Below, piece after piece: positions 1-64,000 of a stretch of DNA of 64,000 bases. A program made the position numbers and the translations under genes. The notes beneath the pieces were generated by a model that had not been told where the DNA came from, searched no databases, and saw only the letters and a program-made list of their open reading frames with translations. Source of the DNA: Cetorhinus maximus (Eukaryota); the NCBI RefSeq assembly GCF_964194155.1, contig NC_135887.1:16864001-16928000 (forward strand), given 5' to 3'. The first letter of the stretch is position 1, and each line of letters opens with the position of its first letter.

Positions 1-1210
1 GTCTTTCAGACTCATGCTTGCAGACCCACTCTCTCTCACACACTCCCTCACACACTGTCCCTCGCACACTGTCCCTCGCACTGTTTGTCTTTCGCACTCT
101 CAAACACTCTCTCTTGGTGCCCCTCTCTCATGCTTACTCTCTCCCTTTTGCACTCTCTCTCTCGTGCTCGCTCCCTCTCTCGCACGCTCTCCTGCTCTTT
201 CTCATGCACTCTCACACATTCTCTCTCTCAAACTTTCTCTCGCACGCTCTCCCTCTCGTGCGCTCTCCCTCTCTCGCGCACTCCCCCTCCCGCCCTTGTG
301 CGCTCCCCCTCCTGCCCATAAGCGCTCTCTCTCATGCTATCTTTCTCACGCTCTTTCCCGTGCTTTCTCTTGCGTTCTTTCTCGTGCTCCTCTCTCACTC
401 TCCCTCTTTCTCATGTTCCCTCTCTCTCTCTCGGGCTCTCTCTCCTCTCTCTATCTTGTACTCTCTCCCTCTCTCTCTCTCGTGTTCTCTCCCCCTCTCT
501 CTCGTGCTCTCTCCCTCTCTCTCTCTCTCTCGTGCTCTCTCCCTCTCTCTCCCTCTCGCGCTCTTTCCCCCTCTCTCTCTCACGTTCCCTCTCTCTTGTG
601 CTCTCTCCCCTCTCTCTTGTGCTCTCTCCCCTCTCTCTTGTGCTCTCTCCCCCTCTCTCTCATGCTCTCTCCCTCTCTCTCTCTCTCATACTCTTTCCCC
701 CTCTCTCTCTCGCGTTCCCTCTCTCGCGCTCTCTCCCTCCCTCTCTCGCGCTCTCTCCCTCTCTCTCTTGTGCTCCCTCTCTCTCTCACGTGCTCTCCCT
801 CTCTCGCATGCTCTCTCTCTCTCTCTCGCACGCTCTCCCTCTCTCTCTCGCATGCTCTCCCTCTCTCTTGCGCTCTCCCTCTCTCTCTCTTGCGCTCTCC
901 ATCTCTCTCTCTTGCACTCTCCCTCTCTCTCTCGCATGCTCTCCCTCTCTCTCTCGCGTGCTGTCCCTCTCTCTCTCGCGTGCTGTCCCTCTCTCTCTTC
1001 CTCCCACTCACTCACTCTCTCTCCCATGCGCTCTCTCTCGCAGCCTCTCTTGCACTCTCTCTTTCACACTCACTTTCACTGTCTCTCACATTCACTCTCT
1101 CGCACACCACAACCAGTCCCCCTCTCTCTCTCTCTCACTCACTCTCACGTGCACTCATACACACCCTCTCTCACACCCATACATGATTTCTCTCTCACAT
1201 GGACACACAC
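1..1210. repeat. Degenerate (CT)n/(CTCTCG)-rich low-complexity tract
   Basis: Almost pure pyrimidine CT runs with interspersed cg/tg; produces spurious S/L-rich and R/E-rich ORFs. Confidence 0.95.
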
Positions 1211-1217
1211 ATACACC

Positions 1218-2313
1218 GGGCCGGTTTTTTAGGTTGGTGAGCGAGCACAATCGGTGGGCCCAGGATCAGCCGGGGAACAGAACGCTGACCACGATGGGCC
1301 ATTGACTGTGATTTGACGCTGGATGTCCAGTGAATGTCCAGCCAGCGTGAAGCACGTGCTGAAATGCTCAGCGCTGCCAGGGGTGGGGGTGGGGGCGGGA
1401 GCAGGGCGAGGCCTGAATGAAAGCTCCCTGAAGGCAGAGAGCTGCCTCAGGGAGCTGAAGACTTAAAAAGCATTAAATAAAGTTTTTAAAATCAGAGAAA
1501 AAGTGCCCACGCATCACAATCAGTCACCTGAACACATACATTATAAGAATACTGTCCATAGATTTTCATTCTTGTTTTAATTTACTAACGGAAACCTCAT
1601 CCCGCCCTTGGATGAGGCTTCACGAAAAATGCGAAGGCTGCCTGGCCGATTCGCCCGCCGGCCGACCGTAAGGCTGGACAGACCACGAGAAACCGGAGAC
1701 AATTGCATTACTTTAATTACATTAGCCGGCCTCTTAATTGTCAACAGGCGCACTTCCGACTTGTGCACCTGCCCGTCAGCCGAGATTGCACGGGGTGACG
1801 TCCTCGCGCTTGCCCGATGTCATCGCGCACTCACACGGTATTCCGGTCGGCGGGCGCGCCGGAGAATCGGCAGCGTTTCCCGCTGCCAGTCAGGAGGCCT
1901 ATTAAAAGTAGCAACTGAAGGCGAATTTTCACCTTTTGATGAAACCTCACCCACGGGCGGGATGAGGTTTCCGCTATTAATTTGAAAAAAATAAAACGTT
2001 TGGACAAAATTTTCATCGTTTATATTTTCACGTGAGCGAACCCGATGTGCGGGCAATTTTCCTGCAGTTTCGAATCTTTATCGGTGGGTTTAAAATACTT
2101 CAGCTCCCTGAGGCAGCTCTCTGCCTTCGGAGAGCTTTCGTGGCACGTTCCTCCCGCACCCATCCCAGCAGCGCTAAGCCTTTCACTGCGCGTTTCATGC
2201 CGGCCAGCCGGCTGTTGATTGGCCAGTCAGTGCGAAATCGCGATCGCGGTCAGCGGTCTATTCCCCGGCCGCTCCCAGGCCTGTCGATCGCAGCCGACCC
2301 GAAAATCCTGCCC
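1218..2313. mobile_element. ~1.1 kb palindromic (foldback) non-autonomous DNA transposon, PIF/Harbinger-like MITE
   Basis: Ends gggccggtttt / aaaatcctgccc; arms are reverse complements (1421-1460 vs 2098-2139; 1590-1621 vs 1941-1972), centre ~1810. Confidence 0.75.
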
Positions 2314-2450
2314 CTGGTCCCTGTCTGCACTCTGCGTGAGCACACACACACACGGATACATCTTCCAAATGTTAAGGTTGTACAAAAATAGTGCAGTTAA
2401 CTATTGTTATTCTCCAGTATGGAGTTCAGTATAGTTGTTGCAATTATGTT

Positions 2451-2730
2451 GTGATGTGGGCGTCACCGGCTGGGCCGACATTTGTTGCCCATCCCTAATT
2501 GCCCCTTGAGAAGGTGGTGGTGAGCTGCCTTCTTGAGCCGCTGCAGTCCCTGTGGTGTAGGTACACCCACAGTGCTGTTAGGGAGGGTTCCAGGATTTTG
2601 ACCCAGTGACAGTGAAGGAACAGCCGATATATTTCCAAACCGGGATGGTGAGTGGCTTGGAGGGGAACCTCCAGGTGGTGGTGTTCCCATGCACCTTCTG
2701 CCCTTGGTCCCTCTAGATGGTAAAGGTTGG
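2451..2730 (-). mobile_element. 3' end of a CR1/L2-group LINE (family A)
   Basis: Minus-strand peptide LPNSTVGVPTPQGLQRLKKAAHHHLLKG plus tail gggcaattagggatgggcaa, shared with copies at 25.5, 36.7 and 59.9 kb. Confidence 0.8.
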
Positions 2731-3600
2731 ACTGGAGCTGATGGGAAGAAGCAGAATACAGGCCAGAGGGTAAGGCTGGGCACTGGAACTGGTGCAGGCT
2801 GGTATAAACCAACAAGACAGGGCTCAAACAAACAGGCAGAGAGACAGAGGGCATCTGGACAATGAAGGGCACAGAGAGGCCAGCGTATCAGGACCCAGGT
2901 GAGGAGAGGCAGGACACCAGGATGCAGACAGATAGAGAGAGACAGAACCTCACCCTGGCTGCTGCCTGCTGTGAACTTCAGTTAGGAGATGCCAGATATT
3001 TGCTTTGTAAACACAAACAGATTAACAGTACTGAAGCTTTAATCGTCTTAGTCTGGTGTTTCAACATGGAACAGAATGAGCTGTGATCGAGCTGTGAAAC
3101 TCTCCTTCCACACTGAACAAGCAAGCTATAATTAAAGGCACAGTATGGCTAATGTGATCAATATGGCCCTATTTACCCTTATCTGTGAACATAGCCACAC
3201 AGACCTTACACTGCAACAGTGACTGTGCTTGAAAAATACTTCATCAGCTGTAAAGTGTTTCGGGGCATCCGAAGGTGCTATATGAATGCAGGTTTGTTTT
3301 ATATGTGTGTCCCGAGTTTGGCAAGATCAGGTCAAACTCTGTAAGCCAAAATGATCAGGACAAGCAGTGACCACTAAAACCAGATTCTACCGTATGCGAT
3401 TGGTGTAGATGTCGGTCGAATTGTTCCCTCCTCAGCCTGGAGTAATGATGTGCGGCTGATCACTGAGCTCCCCACGATAGTCCGAGTCCATAGCCTGCTG
3501 ACGGGGGTTGTGTCCTCAAGACTGCTGCAGAGTCACCATCTATTGGTGATAGGTTGATTTGTCCCCCCAACCCCTGGTTTCCCCTTTCACCTCGGCCTCA

Positions 3601-4325
3601 GCAACAACTTGCATTTACATAGGGCCCTTCAACACAGTAAAACATAGCTCGGTCTTTCACAGGAGCCAAATTGGTGAAAATTTAACGCTGAGCCAAAATA
3701 AGGCGGCGTTAGGGCTGGTGATCAAAAGCTTGGTCAAAGAGGTCATTTTTAAGGACCGTCTTAAAGAAGGAGTAAGAGATTTAGGTCTGGAGAGCCAGTG
3801 CTTTGGCAGCTGAAGGCATGGCCACCAATGGTGGAGCAGTGGAAATCAGTGATGCGCAGGGAGAGCGGAAATGGAGGAGTGCAGGTATCTCGGAGGGTCG
3901 TAGGGCTGGAGGCCTTCGCAAGGTAACACCCGCACTGAGGGGATTGGTTTGACTTTAAGAGAGGCGAGCATAAACTTTCCACTGCATACAGCGTCAAGAG
4001 AGCAATTGCAGAAGTTGCACCAAGGGCAGATAGGCGATGTCAGAGATAAGATGGGGGTGAGGCCATGGAGGGGATTTGAAAACAAGGATGAGAATTTTAA
4101 AATCACCGCACGTAGAGAAATAGATCAGCCATGATCTTAATGAATGGTAGAGCAGGCCCGAGGGGCCGAATGGCCTACTCCTGCTTCTATTCTGTATTGT
4201 TCGTATTGCTCAGCGCAGGTCAGTGAGCACAGGGGTGATTGGAGGGCGGAGATCTCCGCGGACTGTAGAGCTGAGAATTTTAAAATCAAATTGTTGCCAG
4301 ACCGGAAGGCAATGTAGGTCAGCAA
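3601..4325 (-). mobile_element. L2 LINE 3' fragment, interrupted by a ~120-bp insert and a CR1 tail
   Basis: caacaacttgcattta tail, aaaagcttggtcaaagagg, gaggccatggagg..aacaaggatgagaattttaaa motifs shared with other L2 copies. Confidence 0.75.
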
Positions 4326-4704
4326 GGAACCTTCAGCCTGCTGCTCTAATGAGGCGCTAGCCTGATTGTGAGGCTCTGCTCCCATTAAAATAACTAATAG
4401 AGAAACGCACACTTTAATGTCTTAAGTACTCATCTGCTAAATATCACCAGCAGTAAGATACCGCCTATCTCCCCTTGGTGCAACTTCTGCAATTGCTCTC
4501 CTGGTGCTCTATGCTGCGGAAAGTTAATGCTCTCCTCTCTTAAAGTCAAACAGATCCCCTCAGAGTGGGCGCTACCTGGCAAAGACCCCATGCAGAGGTT
4601 TGACTTGGGTCCTCCCCATTTTACTGGACAATGTAGTTAATGCTTGTTTGGGGGCGGAGCGGGGGGGTCCAAAACCAGGGCCCATTTGTAGAAGTTGGTC
4701 AAGC

Positions 4705-4980
4705 TGGTCACCAATAAATCCAGTTGGGAATTCAGGACAAAGCTGCTTTATCCAGAGAGTGGTTGGAATGTGGAACTTGCTGCCATAAGGAGTGTTTGAG
4801 GTGAGAACCGTTGAGGATTTTAAGGGGAAGCTAGATAAACAGGCGAGAAGCAGGAGGATATGCTGACTGGGTGAGACGATGCAGGGTTGGAGGAGGCTCG
4901 TGTGAAGCATAAACACCAGCATCGACTTGTTGGGCCGAATGGCCTGTTTCTGTGCTGTTAGTTTTATGTCCGTTTTATGT
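4705..4980 (+). mobile_element. CR1 (HER1-type) LINE 3' fragment
   Basis: FIQRVVGMWNLLP motif and gggccgaatggcctgtttctgtgctg tail. Confidence 0.75.
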
Positions 4981-5674
4981 AAAATCTTGAGCAGCTTGGC
5001 AAGTGTAGGAATTCACAGCATTTATCGTGGGATGTTGCATCAAAGCACCTTTTCCCCATCATCCGCTGTTTCCTTTGATGCGGAGGGTTTCGTGTAGGAC
5101 AATGAAGGCAGCAGCAGAATGTGTCTGAGCTTGACAGAATGATAACATCTCACCTCTCGCTGAAGATCGAATCTATTTGCCAGTGGAATTATGGAGCTTG
5201 GACCATTAGGTGGAAAATCTGGTCAGTTCTTTCCTTCTGACCATTTTTTGATGAGACGGGCTCTGGTAAGTATGGGCGCAAGGGTCAATCCAATAACTTG
5301 ATAGCAAATTCCACTTCCTGAGCACCTACAAACCTCAAGGGGCAGTTCAGATGCAGAACGTGAATGGGCCCCAGCTGTTGCCAGGTCAGGCAGATGAGAG
5401 CTGCCCAGCTGTGCTGGTTGAGGGATCACGTGGCTCCTTCAGCTGTCTTTAGATCAGCATCTTTGTGGGCCCTGGATCTGCTCACAAAGCTCACTGGCAA
5501 GGGCGTGCTCAAGCGAAATATGGGATGTGTGGCTTGTTGACTCATCATCGTCCTCTGGACAAGTATTCGCTGCTCCAGACTTACTCCGGCAACTCACCGC
5601 TGTGCCATGTAGGAGCTTGTGAAAGTGGCTTTAGATCCAGACGCCAAACGTGAGATCCACCAGCCTGCAGAATT

Positions 5675-5975
5675 GTAGCCCTACAAATCTTCAGCCCCTC
5701 GGCCCTCCGAGACCTCTGCACTCCTATGATCCTGGCCTCTTGCACGCCCCCGATTTCCGCCGCTCCATCATTGGATGGCCTTATCTTCAGCTGCCTGGGC
5801 CTTAGGCTCCGGGAAATCCCCCCTCAAAACCTCTCTGCCTCACCTTTCGAAATGCCCCGTAAAACCTACCTCTTTGACCGAGCTTTTGGTCACCTGTCCT
5901 AATATCTTCTTAGGCCTCTGTGCTAAATTATGACTTTTACTACATTAATGGTGTTGCGTAAATGCACGTTGATGT
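5675..5975 (+). mobile_element. L2 LINE 3' fragment
   Basis: aaaacctacctctttgaccgagcttttggtcacctgtcctaatatc L2 tail motif. Confidence 0.75.
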
Positions 5976-6277
5976 CAGATGAAATTTTTGAATGAGTGCT
6001 CCCAGCATGGGGCCTCCACGTGGCGGGAGTCCGGCAATTAGAGACACCAGACCGGAAAATCCAACACCCTCTTTCTTTTCCCCCTCGGTGATCTTAAACA
6101 TAAAAGGCTGCATTTCTCTCTTTTCACTGCTCCCAGTGTTGAGCACCACCGAGAGTGCAAAAATAAAATCCTAAAGACTTGCTCCAAAATCTGTGCTAAT
6201 TTTAGAGGCAATTGCCAGATATTCTCTCGAGTTTTCACTGACTGCTAATTGGATGTAGGAGCTGAGGAGTTTATACT

Positions 6278-6540
6278 GCTGTTGCCAATTCTCCAGGATT
6301 GTCCTGGAGCCTTTGGGAACTCAAGATTACTCAACTGGGTTCTGCAGTGAGCAAACACAGGGAGCATAAAAAACAAAAAATCACCAGGCCACTTGACATA
6401 ATTGTATTTTGTTTTATTAGTTACAAAAATATTGGCGATGGGCAGTTTAAAAAAAAGAAACAGCTGTTTGACTGGCAGGGCGGGGGAGAGCACTTTTGAC
6501 GATACCTCCAGGAATACATGCGGCCAGGGTTGGCAACCCA
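6278..6540. mobile_element. Short TIR element (gggttgccaa/ttggcaaccc), probably a hAT-type MITE
   Basis: tgttgccaatt...gggttggcaaccc ends; related copies at 37556-37923 and ~36400-37383; no clear TSD. Confidence 0.5.
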
Positions 6541-6684
6541 TGTTACAGCAGCCGATAAATTCGGTTCCATTAACCTGGTCGTTTGTGGGCTCGCACCCGG
6601 AAAAAAAAGCAACGGTGAAAGCTGCCAGGCTCTCATCTATTTAAAAACAAAAACCCCAACAAATTCACTGATGTCTTTTAGTTT

Positions 6685-7180
6685 TGGGCATTGCACCACA
6701 GGAAGGGTATATTGGTCTTGTAAAGGGTGCAGCGCAGATTTACCAGAATGATGCCAAGGGTTTGAAGGGTTAACCTACGCATGAACTTGGCTTGTACTCC
6801 CTTGGGTTTAAAGGGCCGTGGGGGGTGACCCGATCGAGGTGTTTAAAATGGCGAAAGGACTCCATAAGGTAGTTCTGGAGAAACTGTCTCCTTTGGTGGG
6901 GGACGTCCAGATCAAGCGGGCAAAAGCTGAAAATGAGAGCCGTGGCCGTTTAGGAGTGAAGTCAGGACGCACTTTCCTCAAGAAGGGGAGCAGGAGAGTG
7001 GGATTCTCTCCTGCAAAAGGTCAATTGAAATGTCAAAGACTAAAATTGATAGATTTTTGTTAAGAAAGGCTCTTAAGGGGTGTGGGCCAAAGACGGGTAA
7101 ATGGAGATCCGTCACTCACCTAACTGAAAGGCCGAACAGGGTCAAGGGGCTGGTTGGCCTCCTCCTGTTGTTAGTGTTCG
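6685..7180 (+). mobile_element. CR1 LINE 3' fragment (decayed ORF2 end)
   Basis: GDPIEVFKMAKGL..LSPLVG motif followed by a degenerate CR1 tail. Confidence 0.75.
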
Positions 7181-8291
7181 GTGGAAGGGAAGCTGCTACT
7201 TTTACTCTGTCTGGGTTACCTGTAGCTCCCAGTTCCTTCTAGGTCGATTGCCAGCACCCTCGGGCCATTAACAGTGTCACCCCAGAGCAATTAACAACAA
7301 AAGGAAAAGACAAATCTGAGGACATTTATTTTGGTTTAAAAGCATGGCTTCTTTCTCTTCCCACAACTCGTGGCATGCGGCACTTGCCTCAGATTCATGC
7401 TCGGCGGCAAGGGTAGCATCGCCGAGTCTCGGAAATTAAAAGTGGAGAGTACGAAAAGGTTCGAGTTAAATGTAACAAGCTTTTTTTTCCCTTAAAACCA
7501 TGAAAAATTAATAACCCATTAAATGAGCGTTGAATTATTAATCCACACCATCAAATGTCTGCTAAGATGGCACGTTCAGCCTGCATGCCTTCTCTTTTAT
7601 TTCGGTCCCATTAAGAATTACTCTGTCAAATCACACTTAACCTTTCAAGCTCTGAATCACCAGTTGCCCCGCAGTGTAACCCCGGACTTGTGTTGAGCGT
7701 GCCCCCTTGGGCATTGGGGATGGCTGACAGCAGCATTGGTCCGGGTGGTGTCACTCCTGGGATTCTGTGGAGGCATGATACTATTGGCAGTCCATCCTTT
7801 CTCCCCTCCGCCCCCCATTCCCTGCCCGCTCACTCAGCCACAGTGCTCAGCTGCACCCCCTTTACATCTGATTCGCCCAGGCGCCCCTTATCACCAGCCA
7901 CTCAGTGCCTCGGGCAGCTATATGGGAAGAGCTGGGAGAGCACCTGAGACAGTTCTGGGATTGAACATTGAGAAGGAGTTCCATAGCCATGCAACAATTA
8001 AACTCCAAGTGACCCAGACTTGCGAAAGTACAGCAACAGTTCATCTTGTCGCTAGATATGTAATTATTGACAAATCTTCCATGGAATTGCTCAGAGCAAA
8101 TTGATATTGCTTGTCAGGACAAGAATCTTATGGTGTGTAATGCACATTGTATTTTGCTAAAGTGGGTCTTTAAAGAAACAAAAGCTCAAATTTAACCTAA
8201 ACGTCCCTCCCCAGAGAGAATAGGGTGGGTTCAGGTTAGGCACTCCATTTACACCCTCGTCTTAAAAGCAGGCAGAGTCTAAATCTGTATT

Positions 8292-8505
8292 TTAGTGAGG
8301 TTGATGAGGGATAAGTATTGCTCAGGGCACTATGACAAGCTCCCTTGTTCTTAATTGAAATTGTGCCATAGGATCTTGTGGGCCCTCCTAAGGGCACGAA
8401 TGGGGCTTCGATTTAACGTTCCATCCAGAAGTTGACCTCTCTTGCTGGAGTGGGACTTAAACCTATGACGTTCTGACTCCGAGGCGAGAGCGCGCTACCC
8501 AGCAG
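8292..8505 (-). mobile_element. DeuSINE (SacSINE1/AmnSINE1-like) fragment
   Basis: gagggataagtattg...tgccataggatctt Deu-domain motifs plus reverse tRNA head ggagtgggacttaaacc. Confidence 0.65.
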
Positions 8506-9613
8506 CCTCTGATGAGGGGAACTGAGTGCCCTCAGTAGAGTTTAAATCTAACCACATCCCTTTACCGAAAGCAACGTTTTTCCCCCCACGTTGCTACCTA
8601 AATTATTTGTAGGGAAAACTTTCGCAAAACGAATGCTTGGTTGTCACGGTATTGGAGGAACTTGACTGTTGCAGGGGTCCAACATCAACAGGCTCCCAAA
8701 AGGGTTAAGTTTGTGGAAGGGTAGTGATGGGGAAAAGAGAGTCCGCTTCTTCCCCGCGTGCCTCCGTCATCCCAATCCAGTTTCAGGAGCGTCCATTTTC
8801 TGTCCTTTCCCTTTTCCAAATGTCCTGCACTCCTTGCTGAATCATTGATCCATCCAACTCCTTTTTAAACTTCAGATGAGTCATCTGTTCTAGCTAGCAG
8901 TGTGTTCTATAAATAACCCATGATGAATCACTCCAATCTCGGAGAAGACTTTCACTGTAGTAAAACCATTAGCGCGTTCTCTTTAAACATGCTTACAATT
9001 TTGCTATATTTAGTCCTTCCCCCATTGCGTCTTCTCCTTTACCTCTACTGGGTTCGCCCGAGATATTTCCACCAGGTTGATTTTATCGCCTTCTTGAGAT
9101 TACAAAAAGTCACAAGGAGGTGTAAGCAAGCCATGCAGGCGAGAAAGACTCCAGAGCCAGTTTCTGACCTGTGCTGAGCTAGGGATGGTACAATCAGCCT
9201 TGGAGGTCACCAGATTAGGGGAGCACAAAATCGGCCTCTTTCCCTTTCGACTGCCACCTGGTTGCTGCTTGTACTGGAAGGTGTGTGTGGACTGAAATTC
9301 AGGTAAGCACAGGGTTGAGGTTCAACACATGACAAATGACCATCGGCTGCCGTAGTGCAGCTGGCAGCGACCGGCAGTGGCCTTCAGAAGTGGAGGGACA
9401 AAACTTCCTCAAAATAAGTGTAAACGTGCGCCCTCCCTGTTTGTTTTACCTGAGTTTTTAGCTTCGTTACGCTTGCCTTGGAGTAACCCCGGTACAGTGA
9501 GTGTAATACAAGGATATGACTGCGATCACACTAAGATACACACACCAGTCACAATCTGCTCTAACCTGACATCTTTCTTTCTCTCCCCCTTTTTTTAAAA
9601 TATTGTTTTAAAG

Positions 9614-9688
9614 GTTACCCAAACTTTGTTGCAACGTACGGCCGTGGATACCCAGGATTCGCACCAAGCTACAGCTACCAGTTCCCAG
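9614..9688 (+). CDS. MSI2: Musashi-2 internal coding exon (75 nt, phase 1-1), post-RRM2 region
   Basis: ttttaaag|GTTACCCA...TTCCCAG|gtatgt with upstream ctaac branch-like motif and pyrimidine tract; encodes (G)[24 protein letters not shown](G), nearly identical to vertebrate MSI2 [26 protein letters not shown] and unlike MSI1. Confidence 0.97.
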
Positions 9689-11857
9689 GTATGTGGACCC
9701 TTGATTCTATCTCGCACCAGCCCCTAATCCTTCCATTCCCCCGACCCCCGTCGCCATGTTAAAAAGTGCGTAACAAAACCACGGCGCTCCCTCCCTACAA
9801 GGTTTCGTGGTTTCATTCCAGCTCCCAAAATGAGCCTCTTCTGGTTATTTGTAAACCATTATGTGGTAAAATGTGGGAACTAAAAAAAATCTTCTTTCAG
9901 TTTGAGGTTCTGTTTCAGATCGCTGGCATTTCTGGCCGAGAGAGTGGGGCAAATAACTTACTACTCCTCCCCACCACCCAGGCTTCTCTCCCCCCCCCAC
10001 CCCCACTCAGTTTGTCTCTGACCCTTCCCCTTGCCATTCTTACCATGGCACGTTTGTGATTTAGGACCATCTGTGTGATCCCAGGTTGAAGCCGCATGTC
10101 CTTCCTCTTGTAAAATACAATTTTTATCGGGACGTTGGCATCACTGGCAAGGTTGGCATTTATTGCCCATACCTCATTGCCCTGAGAGTGTGGTAGTTCA
10201 TCAAGCCAACTCAGAGGGCAGCAGCTAAGAGTCCGCCACATCTGCAGTGGAACTGGTGTCCCATATAGACCAAACCAGTTAATGGCAGCAAATTTCTTTC
10301 CCTAAAGCTCCTTAGAAGATCACCTTCGAAGCCCTGACACATCACGCAGCCAAGGCACAGACCAGTCACGAGTATGTTGGCTGTCTAGTCATGTTCTCAT
10401 TCTTACAGCCATTCTCCCACTACTAAGGCATCAGCAAGTCCAGGGAAGAGAAACACATTCCTGATTGAGGAACGCTCGAGGGGCCAAATGGCCTACTCCC
10501 GCTCCTGTTTCTTATGTTCTTAACCCAAATTTGGGACCTGCTGTTCCCCATTCACTTCCATTGTGTAGAATTCCAATGTTTCCATCCATTTGCATTGTGC
10601 AGAATTCCTAATGGAATGCATAACACTCACCTGCCAAGTTCTCCGATATCTCTTCCATCAATGCTTACCATACCCAGTCCACAACCACTGTCACCTCGAG
10701 GCAGCTGTGTACTTTAGGCTTTTAATCACGGCGTGTATGTTTTCTGATAACGTGTTAGTTTGGAATGAGTGATTAAATGACCATGTCGCACAGAGAGACA
10801 TGCAGTCTGCTTATTTTTATCTGCAATTTAAGGATATCGTAATCTAATCAGGACAATTCTTGGGCAAAGGTGTGACGTGTTTATTAGGATTTGGCAGGGG
10901 TGGGGGGGGGTGGCGGCGAGACCGAAGTCATTTTGTAATAAGCATTTTCGCCTTTTGAAACTACGTACATTAGTTGGGGTTTGGAACGGCAGAGTCAAGG
11001 TAAAGGGGGACCTTTACCTGAAAATCAAATCCTACTTCACTGCGCAAGTTCCTAGCTCACTGTAGGCTGTTGTATATTTTGGAGGATGATTATTCTGTCC
11101 CTAGCGATATGACTAGATGCCAAATTCACAAAATCATTAATGAGAAAAAGTGTTATTCTGTGAACTCACACATCGAATGTTCAATAATGTTAGCAGTGGG
11201 GTCACTCAGACTATCCCATCAGCTCAGTGATGCTATCCGGCTGTAACTATTTGCAAAGCCCATTAACTTTTGGCTCCTAGACTATTCTATGGTTGCATAA
11301 ATTGTTCAACTCTTAAGCTTTGTAGTCACCACCCCACCTCTTTACAAATTTCTGTTTGAACCCGTGTGGTGCCCATTAGCATTTAATGGGAATGATGAAC
11401 CACACTTGGGAAAGACGAAGTAAAACGTATCTGATTGTGTCAATGGTAGCTGATTGGAGGATCTCTCTCTCTCCTCCCCCCCCCCAACTTTCTGGGTATA
11501 AGTGCCACAGCTAGTCAATGGCTTGACAGTCCTTTGTGGTGAGAAGTGGTTAGCAGAGTGCTGTCACAGATGATTTGAGCTGAGGGGGTTAACTTACGTC
11601 GATGCAGTCAGCCGACTGCCGAGTCTAGCAGGGTACCGGTGAAGTCTGTAACGTTGAATGTAAGATGGTCTGGGGCCAAGCTTTCTGGCCACAGCAGCAG
11701 CTCTGTGTAAATACAGTGGGATTGGAATAGACAAGATGTGTTGTGCGATGAGCCTGTGAAGATTACTTGCTTCCTATAATTGGCTCTCCCCTTTCCACAG
11801 TGTGCAGCAGGTTTCACTTTGCCATTTGGCACACACATTGGGCCCTTTTATAGGTCA

Positions 11858-12015
11858 CATAAGAACATAAGAAACAGGAGCAGGTGTAGGCCATTCGGCC
11901 CCTCAAGCCTGTCCCGCCAGTCAATAAGATCATGGCTGATCTGCCCCAGGCCTCAACTCTTCTTTTGTGCCAGCTTCCTCATAGCCCTCAACTCCCCGAT
12001 ATTTCAAAAAATCTA
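11858..12015 (-). mobile_element. CR1 LINE 3' tail
   Basis: cataagaacataagaaacaggagcaggtgtaggccattcggcccctc = reverse CR1 tail. Confidence 0.85.
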
Positions 12016-12142
12016 ATAAGAATTAGATTATTATTATTTGTGCTGCGTAGAAAGCCAGCATCAACTAACGTTGGCTGTTCAACCAGTTGGATTGTTTGGT
12101 TGTTTAGTGACCATCCTATTAGAGTACGGCTACCTAAATTCA

Positions 12143-12600
12143 GTGGAGTTTAGAAGAATGAGAGGTAATACTATTAAAACATATAAGATTCTGAGAGGGC
12201 TTGACTGGGTAGGTGCTGAGAGGATGTTTCCCCTCAAGGGGGATCCTAGTACGAGGGGACACAGTTTCAAAATAAGAGGCCTCCTATTTAAGACCGAGAT
12301 GAGGAGGAATTTCTTCTCTCAGACGGTCGCCAGTGTTTTGAATTCTCTTTCCCAGAGGGCATTGGAGGCAGGGTCACTGGATATATTCGAGGCTGAGTTG
12401 GACAGATATTTGCTCGATAGGGGAGTCGAGGGTTATGGGGTTGCGGGGTTGGGGGGTGGGGTGGTGGGGGAGGGTTGCGGTTGGCGGGGCAGACAAGACA
12501 GTGGAGTTAAGGCCACAATCAGATCAGCCATGACCTTACTGAATGGCGGTGCAGGCTTGAGGGGCAGAATGGCCTACTCCTCCTATTTCTTATGTTCTCA
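12143..12600 (+). mobile_element. CR1 (HER1-type) LINE 3' end
   Basis: EFRRMRGNTIKTYKILRGLD..RRNFFSQTVASVLNSL ORF2 C-terminus plus ttcttatgttct tail. Confidence 0.9.
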
Positions 12601-12903
12601 TTGGTGCATCCAACAAGATTGAGGATAAGTTCACTCAGCCATCTTCCAGTTGGTGTCTACATGGAAGTTAGAGGTGATATTAATGAAATCACTTCCAACC
12701 AGTTGACTGGTGCTTAACAATGAGATTGATGAGCTGCCCTCAGAGCTCTTGCAGAGATGCTAAACTCAGTGGGAATTAAACACAGTCCAATCGCAGCAAG
12801 CTCAAATTCCTTACCTCATCCAAAGCTCAGCATTTGTGGGTATGTGCATAGGCTTAGAACAAACAATCCCATGATCTGGAACTTAGGACTGAGCAAACCC
12901 TAT

Positions 12904-13547
12904 GGGTAGAATTTTGCCCTGGGCATGCGGGATCGGCAGAGGCGGGCGGGAAGCTGCCTGCCGCCTGCGATCTCAGTGATTTTACGCGGACGGGCCATTT
13001 AAGGCCCACCCAGCGTGATACGGGAGCAGCAGCGCTGAGTGCTGCCAGTGTGGGCGGAGGGAGGATGGCGAGCAGGCCTAGAGCGAACTTCGCACATGCG
13101 CGCGAAAGAGCGCTGGATAATCTCCCTGAGGCACGGAGCTGCCTCAGGGAGACGGGGAATATTATTGAAAAATTATTAAACATCAGAAAAAATGTAATAA
13201 AACAGGCCCCCTCATGTGACTCGGTCACATGGGCAGGGACGTGTTTTTAATTAAAAATCGGAAGTTTTTATTTCAGTTGCGTTTGCTTTTGGAAACCTCA
13301 TCCCGCCCGTGGATGGGGGTTTCCAAACCCTTTTTGCCTGCCCGTTAGGCTGAACGGGCAGTGAAAAACTCAGGACAGTTGATAACTTCACGGCCCTAAC
13401 GGGCCTTTTAATTGTCGGCGGGCGGGCGTGTTGCCGGCTCCGGCGTGTGCCCGCCCACCGAACCATCGCGCGGCTGCGCATTGACGCCATCTCATGCTCG
13501 GTCAGGTCAAGCGTGCGCCCAGCCGCCGAGCTAAACATCCTGTCCCC
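12904..13547. mobile_element. Harbinger-like MITE related to 1218-2313
   Basis: gggtagaatttt / aacatcctgtccc ends, flanks tat/cat; shares the tccctgaggca..tgcctcaggga hairpin and the ggaaacctcatcccgccc motif. Confidence 0.7.
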
Positions 13548-14124
13548 ATGAAACGGAATTCTTTCAGGACGCAGCTCATCATACGGCCCGAGTGTGTCGA
13601 GCTGTAGCTGACACTTTGATGCAAAGAAAAAAGAAGCCTGTGTAAACCCAAGAAAGGAGACACAGTCTCCTTTAAGGTTTCTGGTCCTGAGTTTAATTAC
13701 CTGTGTGCTCCTGGTTGGAACTGAAACGCGATGTGACAACCTCTCAACACAGTTGAGGGGCACAACAATGTGGCAATGGAATGTGATACGGTAGGGATGG
13801 TTAATGTGTACCTGATGTGTTGCAATATGGTGAGGAAACACTGACAGAGATCCACTTGCCCACAGTAATGCCCACAGCATTCCAGCAACAAGGGAACAAT
13901 TCAAACTCACATGACATTAATAGGCTATCTTAATTCTGTCCCATAGGTGAACAGAGCCTGTGACAGTCTAAGCATTCTGTTTGTTCCTGATGATAACCAC
14001 GTAGTGTGGTAATTGTGAGATGTAATTCTGGATTACACGGGGCACCTTGTGTCAGTACGTGTTATAATCCGTGATGGTTAAGCCTCTCTCGGTTGTTTTT
14101 CTGTCGACTCTTGTGGCGCACTTT

Positions 14125-14512
14125 GATAGAATCATAGGATAATCACATCACGAATGGAGGCCATTTGGCCTGTCAAGCCCGTGTCAGCACTCTGCAAGAG
14201 CAATTCAGCCAGTCCCACTCCCCTGCCCTCTCCCTGTAGCCCTGCAGTTTGTTTTTTTCTCTCTTGGGTGCTTAACCCATTCCCTTTTGAAAGCCAGGCA
14301 GTGCATTCCAGACCGTCACTGCTTGCTGTGCGAAAAAAACTTTGGCTCTTTCACCTTAAGTCTATGCCCTCTGGTTCTCGACCCTATATTCAAACATTTC
14401 TCCCTAAATACTCTGTCCACACTTCTACCCTCTCAACTTTCTCTTTTCTAAGGAGAACAGCCCCAACTTCTCTAATCCATCCTCGTGACTGACGTCCCTC
14501 AGGCCTGGAACA
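14125..14512 (-). mobile_element. CR1 LINE 3' fragment
   Basis: ggaggccatttggcc tail and ctaaggagaacagccccaacttct motif. Confidence 0.7.
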
Positions 14513-14539
14513 GCCTGTGTGTTACAGCACATTTTTTTC

Positions 14540-14875
14540 TCTTTTCGTTCGTGGGATGTGAGTGTCGCTGGCTAGGCCAGCATTTACTACCCTAATTGCC
14601 CTTGTTCAGAGGTCATAAAAGTCAACCACATTGCTGTGTGGTCTGGAGCCACATGTAGGCCAGACCGGGCAAGGATGGCAGATTTCTTTCCCTAAAGGTC
14701 ATTGGTGAACCAGATGGGTTTTTGTGACAATGGGCATTGGTTTCATGGTCACCAGACTTTTATTGAATTCAAATTCCACCATCTGCTGTGGTGGGATTTG
14801 AACCTGGGTCCCACAGAGCAATTACCCTGGGTCTCTGGAATACTAGTCCAGTGACAGTACCACTATGCCATCGCC
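14540..14875 (-). mobile_element. tRNA-derived SINE with LINE-A-type 3' tail
   Basis: Reverse of the 54828-55222 copy, including B-box gtgggatttgaacc. Confidence 0.85.
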
Positions 14876-16861
14876 CACCCCCCCCTTGTGGAGTTATTGA
14901 GCCTATCTCTTGCGAGGATCCCATGCACCACAAAGTATTGAAATATCCCAGTGTTGAATCCAACTTTCTCCATTGCTGTGCCCATTGACTGCACTCCTCG
15001 TGAGCTCAACACCTACTATTTCCTGGCGCAGTCTTACTTGACAGGAATGTAGATCAAAGAGACCACCCCGCAGGTCAGTGGATCTAATTCGCCGCTGATT
15101 CTAATTTCCCGGCCATTGATTCTCGAGCTGGAAACCAGGAGTGTGCCTCGCCCGCCCCCTCGCCCGCCACACTGGGTTCAGCCACACTGGGTTCAGCCAC
15201 ACTGACTCACTTGCTCAATTCTCCAACCCCTGGTCCACACAAGGGAGGCCCCCAACTACCCTGACTGACCTTCCAAAAAAAAATGAGAATCGCAATGGGA
15301 GAAAATGAAATAATTAAGATGATTCTCTGATTATAAAAAAGAGGAAAGTGTGATTGTCGTACCCCTCCTTTTACAACGCCTCTTTGAAATTTGGGTAAAG
15401 CCAGTTCTTGCACCTGAAGTGTTAGTGGAGTTTGCAGACAAATGGTAGAGTGTTTGTTCTAAAGGGCTGGGGAACTAGATCCAAGAGAAGAAGCCATTCT
15501 TTGCAGTACTCCTGTCTCTCCCCAATTAGTTAACGCTGCTCGGGAGGTTGTAGCGAGCCTTTGAATTCTCAACCACCCCCCCCACATCACCAATATTTCA
15601 AGTGTTAAAATGAGTCTCCTGATTTATTGATGATGATTTATGGGGGAGGGGCTTTGTGCACACTTTGAGAGACGATATTTTGAACTGGATACACAAGGGC
15701 ATATAGTTCTGACAGAATACATTGTACTTAACAGTACAGAAAGGCCATTTGGCTGCACTCGTTCATACCAATGGCTGTGCTCCACATGAGCCTCCTCCCA
15801 TCCTACTTCATCTCACCCTGTCAACATAACCTTCTGTTCATTTATTTCTCTCTCTCTCTCTCCATCTCACTCTCTCCATCTCGCTCTCTCTCTCTCTCTC
15901 TCTCATGTGTTTAGCTAGCTTCCCCTTCACTGCACCTATTCTAATCACCTCAGCCACTCCCTGTGGCAACGAGATCCACCTTCTCGCCACACTCACAAGT
16001 AAATAAGTATAAAACTTCTCCTTAATGCCTCACTGGAGTTGTTAGTTGACTGCCTTGTGTTTGCGAGCCTCGGTTGTTGGACTAGGGGAAAGGTTTGACC
16101 AGAATCCGGTGAGGATGGCTGTGTGTGAAAAGCTAGGCAGACTGACCGCCTGGTTCGGTTTTGCTTCCCGGGATAAGGCTGACTTGGGGGTGGGGGGTGG
16201 TAAATGTGCAGTTTGTGTGATGGGTGCACTAGATATCCCTGTCTTGGTGTGCCTCTTAAGGCTGTCAATCAACCATGCGGGCAGGCTGGAAGCCATAAGG
16301 CTCCCTGTGAGCTGGGAGCTGGTGAGTCAGGCAACACCCACAGAGCTGGAGCTGCCTGACATCAGTGAAGAGCAAACGAATGCAATGAGGCTTTCCGATG
16401 CTATTTTTGGCTCGGTAACAGACGGAGGCAGGTTCTAAAAAAAAAAATCTGCACGTACGATTTTATTGTCTCAAGTGAGGGTTATTTTTGGATGTGCTTC
16501 TGAATTTGAATTAAGGAAAATTATGGGTTCTGGAAGCTTTAGATTGGGTGGGGGTGTCGGGGGGGTGGGGGGGTGAAGAGAAAAGTGGATAATGTGCGAT
16601 GGAAGGAATGACTTCACTGCCAGGGCTTCAATCCCCTTTAATTACTGGCCCCATCATGTCACGGCGTGTGTATTCTGATTAAATGGCTTTGTACCTAGGC
16701 TGGGCTGTATTCTCTGATCGTTCTGCATAGTAGCTCCAACCTGCTGGTAGGGTTTTTTTTAAAGAAAGGAAATGACTCAGACCCTGCGAGCCACCTGCGC
16801 TTTGATGTGCCGCCGACAAAATCCCCTCTGCCTCGATTCTCTCCCACATCACCACTTTAGA

Positions 16862-16943
16862 AATAGGAACAGAGAAATGCTGGAAGGACTCTCAGCAGCT
16901 CTGGCAGGAGAGAGAGAGAGAAAAACAAGAGTTAACGTTTCGA
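16862..16943. mobile_element. Penelope-derived short repeat fragment
   Basis: gaaatgctggaa..cagcagctctggcag..gagttaacgtttcga, same as 27838-27973. Confidence 0.6.
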
Positions 16944-17600
16944 ATCAGTTATCACTTTAGACCCCCTCCTGCCACCAGCCGTGCCCCTAATATGGGTTGG
17001 GGGGGGCAGCTCAAAAGTGCTCTGATCAGGAGCAGCCCCCCAAACCATAACCCCACCCCCCCACCCAAAGTTTGGAAAGGGTTCATGTACAAAATGAACC
17101 TTCTTGTCTGTTAGAGCGTTCGCCCCACCATCACCACCACCACTAAAGTTTGGAAAGAGTTCATCTTACAAAATGGACCCTCTTGTCTGTTAAAGCGTTC
17201 GCTGTGTGAAAAGTTTTGCCTGTCTTTTATGCTTTGTGACAAGAACGTTGACAGGAACCCTGTACAAGAGCTAGCTCAGTTTCTGCGATATTCATTCAGC
17301 ATGTGTGAGCTAACCAGGAAACATCTCTTCATACTCTCGCTCTCTCTCTCTCTCTCTCTCTCTTTTTATTGGCTGTAGTTTTCTTTTTTTTTTGGTTTCG
17401 TGCTGTACAAATGAATGAGCCTCATTTATATTTGGATATTTATATATCATTTTTAATTATATTAAGAATAATCATCCACCTCTGATTTACTTTTTATGTT
17501 TTTTTTTTAAAAATTGCAACTTCTTTGATTCTTTTTTTTTTAAAAAAAAATCCTTTTGGGGTATCACACCATTAATTTCTTTTCTTATTTCACTTTTCAG

Positions 17601-17641
17601 ACTGTTTCCAGATTTCACAAGATATTATTTTTATCAACTAA
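17601..17641 (+). CDS. MSI2: MSI2 alternative last exon, coding part (short isoform C-terminus)
   Basis: tttcttatttcacttttcag|AC TGT TTC CAG ATT TCA CAA GAT ATT ATT TTT ATC AAC TAA; phase 1 after the 9614-9688 exon gives ...QFP-DCFQISQDIIFIN*, matching the human short isoform end (DYLPVSQDIIFIN, from memory). Confidence 0.88.
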
Positions 17642-18212
17642 ATTTTTCCCCCCCCCGCCCCCCTTGCAAGTTAGCGAGGTTTCCTGCAGTGTTAATGAGA
17701 ACCTGGGTGGCTGGCTGTGATTAATTATTGCCTTTCGCTGGAATTATCACTAATAATAACTGCCTGGGCCCATCACCTCATTTATATTTATATATATATT
17801 TTTAATTATTTTTTAAAACACATTCCATCAGCTGTCCACCATTTTGCTTCCTGCATGATTAATTTGCTTCTGATAATTTAAATGCTTGCTTTATTTTTTG
17901 CTGTATTGTACAAACAGTTCCTTCCATGTCACTCTCTCAGTTCCGCGAGTTGTGGACAGCGCTTTCTATTTTTACATTTGCTGAACGACCCCCTCCCCTC
18001 CCCCCACCTCCCCTCCCCCCCTCCCCTCCTCCTCCCCTCCCCTCCTCCTCCCCCACCACCCCCCTTCTCACAAGGTTTCAGTTTTAAAAAAGAAAAATTC
18101 TTATTTTTAATAGTCCCTGAAGTTTAAAAAAAAAAATGGTGGCTGGATATTAACTGCGCCGTAATCTCTCGAGATTTGTTTTTATTAGGTCAATAGTTAG
18201 CAACCCCCCCAC

Positions 18213-18355
18213 CACAACAACTTGTAGTTTATATAGCACCCGTAACATCCCAAGGTGCTTCACAGGAGCATTATCAGATAAATTCTGACACCAAGACGCA
18301 TAAGGAGATTTAAGGACAGCTAACAAAAAGCTTGGTCAAAGAGGTGGGATTTAAC
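18213..18355 (-). mobile_element. L2 LINE 3' tail
   Basis: acaacaacttgtagtttatatagc...aaaagcttggtcaaagagg. Confidence 0.75.
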
Positions 18356-19780
18356 TACCGCCCACCAGTTTTTAAGTCCAATATGGAACAGAATCTTTCC
18401 ACACTGGAATGCTGCTAGTTTGTTACCATAGTCTGAATTAACTGGTAATCAGCTAGTTGGAGCCAGCCAGAGTGACAGGATGTGACCAGTTATCCACCTT
18501 TGCCACAATAATCATGCAGCAATGGTCCCTTAGTGTCCTGGACCAGTGAAGAGCATTAACTTAAGCCAGCTTCCCTCTCTTGCACCAATGATTGTGTGTT
18601 GAGTTTCGATGGTGAGCCCCCCCCCCCCCATTGTCAAATAGCTTGCTGCTGCCCACTGCCGAGGCACAAGTGACTAATGGCCACTTGGGCAAAATGCCAA
18701 AGAGTGGCTGGGCCTGTGGAATTGCACCCCAACATGAGTCCGTGACTTCAGAAGCGGTGGGTGTTTTGGGGGAGTGTTGGTCACGGGGGGTTAAAAGTTG
18801 TGGAAACTCAGACCTATTATAATGAGGGGTTGTGCCACAATCTTCAGGGACTTTTTAAGAGTTTCAAAAAAGGCACTACATGAAAATTTGTGAGAAGTGT
18901 GATGCGTACTAGGGATTAATTGTGTATTTAAAAAGAGAAGTCTCCCTTTTCTTGGCTTAACAAGGCTGTACGTTCAGTTGCTATGGAGGTTGTTAACCAT
19001 ACCATAATTAAGATGGCTGCTTGTTAACCATGTTGCTCTTTGCAGTGACACTGCCTTCTTTGTCAACAAGATAGGTGATTAAACATTTTCACAAGCAGAA
19101 GGACTTGTGACAGTATTTTTTCTTTATCTAGTGCAAATGAACAATAAAGAAATTGGACTAAAATGATCCATATTCTGAGCAAAATCCAGTTATTTTTTTT
19201 GGTTGGCAAAATTTTTGTCACCCAAAGTAAAGGCCTTCGGGCCTAGTGCTGCAGGGCTACTTGCTTCTTAAACACTTTACTGCAGGAGTCCAGTTCAAAA
19301 AGTACTCTAAAGCTGAATGAAGTCAGTCAGATTCTTTAACCTTCACTGAGTCCAGTCTACATAAGCCAGTGAAAGGAAAGCTTTCTTAACTTAATTTTTT
19401 TGAAGGTCACTTAATTAATAAGTCACGGAAGCCAAACAAGCTTAAATTATCACGTCACTCTGTTCCTGTTAATTAAACATGCTTGATGTAATTAATTGTA
19501 TAGCTTGAAATAGTGTTGAAGTCACTGGCTTTCTACTCTGTATTTTTTTGTAATGTGAAGACACTGGTCTCCTTGTTGACTCTTTATTTTGTGATAGTAG
19601 AACTGTGAATACTGATTGTTGCTTAGTTTGAAAGTGATTTGAGTTTTTTTTTCTGTTGTGGATTAGAACGGTCCCTTTTCTCACTTATCTGTAATCATAG
19701 CTCCTTTGTTCTGCTTTTAAAATTTCATTTTTTCCCTTTTTTTTTTAAAAGTATTTTGCTGTACCTAATTTAGACAGACA

Positions 19781-19860
19781 AATAAAGAGAATTTCCTTCA
19801 ATAAATCTTATGCAGTGTGTGTGTGTGCTCCTCTTTTAACTGCAATTTCTTTTTTTTTTG
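19781..19860 (+). terminator. Candidate polyadenylation site of the MSI2 short isoform
   Basis: AATAAA at 19781 and 19800, upstream TGTA, downstream (GT)n and T-rich tract; another AATAAA at 19143. Confidence 0.4.
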
Positions 19861-21499
19861 ACCATTTAACAGGCAGTAGCTCTCCCCATCTTCCCCCTCC
19901 TCCCCCACCCCCACTTGGCCTCAATTGGACAGACCAGGGCACAATGCGATTTGACCTGCAGCTTGTGCTGACCTCAAGGGCGCTGCAGTTCATCTGAGCA
20001 TCCGTAGACTAGAGAAAGTGGAGGGGGTGCGGAGGGGAGAGATAAGAAAAACAGGCCAGAGCTCACACTCCCGATTACAGTCCAGTGATCCTTGTGTCTC
20101 CCCCCCCCTCACCCCAACCCCTCATTCCCGTTGTCCCAATGGAAAGGAAAATGCCAAGCGCAGGCTGACTGTGATGCTCGGTTGCCCTCCTGGTGAGGCT
20201 GATGTGGGAAAAATAGCCACTTGGGGCAGGACACCAAAGTGATGCCTGTCAGCTGCAAAATTATACCCCAGCGTGTGTAAGCACCATCAGAATGGACAAG
20301 GTCCATCGCAAGGTGTTCCCTCATGTAAAGACATTTTGTGTAGCCAGTTCCAGTGAGACATGTGAGCCACTGAGACGGGGTCTCACTCCAGGGCACAGAG
20401 GTTCTGCTCAGTGAGTGGTTCTATGCCAAGTCGGCTGGGCAGGTGGATGTTATGGCTGCGCCCACCCTGAGCTGCTATATCCCGTGATGCAGCCTAAGCA
20501 GAAGAGAGGTACGGGCAGCAGAACAGTTTTGCCTCTGGCGCTGCCAGTGCCATCACCTCAACACCTTTTGATGTTGGTGGCAAATGAAGTTCAGACAGCA
20601 GGAAGGGGCCCAGCAAGTTAGTGGTCAGCGATTTAAAGATCCTGGCAGTTTGGAGAGCCTCTGATTTGTTGATGGGGACTTCAATCATTTCCTGGCTGAC
20701 GTCATTTCTTAAAACTGGCCAAAGAAAAAGCTCTTTCCTTATTGTGCTGTACTGCCAGCGATTGTGTCCTCTATTTCAGACAGCAAATATCCCACAGTGT
20801 GTCACTGAATTGGCTCTCTTTTGGGGCAACAATATGGCTGTTAAATGGTTAAATTTGAGCAAATAATCAATGCGCATCATTTTTCACGCTAAATTTGACC
20901 AAATTCACGCTGAATTTAAGCTTCATTTGAAGTTGAAATTTCATAGTTTATTTAATCACTAAACAAATACCCTCATCCAATCTTGCATGAACTTTACTTG
21001 CATGAAATGACAATTGCTTTGTTTGAAAAAGGGCACTGGTCATGTGTGCGTGTGTGTTTGCGTGCATGCGTGTGCATGCTTGTGTGCATGCGTGTGCAAG
21101 CGTGTGTGCGCGTGCGTGCGTTTTTTCTGTTTTCTCTGAACCTCCCCACCCTTTGATTTCCACGCAAGCAACAAGCCACACAGTTTACACACTTACAGGT
21201 CTTTGTGTCTCCTTGTGAAAGTGCGCGAGACCCTGCTTCTTCCACCATTCCAACACTTCACCTGGTTACAGGGCCTCTGGCATTTTGCAGACTTGTACCC
21301 CAGGCGGCTAATACTCAAACTATTTTCATTCTGGCGATTGAGAATTCTCCTTTCCTTGCACCCGTAGTATGCGCAGAAATAAAGTTCCACAGCTCAAAAT
21401 GTTTGCACGGAGCCCCTTAGCATACGAATATCAGCTCTGGTCCTTAACCTGCTCAATAAGCAGGAGACTCCGCACATTTACACAGCAGCAAACAACGAG

Positions 21500-22312
21500 G
21501 GTAATAACAGATTTTCGGAGAACATAGACACAGTGAAATGGGCAGCCACGTGGCAGATACAATTTAATGCAGCAAAGTGTTGCATTTTGGTAGGAAGAGT
21601 GAGGAGAGACAATAAGAACTATATGGTACAATTTTTAACGGAGGGATCAGGAACAGAAAAGCCTGGCAGTGTATGTACACAAGTCCTTGATGGCGGCAGG
21701 ACCAATTGAGAAGGCTTTTATAAAAAAATCATTCAGAATCTGTGGCTTTATAACTAGAAGCGTAGAGTACAAAAGCAGGGACATTGTGGTGAACCTTTAT
21801 TAGGCCCCAGCTGGAGTATTGCAGCCAGTTCTGGATGCTGACTTGAGGAAGGATACCGAGGTTGAAGAGGAGAGTTATTGGAACGGGCGGCAGGGATGCA
21901 GGAATTCAGTGATGTGACGAGACCGGAGAAGCTGAGGTTGTTCTCCTTAGAGCAGCGAAGGCTAAGGGGAGACGTGCAAAATTGTGAGGGGTTTTGATCA
22001 GAGTAAATAAGGAGAAACTATTTCGATAGCAGAAAGTTCAGTAACCAGAGGGGTACAGATTTAAGAAAAGAATCCGAGGTGAGATGAGCGAGTCTTACAC
22101 AGCGAGTTGTTGTGATCTGGAATGTGCTGCGCGAAGGGGTGGCCGAAGCAGATCCAATAATAACTTTCGAAGGGGAATTGGACGAACACTTGAAGGGGAA
22201 GAATCAGTGGAGCTCTAGAGCAGGGGAAATGAGCCAAGTGGATAGCTCTTTCAAAGAGCCAGCACAGGCACAAAGGGCCAAATGGCCATCTGGACTGTCT
22301 CGTTCTATGATT
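21500..22312 (+). mobile_element. CR1 LINE 3' fragment
   Basis: tggcagatacaatttaatgcagcaaagtgt through RVVVIWNVL and gggccaaatggcc tail. Confidence 0.85.
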
Positions 22313-23456
22313 CACAGTGATTGGTTCCAATCCTGCTGCCTAAATGGGAAACCCCACAAAAATGCACCTCTTTATCCCTGCTGAATGGTCGGGACCGGAA
22401 CACATTTACAGAGAGTGACCCACACTCTGCTGAATGAGCTGGCAGTGTTACCCTGTCGGATTAACTGGAAAATACCGCAGTTATGCAGTGAATAGCCCTT
22501 GACCCTGAATAAGCAGGAGCACCACACAGCTGCACAGTAAGTAATCTCTAAACAGCAGCTCTATATAGTTAGCACAGCAAACACAAGGGAAGTAAAGCAG
22601 CATCAGGTAGATGAAAATCCTGTTGACTAAGTGAAGGTCTTGCGAGAAGACTTTGGGTTCTGGGTAGCGTTTGGAGTGTTAGATTCAGCATCAGGCAGTG
22701 CTACACGAGGCCAGAAATCACTCTGAGCTGTAACTGCCCAGAGTCACTCTCTCAGTGCTTGAGAAAAGGAACATTGACGCTCACAGTGCTGAGTGACTTT
22801 ACTGGCAATACACTGCAAGATGTCGGGGGGAAAGAAGGAAGGAAACAAAGAGAAAAGAAGGAGGGAATCACATCCACAGTTTCCACTGACATTGAGACAT
22901 GTAGCCAGCAGCAGTCTTTTTAAAATATCTGGTCTGTTTTTCACTCTGGTCAAAGTAGGGCAGTTGAGGATGTTTTGTCAAAGATTTCCATTTTTAGGCC
23001 CCTCGTAATCCGCCCCTTATAAGTTTTATTGCGTAGATAAATATCTGGTAGGGGGAAAACTTACAGGGCTATGGGGTAAGAGCAGAGGAGTGGTTTTAAC
23101 AGGCGAGCTCCTGCAGAAAAAGAGCCAACACAACAGGCACAATGGGCCAAATGGCCTCCTTCTGTGCTGTATCATTCTATCTGTTGAAAGTATCTGCAAA
23201 CTGATTGGCTGAGGCCCTTTTTAAAATATCTTTCTGCCTGACTGGAGCTGAGTGATGTCCGCGCTGTGACATCGCAATATTGCAGCGTCAACAAAGAATC
23301 TCCACTGACAGAATGTCAGAAAGTGACCTCAGGCCAGGTTTGTTTGGAGCCTGTGAGGTGCCTTCACTTCAAGGGAAAGTCCAACCTCCGAATAAACTGT
23401 TCAAGACTCAAAAGGATCCTCCAATATCAATGATCCCAATCACGCATCAGCACGTT

Positions 23457-23842
23457 GGGGAGATGGTGGCAGTGTGGTAACGTCACTGGGCTAGTCATCC
23501 AGAGACTCAGGCTCTGGGGACATGGGTTCAACTCCCATCACCACAGCTGGTGCAATTTTAAAGTCAACTCATAAACTTGGAATATAAAACTAGCCTTGTT
23601 AATGGTGACCATGACAACTATCATCGATTGTTATTTTTAAAAAACCCATCTGGTTCACTAATGTCCTTTAGTGAAAAAAATCTGTTATCCTTCCTTGGTC
23701 TGGAGACACATGTAGGCCAGACCCTCTTAACCGCCCCCTGAAATGGCCTAGCAAGCCACTCAGTTCAAGGGCAATGAGGGATGGGCAACAGATGCTGGCC
23801 TTGCCAACGATGTCCACGTCCCATGAAAGAACAAACAAAAAA
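23457..23842 (+). mobile_element. tRNA-derived SINE with LINE-A tail
   Basis: ggtggcagtgtggtaa head, gggttcaactccc B-box, ccatctggttcactaatg core, gggcaatgagggatgggcaa tail. Confidence 0.85.
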
Positions 23843-24844
23843 TGTTATTTGAGCGTGGAGAGCTGAAGCTTGTCCTCCAATGCTATAATATTTTCTGATG
23901 TTATCTGGAATGCACAGCCTTATAAAGGATGATGGAAGCAAATTGAATGGTAACTTTCAGAAGGGAACTAGATAAATACTTGAGGAAGAAAAATTTGCAG
24001 AGCCACGGGGAAGGACAAATTTGTTTTTTCAAAGAGCTAGCATGAGCACGTTGGGCTGAATGGCTTTGCTTTCTGACTGTGTGATATTGCCACATGCACA
24101 CTCCCAGCAGGGCTCGCTGGACAGCAGTCAGGAGCTGAGAACCTTTTTAAAAGCACGTTTTGCCTCCTCCGCACTCTTCATTCCTGCTGTACTGGGCAGG
24201 GGGATATGCTCCCCTCCTGCCAGTGTCAGAGATCTCCTCCATGATTGGCTCAGTGTCCAAGCAAAGTGGAGCCATCTCATCCGAGGCCCAGTATCCTGCT
24301 CTGTCATTACAGTCGCTGCTCTCTCACTGTATCCCCTCTCACTCATGCATTCAACGGCAAGAGTCCTTGTAAAAATGATACTGCGTGAAGGTGCACAAAG
24401 ACGCAGCTTGCTCTCCCCCAGCCTTACATCCCTGAGCTCTCCCTCTGACTGGCTTTCTTTTGTATTCCCCCGCCCCCTGCTCCCTTCACCCCTCCTCCGC
24501 CATGGGCTTCAGCCCTTCAGTTCCTTCAGCCACCTGGGGTTCCACATTTTGGAATTCTTCCTGAAACTCCTCTGCCTGCCCATCTCCATCTCTTATCATT
24601 CATTTTCATCTGATTATGCCTCCGTGAAGCCCCTTGGGCCATTTTTGCAGACACACCCAGAACACACCTGTGTTCGTTGCATGATGCTGACAGGACAAGT
24701 TGATAACAGAATCTTTACAGTGCAGAAGGAGGCCATTATGGCCCATTGCGTCTTCACTGGCTCTCTGAAAGAGCATTCTACCTAGTCCCACTCCCCTGCC
24801 TTATTCCCGTAACCTTGCACATTCTTGCATAAGTCAATTAGAAA

Positions 24845-26145
24845 TGCCATAAATAGATGCACAAAGTATAAAAGCAAGGAAATTATGCTAAATTTTTATA
24901 AATCATTGGTTAAGTCTCAGCTAGCGCATTGTGTCCAATTCTGCGCACAACACCTTTGGAAGGGATATCACAGCCTCAGAGAGGGTGCAGGGACGATTTA
25001 CTAGAATGGTACCAGGGATGAGGGACTTCAGTTATCTCGGAGAGTCTAGAGAATCTGGGATTCTCCTTTGAGCAGAGAAGATTTGCTAGAAGTATTCCAA
25101 TTCATGAACGGTTTTGATAGGGTAAATAATCTGACAGGCGGGTCAGTAACCAGAGGGCACGGGGATGATAGCATAGTGGTAATGTTGCTGGATTAGTAAT
25201 GCAGAAGCCCAGGCTAATTCTGCAGAGACATGAGTTTACATCCCACCATGGTAACTAAGGGAATTTAAATTCAATTAATGAATAAATGACTGGATTGTCC
25301 CATCTGGTTCACTATAGAGAAGGAAATCTGCTGTCCTTACCCGGTCTGGCCTACATGTGACTCCAGAGCCACAACAATGTGACTCTTAACTGCTTTCCCA
25401 GCCAGTGGCCTAACAGGCCGCTCAGTTGTATCGAACCACTGCAGAAATAGTCCAGGACAAAGCAGCCCACTTGATCAGCACCCCAACCACCAACCTAAAC
25501 ATTCACTCCCTCCTCCACTGACGCACAGTGGCAGCAGTGTGTACCATCTACAAGATGCACTGCAGCAACTCACCAAGCCTCCTTCGACAGCAAGTCCCAA
25601 ACCCGTGACCTATACCCCAAAGAAGGACAAGGGCAGCAGACACATGGGAACACCACCGCCTGGAAGTTCCCCTCCAAGTCACTCTCCACCCTAATTGAGA
25701 AATATATCGCAGTTCCTTCACTGTCACTGGGTCAAAATCCGGGAACTCCAGCACTGTGGGTGCACCCGCACCGCATTGACTGCAGCAGTTTAAGGTGGCT
25801 CACCACCGCCTTCTCGAAGGGTAGTTAGGGACGAGCAATAAACGCTGACCTAGCCAGCAACACTCATGAATGAATAATTAAAAACTCACAGAGGGGAGAT
25901 GAGGAGAAAGTTCTTTTAAGCAGTGAGCTATTATGGTCTGAATGTGCTGCCAGAAAGGGTGGTGGAAGCAGATTCAGTGGTAACTTTCAAAAGGGAATCA
26001 GATCTACATATGAAATAGAGAGAAAAAAAATATTGGGGCTATAGGGAAATAGGGGATTGGGATTAATTTGATAACTCTTTACAAGAGCCAGAACTGGTAT
26101 GATGGACCAAGTGACGGCCTCCTGTGCTGAATGATTTTATGATTC
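24845..26145 (+). mobile_element. CR1 fragment interrupted (25160-25880) by a SINE head fused to a LINE-A 3' end
   Basis: CR1 breaks at accagagggcac and resumes at aggggagatgaggagaaa; the insert carries the SINE core, then ccaggacaaagcagcc...cagcaac LINE-A end. Confidence 0.75.
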
Positions 26146-26326
26146 AAGGGCTACAGTATCTATTAAGCTACAGGAAATGTCAGCCTTCCATAAGAACCAT
26201 GGCTCCCCAATGGCCTGCCGTAGGATTAATCTTACCCATGTCAAAAAAACATACAGGTTTTCAGAATTATTTGCAATTTTTTGGTTGACAAATCCTGAAG
26301 TAGAAAGTCCTCAACCTGGGACTATG

Positions 26327-26972
26327 GTGGGGGACTTTCATGGAGGCAACAGGGGTCTTGGCCACCGGCGAGAGACCCGTGTTGCCTCCTTTGGGGAAGG
26401 CCTGCCGAATTCCGAGCCAATCAGACCATTAACAGGCCATTGGCGTGCCTTCCACGGGATCAGGGCCCCAGGGATAGGAAGCCCTGTCTGCCTACAGAGG
26501 CCGGCCAATCAGAGGCCATAGCTTTTAGCTCAACGGCGCCACCTGGGATTTGTGGCTGCTGCGGGAAGTACACCCACTGGTGGACCAGGATCGTGGAACG
26601 ACCCAGGCCAGAGGTAAGTGATGGAGTGGTGGGGGGGAAGGGAGGTCAGCAGCAAAGGCAGGGGGTGGCTCTCAGCGCCCCCATTCCTACCCCTCGATGC
26701 CGAGCCCCTCGAGCAGACACTGTGCCTTTGAACGAGGGATCCCTCTCCCAAGGGGAGCACAAGCAACCCACATCGTGACAGGTCAGCCTGCCTCTGGTTA
26801 ATACCAGCGTAGGCGGGTTGAGGCCCTTAATTGGGCATTAATTTCCCACTTAAGTGCCTCAGTTGGCAGCGATCTGGGAAGGCCATCCATGAGCCTTCCT
26901 TCCACGGACCTAATTGAGGTGGTGGTGGGAAGATGGTGGAGGGGGTGGCGGGGTAGGTATAAAATACCACCC
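26327..26972. mobile_element. Harbinger-like MITE
   Basis: gtgggggacttt / aaaataccaccc ends, flanks atg/ttg; internal ggccaatcagaggcc and cccacttaag motifs resemble 31318-32055. Confidence 0.5.
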
Positions 26973-27679
26973 TTGGCCCTTGATATGCAAATAGCCAGGA
27001 TTTTGCTGTAGGTGAGTGAAGGGTTGCCGTCTTCTCTTCCCCTCTGTAGCTTCCCAAAGAGTTTATTGTGGGTTACGTCTGAATACAATGCATTGGCACT
27101 CGCGGCCAACTCAGAAGTAACCAGGCAATGGCGACGACCCAGGTTGTTAACGCAAGCAGGCGAAGCTTGGTTTTTTTTAAAAGGTTGCTTTCCTTCCCCT
27201 GCTGCCACTCACATCCCCCCCACCTTGGCCCCTGAGCTATGTTTGGAGCTGTTCCTGACAGTCTAATCAAGATTGGCACAGGCCAAACACTGTGCCATGC
27301 CAAAGGATCACCAATTTAATGAGCGAGTACATGGGGACGCAGAACTGCTTGTGAGATTTCCTATTCACCGAGTTCCCTATCTTGCCCAGGCTGCCGGTGA
27401 GGGGGGTTTTGAGCAGAGGTCAGGGAGCGGAAATGGAAAGCTCGTTGTAGAATTTTGCATCCACGTTATGATAGCAAGCTTGGACACTGGGGGTGTCAAG
27501 GGGGATGGGGAGATCGCCGGGGTGCGGCGTTGGGATAGAGGATCAGCCATGAATAGTATTGAATGGCGGAGCAGGCTCGAGGGGCTGAATGACCTTCTCC
27601 TGCTCCTATTTTCTATGTAACACCTATTCCACACCAATTAAGGCTTTTTATGAATACGAATTCTGTCAAAGTTACTGTA

Positions 27680-28735
27680 TAATAATACAATATAAGCTTC
27701 TATAAAGCACCAGTTTCAGCTGCAGCTGGATTCTGTGCTCAATTCTGGGTGCCACACTTCAGGAAGGTTGTTGAAGGATTTGGGGCTGGCTGAGAGGAGT
27801 TTTACTGGAATGGTACCCAGGGCAAGGGATTATAGTTAAAATAAAAATAAAATACTGCAGATCCTGGAGATCTGAAATTAAAACAGAAAATGCTGGAAAA
27901 ACTCAGCAGGTCTGGCAGCGCCTGTGGTGAGAGAAACAGAGTTAACGTTTCGAGTCCGTATGACTCTTCTTCACTAGCAGCATTCCAAGTGTAGACAGGT
28001 TCCACATTGGACTTGAAAATTGGTGGGGTGGTTGTTAAATCCCACCTCTTTGACCAAGTTTTTGATCACCTGTCCTTAAATTTCCTTATGTGTCTTAGTG
28101 TCAAAATTCACCTGATAATGCTCCTGCGAAGCACCTTGGGATGTTACGGGCGCTATATAAATGACAAGTTGTTGTGGCGAGGTGCTAACCATTGACCCTA
28201 ATAAAAACAAATCTCGGAAGATTATGGCACTGTTAATATCCAGCCGCCGTTGTTATTTTTTTTACTTCAGGGACCATTAAAAATAAGAATTTTTCCAGCA
28301 TTTTCTGTTTTTATATGAGGGATTACGGTTACTTGGATCGCCTGGAGAAGGTGAGATCGTTCTCTTTAGAGCAGACAGGGCCTGGCGAAAGTTTATCTAG
28401 AATAAATAAAGATTAGCTGTTTCCAATGACAGAAGAATCAATAGTCAGAGGGGCATAGATTTAAGGTGATGGGCAAATTAACCCAAGGCAACCTGAGGAG
28501 ATACTTTTTTTTAACGCAACAAGTGGTTAGGATTTGGGATTATCTGCCTGACGGTGGGGTGGGGGCAGGGTAGATACAGATTCAATAGTGGCCCTTCAAA
28601 AGGGAATTGGGTAAAAACTTGAAGGAGAAAAAAATATGGGGATAGAGTGGGAAGTGTGAACTAACTGGATGGCTGTTTTATACGGCCAGCATAGACTTGC
28701 TGGGCCGAGTGGCTTACTTTTGTGCTGTGCTCTTC
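27680..28735 (+). mobile_element. CR1 fragment interrupted by a PLE-ended composite insert (27838-28315)
   Basis: CR1 text stops at gggattatagtta and restarts at gggattacggtta. Confidence 0.7.
27938..27973 (-). ncRNA. Truncated minimal type I hammerhead ribozyme (Penelope-type)
   Basis: Reverse complement tgaaga-a-gagtc-atacg-gactc-gaaa-cgtt-aactct: (C)UGAAGA core, 5-bp stem II, GAAA, palindromic AACGTT stem III; C3 and the 5' strand of stem I are lost. Confidence 0.6.
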
Positions 28736-29600
28736 TAGGAAGAGGCTGCACTATTTGCACAGGCCAGCCACAGTGTGAAAATCCTTTGCTTTTGTACCCA
28801 TAAACTGGAATGCTTGATAAAGTCAGGAATCGTTTCTACCCTGGGCTGCCCATGTAGGTCCTAGCAACAGGCTCAGGAATGCAGGGCCCAGGAGGTTGGG
28901 GTGGGGGGGGTGGGGTTGTGGTCTGCTTCTCATCTATTTGTCCTGCCAATTAATGGGGAAACCAAGGAGGGGGATGTTAAGAAATTTGGCAGGGTACACA
29001 AAAGCTCACCGAGGGCTGAGTAATCATTAATTGTGTTGTGCTGTAAGCCGAAACGAGAACACTGAGGCTGTGTGACAAATATGTTACTCAGATGTCATAG
29101 ATATTTGAAATATCACCTTGGCATTTTTAAAACCTCTCCCAAGTTTGCATCAATATGTTCCTCTGCAGTTAGTTCCGTAAAATGCGTCAAGTGCGGTTGA
29201 TAGCACGGCATTAAAGGGCGGGAGAGGGGAGGGCAACATCACTTCTGACTCTCCAGCACTGTCTCTTCTGGGTGTCGTGACCTATTTTATTTTAGCCGCT
29301 GCTTCTCCTCAGATACCTTGTGGTGGGTTTTCCACAAATTAATGTAGCGGAAAAGCCCTCAACTTATCTGTGAAAGGGACAACTGAATTTGAAAAAAAGG
29401 AAGTCTTATTTACAGAGCGCTTTTCATTACCGCCGGACCCTCTCAATTGCTTTACAGCCAAAGGAGTATTTTTTTTGAAGAATAGCCATTGTTGTAATGT
29501 AGGAAACGTGGCAGCCAATTTGCACACAGCAAGCTCCCAGAAACAGCAATGTGATAGTGGCCAGATATCCAGTGTTTTTGTGATGGCAATCGAGGGATAA

Positions 29601-30222
29601 ATCTTCTTCTCAGGCAGTCCCCTGGGATTGAGGGTCACTCCGGTTCGAAGGGTCCTGAGTTGGCTGGTCAGTCCGATACACGACCTGCAGCCCCTGCCAC
29701 ATGTGGGGCACTTGGTGCTTGGGAGGTTGGGTAGGTGGGTTGTTTGGAGGCTTGTGTGCAACTCCTCGGGTGGAATTTTACGCAGGCCGGCGGGATTTCC
29801 CGGTCCTGCCGAAGTCGACGGGCGTTTGACTCGCCGCATTTTGCAGCCCCGGCCCCACCCCCCACCGTGACGGGGCCGTAAAATTCCACCCCTCGACTTC
29901 ATCCCTGCGCGTTCCCGATGAAGCCTCTCGATGTGCTCGGTGCCTTCCCGAATGAACCTCCTCCATTTTGTTCGGCCTGCCATGAGTGACAGGCCTGTTT
30001 GACCCCTCCAGGGCTGCTTTGAGGACATCCCCAAAGCGTTTCCGCTGTCCTCCTGGTAGTCACCTGCCTCAAGAGCAGTTGCTTCAGGAGTCTGGTGCCA
30101 GGCGCACAAGTCAACGTGTGCTGTCCAGCAGAGCTGGTTTTAAGCGACCAGCGCTTCGATGCTGGGCATGTTGGCTTGGGAGAGGAAGCTGCCATTGGAC
30201 TGCTGCCAGATTTGGAGGATCT
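29601..30222 (-). mobile_element. RTE-clade LINE 3' fragment
   Basis: Frameshifted LSQANMPSIEAL, RLLKQLL, WRRFIREG and CPTCGRGCRSCIGLTSQLRT (Zn-finger-like) motifs; gactgcctgagaagaag tail. Confidence 0.85.
29768..29891. mobile_element. 124-bp MITE with perfect 15-bp TIR and 3-bp TSD (ctc)
   Basis: ctc|gggtggaattttacg ... cgtaaaattccaccc|ctc. Confidence 0.9.
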
Positions 30223-30479
30223 TGGCCAGGCCACCAGGGATAAGTCGCCTGCTCCTCTTTGAAACAGCACCGTGGGATCTTTTGCAAGCAAGCAGGCATG
30301 CCCTCGGTTTGAACGCCTCGTCCAAATGGCGGCACTTCGGACAATGCAGCTCCTCGGTGTGGGAGTGTCACTCGATTTTGCGCTCAAACCCCGGGGTGGA
30401 ACTTGAACCTGGAACCTTGCAACTCGGAGGCGAGAGGTTCGACCAACTGGGCCACGGTTGATTGAAGAAACAAGACAAA

Positions 30480-30690
30480 GCAAACGGCAGGCGGTTAGGG
30501 TTTGGAACGCACTGCCTGGGAGTGTGGTGGAGGCAGATTCCATTGAAACACCCAGAGGCGGTTATGTGAAAAGGAAGAACGTGCAGGGTTACGGGGAAAA
30601 GCGGGTGGGAATGGCACTCAGTGAATTGCTCATTTGGAGAGCCAGTGCAGATATGATGGGCCAAATGGCCTCATTCTGCGCCGTAACGAT
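30480..30690 (+). mobile_element. CR1 LINE 3' tail
   Basis: VRVWNALPGSVVEADSI plus gggccaaatggcctc; near-identical family copy at 33460-33680. Confidence 0.8.
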
Positions 30691-31242
30691 CCTGAGAGTC
30701 AGATCAGTCGTTATTCGAGAGAAAAATACACTTCGTTGGTCAGCTGGCAGAACTTTGCATCTGAACTGACCAGAATCTGTAAGGCATGAGGGGTAAAAAA
30801 AAGAAAATGCAGCCCTTTCTGATGGACACTAATCAAGCAAGTTAAATCTCACCCCCCACTCCTCCACCGTCCCCCAGAAAAACAAGTAGTCACGACCCAG
30901 TGGAAGAGTATTTTGTTCATGAATAAATGATTTCAGTTTTAAGTAAGATAGTGCCAGTTTTGTAAGAGGAACATTGCGCTGTATAACCCATAGTGTATTA
31001 TTCTGCCGCTGGGGTCAGCTGCAGACACATTGCTTTCAGTTGTATCTTGTGTTTGCACGGAATGTTTAGAATTGTCATTTTTTGTTTGGACATTTTTGTA
31101 AAGTGTGGCCCAGTAATTTTTGTGTGTAACACAGGAAGTGTGATAAATGTGTCTCTCGACCTTTTTTGCAGGTTGTTGTACTTCTACGCCAGTTAAGTCA
31201 GAGTTTTTTGGTCAGGACGGGATTATTATACGGTGTAAAGTA

Positions 31243-32410
31243 GGGAGTACAGTAGCTTTAGTGCTCATGTTACTGGATGAGTAATCCAGAGGCCTGGACT
31301 AATGATCTGGAGACATAGGGCTGCATTTTCCATTTGGGTTCAAGACCCCCACATCAGAATCCATTCTGGGTCCCGAATCCGAATGGTGTGATTCAGCTAT
31401 GCCTTCCCTGATTTTTGGGGAGCTGGCCAATTATGGACCAGGGAGCTTGCTCGCCATCCAATGAAGGAGGGCAGGTGGGCTCCAGAGGCTGAAGGGCCAA
31501 TGGGAAGGCCCTCCAGTGATGACACGTCAATACCCACTCCATCTTAGGCGGGAGCTGCCGATGCCTGCAGAAATACGTTGCAATGGAGGTGTCCTCTGAA
31601 GTCAGATCAAAGAATTTGATTTAAAAAAAAGGGCATAGCTGCCCGGCTGTGATTGTGCAGGTGCTGGGTGCAATCTGGGTGGGCTATAGCCCATGGCACG
31701 GTGCCCACGCCAGGAGGTCTCTGGTGGATGAAGTGTACTTCCACACTTGTCTTCCACCTGGAGGCTGCCTCCTCTCATTGGCCATGTTTCGACCACTTGT
31801 GTGGGGCCCACCTAGGCTTGGGAGAGGGGTCTTGATGGGCCCCCTCAATTAGCCGCCTGCCACTTGCATGTGGTTAATCTTTCTGCCCCGACCCACTCCT
31901 CCCAACGATGGCTTTGTTGATGGAGTGAGTGGGTGGGGGTGTGGGGGGGTGAATGAATGGTGCCGACAAACCTGAATGCCAGCCAGTGGTGCGAAATCCC
32001 GGGCGTGTGCCCACATCTGCTCCCGGCCCCTTCGGCCTTTTGGAAACTCTTGCCCATTAACTTGAATCCCTCTGTGGCAACTTGGGTATTTACATTCAAT
32101 TAATTCGTAAATCTGGAATAAAGAAACTCTTACAAATAGTGCTGACTGTGAAACTACTCGATTGTTGTAAAAACCCCCATCTGGTTCACTAATGCCCTTC
32201 AGGAAAGGAAATCTGCCCTCCTTACCCGGTCTGGCCTACGTGTGACTCCAGACCCACAGTGATGTGGTTGACTCTTAACTGTCCTCTGAAATGGCCAAGC
32301 AAGGCACTCAATTGTGTTCAAGAGAGCAGCTCACCGCCACCATCTCAAGGGCAATTAGGGTAGGGCAAAAATGTTGGCCTTTCTAGCAACACCCATACCC
32401 TGTGAATTAT
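31243..32410 (+). mobile_element. tRNA-SINE interrupted by a Harbinger-like MITE (31318-32055)
   Basis: SINE head ends gagacat and resumes aacttgaatccc; insert ends gggctgcattttcc / ggaaactcttgccc, flanks ata/att. Confidence 0.75.
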
Positions 32411-32702
32411 TACAAAGAATCCTGGAAAGTTGAATGCGGTCCCGCTAAGACCAGGAGGCGCACTTTCAAAATAAATTGAGAGTCCCATTGGAGGCCAGCT
32501 GGCAGAGGGGAAACCCTGAATTTGACTGACTGACAGGGAAGGCGTAGATATTGTGGTACAGGCATATTCTCGGAGGGAGAGGGCTGTAACACACGGCGTT
32601 TTATGGGTTGCCCTGCACAGGTGAGAAAGGGCAGAGCGTTGGAGGCAGAAGCTGCGAAGAGTAAATGTTGCAGGAAATAATTGTGATCTGGAAAATGCGT
32701 GC

Positions 32703-33009
32703 AGCGACCTTGTGGTGCAGTGGGTAGCATCCCTACCTCTGTGCCAGAAGCTCCGGGTTCAAGTCTCACTTCAAGTGAGCCATGGAAGGTGTGTTCATAA
32801 CGTGGCCAGACAGGTTGATAATCAGCCTGTGAATCCTCCCAGTATGCCTGGTGGCAGGCGGTAAGAGCGGGAGGGCTTCCTGGTCAGCCACACCGCAGAA
32901 GGCAACGGCAAATTGCTGCCGTACTTTGCCAAGCTCAATCATGGACCAATTCAATGAAAGTCCATGGTTGCCAATACCCTCTTAGGGCCTGGTACCTGAA
33001 GGAGGAGGA
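32703..33009 (+). mobile_element. tRNA-headed SINE with RTE/Bov-A/Sauria-like tail
   Basis: gtggtgcagtgggtagc A-box, gggttcaagtc B-box, gaaggcaacggcaaa..catggac..gtccatggttgcc tail. Confidence 0.65.
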
Positions 33010-33227
33010 ATGGAAATGCACACTATGTGCAAGATGCAGTATAATATGCACTGCTGTGTATATGGGACTGGTCTGGTAAGTCAGATGATGTGTAGTTTTA
33101 AAAGCTGGTGGTGGGTTACTCGTCACTCAGGGAGTCCGAGTTGCTGTGGCAACATGCATTTTTACAGGCATGTTGTAGTCCGGAGCTATGGGAAGTGATG
33201 GTAGAGGCTCCAATGTTCTTTCCATCA

Positions 33228-33424
33228 CATAGCTGACCAGGAACCTCTCCTACTTTTCTGCCTGCTGTTGCCGTGTGTTGGGAGGATTTGCAGATTGATG
33301 CTCAAACCTTTTTTGGCTATGTTATGAACACATCTGTCTTGGTCATCAAGTGTCAGAGTGGGACTCGAACCCAGAGCTTCTGGCTTAGAGGGCAGGGATG
33401 CTCCCCAATGTGCCACGAGAGCTC
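33228..33424 (-). mobile_element. Second, inverted, 3'-truncated copy of the same SINE
   Basis: gctgaccagga..ttatgaacac..gggactcgaacccagagcttctggc is the reverse complement of 32703-32890. Confidence 0.65.
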
Positions 33425-34491
33425 TTTGCATTTTCAAAAGGACAGTAGCATTATAAAAACTCTTTCACACAGCAAGTAGTTAGGGTTTGGAATGCACTGC
33501 CTGGAAGTGTGGTGGAGGCAGGTTCGATTGAGGCATTCAATGGATGGTTATTTAAACAGAAACAATGTGCAGGGTTACAGGGAAAAGGCAGGAGACTGAC
33601 ACTAAGTTAAAATGCTCAGAGAGCCGGTGCAGACACAATGGGCCGAATGGCCTCCTTCTACATCGTAACAATTCTGTGATATCGGTATCGCACAATGTGT
33701 TATTCTGCTATTACCTTGTGGCTGTTTCCCTCTTAAGGCCATAATACCTAATAGCTGTTAAGTAAGCACTAGGTTGTGGATAATAAGAGTTTAATTGTTC
33801 TTCCCAGAATCCCTGATGAAAGTCACAAAGCGTGACAGCCAAAGTGACCCAGGAGATTGTAAATATTCTAACTCTCATGTCAGTGAGGATTCTAGTCTAA
33901 ATGTGCATTCTAAATGGATGGCTTTCTTCATACTTATTTTGTAAAGATGTGATGGGGAAATGTGGAGTGTAATATGTGAAAGGGGCCTGACACGGACATT
34001 GTCCAGAAAAGTACCATTTTTACTATATTACTAGAGCATTTCTTGTTCCTGTAAGTCAGAGGATCGGCTGCTGTTATAGGCAGGAATGTTATATTATGTC
34101 ATGGATTATTTTGCCATGGCAGAACGGTGCCTCTTTAAGCCCACAACGTCCAAATTGTCAAATAAAATAGATGCTTGGGTCAGCCAGAGTTCAATTGTTG
34201 CTTGGTCCAGGGAGCTTTGCTGATTGAAACCTGTTTGTCAGCTCTAGACTGCAGGTCAAAGACTCCTATCATTTGAAAGTTGTTTTATGTCTTAAAGTGC
34301 GACGTCAGCTTGCTCTACGTACTGTTTATTTCATTCTGTCATGGGGGTGTGGGCGTCGCTGGCTATAGCCAGCATTTGTTGTGCACCCCTAATTGCCCTT
34401 GAGAAGGTGGTGGTCCACTGCAGTCCATCTGGTGTAGGTACACCCACAGTGCATTCTATGTTCATACTACATGCTACATCTGTGTGCATGC

Positions 34492-34524
<33 letters not shown>

Positions 34525-35254
34525 TATATTTGTGTACAGAAAGATAGATACGTATACGTTTAAGTTACAAAAAGTTTCAAACTTTCGAATGTATTTTTTA
34601 AATTAAAATGTGCTAAAATTCCAGTCAGCTGACCTGTCTGTGGCCTGGCTCGCTGCCAAGCTGACCAACAGGGGCGAGCGTTAGATGTGGCTCCGGCCTG
34701 TTGACGTGCACTGAACTATTCGATGCCAGATCATGAGGGGGTTAGGGAAGCGTGGTTGGGGGAGGGGGGGGTGGGGGGGGGGAAGGTTCAGCTTCACCGA
34801 GTGTGACTGACTGCGCAAACAGTGACCATCGAAGCGCGAGCCTTTTTTTGCTGTTTAACCTGCTTCGCTTTCCAGTGTTGACCTTCAAGCTGGAAGGTTC
34901 TTCAAGGCTGTTGTGTTTTGTTGCCGGGGCAACGGCAGCAACACCGCTGTCTGGGCAGAGCGGATGAATCCAGATTAACAGGAGTTTGCCCAGTGATGTC
35001 CTGCCAGATAAGGATCTCTTATAGATTGGATAGTGAGGCACAGCTAAATGAGTAATGATTGGTTTCCAGCCACATCAGTCTCGGTGTGTCTGCAAGATTG
35101 TGGCGTGTAATCAGCGAGGCTTTTTTTTTCTCTCTTTCAAATGATATCACTCTCATTTTGAAATAATCTCTAGAAGCTTATGTGTCTGGGGTGGGGGGGG
35201 TGGAGGTTTCATTAACTTTTTAATACCTAGTTGTGATTATAAAAATAGCTGGAC

Positions 35255-35590
35255 AAATAGCTGATCTCCGTGAGGTATAGCGGCCAGTGGACTCGGTACC
35301 TCCGAGCTGAGGAAGGGGTGGGTCATTCGACGCGCTCCCTCAGTCATGCGTTCTTGACCACTCTCCAGCGCCTGCTGCTGGAATCTTGCTGTATCCGTGA
35401 GGTGAAGCCGAGTTCAGCAGCGATGCCCCACTCGGTCAAATAGCTGTTGTCGCTTACTGTTTCGGCTCCCGGTGATTCCAGTGGCAGAAGGATGGGCCAC
35501 CCGACCTATTTCTGGAAAGCAATTGGCACCCGTGAACCTACAATCCAGAGCAAGACAGCTCCTCGGGGTTGGAGGGGAGGCACAGGGAAG
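35255..35590 (+). mobile_element. Old interspersed SINE-like repeat (family B)
   Basis: tagctgatctc..gtcaaatagc..ggccac..gtgaac motifs recur at ~9165-9400, 18430-18760, 38600-38720 and 51490-51800. Confidence 0.5.
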
Positions 35591-36644
35591 TCAACAGGAA
35601 AAGGCATTGGTTTAAGAGACCCCGTTTGGGGTTTGGTCGAGGGTGGGGGGGTCAGTGAACTCAGTCGGCTCGATGGCTAGACTGTGATGCAGAATAATGC
35701 CAATGTGTGAGCTCAATCGCTGTATCGTCTGTGGTCATTCATGAAGTCCTTCCTCCTCACCTTGCCCCACACTAGCGGAGCGATGTCCCTCAAGCTATAT
35801 ATAACCAATGGTCGTCTCTCTAATGAAGAGGGATGTCTATGATCCTCTGGGGACTGTGGCTATTTACCAAAATTCCCAAGTTCAGAGCCCTACTCCATGT
35901 GCATAGGGTGTGGGGAAGGAGGTAGGCGGGTGTAGCGTCATATTTCCACACTCCCAAATAACCGAGCTAGGCTTTGTGAAGGGACGGGATGCATACAGGG
36001 TGTTCGAGGCCACAGATGGTGATGGGAAGGTAGTTAGTAAAACTTGAAGTTATATAACCTGACAGGACTTGTCCAGGTGTGTAGGCCCTGGTCCTTGCCT
36101 GAGCAATTAGTAACGGAGCTGAATCCCCTGGGTTCAATGGCCGACTCTTGGTCCCTATCTTCCTGCCTGTGTTGTGTATCACCCATTCCCATGTGCAGAG
36201 TTCCTGATCCAAGTGCAAACCACTTCCAGTCACTGGGGCAATTCCCACAATTCCCTTGGAGAACAGTCTGCTTTGCTCCATTGTATTGGTATCTGCTGTG
36301 ACCAGCCCATTAAAAGATTGTGTGGGATCTGTTCTCTTTCTCCACCACCACCACCATCCCCACCCTCCCCCTGCCCCATCTCCAATGTTTTGGGAAGTGA
36401 GGTGGTTTTACCAGGGATTTCTCTGGAACTGAGACAAATGGTCCCTCAAAAGCTGTAATCCTGTCCATTGGTCCAGATTACCAATACTTAGGGTGGACCA
36501 GCTTAGACTCTTTATTACCTGATTGGTTGATGCTTAAATAGCCTTTTTCTTCCACATTTTTATAACCAATAAACAAAAACATTCCAATAAATGTTTTTGA
36601 AAATACAGTTTTTTAAAGCTATGATTTCTCCTTTGGGTTTTTTT

Positions 36645-37300
36645 AATTATTCGTTCATGGGGTGCAGGCGTCACTGGCCATGGGCATTTATTGCCCCATC
36701 CCTAATTGCCCTTGAGAAGGTGGTGGTGAGCTGCCTTCTTGAACCGCTGCAGTCCATGTGGTGTAGGTACACCCACCCACAGTGCTGTTGGGGAGTGAGT
36801 GAGAAAGTGGAGTTGAACCCAAGATCAGCCATGATCGCGTTGACTGGTGGAGCAGGCTTGACAGGCGGTGTGGCCTACTCCTGCTCCTGTTTCTTGTGTT
36901 CTTGTGTTTTTGACCCAGTGACAGTGAAGGAACAGCGATATTGCTCCAGGTCAGGATGGTGTTTGACTTGGAGGGGAAATTACCGGCGGTGGTGTTCCCA
37001 TGCATTTGCAGCTCTTGTCCTTCTAGGTGGTAGAGGTGGTGGGTTTGGAAGGTGCTGTCTGAGGACCCTTGGTGATTTGCTGCAGTGCATCTTGTAGGCG
37101 GTACACACTGCTGCTACTGGTGGTGGACGGAGTGAATGTTTAAGGTGGTGGGTGGGGTGCTGATCAAGCGGGCTGCTTTGTCCTGGATGGTGTCGAGCTT
37201 CTTGAGTGTTGTGGGAGTTGCACTCACCCAGGCAAGTGGGGAGCATTCCGTCACACTCCTGACTTGTGCCTTGTAGATGGTGGACAAGCTTTGGGGAGTC
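36645..37300 (-). mobile_element. LINE-A 3' end carrying an internal CR1 tail (36800-36908)
   Basis: Reverse of 59850-60497; CR1 tail aagatcagccatgatc..ttcttgtgttcttgtg is inserted in the opposite orientation. Confidence 0.85.
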
Positions 37301-38029
37301 AGTTTAGCTCATAGCAGTGTGCTGGAGATTAAGCTTTAACTCCTGGAGATTCCAGTTCAATCCTAGAGGGTTGCTAACCCCTATAGTGAATGCAGTGGCA
37401 GTTCATAGCACCCATCACTGGGTCTCCACTGACCCCTTTTAACTTTCCAGTCACAGCAGACATGTCCATGAATTACTCACCAACTTTATTCTTACCTCTG
37501 GTCCTAAGAAAGGTTCCCTTTGATGCCGGATTGGATGTGGGGCCCATTCCCATTTGGGTTGCCAGCTCCTGGTGAACGTTTTCCTGAAATTTTAATCACA
37601 TGACCCCTCACTCCCACCCGCCCCAGGCCCACATCATTGGCCGCTCGACATGTCCATTCTCGTGTCAAACGGAGAGCGTTTCACTCTGTAATACCCGATC
37701 GGAATATCTTATTTCCAAGTCAGACGGTATTTTTTTTTTTACCCCAACCCCCAATATTTTTTAGGACTGACCCACCGACATGTTCAAGACAATGGTGAAG
37801 AAATATGCAGCATTTGTTTTAATGGCCCTTGTGATATTTTTTTTCTCCCTGGTTTGGACTCTCACCTGTTTCCTGGAGAGGAGCCTTCAATTCCTGGCCA
37901 ACCCTGGAGAGTCAGCAACCCTACCTTTTGCATAATTTTAAGTCAGAGCCTTTGTTGAAATTTTATTGAGCAAACCAAGTTGGTGTAGTGCGTTAATGTA
38001 GTGCCGAGTGTGAGGATATGGGAAGGCCG

Positions 38030-38152
38030 GGGTCGGCGGGGGAGTTGGGGGGGAGTGGGGGCGGAGGTTGGGGGTGTTGGGGGCGGAGGTTGGGGGGGTT
38101 GGGGGCGGAGGTTGGGGGGGAGTGGGGGCGGAGGTTGGGGGGGTTGGGGGCA
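38030..38152 (+). repeat. G-rich ~21-bp minisatellite
   Basis: tgggggcggaggttggggg repeated 4 times plus degenerate flanking units. Confidence 0.9.
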
Positions 38153-40161
38153 GAGAGGGGCATGGCCCTCCGCCATGCGGAAACATCGAGACACTTAAAC
38201 GAAAGGCGTGTCGTGCGTAACCACAAAAAGGTTGCGTGTCGGCAACCCGCTGACCCTTGTCGAGAACAAACGAAGGATTGACGTAACTAGAGACAGAGAG
38301 AGAGAGAGAGAGAGAGTGTGGGGGTGGGTGGGGAACATGAGGGAATTATGAGCTGGGTGATTGCATTTGAAAGATTTTTCGGTACAGTTAGGCCACTTAA
38401 TGGTGTCAGAGCCCAGTTTCCTGGCCCTTTTGTGAGCCAGTGATGAAAGCTGCAGTGAGCTGTAAAGGGATATTATCCCTACGTTGTCACGGTTACGCCT
38501 GTGTGCAGCTGATTCAGAGTAGGCCTCAAGGTCACACTGACCATCTGAACAGCAGCCGCCTGTTTGCGTCCTCTAGTTGGCTGCGCCCCCTTCCCCCTGT
38601 ACGTGGTTCACTAACTAAGTGCGCTGCTCAGCTAGGTACCAGCTTCAATTCCTGCCTTGTGCCGGGTTAGCTGATGGCAGCCGGACTCAGTGACCCTTCA
38701 CTAGAGAGGAAGAATTTCTTAAAAATCAATTCACCTTGATCACTAGCTAGTAGAGCCCCCCCCTCCCTCATTCTCCTCACTGGAACGTGCTGTTGTGACA
38801 GGATCACTCTGTCTGATGTACTCCAGAGTTAAATAGACTGCCTGGCAACAAGGACTAGCCACATGGGTGGGGCACCAAACAACAATAAAGATATATATTG
38901 TGCACATGCATGCTTGTGTGAATATAGCACCATCAGCTTTAGACCCAAAGCCTATTAGCTGGGCTATAGGGTTGAAGGAGGTGGGCTTACAGCTGAAATG
39001 ACGCACATAAGTGCACACAACACAAAAACATGCATGCAAACACATGGGTGCACGCAGACAAGCACGCATGCACACACACACACACAATCACACACACAGG
39101 CATGTACATGCATGAAGGACATGCACATACATACATGTACCAACATACACATGCGTGCCACACATGCGTACATCCATAGCCATGCGCGCATGTACACGTG
39201 TACATTCATATACATGCACAGATATATGAACACTGTATCAGGCTGACATGTATGTGCAACTTTCCATTCTCACTGGTGCTGTTTGGTGTGTCTGGGAGGG
39301 TGTGCTCCACACCGGGTGGCTGGGGGAGCTACCCAGGACTCTGCTCATGACACCAGCTCAAGAGCCACAAAGCCAAGGGCAAAAATAGCTAGGAATGAAC
39401 ACTTCAGAGCTGCTTAAAGTGTGAGGCATCGTCAAAGCCTGATTTCTGTCTTGAGGGCAATCATTTTAGTCCCTGATCATTTAATATCGATTTCCTCAGT
39501 CTTGCTCCGAGCGCAATCATTTCTTATGTAATTACTGTGTGAATGAGACTAGGGTAGGTGCAGACCAAGCTTCTAATGCTCTTAATATCTAATATCCACA
39601 AATATTAACAAAACCAAATCATCACTGGCTAATGTGGTGGTATTAATGTCTATTTTCTTGGGAACTAATCTGCAGTTCATGGTACTTAAGTGCAATTTAA
39701 CAACAGTAAGGAGGAAGGGCTCATTCTTTTTACTGTACAGTGCATTGCCAGAGAGCCCTGGCTGCTCTGTAACAAAAGGTTCTTCATTTACATAGCTGCA
39801 CTCTCATTAACATCCCCCAAGTGCTTCATAGACAGCGGCTCGCTTTGAAGAACAGTGACCTTTGTTGTGTGAAGGCCGCAGCTCCTGGTAAGCTCCCACA
39901 GAGATGAAGCAACAGTTTGCCTGGTGTATCAGTTTGAGGGAGGAATGTTGGCCAAACCCTAGCGAGGCCATCCAATCCTCCATTGAATTGCGGTATAGGA
40001 TGTTTCAAGGTCACCTAAACTACCAATGATTTAACATCTAGAATGAGAGCACACTATAAGACCACGCTGTTCCAGTATTCCTCCACCAAGGCACAAACAT
40101 AGAAATATTGTGAGGAAATCGCCCCTTGCTCATTGGAACTAAATGGCAGATTCATCACATT

Positions 40162-40289
40162 GGCCGGGATTTTCCAGCCCCATCGTGGCGGGACCCACCG
40201 CGGGAGATTTGGCCGCCCAGCCAAAAGTCCATTGTCTTTCGGCAGGAGCTGGACGATCGCAGTGACGAGCAGGCCAGAAAATCCCACCC
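40162..40289. mobile_element. 128-bp MITE with 3-bp TSD (att)
   Basis: att|ggccgggattttcc ... agaaaatcccaccc|att. Confidence 0.85.
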
Positions 40290-42114
40290 ATTAACATTGG
40301 TCCAGTCACTTTATGATACAACCACTGTATTTGGATGTCAGCAATCAGATGCGCCCAAGAGATCCCAGCCTACAGCTTGTGACCGGGGGGGACCCTGTGC
40401 CATGTCAACCCTGGACTTAATGCTACTGAGTGTTGAGTTGATCTGTTGGTGAAGGGTCCTTTCATCATTGACAATATTCTGCATTCGTTTGTGCTCCCAG
40501 TGAACTGGTGACTACTTCAGTGCCAGAAAGGAGACTGTGCACATCCAGAACACACAGGTCTATGCCCACACACATGCAAACATACTTCCATACACACATG
40601 CACATGCTTATACACATACAAATACACACGTAAACACACAAGCTTATACACACCCAGCTTATACACACCCATGTACATGCTCATACATGTGCACATGCTT
40701 ACTTGTATCCACATGCATCCATTGAACCCACTTTCCAGCAGAGGTCACGAGATTAGTGATATGGATTCCTACTTTTACCCCTCTCTGGGCCAAAGCCCCA
40801 ACATTTATAGAACCATCGAGTGGTTACAGCACAGAAGGAGGCCATTCAGCCCATCAAAGTCTGCGCTGGTTCTCTGCTAGAGCAGTTGAGTTAGTCCCAC
40901 ACCTCTCCCCCCCCCTCACCCCGCCCACCCCGCCCTAGCCCTGCAAGTATTTTCCTTTCGGTCCTGTCCTGATTTTTCCCTTTTGAAAGCCAGGGTTGAA
41001 TCTGCTCCCACCAGCGTTCCAGATCCTAACAACACACTGTGTACACCGTGCGCTCAAACCAAGAAACAATCCTGGCCGGGTGGCTGCCTGTTTCCCCTTT
41101 GAGCACCTTGGGCTGTTGATGATATGAAAGGCAGTTGAAAGCATGACTTGTTGGCCTGCTAACAGCGAACCCCTGATTTTTAAGGGAAGCGGGAAGATTA
41201 GAACACTTTCACCGGCCGGACAAAGGCCCCTTTGCCCTCTCCCCCTGGAGGAGGTGAGGTTAAAGATTGAAGAATTGGTTTAAAAATCAGCGCCTTTTCC
41301 TCCCATCCCCACTTTGAAGGCTCCTGTAAGTCAGTAGATGAGATTCAACGAGTGCCTTTAGCAGCCTCTGACTGAGGCTTGCTGTACTGACATAGCCACT
41401 AAGCTGAACAACGGGCTCCGGGGAGCTTTTTGAGCTGCGCAGTGCTTCTATTCAGTTCCCACTTGGAAACCTGAACACAAGCCATAACCTTTTCAGAGGC
41501 TTCTTGACACTGGGATTGTGTCCATGCCAAGAGACTGCATTTCTATCAGATAATGAGTGAAGGAGACAGTGTCCCTTTCATGGGCCTGAATAGATTGAAT
41601 TCGATTAGTTCCGTGCATTATCCTGTAGAAATAGTCTCATTCTTCCATACACAGGTTTTCATCATTGGCCCTTAAAGGAGTTATTCTGTTGAATTTGAGC
41701 CTATTTAAGCTTTTCATTCTCTCTGCACCACCACACCCCCCCCAACCCCCACCAGTGCTCCTTTCCAATACCTTTTCCTCCACATCCTCTTAGCTTGTTA
41801 ATCAAGTTGAAGCTGAGGTTTGATCCACAGGATAGTGATGAGCAAGTGACCAGCGCTTGAATGACTAGTCACACCAGCCTCCGCGTTAACTCGGGCTCAG
41901 AAGTAGGGATGGGCGTGACAGTGAGTTCGCTCCCTGCGTTTCTGTGCAGAGTGTTACAGTGATGGGCCTGGGCTCAGGTTTTAAGCCTTCTGTGTCCGCG
42001 CTAATGTCTGAGAGGCCCAGCGATCTCGTCTCCGAAAAGCACTTGTATTTCTCCCGCCATCCTCTTCATGCCAGGGCTGCTCTGTCATTCTTCGATTCCT
42101 GACAAATCTGAACA

Positions 42115-43025
42115 GAAAAGAAAAGGGTCTTACATTTATACGCCATCCTCCATAACCCCAGAAGTCCAAAAGTGCTTTACAGCCAATGAAGTACTTTTGA
42201 GGTGTCGTCATTATTGTAATGCAGGAAAACACGGCAGCCAATTTACCCGCAGCAAGATCCCACAAAAAAATGTGATAATGATCAGTTAATTTTCTTTTTT
42301 TTTAAAGAGCTGTTGGTTGAGGGATAAATATTGGCCAGGACTCTGGGAGAATTCCCCCGCCCTTCTTTAAAATGGTATCAGGGAACTATCCAGCTGACAG
42401 GAAAGATAGGGACGCCTTGATTTAACATCTCATCCAAAAATTGGCACCACCGACAGTGCAGCATTCTCTCAGTACTGCACTTGGAGTGTCAGCCTGGATG
42501 ACGTACTTAAGTCTCCGTTCAGCTGCCTGTACCTCAACTCGCATCAACTTCTGTTCACCCATCGTCCCTGTACTCGTTGGCCTACATTGGTTCTTGGTTC
42601 TTCGACCCCTTGATTTTAAAATTCCAACATGTTTACAAATTCCTCCATGGCCTCTCCCCTCCCTATTACTGTGACCTGCTCCGGGATCTCTGCGCTCCCC
42701 CACTTCTGGCTTCTTGTGCATTCCTGTATTTAACCGTTCCACCACTGCCAAACGTACCTTCAGCTGCCCTGAGCCCCGGAATTCCCTCCATAAACCCCTC
42801 TGCTCCTTCATAAGACACTCCCTACCTTTTTGACCAAGCTTTTGCTTATCTGTACTAATATCTTCTTATGTGGCTCAGTGTCACATTGTGGTTGATGATG
42901 CTTCTGTGAAGCGCCTCGGGATGTCAGAAGGTGCTACATAAATGCAAGCCGTTGTAAAGTGGAACCTGAGCCCATGAGTTTCTGACACAGAGGGGAGAGC
43001 GGTTCATTGAGCTATGGCTGACAGA
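42115..43025 (-). mobile_element. DeuSINE split by a + strand L2 3' fragment (42515-42955)
   Basis: gagggataaatattggccaggac..cagtactgcac Deu domain; tRNA head resumes gtggaacctgagccc after the L2 tail. Confidence 0.8.
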
Positions 43026-43344
43026 GGAGTTACAGATTCGTCGTTGCCCCATTTCACTTATGACTGTTGTAGGCCTCTACCAGGGTGTAAATGGCCTGGC
43101 TTGGTCCTTTACCATTCGGTCGAGGTGAACCTTCTTACCCTCTGAGATTGAGTTTAGGGCATCCAATGTTTGGAAGTTAGCAGAACCTAAGTAACCTGTA
43201 AAGAAATAAATGCCTTATGTGATTGGTTCACTACTTTAACAAGGTTTAAAATGAATTCATTCGCAAGTGATAGGAGCTACCCTGGGGAGCAAGGAGCTGT
43301 GCAGAATGACTTTGCGATACGTTTGGATAAACTTGGCAGTGGAA

Positions 43345-43895
43345 TAGAAGTATTGAATGGTCACAGCACAGACGGAAGCCATTCGGCCCATCAAGTCCAT
43401 CTTGGCTCTCTTCAACAGCAGTTTAGATAGTCTCAATTCTCCTGTCCTTTCTCTGTAACTCTGCAGTTTTTCCCCTTCAGGTGCTTACCCAACCCTCCTT
43501 TGAAAGCCTCGATTGAATCCACCTCCACCACACTCTCAAGCAGTGCATCCCAGACCCTAACCTCTTACTAGGTAAAAATCTTTTTCCGTGCTTTTCCACC
43601 TTTGGTTCTTTTGCCAATTGCCCTAAAGTCAGCGCCTCGATCCTTCCGCCAATGGGAACAATTTCTCAGCTTACTCTGTCTACACCCCTCATGATTTTGA
43701 ACTCCCCTCCATCAAATCTCTTCTCAAACTCCTCTCCCCTAGGCAGAACAACCCCAGCCCCCAGCCTATTCACATAACTGAAGTCCCTCATCCCTTGAAC
43801 CATACTCGTGAATCTTTTCTGCACCCCTTTCTAAAGCCTTCACATCCTTTCTAAAGTGCAGTGTCCAGAATTGGATACGACCTCTACCCCTGTTA
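43345..43895 (-). mobile_element. CR1 LINE 3' fragment
   Basis: QFWTLHFRKDVKALE motif on the minus strand plus ccattcggccc tail. Confidence 0.85.
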
Positions 43896-46800
43896 AGGCC
43901 AAACCACTGTTTTATAGAGGTCAGATTGGAGATGTGCAGAGACCACAAGGAGATGTGGGGCTGGATGAGATTGCAAAACTGAAATTGGATGAGACCATGG
44001 AGGGATTTAAAAACCGGAATGGGAATTTTGAAAGTGAGATATTGCTGGACAAGGAGCCAAAGCAGATCAGTGAGCACAGGGCGTCAGTTGAAAGTGACTT
44101 GGTGCGAGTTAGGCAGAGCTTTGGATGTGCTCAAGTTCCTGGAGGGTGTGGGAGGCTGGCCAGCCGGGAGGGCCTGGTCATATTATATTAATGTGTGTGG
44201 GGATGCGAGTGGGTCTGTATCTGTGCGGTGTGTGTGTGGGGGTGCGCGGGGGTCTGTATCTGTGCGGTGTGTGTGTGGGGGTGTGTGGAGGATGCGGAGG
44301 GGTCTGTGTGTGTGTGTGTGAGAGAGCTCGTGCGGGGCTGTGTGTGTGTGTAGGGTGCTGAGGGGGTCTATATGTGTGTGTGGGGTGGGGAGGGGGTCTG
44401 TGTGGGGGTGGGGATGGGCTCCTGTATTTAACCGCTCCACCACTGCCGAGCGTACCTTCAGCTGCCCAAACCGTGAGCCCTGGAATTCCCTCCATAAACC
44501 TCCTTCCTCCTTTATAAGACACTCCCTACCTCTTTGACCAAGCTTTTGCTTATGGGGGTGGGTAGGGGCTCTGTATGTGGGTGTGGGGTGGGGAGGTGCA
44601 TGCCTGGTCCTGTAATGTCATTTATAAGATTGGATAAGGTATTGAGTTCCACAAGGATGTCATCAGTCATTGTTTTTGAAAGGGTGACTGGGTCCCATTT
44701 GGAACACTGGATTCACCATGGGTAGGAATGATTGACCTGATCACTGTTGCCGGGCGGCCATACTGGCAGGGAACGAAAAGCTCCAATGTAGCTCATGCAG
44801 GATGTAATAAGCGGGTCAAGGGCCCACTTAAGGGAAAATATGCAGCGAGATGATTGGGCCAATCACCAGTCACATAAAACAATCCTACAGCATTTGGCCA
44901 CATGGGAAAGTAGACAGGTATGGAACAGGTTAAAGAATGTGAAAAGGGTTGAAAATGAATTCATTCGGAGAAGATAAGGAGATATCTTGAGAAGCGGGGC
45001 CTTATAAAATGACTTTGTAATGTGTTCAGCTGAATTCATGAATAGCCTGATTGAAGTTTTTATTCTTTCCTCATTGTGAGCTTCAGCATATGTTGAAGGC
45101 ATTTTGATTTGGTGTGTGATAGTTTTGAAATCTTTCTCTGATACTCTGACAAAAGGCACACTGCCTCTTGAAAAACAGACCAAAGCCACTTGGTTATTTT
45201 ACCGTAGATGTACTACTTTTAACACTTTGGAAGATAAGTCCAAGCCCCACCGTCTCCTCTCCCCTCAGCCCCCAGTTTACATCTTACCTTGCCTCTCTTC
45301 CCTATAAATAAAAAGGGAACATTTACATAAGTCATTATGCAGATTGCTCCTTGGCGGAAAGGGTCAGTTTTGCGCAGGAAAGCTACTAAGTATTTTTTCA
45401 TGCCTACACTATAAATGTTCATGACTTTAATTAGTTCGGGAACCTGCCTCTGGAAGTAGTTTCCTTTTCAGGCCTCTAAATAAGCCTGAGCTGAACCAGG
45501 CCTCACTAACGATGACTGGATCATATTGGGCCCTGTGTCACTGACTCATCAGATAAATGTTTCTCCTTCGTCGTTTGAAAGTAGGCTTCTCATTTACTTT
45601 TTGGCAGGTATTCCGCCACGATTCTCAGTGTCGGCTTACCCTTGTCAAGTACGGTTATTCAAGGGAGAAAGAGAATGTGCTGAGGGAGCTTCAAGAGGAG
45701 GAGTTTGTTCGCTGTACGAGGGAGGGGGGGGGAGTGTGGCAGATAAAAATGGAGGCAGGTTTTCGGTGGTGGGGGGGGGGAGGTGGGAAGGGGTGGGAGG
45801 GGTGGGGGTGGGTGTGAAGAAGGGGATAGAGGCTGAGGAGTGGGTAAGAGAGTTCCAAAGCGATGAGGGTCCGGTGACTGAAGGCTTTGCAACAAGTGCT
45901 GGAATGGAGGGTAAAAGCCACAAGCACAGGTCAGAGTTAGGGGGCATGCAGGGATGGCAAGAGTAAAGCTATGTGCAGGGCAACTAATGATGAAGACAAG
46001 GGTTTTATAGTAGATACATTTGGCGATAAGGAACAAGCGGAGTGAGTCGAGGACAGGGGTGGGTCTTAATACCAGCCAATCACCAGTTGGAAGTGTTTAA
46101 AAAACTGCCCAATTGACCTGTTCCCATTCAAAATAATGGAAGTCATTTGGGCACAACTAAATTCCCAGCGCTATTATCTATTCATAAGCCAATTATGCAG
46201 CAGTCAAATAGCAGACTTTGAGTAGCTGGATTGGAATCATGAGGTGCTGAATACTCGAAGACTTGAATAATCAATTCACGCCACTGATTAGTGTAATTTT
46301 AACCCCCCTATCTGTTCATGCACACATTCCTGAAGCATCATTGGCTAAACTGTCACTCTGACTGATCAAGATCTCAAATCTCCTTCTGCACTCCAAAGCT
46401 GAACTGCCTCTTAATCGGTGCAGTTAAGCGTCACTGTGTTTCTAAAGTAGGTTTTTGAAGTCAATCAAGGCACTTGGCAAGTATCATGAAATGCCACCAC
46501 ATCTTGGCAACCACTCCTTTTCCTGGGAACGATATTATAAAGAAAAACCATTTTGAAAAGTCAACTGTGTTTTGATTTGAGGGAAGCGGCTGCGTTGCAT
46601 GGAACTGAAGGCCGTGGGGTTTTCGTCGAGAACAGTTAGGAGTGTTTTTGATCAGGAGGTGATCCTCACCTTCTGTTAAGGATATACTTTTAGGTCTACT
46701 TTAACGACCAGTGAGTATCCCTGTGGTGGACTGGTGTGGTTTGCACGGCCCTTGCCCAGCGTTAAGAGGTGCTAACAGCCTCACAGTGGGGGTCAGACAC

Positions 46801-48244
46801 CTCGCCACACAGTTACCACCGGCAATGCCTCTGTCATCATTTCGAAAGAAGCCCCCTGCTGAGTGGCTAAAGCATTGCCTGATTCAAGCGTTGGATCCCC
46901 TTCTAATATGGAAATCAGGGTCTGATTGGCTGAATTCTGTTAAGTTGGGGGCCCAGAGTAAAAGTTGGGAATAGATGAGAAACTCCCCAAAGTGGTGTCA
47001 GTTGTTACTTGCGTGTTGTGTGTGGAGTGTTGCGTGCTTGCGCATGGAATGGTTGGTGCATGTTGTGTATGGAGTGGTGCAGCGTGCGTGTTCCACATGG
47101 AGCGGGGCGTGTCTTGCGTGGAGTGATACGTGTGTTGTATATGGTGTGATGCATGTTGTATGTGGAGTAGTGCATGTGGAATGTGGCGTGTGTGTTGTAC
47201 ATGGAGTGGTACATGTGATGTACATGGAGCAGCTCACCCAAGGCCACGCCTCTCTTTCTGCGCCCTCTAAAAATGGTCAAATGAGGGGCAGGGTCTGGGC
47301 CAAATGGTCCACAGTATTCACCTTCCGTACGTACACGTGATGAATTGACCACTCGTGCACCTGTGGGTGTCAGCGCCTTTGGGTGGGGAGGGGGGTGGCG
47401 AGAAGTGAGTCGGAAATGAAAATGGCAGCTGCCAAAAGTGACTGAAACAAAACCAGAGGCCGCTTGCCAAGTGAGTAATTAGCTAGGCAGAACTCCAAGT
47501 GTGTGCTGATGCTCAGTGTGAGCTGTGGCTCAGGTTCGCTGTGTCCCTGTGTTACAAATAAAGTCCTGCAACCGAGTGACATTTTACTGAGCTTACTGAG
47601 CTCCATCCGTCTACACTTTCCCCACCAGGTAGCACAGAAGCACCTCAGCTGGGCCACAGTGAGCCTAACCTTTACAACTTATAACCTTTCCCAATCTCTC
47701 AAACAGGGATAAATAAGCTGATGGTAAAACTGCATTCGAAGTTCAGATATCTACAAGGAAATCACAAATTAACGTCTTCTGTTCGCTCCTGGCAATCTTT
47801 TGGGGGAACCTCATTTTCGTTTCAGCAGGTGGATGGTGACCACCCCATTGTGTTGGGGGAGGGGGGGAGGTTGTCGGCTCGAACCTGACTCGTGTGGAGG
47901 TTAATGGACTTGGGGAGTGAGGCACTCAGGAATATCTCCGCAGTCAGCGCCCCATGGCTGCGGGGGGTGTATTATCCACAGGGCACACTGCAGCAACTCG
48001 CTCAGGCTCCCCTTGACAGCCTGTCCCAAAACTGGCACCTCCACCCCCCACAGAATGACAAAGGCAGCAGGTGCCCCCAGCTCCCTCTCCCAGTTATACA
48101 CACCGGGCTGCACTTAATGACCGTGCCAGTGGCCCCGATTAGTGAGTTTCTCTTTATATGTGCTCAAGTGAAACTCCAATGAATGCCCTCCACCTGAATA
48201 CAATGAAACACAATTGAAATGCAATTTCGAGTTGGGATCTGGAA

Positions 48245-48925
48245 TCGCATGAAGGTACAGCAAGCGTTTAGGAAGGCAAACGGCATGTTGGTCTTTATTG
48301 CAAGAAGATTGGAGTACAGGAATAAAAAAAAAGCCTTGCTGCTATTGTACAGGGCTTTAGTGAGACAACACCCAGGATACTATGTGCAGTTTTGTCTCAA
48401 TATTTAAGGAAGGATATACTTGTCCTGGAGGCAGCATAGCGAAGGTTCACTAGATTGGGCCCTGGGATGAGGGGGTTGTCCTAGGATGAGAGGCGGAGTA
48501 AATTGGGTCTGTTCTCTCTGGAGTTTAGAAGAATGAGAGGTGATCTCATGAGAACATGCAAAATTATGAAGGGGTTTGATAGGGTGGATGCTGAGAGATT
48601 GTTTCCACTGGTCGGGGAATCTAAAACACGGGGGCACAGTCTCAGGATCAGGAACTGATCATTTGGGACTGAGACGAGGAGAAATTACTTCACTCAAAGG
48701 GTTGTGAATCTTTGGAAATCTTTATCCCAGAGGGTTGTGGATGCTCCATCGTTAAATACATTTAAGGCTGGGATAGGCAGGTTTTTGGTCTTCCAGGAAA
48801 TCAACGGATATGGGGAGCAGGCGGGAAAATGGAGTTGAAGCCCAAGATCAGCTATGATTGCATTGAATGGCGGGGCAAGCTCGATGGGCCGTGTGGTCTA
48901 CTGCTGCTCCTGTTTCTTGTGTTCT
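48245..48925 (+). mobile_element. CR1 (HER1-type) LINE 3' end
   Basis: KANGMLVFIARRLEY..LYRALVR, gagtttagaagaatgagaggtgatctc, ttcttgtgttct tail. Confidence 0.9.
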
Positions 48926-50120
48926 CCAACTGAAAAGCTCATTTCGTGAATAATTTTAAGAGGGAGTTGGACAGATACTTGACCTTGAGGAGCTTACAAA
49001 GTTATGGACAAAAAGTGGGAAGACAGTGCCTAGCAACTCGTTCAAAGGGCCAGCCCGGGCGTGATGGCCTGAATGGCCTCCTCCTGCGCTGTAGTTTTCT
49101 GTAAGTCTACTGAATTTGAGCAGAAGGCCAAGCGAGGAGCCTCAATTTCCATGCAGGGAGGTTGCGGGGGCTGGAGGGAGAGCTGGGGGCTGGAGGGAGA
49201 GCTGGGGGCTGGAAGGAGAGCTGGCAAGAGTGTCGGCTAAACACTCTGCAACCCCTGACAAACCTGCAAGTTCTGAAAGTGTCATCAGAAGAATCGTCCA
49301 TTCAATGAAAACGAGGCAGAAGGGTATTGGTGTAGAACTCTAACACCCCCCCCCCCACCGCCCCAGGCCCCAAGATTGTTTCGACAAAGTCCAGGGAGGT
49401 AAAGCCCCTTTTTAAAAATGCCATTAATGAGGAAGAGCTCAGACGTTGTCAAGACTGCAGTTCAAACCCTTGACTTTCTTGTGCCATCCTTTCACCAGCC
49501 TCTGCTTTGTGCAATATTCCCCCACCGGCCGCGATGGCTCTTTTTTTTTTAATAAGAAAAGACCTTTCATCGCCATGGCGACGCCTATTGTTGCCCGCTG
49601 GATTACACAGCGGCTGTTTTCTTGCTCTCGATACGCACATTCTCTCTCGGTCCTGTGGTCTGTGCTTGGGAACCAGGGCTCGGGAGAATTGTATCGCGTC
49701 AGGGCTCAGTAACAATAATAAGAAAAGTGCAAAAAAAAAAGAGGCAGCGAGACACAAAAACAAGAAAGGAAATCAGAGCTTGGAATCTTTCCGCCTTCCA
49801 GTTCTTTCTTATCTGCTGCCTCCTGTCTGCTTTTCAGCATCAAAACTGTTCTCACTGAGGATGCAGGTTGAAGGTGATCGGCAAAAGAGCCGGCGGCGAG
49901 ATGAGTGAAAAACTTTTAAACTCAGCGAGTGGTCAGGGTTTGGGATGCGCACTGCCTGATAGGGCGGTGAAAGCAGAACCAAATGGCCAAGCGGGAATTC
50001 CGATAAATACTTGAAGGAGGAACAATTGCGGTGATAAGGGGAGGGGGGAGAGTGGGGGGGGTGTGGGACCAGCTGGATTGCTATCCGATGGGCTGAATGG
50101 CTCCCTTCTGTCCTGTCTCT

Positions 50121-50478
50121 AGTTCGTCCTTCGCGGTGAAGACGACAGCGATGACCGTCTGGGGTGTTGGGTAGGGTTCCAATGGGCACGTGGGCGACGG
50201 CTAAGGCCGACCCGCGCCCGGAAGGTTCTGATGCAAAAAAAAGGACAGGATACCGTGGACACTGGAGTTTTGGACGAGTCGCTGGCTGGGGATTTCCTCT
50301 CCTTGCACTTACTCGCTGCCCCTGATGTGTGCTTGCTTTCCAAGGAGGTTACGCCGCTTTTATTTGGCTGTGCCAGGTGCAGCGTACCTGGGCGAGCTAC
50401 CCCCCCAGGACTCGAAGCCAATATCAGTACTTCCAAGTGAAGCCTTCAGAGGGTCTTTATCGTGCTTCCTCTGAACAC
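50121..50478 (-). mobile_element. RTE/BovB-like LINE 3' end
   Basis: Frameshifted KDPLKASL..ESW..GVTSLESK..KERK..CPFFCIRTFRARVGL and gtcttcaccgcgaaggacgaac tail. Confidence 0.8.
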
Positions 50479-50605
50479 CCCAGACTCGAGCTGTCCATAG
50501 AAGATTTGCTTCTCTGCGGTACTATTCTATGATCAGTATTTACCTGATCTCAAATAAAAATTTGACACTCTCCATCCCCTCCCCGCACTTCCAGTTAGGC
50601 CCTGA

Positions 50606-50637
<32 letters not shown>

Positions 50638-51120
50638 TTGGGCCTGGTGCTGACCCTAGTCCCATCCTGACCACACGGCCCAGCGATCGAAGCAACCACT
50701 AGATCACAGGAACAGAAAGAAAGACTTGCATTTATATAGCGCCTTCAGGACGTCTCAAAGTGTTTTACAGCCAGTGAAACATTTTGAAGTGTAGTGACTG
50801 TCGTGATGTAGGAAATCGCAGCAACCAATTTGTGTACAGCCAGTGCCCACAAACAGCAAGGCGATAATGACTAGATAACCTGTTTGATCAGGAAGAGGAA
50901 CTGAGGTGGGGGGATGGAGGGAAGTAGCTTTTCTCGAATGTTTCTCTCTTTTTCTTTATCCGGTCATTATCATATTGTTGTTTGTGGGATCTTGCTGTGC
51001 ACAAATTAGCTGCCTCATTTCCTACATCATAACAGTGACAACACTTCAAAAAGTGCTCATTTGGTTGTAAAATGCTTTGAGACGTTCAATGGTCATGACA
51101 GACACTGTATGAATGCAATT

Positions 51121-51315
51121 NNNNNNNNNNNNNNNNNNNNNNNNNNNNNNNNNNNNNNNNNNNNNNNNNNNNNNNNNNNNNNNNNNNNNNNNNNNNNNNN
51201 NNNNNNNNNNNNNNNNNNNNNNNNNNNNNNNNNNNNNNNNNNNNNNNNNNNNNNNNNNNNNNNNNNNNNNNNNNNNNNNNNNNNNNNNNNNNNNNNNNNN
51301 NNNNNNNNNNNNNNN
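51121..51315. other. Assembly gap (195 N)
   Basis: Run of n. Confidence 1.
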
Positions 51316-52916
51316 ACAATACCCAAAGGAGTCAAATTGTGCCCCATCTTAGTTCATCAACCTGTAAGGCCCAGCAGTGCCCAGTGTCCAGTAGCCTGGG
51401 CCTACTCTGTCTCCGTGGAAAACAGGCCAGAGGTTTGGTGCCAATATTTCCAGGTTAATTCCCTCTGTTGATTCATTGAGTATATGTAGTGGGTTACAGC
51501 AAATGCTGAGCCAGAGAGCCTTGGCTTCAATCCCTGGCATTTGCTGACCCTCGCGCTCTGCCAGGGCTCCAAGTGGGAGCGTCACAACTTGGCTTAGGAA
51601 AACCCACCAAATTCATTCATGAGCCTTACCCTGTGGACTGCCCCTACACCACTCCCCACCCCAACTCAGTCCCCAACTGGAAAGCATGTGAATGTCGATC
51701 CTGGGCTAGGGTGTCTCTAGGCTTCCCTCCTTGGCGGGTCCAGAGGATAAAGGATCCTTTAGGCACAGGGGAACAGGAAAATGGAGGATGGGGGGCAGGG
51801 GATGGGGGGGAGAAATTGGATTCTGTCTGACTCCTTTGGAGCACGATTAAAGGAAAATCTGCCCGGATGATAAGGCTTCCTGCAAAGCACTCTGTAGTTG
51901 AATAGCCAAGCAAGAATCACACAAGAACTGAACACCAGCAAGAATTGACACTTGGTGGGGGGGTGGTGGGTCGGAGGTGGGGGGTGCGGTGGGTCGGGTG
52001 GGGGGGTGGGTGATGGAGGGGAGATGTGCAGTTTTTTAAAAATTTGATGTTTAAGAGTTCCAGCTCTGACTGCTTGGGTAGGTATGGGTAATGTGAAATC
52101 GGCTTCTGAATCGACCCTCTATTATGTGTATGAGGAACAAATATTTGAATGTGTTTTTTATTTGAGGGGTCTGGCTTACAAGGAGTCTGTTAAAGAATGA
52201 AAGAGAAGCGGGAGCCTGTTCCTGGAGTTGTGTGAACTAAATGGTGCTCTGTCAAGAAGTGTAATTGAATTCCTGCTTATAGCAAGAAAAAATAACTCTC
52301 ACACAGAAAGAACACTGAGTGCTGGCAAACTGCGGAGGAGGAGACGAGGAAGAGGAGAGGAAATCGAGTACCTGCTGGAGATTTTATTGCGTAACCCCTA
52401 TCAATACAGCCTCCTGTCAGCGAGAGCGGGGGAGACGAGAAATCCTGGCGATGGCTAGATTTGAACCTGCACACACCCCCCCCCGCCCAACCCATCCACC
52501 GACAGTCACTGCAGCTCCTCAATTTTCATAGTTATTCAGAAAGTGCATCAGGGCCCATTATTTTAATTTCATAGCAGAATTTTAATTAGGAAAGGAACCT
52601 CTTTGAGACAAAATTTCGAAAGGATTCAAGGGAACAGGCCTCGATGGGCATCTCTGACAGAGAGATCCAGCACGGGCACAGCGGGCCCAATGGTCACTTG
52701 CTGCTGCGACGCCCCCTCAAGAACAGACCAAACCTTTTAAGCTGACAGCTCAGTCTCCGATTGGACTGCGGGTGACCAGGTCCAAATCAGAACATGGGCA
52801 CGCCCGAGAATTACGGGAATCTTGACTTAGGGAACTGGTGAATGTCTTTAAGGATTTTGATTAATGAATGCTTCCAGGTCGCAAGGAACAGAAGCGGGAA
52901 AAAAAATAGGCCATTA

Positions 52917-53165
52917 AAAGCAAAATACTGCAGATACTGGAAACCTGAGATAAAAACAGAAAGTGCTGGAAGTACTCAGCCAGTCTGGCAGCACCTGTGG
53001 AGAGATAAAGGAGAGTTAACAGTTCAAGCCGAATATGACTCTGCTTTGGGACTGTCAGTTCCAAGGAGAGTCACGTTTGACTCGAAACACTAACTCTGCT
53101 TCTCTCTCTCCACAGATGCTGCCTAACCTGCTGAGTATTTCCAGAAAAATAGGTTTTGTTTCTGT
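52917..53165. mobile_element. Palindromic Penelope-derived element (two inverted arms) with a decayed hammerhead at 53057-53097
   Basis: aaaacagaaagtgctgga..ctgtggagaga..gagttaac followed by its reverse complement ctaactctg..ctccacagatgctgcc..tttccag. Confidence 0.75.
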
Positions 53166-54827
53166 ATCAATAATCGGACTGTCTTCTCTGGCGAAGAGAA
53201 GGCTGAAGGGTGAGCTGACACGATTTCTACAACTTATGAAGGGGTTTGCTAGGGTGGACATGGAGAAGATGTCTCCACTTGCAGGGGAGACTTTAACCAG
53301 GGGTGGGGGCGGTCATGTAAAATAGTTACTAATAAATCCATTAAGGAATTCAGGAGTACGTTCTTTACCCAGAGAGTGGTTAGAAGGTGGAACTTGCTAC
53401 CACGAGGAGTAGTTAAGGCGAATAATATGGTTGCATTTAAGAGCCCGAGGGAGAAAGGAGAAGGAAGATAAGGTGAGATGGAAAGGGGGTGGGACTGAAT
53501 TGGCGTGGAGCATTAACACAGGCATGTCCTGATATCCTGCGCTGTGAGCCTGGGACACGCAAAGTTTTGAAGACCTGAGAGAACATAGAACCATAGAACA
53601 CCACAGCACAGAAAACAGGCCATTCGGCCCTTCTAGTCTGTGCCGAAATATTATTCCACTAGTCCCATTGACCTGCACCTAGTCCATAACCCTCCAGACC
53701 TCTCCCATCCATGTATCTATCTAATTTATTCTTAACTCCTGACTTGTGCCTTGTAACCAGTCCGACATTGCACTAAGTTAACGACTGATGTCGTGGAACT
53801 GTGTATAAAACCAGTAATCTGTTAGATGTACATCCTCCAGCCCAGACACTCTTTATGACTTGTACCTTAACTGCCTTACTAGTAAACCCGGTTCCCGTTG
53901 GCCCGAACCAGCTTAGGCCGGCGTTAATTTGGCTGTGACAGGTTGTGAAGGGACTGGATGGGTTGACTGTTGTGAGGTGGCGGGTAAGTGAGTTCACCAA
54001 TTGAACTAATTTGACCTGGAGCTGGTCCAAACTTCCTCCTTGGACCACATCAGCCAACTGCCGGATGGAATATTTATTTTTCCCAGGGCCGGGAAGCCTT
54101 TGAAGTTTCCCCCAACAAATCTCTCTTCATCCTCGCGCTGACTGCTGTGTTTATTTGAAGTAAATATATTAATAAGCTTCCATAAAAGAAAAACACGCAG
54201 CTGCTTCAGTTTGAGAAGAATTAAACGGGTGGCAGTTTCCTAAAGAAATGTTTAGAAAACTGTTCTTTTTTAGAGGAGTTTTTATTTAACCTCCCAATGA
54301 CATTCTACAGTGTTCCCATGTAATTTACTCTATAGGCTCTAGTGAAAATACGTTTGCCCTATTTACACAAGGATGGCATCCCTTTAATTTGCTTATAACC
54401 AAGAAGACTGAAGAAATCGAATTGCCTTTTTTATGACACAAGATTGCGGGACTCTTTAATCAGATCACATTTGGGCCATATGGTGACTGAATAACAGATT
54501 TTGGGGATTTTTGTTGTTGTTTTTTTTGTTGAAGCAGTGTTTTGACGAGCAAATTCTGCCTGTTTTTGTCTGGAAAAAACAGGAGCACTCAATAGACAAA
54601 GGGTCTGAGCAGTGGACGGCACTCCGAATGAATAAATCACACCCTCTGTTGTTACGTGGGGGTTTCTCGGAGGGTCCCGCGACTTGATTCTCTTCAGCTT
54701 TCCGTGAATCCTTTTGGGAATCCTTTCTACTTTTGAGAAACTCAAAATTTTTTTTTCACCGCACTTGAACCCGTCTTTAATCGCAATGTGTAATTTCTAC
54801 TTTACAACCTCTTAGGCATAGTTGAGA

Positions 54828-55222
54828 GATGGTGGCAACAGCGGCAACACCGTTGGACTAGTAATCCAGCGGCCCAGGCTAATGCCCAGGGGACATGGGT
54901 TCAAATCCCACCACGGCAGGTGGTGGAATTTAAATTCAGTTAATAAAGTCTGGAATTGAAAGCTAGTCTGGTAATGGTGACCATGAAAAACTATCATCAA
55001 TTGTCATAAAAACCCATCTGGTTCATTGATGCTCTTTTGGGACTGAAATCTGCTGTCCTTACCTGGTCTGGCCTACATGTGACTCCAGACCCACAGCGAT
55101 GTGGTTGACTCTGAACTGCCTCAGAAATGGCCCAGCAAGCCACTCAGTTTCAAGGTCCATTAGGGATGGGTCACAAATGCTGGCCTAGCCAGCGATCCAC
55201 ACATGCCATGAAAAGTATAACA
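54828..55222 (+). mobile_element. Near full-length tRNA-derived SINE with LINE-A tail
   Basis: B-box gggttcaaatccc (54897), core ggtctggcctacatgtgactccagaccc, tail agggatggg..tgctggcctagccagcga. Confidence 0.9.
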
Positions 55223-55561
55223 AAAACCAGAGTGAGCAGCTGTAGTGGTTTGTTTTGTCGCGTTTGGCAGCCCTGGGTTATTTGATTTATATTAAGGCTT
55301 GATAGCTTTTAGATTCCGGGGCTTTGACTTTCCTGCTTGTAGACTTGCTATTCCAGCTTGGCCTGCTATTGACTGTGACCGTAGTGGTAAAGATTTATAC
55401 ATACATCACAACCTAGATAGGGAGGAGGAAGGTCATTCAGCCCATTGAGACTCATTCACCCAGCATGAATCTAGAATTTTCCCCAAGCGATGCATCAAAC
55501 TGCTTCCTAAATGGATCCACTCTTCAACCCACAAGTACATGTCATGTGTTAAACACTCTTT

Positions 55562-57256
55562 GGTCTGGATTTGCACCTGGTCTTGTTGACTCGGGGGCCC
55601 TTTAAAAATGGCAGGGTGGGTGGGGGGGGGTGCAGATCCGATTCTGGGATTCCAGACCCCGTTCCCGGGCTGCCTGGATTTTCAGGAGTGCCTTTAAAGA
55701 GTGTGGCTGGTACCTGTCAAAAGTACCTGCATCTGGCACCCTCGACCTGGCCGGCTCCATTGCGGAGATTGGCATCTCTTACTCCTCCACAATTTTCATG
55801 GTGTCGGGCCAGGTTTTTAAAGAGCCGTGCTTCACAGAGCCTCAGAGGAATCATGAACCCTAGTCTGCACGAGGGGATCTTTTAAAAGGTAAGTTCAAAA
55901 GATTCTCTTCATGTCACCTATGCCAAGCCCTTCCACCCACCCCACCTATGGCCCCCCATGCCCCCTGTGCCAAGCTCTGTCCTTCCACCCACCTTCTAAG
56001 GCCCCCTATGCCAAGTATGATACTTCAGTGCCCATTAACCCATTATACACCGTCTAGAACCAATGAACCCTGTATTATATAGTGGTATGTGTAAAAAAAA
56101 AAGCTTTTAAAAAGTAATTCATTCATAACTTTCTCCTGTTTGGGAACAAAAAGTCATTTCATTACAAGCTTAAAAGTGTCAATCATCTAGACCCTTTAAA
56201 GTATCAATAACAAGAACCTCAAACCCTTGAAACCACTTAACTTGTGTAAACAAACATTGTGAAATTGACAACAGAGATCAGAGAGCCTGAGCTGTCAATC
56301 AAACAATGTTTTCTCTGGGGTTAAGCTGTTTCAATAAGCTTAATGGTTGCCTGGCCCCTCAGAGGAGTCATGAACCAAAGTCTAGCTGCGGGAACCTTTT
56401 CAAAGGTAAGTTCTTACCTGTGCCTTTCCCCATGACCCCTCACACTCTCTGTGCCAGCTCAATGCCAATGCATGCCCATTCACCTAGTATGTACTGTGTA
56501 CATAAGAAATGAGCCAAAGATTAACAATGGCAAGTGTAGAACTGCTGCGGAAAAAAATAATCCATTCAGAAATGTTCTTTTTAAAAAAGCTGTTGTTCCC
56601 ACAGCCTGATAAAGTGCCAATCAGACAGACCATGAAAGGATGAACAACAAAAGTTTCAAACACTTCAGACCTCTTAACCGTAAACATTGAGACATTGACA
56701 AAATAGATCACAGAAATAAAAGCTTATTATAACTACTTAAAAGATGTCAATCAAGCAAAGTCAACAATTCACTTCACTTGTCAAAACAGATTCCCAGCTG
56801 AGCTAATGCTTTTATTGGTCTGGGCTCTCAGCTAAGCATGCATAACAAGGAGAGGTGGAACCCCACCTTTACACAGTGCATAATGGATGAATGGGCATTG
56901 AAGGGACATGATTTGGCATTGAGTTGGCATGGAGAGCATGAGAGGGTATGGGAGTGGCTGGGGGATATGAGTTGGCATGGAGGGTATGAGAGGCCAAGGG
57001 GAGTGGGTGAGGGGTGAAACCCAGCGGGCCTAACTTCTTTTATTACAGAGAACCCGGGTGGGCATCCTAACCAGCCCACCTTGGTACTCACATGCCCCCA
57101 TGGCCACCTAGGATCTGCTTCCAGGGTCATTGGGCCTGACTCTATCCCGCACCCATCTCCACCACCACCACCACCATCCTCCAATCCCTGCCACCCACCC
57201 CTCCCCGGGAAGTCTCCTTCCTCAAGCTAACCGTCTCAGTCGCGAAAATCTAGCCC
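55562..57256. mobile_element. ~1.7 kb non-autonomous Harbinger-like element
   Basis: ggtctggatttgc / gcgaaaatctagccc ends, flanks ttt/att; internal tgccaa-rich blocks inverted against ttggca-rich blocks; no transposase ORF. Confidence 0.55.
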
Positions 57257-57805
57257 ATTGCCTTCCTGTCCAGGGAACAAACAGCCATTTTACAAAGTCA
57301 AGATGGGCTGAAAGTCTTTCTGTGTCTGAACCTGTTGAATCTGGGTTACATTTAGTTCACAGGCTGACAGCGTTACACTAGCGTGTAACAGAATTAAAAC
57401 CTGCAGTAACTGTGAACTGCTGGGGTCCCAATTGCAGTCCCAGAATTTTACTGACCTTTCGCCCTCAGTGCACAGGGTCAAGATCAGATTGTCGAGGGGT
57501 GTGTGCAAAGGCCACTTAGTGGATTATCCTGGCATTGCAGCATTTTCAGCGCGTCCCTCTGCGTATAGTTTAATAGCAGCTTCATCGATTTCGCAAAGTT
57601 GGCCATTCCAACCATGCCTGAAAGCTGATGTGCCTAAATTCTTTCATTGTTGTGTGTGTCTGTTTAATGTTTTAAATGAAGGATTAAGTGACACTTTCCT
57701 CCATCCCACCTGCTGGCACCATCGATTCTTACTGGACACAGGTTGCCTTCTCGTAGTGAGGATGTTAGGAAGCAGAGAAGATAAAAAGGAAGAAAATATA
57801 GGTCT

Positions 57806-57844
<39 letters not shown>

Positions 57845-59424
57845 TGGGTGCTTATTTATCTCTGCGTGTACCAGTGTGTATGCGTATGTCTGTATCTGCG
57901 CGTTGTGCCTGTCAGCACAGTTAGGGAAATGGTAGGCAATTAGATGCAGTCAATTTAAAATATGTGCTACTCTCTCAGAAACCAAGAGCCCTTTCACGTT
58001 CCTCTCCGAATGCTGGGCAATTTTTAAAACGGCTCTTGCAGCCCAAGCTGTGTTTCCAACCCTTGTGAATTCAGAATTTAAAATTTCCCAGCACAGATGT
58101 TGGAGGAGTTTGTTCTTTGGGTTGTGAGTGAGAGACCGCCATAGGCAGTACAAGTACATATCAGGAAGAGTTATGCTCCTGGAGAGCTATCAGCATGTTG
58201 CTGTTTGCACATCCTCCAGCTTAGTTCCTTTGCACTCTCCTATGCTCAGTTGGGAGCACCAGAAAAGACTTGATTTTGCCCCAAGTTGACAATAGCTCCA
58301 CTTGAACCATTTTGACTGTCAGCTGCTGGCTTGATTGAAAGCCTAGGCCTCGGGACGATTGTTTTCCTGCAGAGGAGCTGATAGATGTGGATATTTCCCA
58401 CCATTTGCAACTCTGAATTCCTAAACGTTCCTGTGCGTCAGATGGAGAAAATTGCCAACAGGAGGTTGTGCAGTTAAGTATGCGCTCCTTGATTTTAAAA
58501 AACATATAAAAATTCATGATCTCATTGAACAGCAGAGCAGGCTTGAGGTACTCCTGTTCCAGTCCATCACTAATTTGTCTCCTTTATAGCCTCCCCGGTT
58601 CTTTACCCAATTTGATCCATCCTCTCTCACAAGGGCTACCATTCCACAGGTGCCAACTGCTCCTCAGGACCTGGATCAAGGAGCCATTCTTCATGTTGTG
58701 TGGGCCATTCGACTGTGTGACAGGTTTCACTGCCAAGCCCAACCCTGCCCAGGCTCGTTGCCCACGTGCACACACATGGGTGCAAGTCAGGAGTAGGAAT
58801 ACTGGCTGATGTTTTATTCACTCAACCCCCCCCGGCCATTTACCCTGAGGTAACTAATCTTGAGTGTTATAGCTGGCTGGAATGAGACAGTTGACCAAAG
58901 TACCCTTTACCCTGACAACGTTTGAAATGCAGGTCCCACCCATTAAGACTAAACCAGGACACGCCTCAGAGTGAATTGAGAGCAAGTGATGCTCATTGAA
59001 GCCTGTACTTAGGAGCTGGGTTTTTCCTCAGTCAAGGGGTTTCTAGCTTCTGGATGGGGAGCGGATCCAGAAAGGAAGAGTGGAAACTGGTATTAGTATT
59101 GAACTCTAGTTTAACAATAACAATAAACATTAACAATAAAACAGTGTGATTCACAGAATGTCTTCTACTGCCTGATTCGGCAAATGAATATCCACGTATT
59201 AAACATACCCGTCCCCTACACCCACCCACTCTCCTCTCCAGGCTAGGAGGTACAATCTAGAAGACCCGTTCTATACAGCGATGCCATTAATATTGACAGG
59301 CTACCTTTCGTCCAAAAGGTTTTTGTATTAGCATCTGTCAGGAAGCCATTTTTTATCTTGCACCTTCTCTCCTAGGTATAGGAGTAGGCCATAACTGGAC
59401 CAGCCAAGTAAATGCTGTGGCTTT

Positions 59425-59775
59425 TTTATCTTTATTCTTTCATGGGATGTGGGTGTTGCTGGTAAGACCAACATTTGTTGCCCAGCCCTAATTGCCCTTG
59501 AACTGAGCGGCTTGCTGGGCCATTTCAGAGGGCAGTTAAGAGTCAACCACGTTGCTGTGGGTCTGGAGTCACATGTAGGGCCAGACCAGGTAAGGATGGC
59601 AGATTTCCTCCCCTAAAGGATATTAGTGAATGAGATGGATTTTTACGACAATCAATAATGGTTTCATGGTCACCATTACTGAAACCAGCTTTCAATTCCA
59701 GATTTTTATTAAAAATTTAAATTCCACCAGCTGACCTCTGGATTACTAGTCTAGTGACATTACCATCAGGTGACT
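59425..59775 (-). mobile_element. tRNA-derived SINE with LINE-A tail
   Basis: Reverse complement of 54828-55222. Confidence 0.85.
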
Positions 59776-59849
59776 GTCTCCCCCCCACCACTCCCCACCC
59801 CAGCTATAAGAGCAGGTCAGAGGATGGGAATTCTGCAGTGTGTAACTCA

Positions 59850-60497
59850 GCTTCTGACTCCCCAAAGCCTGTCAACCGTCTACAAGGCATAAGTCAGGAA
59901 TGTGATGAAATACTCTCCACTTAGCTGGATGAGTGCAGCTCCAACACCTTGACACCATCCAGGACAAAGCAGCCCACGTGATTGACCCCCATCCACAAAC
60001 ATTCACTGCCTCCACCACCGACGCACAGTGGCAGCAGTGTGTAGCATCTACAAGATGCACTGCAGCAACTTGCCAGTGCTCCTTAGACAGCACCTCCCAA
60101 ACCCAAGACCGCTACCATCTAGAAGAACAAGTGCAGCAGACGCTTGGGAACATCACCACTTACAACAAAAACAGAAAATGCTGGGAAAACTCAGCAGCTC
60201 TAGCGGCATCTGTGGAGAGAGAAACAGACCAGCAAACAGATTTGCAACCACCTGGAAGTTCCCCTCCAAGCCACTCACCATCCTGACTTGGAAATATATC
60301 GGCCGTTCCTTCACTGTCGCTGGGTCAAAATCCTGGAACTCCTTCCCTAACAGCACTGTGGGTGTACCTACACCACGTGGACTGCAGCTCAAGACAGCTC
60401 ACCACCAGCTTTTCAAGGGCAATTAGGGATGGGCAATGGATACTGGCCAATAAATACTGGCCTTGCTAGCGATGCCCATGTTCTTTGAATGAATGAA
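59850..60497 (+). mobile_element. LINE-A (CR1/L2 group) 3' end with a PLE fragment inserted at ~60160-60245
   Basis: AAVCSIYKMHCSNLP..WKFPSKPLTILTWKYI..SKSWNSFP plus tgaatgaatgaa tail. Confidence 0.85.
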
Positions 60498-62298
60498 AGA
60501 AAGGCCATTTAACCCCCAAGCCTGATTTGCATTCTAGGAGTAACCCAATGCAGGATTAGTGTGTGTTTGTTAATGTTGCATTCTAAACTTTGATACATCC
60601 CCGCACAAATTCTAGACTTGATTTTGAAGTAACGTACAACAAAGTTCCTCAAGATGTCCAACTAAACACAATTCTGTTGCAACCCCATATGGAAACAATT
60701 GCTGAAGGTAAATAAAAATTGTGGGGTTACGGGGAACGTGTGGGAGCGTGGGGCAGGACACCCACGCCCACAGGACGGCAGAGTTGGGCAGGTCCATGGG
60801 CAATGCCCTCACACCCTCCCCCAATCCCACAAAGCGAACCAATCGGGTTGGGTGATAGGCCTGTCAGAGCCCCTCGCCCGCTGGGAAAAATGTAAGACAA
60901 GTTAAACCAAAACTCATTGTGAATCCCACACTGAATTTCTGAGCATTGACATCGAGCTTCCATTTGAAAGAGCTGGAGAATCTGCAGGATAATGAATCCA
61001 GTTCAACACTCTTGGGAATGGGCTTCTTCTCCATAGCAACAATTAAATGGAGCCAGCAGCCTTATTCCCATGATGCACCGAGACCTTTGGAGCCTTCTTA
61101 GCCACTAATAAGCAAAGATTCATTAGTTTAACCCTTTGTGAGCCTCGCTAGCCCTTCATTCCTTGCCATTTTGTTTTTTTGAGCTATGCTGATGGAGCAC
61201 CCCTTCAAGAACTATTCCGTACCCTTTCCATTTTCTGCTCTACTCACGATCCTCGCTACATTTATATCAGGAGAAAAAATATTTTGCCTTGCTGTGCATG
61301 AATTGGCTGCTGGGCTTCCTGACATAATGAACAAAATGACTACACCATCAGGAGGAAATTCATTGGGCTGCAAATTGCTTTTAGGATGACTAACAAAAGC
61401 TCTTCAGAGTGAGGAATCTGTGCCTCTCACAACCCCTGAGCGAGTCGAGCTGACTCGGCCCAGACTGTGGTTTGAACCCGAGATCACCCCTTCCACGTGA
61501 TTCAGCCCTGCACCTTTCCCACCAGAGACTCAGCTGACCAAGGGTTCACGCGATATGAAAGACTATTTTTGAAAAGAGGGCAGAATAGAGGTTGTTGGGA
61601 GGTGCGTTGGAAAAGCCCTGGCATAAAATCATGACCGCCCGCTCCGGTAACCGGGGCTATTGTCGGGTGTGGGCCTGCAGAAGCCAGTCTCCTTCCTGCC
61701 TGTGCGTGAGGACAAGAAACTGATGATCTGGTCATCTAATTGCCATTTGTGGGAGCTTGCTGTGTGCAACCTGACTGTCATGTTTCCCCACATTACAACT
61801 TTACGTTATATTACAACTACACCTCAAATGGCGGCAAAAGCGTCTTGGAACGCCCTGAGATGGTGAGAGGCAGCTCTTGTAAACGCTCGAGCTTTCTTTA
61901 TACGCTGTACGGCAGCAAGACTGGCAATCAGAGGACAGAGATTGAAGGCCACTGATAAAATAACCTGAGCGGGAGCTGAGGAGAAGTTAGTTTCAGTCAT
62001 GTGACCTGGAATGTGCTGCCTCAGAGGGCAGTGGAGACATATTCAGTCATAACTTTCAAGAGGGAGTTGGATAAAGACTTGAAAAGGGAAGGATTGCAAG
62101 GGAGTGGGGGGAAAGAGTGTGGGTTGCGGGACTAATTGGACAGCTCCTTCAGAGAGCTGGCGCAGGGACGCTGGGCCGAATGGCCTCCTCCTGCGCTGTA
62201 TGGTTCTATCTAAAGCAGATTTACACATCCTTTTCTTGTTTCTTTTCCCTCCCCCCCCCCCCCCCCCCCCCCCCCCCTCCCCCCACCCCTCCATTCAG

Positions 62299-62358
62299 GC
62301 TTCCCAGCAGCGGCCTACGGCCCAGTAGCAGCGGCAGCGGCAGCAGCGCGAGGCTCAG
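62299..62358 (+). CDS. MSI2: Musashi-2 coding exon (60 nt to proximal donor; 117 nt to distal donor at 62415)
   Basis: poly-C..ccattcag|GC TTC CCA GCA GCG GCC TAC GGC CCA GTA ... CGA GGC TCA G|gtaggg = (G)[19 protein letters not shown](G), in phase with exon 9614-9688 and matching MSI2 [22 protein letters not shown]. Confidence 0.95.
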
Positions 62359-63246
62359 GTAGGGGCGCCCGTGGAAGAGGCGGCTACATGGCATACCCTC
62401 AGAATGTAGGGGCAGGTAAAACTCTGTCGGTATTCTGTGTGGCTGCAGCTGTCCATCGTCACTCTCTTGTTGGTTCTCTGTTGGTTCCTTGCTCCTCTCT
62501 CCTGGGATGGGGGTGGGGTGGGGGGGTGGGAGGTGGCGGGTGGTGGGAAGGGGGCAAGGGGGTGGGGGGAGGTGGGCTGGGGGGGTGAGGTCAGAGGTGG
62601 GGAAGGTGACCTGCATTTTTAAGCAGAGGCCCCAAGTGCGAGTTGGCCTTGAGCACAGTAGCAGGGGGAGGCCGTAGTTAAGACAAGCTTCTAAGCATAT
62701 TGTAATGAAGGAGGGGTGGGTACGAGAACAGTCGCTTGCTTTTTTAAACGGAGGACCAGGGTTAAGGTGTCGTTCCAAAGTTACGTTCCATGCAAACATG
62801 TGCTGCTTGCAAAGGATTGCCAGTCCAGAATTATGTGTGCTGGTTTTAACTGTGATGCTGAGTGTGGTGATTGGCCAGTTACTGGATTAGGGCCCCATTC
62901 AATCCTATACTTATTTTTAAGAACAATTGAAAAAAATGTTTTGAGGAAGCAATTATTATTTTTGAAATTGCTGCCACTTCCTCAAGTCTTCGTGTCTTAA
63001 ATTAAAAGCTGGTCCTTTCCCTGTCCTCTTTTTCTCTCTCTCTCTCTCTCTCTCTTTCCCATTCCCTTCTTCCATTCTCTCTTCTCGCTTCTCTACCTTC
63101 TCCCCTATATCCTCTCTTGTTGCCCCACCTGCATTCCCTCTCTTCGCCATCCGTCCTCACTCTTCCCCATTTCTGTTCTTTCTCTTCCTCATTCATGCCC
63201 TTTCTTTTTCACATCTCTGTCTTCCTTGCTGAAAAAAGAGACATGC

Positions 63247-63280
63247 TTTCGAAGCTTTTCATCTTGCGCCCATCAGGACA
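63247..63280 (-). ncRNA. Minimal type I hammerhead ribozyme (mutated)
   Basis: Reverse complement tgtc-ctgatgg-gcgcaagat-gaaa-agct-tc-gaaa: CUGAUG(A>G) core, GAAA, palindromic AAGCUU stem III, UC cleavage site. Confidence 0.7.
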
Positions 63281-63357
63281 GGCGCAAGAGTGTCAAATTT
63301 CACAGCCAACAACAATTTATTCTGCATGAGAAAAGGGTGCTGCTTGGTTGGCAAGTG

Positions 63358-63580
63358 GACTCTGGTTGGTCAAGGCGTTGCCATGGAGAATGCACCACGG
63401 AGCAATTATCCCCCAAGTTTTTGTTTAAATTCAAAAAGAGCAAGTCGACTCTGATTGGTCAGGGCGTTGCCATGGAGAATGCACCACGGAGCAATTATTG
63501 CCCCAAGTTTTTGTTTAAATTCAAAAAGAGCAAGTTGACTCTGATTGGTCAGGGCGTTGCCATGGGGAATGCACCAGGTA
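63358..63580. repeat. ~89-90-bp tandem repeat, 2.5 copies
   Basis: gactctgattggtcagggcgttgccatggagaatgcacca... units start at 63358, 63447 and 63537. Confidence 0.95.
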
Positions 63581-64000
63581 ACAGTTGCCCTCAATGCTTT
63601 TGTTTAATTGAAAAAGGCTCAACGATTGGACATGTTCTATCTGCTTACAGAGGACAGGGCCCTGCAAATGAATATACGTATCTTCTAGCAAGCGTAAGGG
63701 AGCAACACTGTGAGCACAACTGATAATCTTAAATTGATTGTTAGTGTAATTCTTAGCACACTCAGGATTGTTCAGTAAGTGCTGTCCAATTGTGGAAGGA
63801 CATCTAATGCTGGATACTATGTTCTGAGTTTTGCAAGTGGGCTGGTTGAGTATGGTGCATTCCCCATGCAATGTTTCGATTAATCAGAGTCAGCTTGCTT
63901 TTTTTGAGTTTAAACAAAAGCTCGGGGGGGATAACTGTTTCTTGGTGTATTCTCCATGGCAACACCTCAACCAATCAGAGTCCGCTTGCGAACCAATCAG

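What the first reader, a model, noticed from the sequence alone, without database searches (positions are those of the whole stretch)
17180..17980. Deeply conserved alternative last exon giving a C-terminally truncated MSI2
Seen: strong acceptor at 17600/17601 and a phase-1 frame DCFQISQDIIFIN*, inside a long TE-free block. Established (recalled): the human short MSI2 isoform ends ...QFPDYLPVSQDIIFIN and lacks the C-terminal region with regulatory phosphorylation sites. Inference: identical SQDIIFIN* in a chondrichthyan would date this full-length versus truncated switch to the jawed-vertebrate ancestor, implying function rather than splicing noise.
Basis: partly seen in the sequence, partly recalled or inferred. 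Interest (0 to 1): 0.7.

Follow-up and report, generated by a model that had tools for sequence, protein, structure and literature searches.

The report
Ancient short-form exon of Musashi-2
A shark's Musashi-2 gene holds the same early "stop here" exon that makes the known short human form of this stem-cell RNA-binding protein, and related fishes splice it in, so the short form likely dates to the first jawed vertebrates and likely binds RNA without the control sites of the long form; it is a known isoform, found to be old.

Summary
An AG at 17599-17600 opens a phase-1 exon, DCFQISQDIIFIN-stop (17601-17641), 7.9 kb into MSI2 intron 10. It matches the human variant-2 tail at 9 of 13 residues; the other 3,600 AG sites of the intron reach at most 5. 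The exon 10-to-17601 junction is in 4 of 7 runs laid, from four other organisms and four studies; no run of the window's own species was laid. The same tail already ends predicted 255-aa isoforms of sharks and a ray, and near-identical tails occur in amphibians, turtles, crocodilians, birds and mammals. This is the orthologue of human exon 11b (PMC5599597), inferred to predate the shark-tetrapod split. Variant 2's alternative N-terminus is also encoded in this genome. Limits: no such tail in 177 ray-finned fish proteins (biased sample), none reported in mouse, none in this genome's MSI1. Whether selection acts on the protein or on the RNA is open. The isoform is known; its age was not found in print. 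The scan's index showed no earlier MSI2 finding.

The parts
9614..9688 (+). MSI2 exon 10 (75 nt), donor GT at 9689; shared by both isoforms
   Evidence: its last bases are joined to 17601 in contigs
17572..17600 (+). Branch-point-like TTAAT, polypyrimidine tract and AG acceptor of the alternative last exon
   Evidence: 17565-17627 has 1 difference in an unspliced contig of organism C; branch point inferred by eye
17601..17641 (+). Coding part of the alternative last exon (orthologue of human exon 11b): DCFQISQDIIFIN + TAA
17642..17960 (+). Proximal 3' UTR, about 90% identical in organisms C, D, E up to 17937
   Evidence: 29-32 other letters, 12-13 gap letters per contig; X1 contig to 17985
17961..19820 (+). 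Distal 3' UTR (covered in pieces to 19400, the edge of the stretch laid; the 3' end is inferred)
   Evidence: pieces in X1, X4, X6
18092..18340 (.). Dispersed repeat inside the inferred 3' UTR
   Evidence: (40 of 40 scored candidates match, 1,592 candidates)
19781..19805 (+). Two AATAAA hexamers followed by GT- and T-rich sequence: candidate poly(A) signal (untested; another AATAAA at 19143)
62299..62415 (+). Competing canonical exon 11, donors after 62358 and 62415

Best explanation
This is the shark orthologue of human MSI2 exon 11b, an alternative last exon spliced onto exon 10 in related fishes, which likely arose by the time of the jawed-vertebrate ancestor and likely yields a short Musashi-2 that binds RNA but cannot be switched on by phosphorylation. 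Steps: (1, shown) the exon-10 donor can join the strong acceptor 7.9 kb into the 52.6-kb intron instead of exon 11; (2, inferred) the transcript is cleaved about 2.2 kb further on, near 19781-19805, so the downstream exons and their 3' UTR are lost; (3, shown as sequence) the 255-aa product keeps both RRMs and lacks the exon with the two Ser-Pro sites; (4, shown for the human protein only, inferred for shark) it occupies Musashi targets as a signal-insensitive repressor and competes with the full-length form.
For: Junction GT..AG 9688->17601 in X1 and X9 and exon-10 letters as loose ends before the exon in X9, X12, X16 (letters compared); in X9 spliced depth 304 against unspliced 12. Tail in 31 of 534 fetched proteins, 4 of them shark or ray with the identical 13 residues. 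Length, phase and S-Q-D, I, F, N invariant in all 7 distinct in-frame tails. Against a human primer, both changes within SQDII are synonymous third positions. 0 listed differences in 41 coding nt against 29-32 in 296 UTR nt (Fisher P 0.02-0.03). The Ser-Pro motifs used as phospho-antigens in PMC5599597 lie 25 residues apart in a downstream exon of G000 (L021). Human variant 2 binds RNA, fails to rescue oocyte maturation and transforms NIH3T3 cells (PMC5599597).
Against: No junction in the three organism-B runs (X4, X5, X6), which barely or do not cover the exon; no own-species run laid; runs are 'RNA?' by guess. No protein evidence in any fish. Among cartilaginous fishes synonymous sites are unchanged too and the UTR is about 90% identical, so RNA-level constraint is present; organisms C, D, E share most differences and count as one comparison; the human comparison rests on 22 nt, with three amino-acid changes upstream of SQDII. 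Tail absent from 177 ray-finned proteins and not found in mouse (PMC5599597). MSI2b overexpression or knockdown had no significant effect in breast-cancer cells (PMC7245804); PMC5599597 calls variant 2 low-expressed.
Confidence: 0.62

Rival explanations
1. The exon is real and ancient but works at RNA level: early termination lowers the dose of full-length MSI2 or swaps the 3' UTR, and the peptide is kept because splicing or RNA elements overlap it.
For: No synonymous change either among chondrichthyans; UTR about 90% identical with a 96-nt stretch (17742-17837) without listed differences, 40 nt of it skipped as repeat. 7 of 177 ray-finned models stop within 10 residues of exon 10 with unrelated tails. 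No phenotype for MSI2b in one study.
Against: Synonymous-only change in SQDII against human; mostly conservative substitutions and fixed length across 7 tails; indels start right after the stop; Musashi elements are not enriched in the UTR (6 seen, 7.5 expected), so direct autoregulation has no support.
Confidence: 0.25
2. The 13-residue tail has a function of its own (a degron, or a localisation or binding motif), beyond removing the C-terminus.
For: S-Q-D-x-I-F-x-N invariant and mildly hydrophobic (mean hydropathy 0.2-0.6). That hydrophobic C-termini can trigger degradation is recalled, from no call.
Against: Variant 2 and canonical MSI2 reached equal levels in oocytes (GST fusions, PMC5599597); no known motif was matched.
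Confidence: 0.09
3. Conserved enhancer or other DNA element with leaky splicing, or junctions from a processed pseudogene.
For: Repeat-poor block; retrocopy-like proteins with this tail exist in cats (P0124, P0125).
Against: Single copy in G000; exact GT..AG junction in four organisms with no coding differences; spliced exceeds unspliced depth about 25-fold in X9; frame and stop kept across vertebrates.
Confidence: 0.04

Closest known systems
Human MSI2 variant 2 / isoform b (NM_170721, NP_733839), exon 11b (PMC5599597)
   Same: Same intron (10), same phase, same 13-residue length, 9/13 identical, same loss of the exon with the two phosphorylation sites; the alternative N-terminus is also encoded in G000 (28 of 30 aligned positions, L002:1994-2080).
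   Different: First residues differ (DCFQI against DYLPV). Database shark models pair the tail with the canonical N-terminus; pairing with the alternative start is untested. No functional data in fish.
RefSeq predicted 255-aa MSI2 isoforms of cartilaginous fishes (P0302 Chiloscyllium, P0398 Scyliorhinus and others, P0403 Pristis) and P0016
   Same: Identical tail joined to exon 10.
   Different: Automatic models without study; no paper found that discusses them.
Zebrafish msi2b C-terminally truncated splice variants (cited in PMC5599597; the paper itself not held)
   Same: Said to lack both phosphorylation sites.
   Different: Their tails could not be seen; no ray-finned protein fetched carries this tail.
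Conserved intronic-polyadenylation or alternative-last-exon switches in RNA-binding proteins, such as CSTF3, PCF11, QKI (recalled, from no call)
   Same: A proximal terminal exon competes with downstream splicing and is conserved in vertebrates.
   Different: Those have described feedback loops or tail-encoded localisation; none is shown here.

Membership tests
MSI2 (Musashi-2) gene | Two RRMs in ordered exons and MSI2-type rather than MSI1-type C-terminal exons | tested here: met
   Exons in order on G000:C9; window exons 100% identical to shark MSI2 proteins, MSI1 paralogue separate on C12 at 64-80%
MSI2 exon 11b (variant 2 last exon) | Lies in the intron between exons 10 and 11 | tested here: met
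   17601 lies between 9688 and 62299; human position from PMC5599597
MSI2 exon 11b (variant 2 last exon) | Encodes a 13-residue tail like DYLPVSQDIIFIN, then a stop | tested here: met
   9/13 identical, unique among 3,601 AG sites
MSI2 exon 11b (variant 2 last exon) | Spliced directly to exon 10 in RNA | tested here: met
MSI2 exon 11b (variant 2 last exon) | Terminal exon with its own poly(A) site | tested here: inconclusive
   Contig pieces reach 19400, AATAAA pair at 19781/19800; contigs cannot show an end
MSI2 exon 11b (variant 2 last exon) | Product lacks the two regulatory Ser-Pro sites | tested here: met
   Both motifs lie in a downstream exon, L021:3715-3924
MSI2 variant 2 as a whole | Alternative first exon 1b on the same transcript | tested here: inconclusive
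   The alternative N-terminus is encoded just upstream of and in frame with exon 2; its use and pairing in sharks not tested
MSI2 variant 2 as a whole | Binds RNA but fails to activate translation | not testable with these tools
   Shown for human only (PMC5599597)

The most novel reading that the evidence does not exclude
Both ends of human MSI2 variant 2, the alternative N-terminus and the alternative last exon, are a coordinated programme as old as jawed vertebrates that builds a phosphorylation-proof Musashi repressor whose SQDIIFIN tail is a selected motif; it arose in MSI2 after the MSI1/MSI2 duplication and was lost in ray-finned fishes and mouse, so the two main model animals have hidden an ancestral Musashi switch.
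Probability: 0.2. Interest if true: 0.6.

Novelty: new member of a known kind. Interest (0 to 1): 0.35.

Why it matters
Variant 2 is treated as a minor human isoform with conflicting functional reports (transforming in PMC5599597, inert in PMC7245804) and no mouse orthologue. Showing the exon spliced in cartilaginous fishes, with its frame fixed across sharks, a ray and tetrapods, argues that it is under selection and not tumour splicing noise, and points to chick, frog or catshark as animals in which to test it. It is a useful dating of a known isoform, not a new kind of system.

Tried and rejected
No listed run is on record as RNA; the 'RNA?' runs were judged by their spliced joints. X4, X5 and X6 (organism B) gave no junction and little or no cover of the exon. 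A paralogous exon in MSI1 intron 10: best of 182 AG sites scored 20 (5/13), but its upstream sequence is purine-rich with no pyrimidine tract, and blastn gave nothing better than E 0.02: rejected as chance. Musashi autoregulation through the UTR: no enrichment of binding elements. RBFOX control: one TGCATG at 17852, changed at its first base in four runs: no support. Other annotated inserts between exons 10 and 11 were sought in the intron: only noise, apart from one weak match at 25003-25044. The zebrafish msi2b paper is not held. Paper searches gave nothing usable on the lost C-terminal region. Two earlier scan findings concern other genes. No fold or complex was run: a 13-residue tail on a disordered region would not be informative.

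Full report
Setting. The window is G000:C9:16864001-16928000 and lies in MSI2: a 255-aa shark protein (P0398) maps exon by exon along C9, with the paralogue MSI1 on C12. The window holds exon 10 (9614-9688) and exon 11 (from 62299), 52.6 kb apart; later exons lie in L019 and L021. That the animal is a shark is inferred from identity to shark proteins.

Observation. An AG at 17599-17600 follows a tract that is 91% pyrimidine, with no other AG for 134 nt. In phase 1 the exon reads DCFQISQDIIFIN and stops at 17639-17641. Scored against the human tail, this site gives 9/13 identity and score 45; the other 3,600 AG sites of the intron reach at most score 17 and 5/13. The stretch is single-copy in G000. 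About 16960-18090 is free of dispersed repeats as far as the search sees, but a repeat with many copies sits at about 18092-18340.

Splicing. Of 23 runs listed, 7 were laid; all are assembled contigs and 'RNA?' by guess. A joint skipping 7,912 nt with GT..AG ends, equal to 9688->17601, appears in X1 (organism A) and X9 (organism C). In one search, X9, X12 (D) and X16 (E) carry 27 loose letters before the exon that are the end of exon 10 (identical in X12 and X16, one synonymous change in X9; window letters printed). That is 4 of 7 runs, four organisms, four studies. X4, X5, X6 (organism B) show no junction and hardly cover the exon. In X9 the spliced contig has depth 304 and the unspliced one 12. 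Contig pieces continue to 19400 in X1, X4, X6; two AATAAA at 19781 and 19800 with GT-rich sequence behind are the likely end (untested). No run of the window's own species was laid.

Conservation. Three searches and three cluster look-ups fetched 534 proteins; 31 carry the tail: 26 directly after exon 10, 2 after a bird cassette exon, 2 in cat proteins with an insertion, 1 frameshifted in duck. Four have the window's exact 13 residues: P0016, P0302 (Chiloscyllium, 3 contigs), P0398 (Scyliorhinus among its names, 5 contigs) and P0403 (the ray Pristis). The others are frogs, caecilians, turtles, crocodilians, birds and mammals, including human NP_733839. Across the 7 distinct in-frame tails, six positions never vary. 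None of 177 ray-finned fish proteins with exon 10 (191 picked by hand from the names) has the tail; the sample favours long cluster representatives and at most 15 members per cluster were listed, so this is weak evidence of loss. No lamprey protein and no short chimaera, coelacanth or lungfish form with the tail was seen. MSI1 intron 10 of this genome has no credible counterpart. Same intron, phase, length and core sequence in elasmobranchs and tetrapods make one origin at or before their common ancestor the simplest reading.

What is constrained. In organisms C, D, E no difference is listed in the 41 coding nt, against 29-32 in the next 296 nt, with indels starting just after the stop (Fisher P 0.02-0.03). 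These three share most differences, so this is one comparison; 4-5 differences per contig are unlisted, probably in a skipped repeat; and synonymous sites are unchanged as well, so it cannot separate protein from RNA constraint. A 22-nt human primer from PMC5599597 differs at five places: two synonymous within SQDII and three amino-acid-changing before it. This leans to protein-level constraint on the core, on little data.

Mechanism. PMC5599597 (seen: passages; the Discussion; supplement searched) describes human exon 11b, says tblastn found orthologues in 'a number of vertebrate species' but not mouse, and shows that variant 2 binds RNA, cannot rescue oocyte maturation and transforms NIH3T3 cells. 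The two Ser-Pro sites it studies are present 25 residues apart in a downstream exon of G000, so the shark short form would lack them too. I commit to a signal-insensitive repressor isoform made by proximal splice choice plus intronic polyadenylation (0.62), with RNA-level dosage or UTR control as main rival (0.25). PMC7245804 (seen: passages) found no significant effect of MSI2b in breast-cancer cells, which counts against a strong protein role.

Extra. The alternative N-terminus of human variant 2 is also encoded in G000, in frame just upstream of exon 2 (L002:1994-2080, 28 of 30 aligned positions). Database short isoforms combine the tail with either N-terminus, so coupling is not implied.

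Novelty. The isoform is known, and the shark form is in automatic annotation. Its presence in cartilaginous fishes was not found in print: searches; the peptide occurs only in PMC5599597, which has no 'shark' in text or supplement. Most subscription papers are not searched, and the zebrafish msi2b paper was not held. Verdict: real, ancient, orthologous to a known exon; interest 0.35.

Noticed in passing
L002:1994-2080 (G000:C9, MSI2 intron 1): The alternative N-terminus of human variant 2 is conserved as a 5' extension of exon 2 (28 of 30 aligned positions, one residue shorter); expression untested.
   Followed up: partly
window 18092-18340 and 28049-28295: The repeat in the inferred 3' UTR has its closest copy (87-88%) in inverted orientation about 10 kb downstream in the same intron; the pair would flank the candidate poly(A) site.
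   Followed up: no
window 62299-62415: Exon 11 has two donors (after 62358 and 62415); the 57-nt extension encodes an RG-rich stretch also seen in reptile, bird and marsupial models.
   Followed up: partly
P0124, P0125: Cat and tiger proteins that look like decayed processed copies of the short isoform, with five extra residues in the tail; they suggest germ-line expression of the short mRNA (inference).
   Followed up: no
P0058, P0194: A duck model is frameshifted within the tail and a finch model reads the exon in another frame; the duck reading implies TAG where the shark has TAA at the same stop position (inference, may be an assembly error).
   Followed up: no
L003, about 187-306 nt into MSI1 intron 10: A strong acceptor and a donor enclose about 120 nt of open frame: a possible MSI1 cassette exon (read by eye).
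   Followed up: no
window 17054-17202: An imperfect tandem duplication with a period of about 78 nt just upstream of the finding's start.
   Followed up: no
window 25003-25044: Weak match (E 0.005) to part of a 47-residue insert annotated between exons 10 and 11 in catshark models; probably repeat-derived.
   Followed up: no
P0189: A 79-aa fragment of vertebrate MSI2 is labelled Staphylococcus aureus in the database, probably contamination.
   Followed up: no
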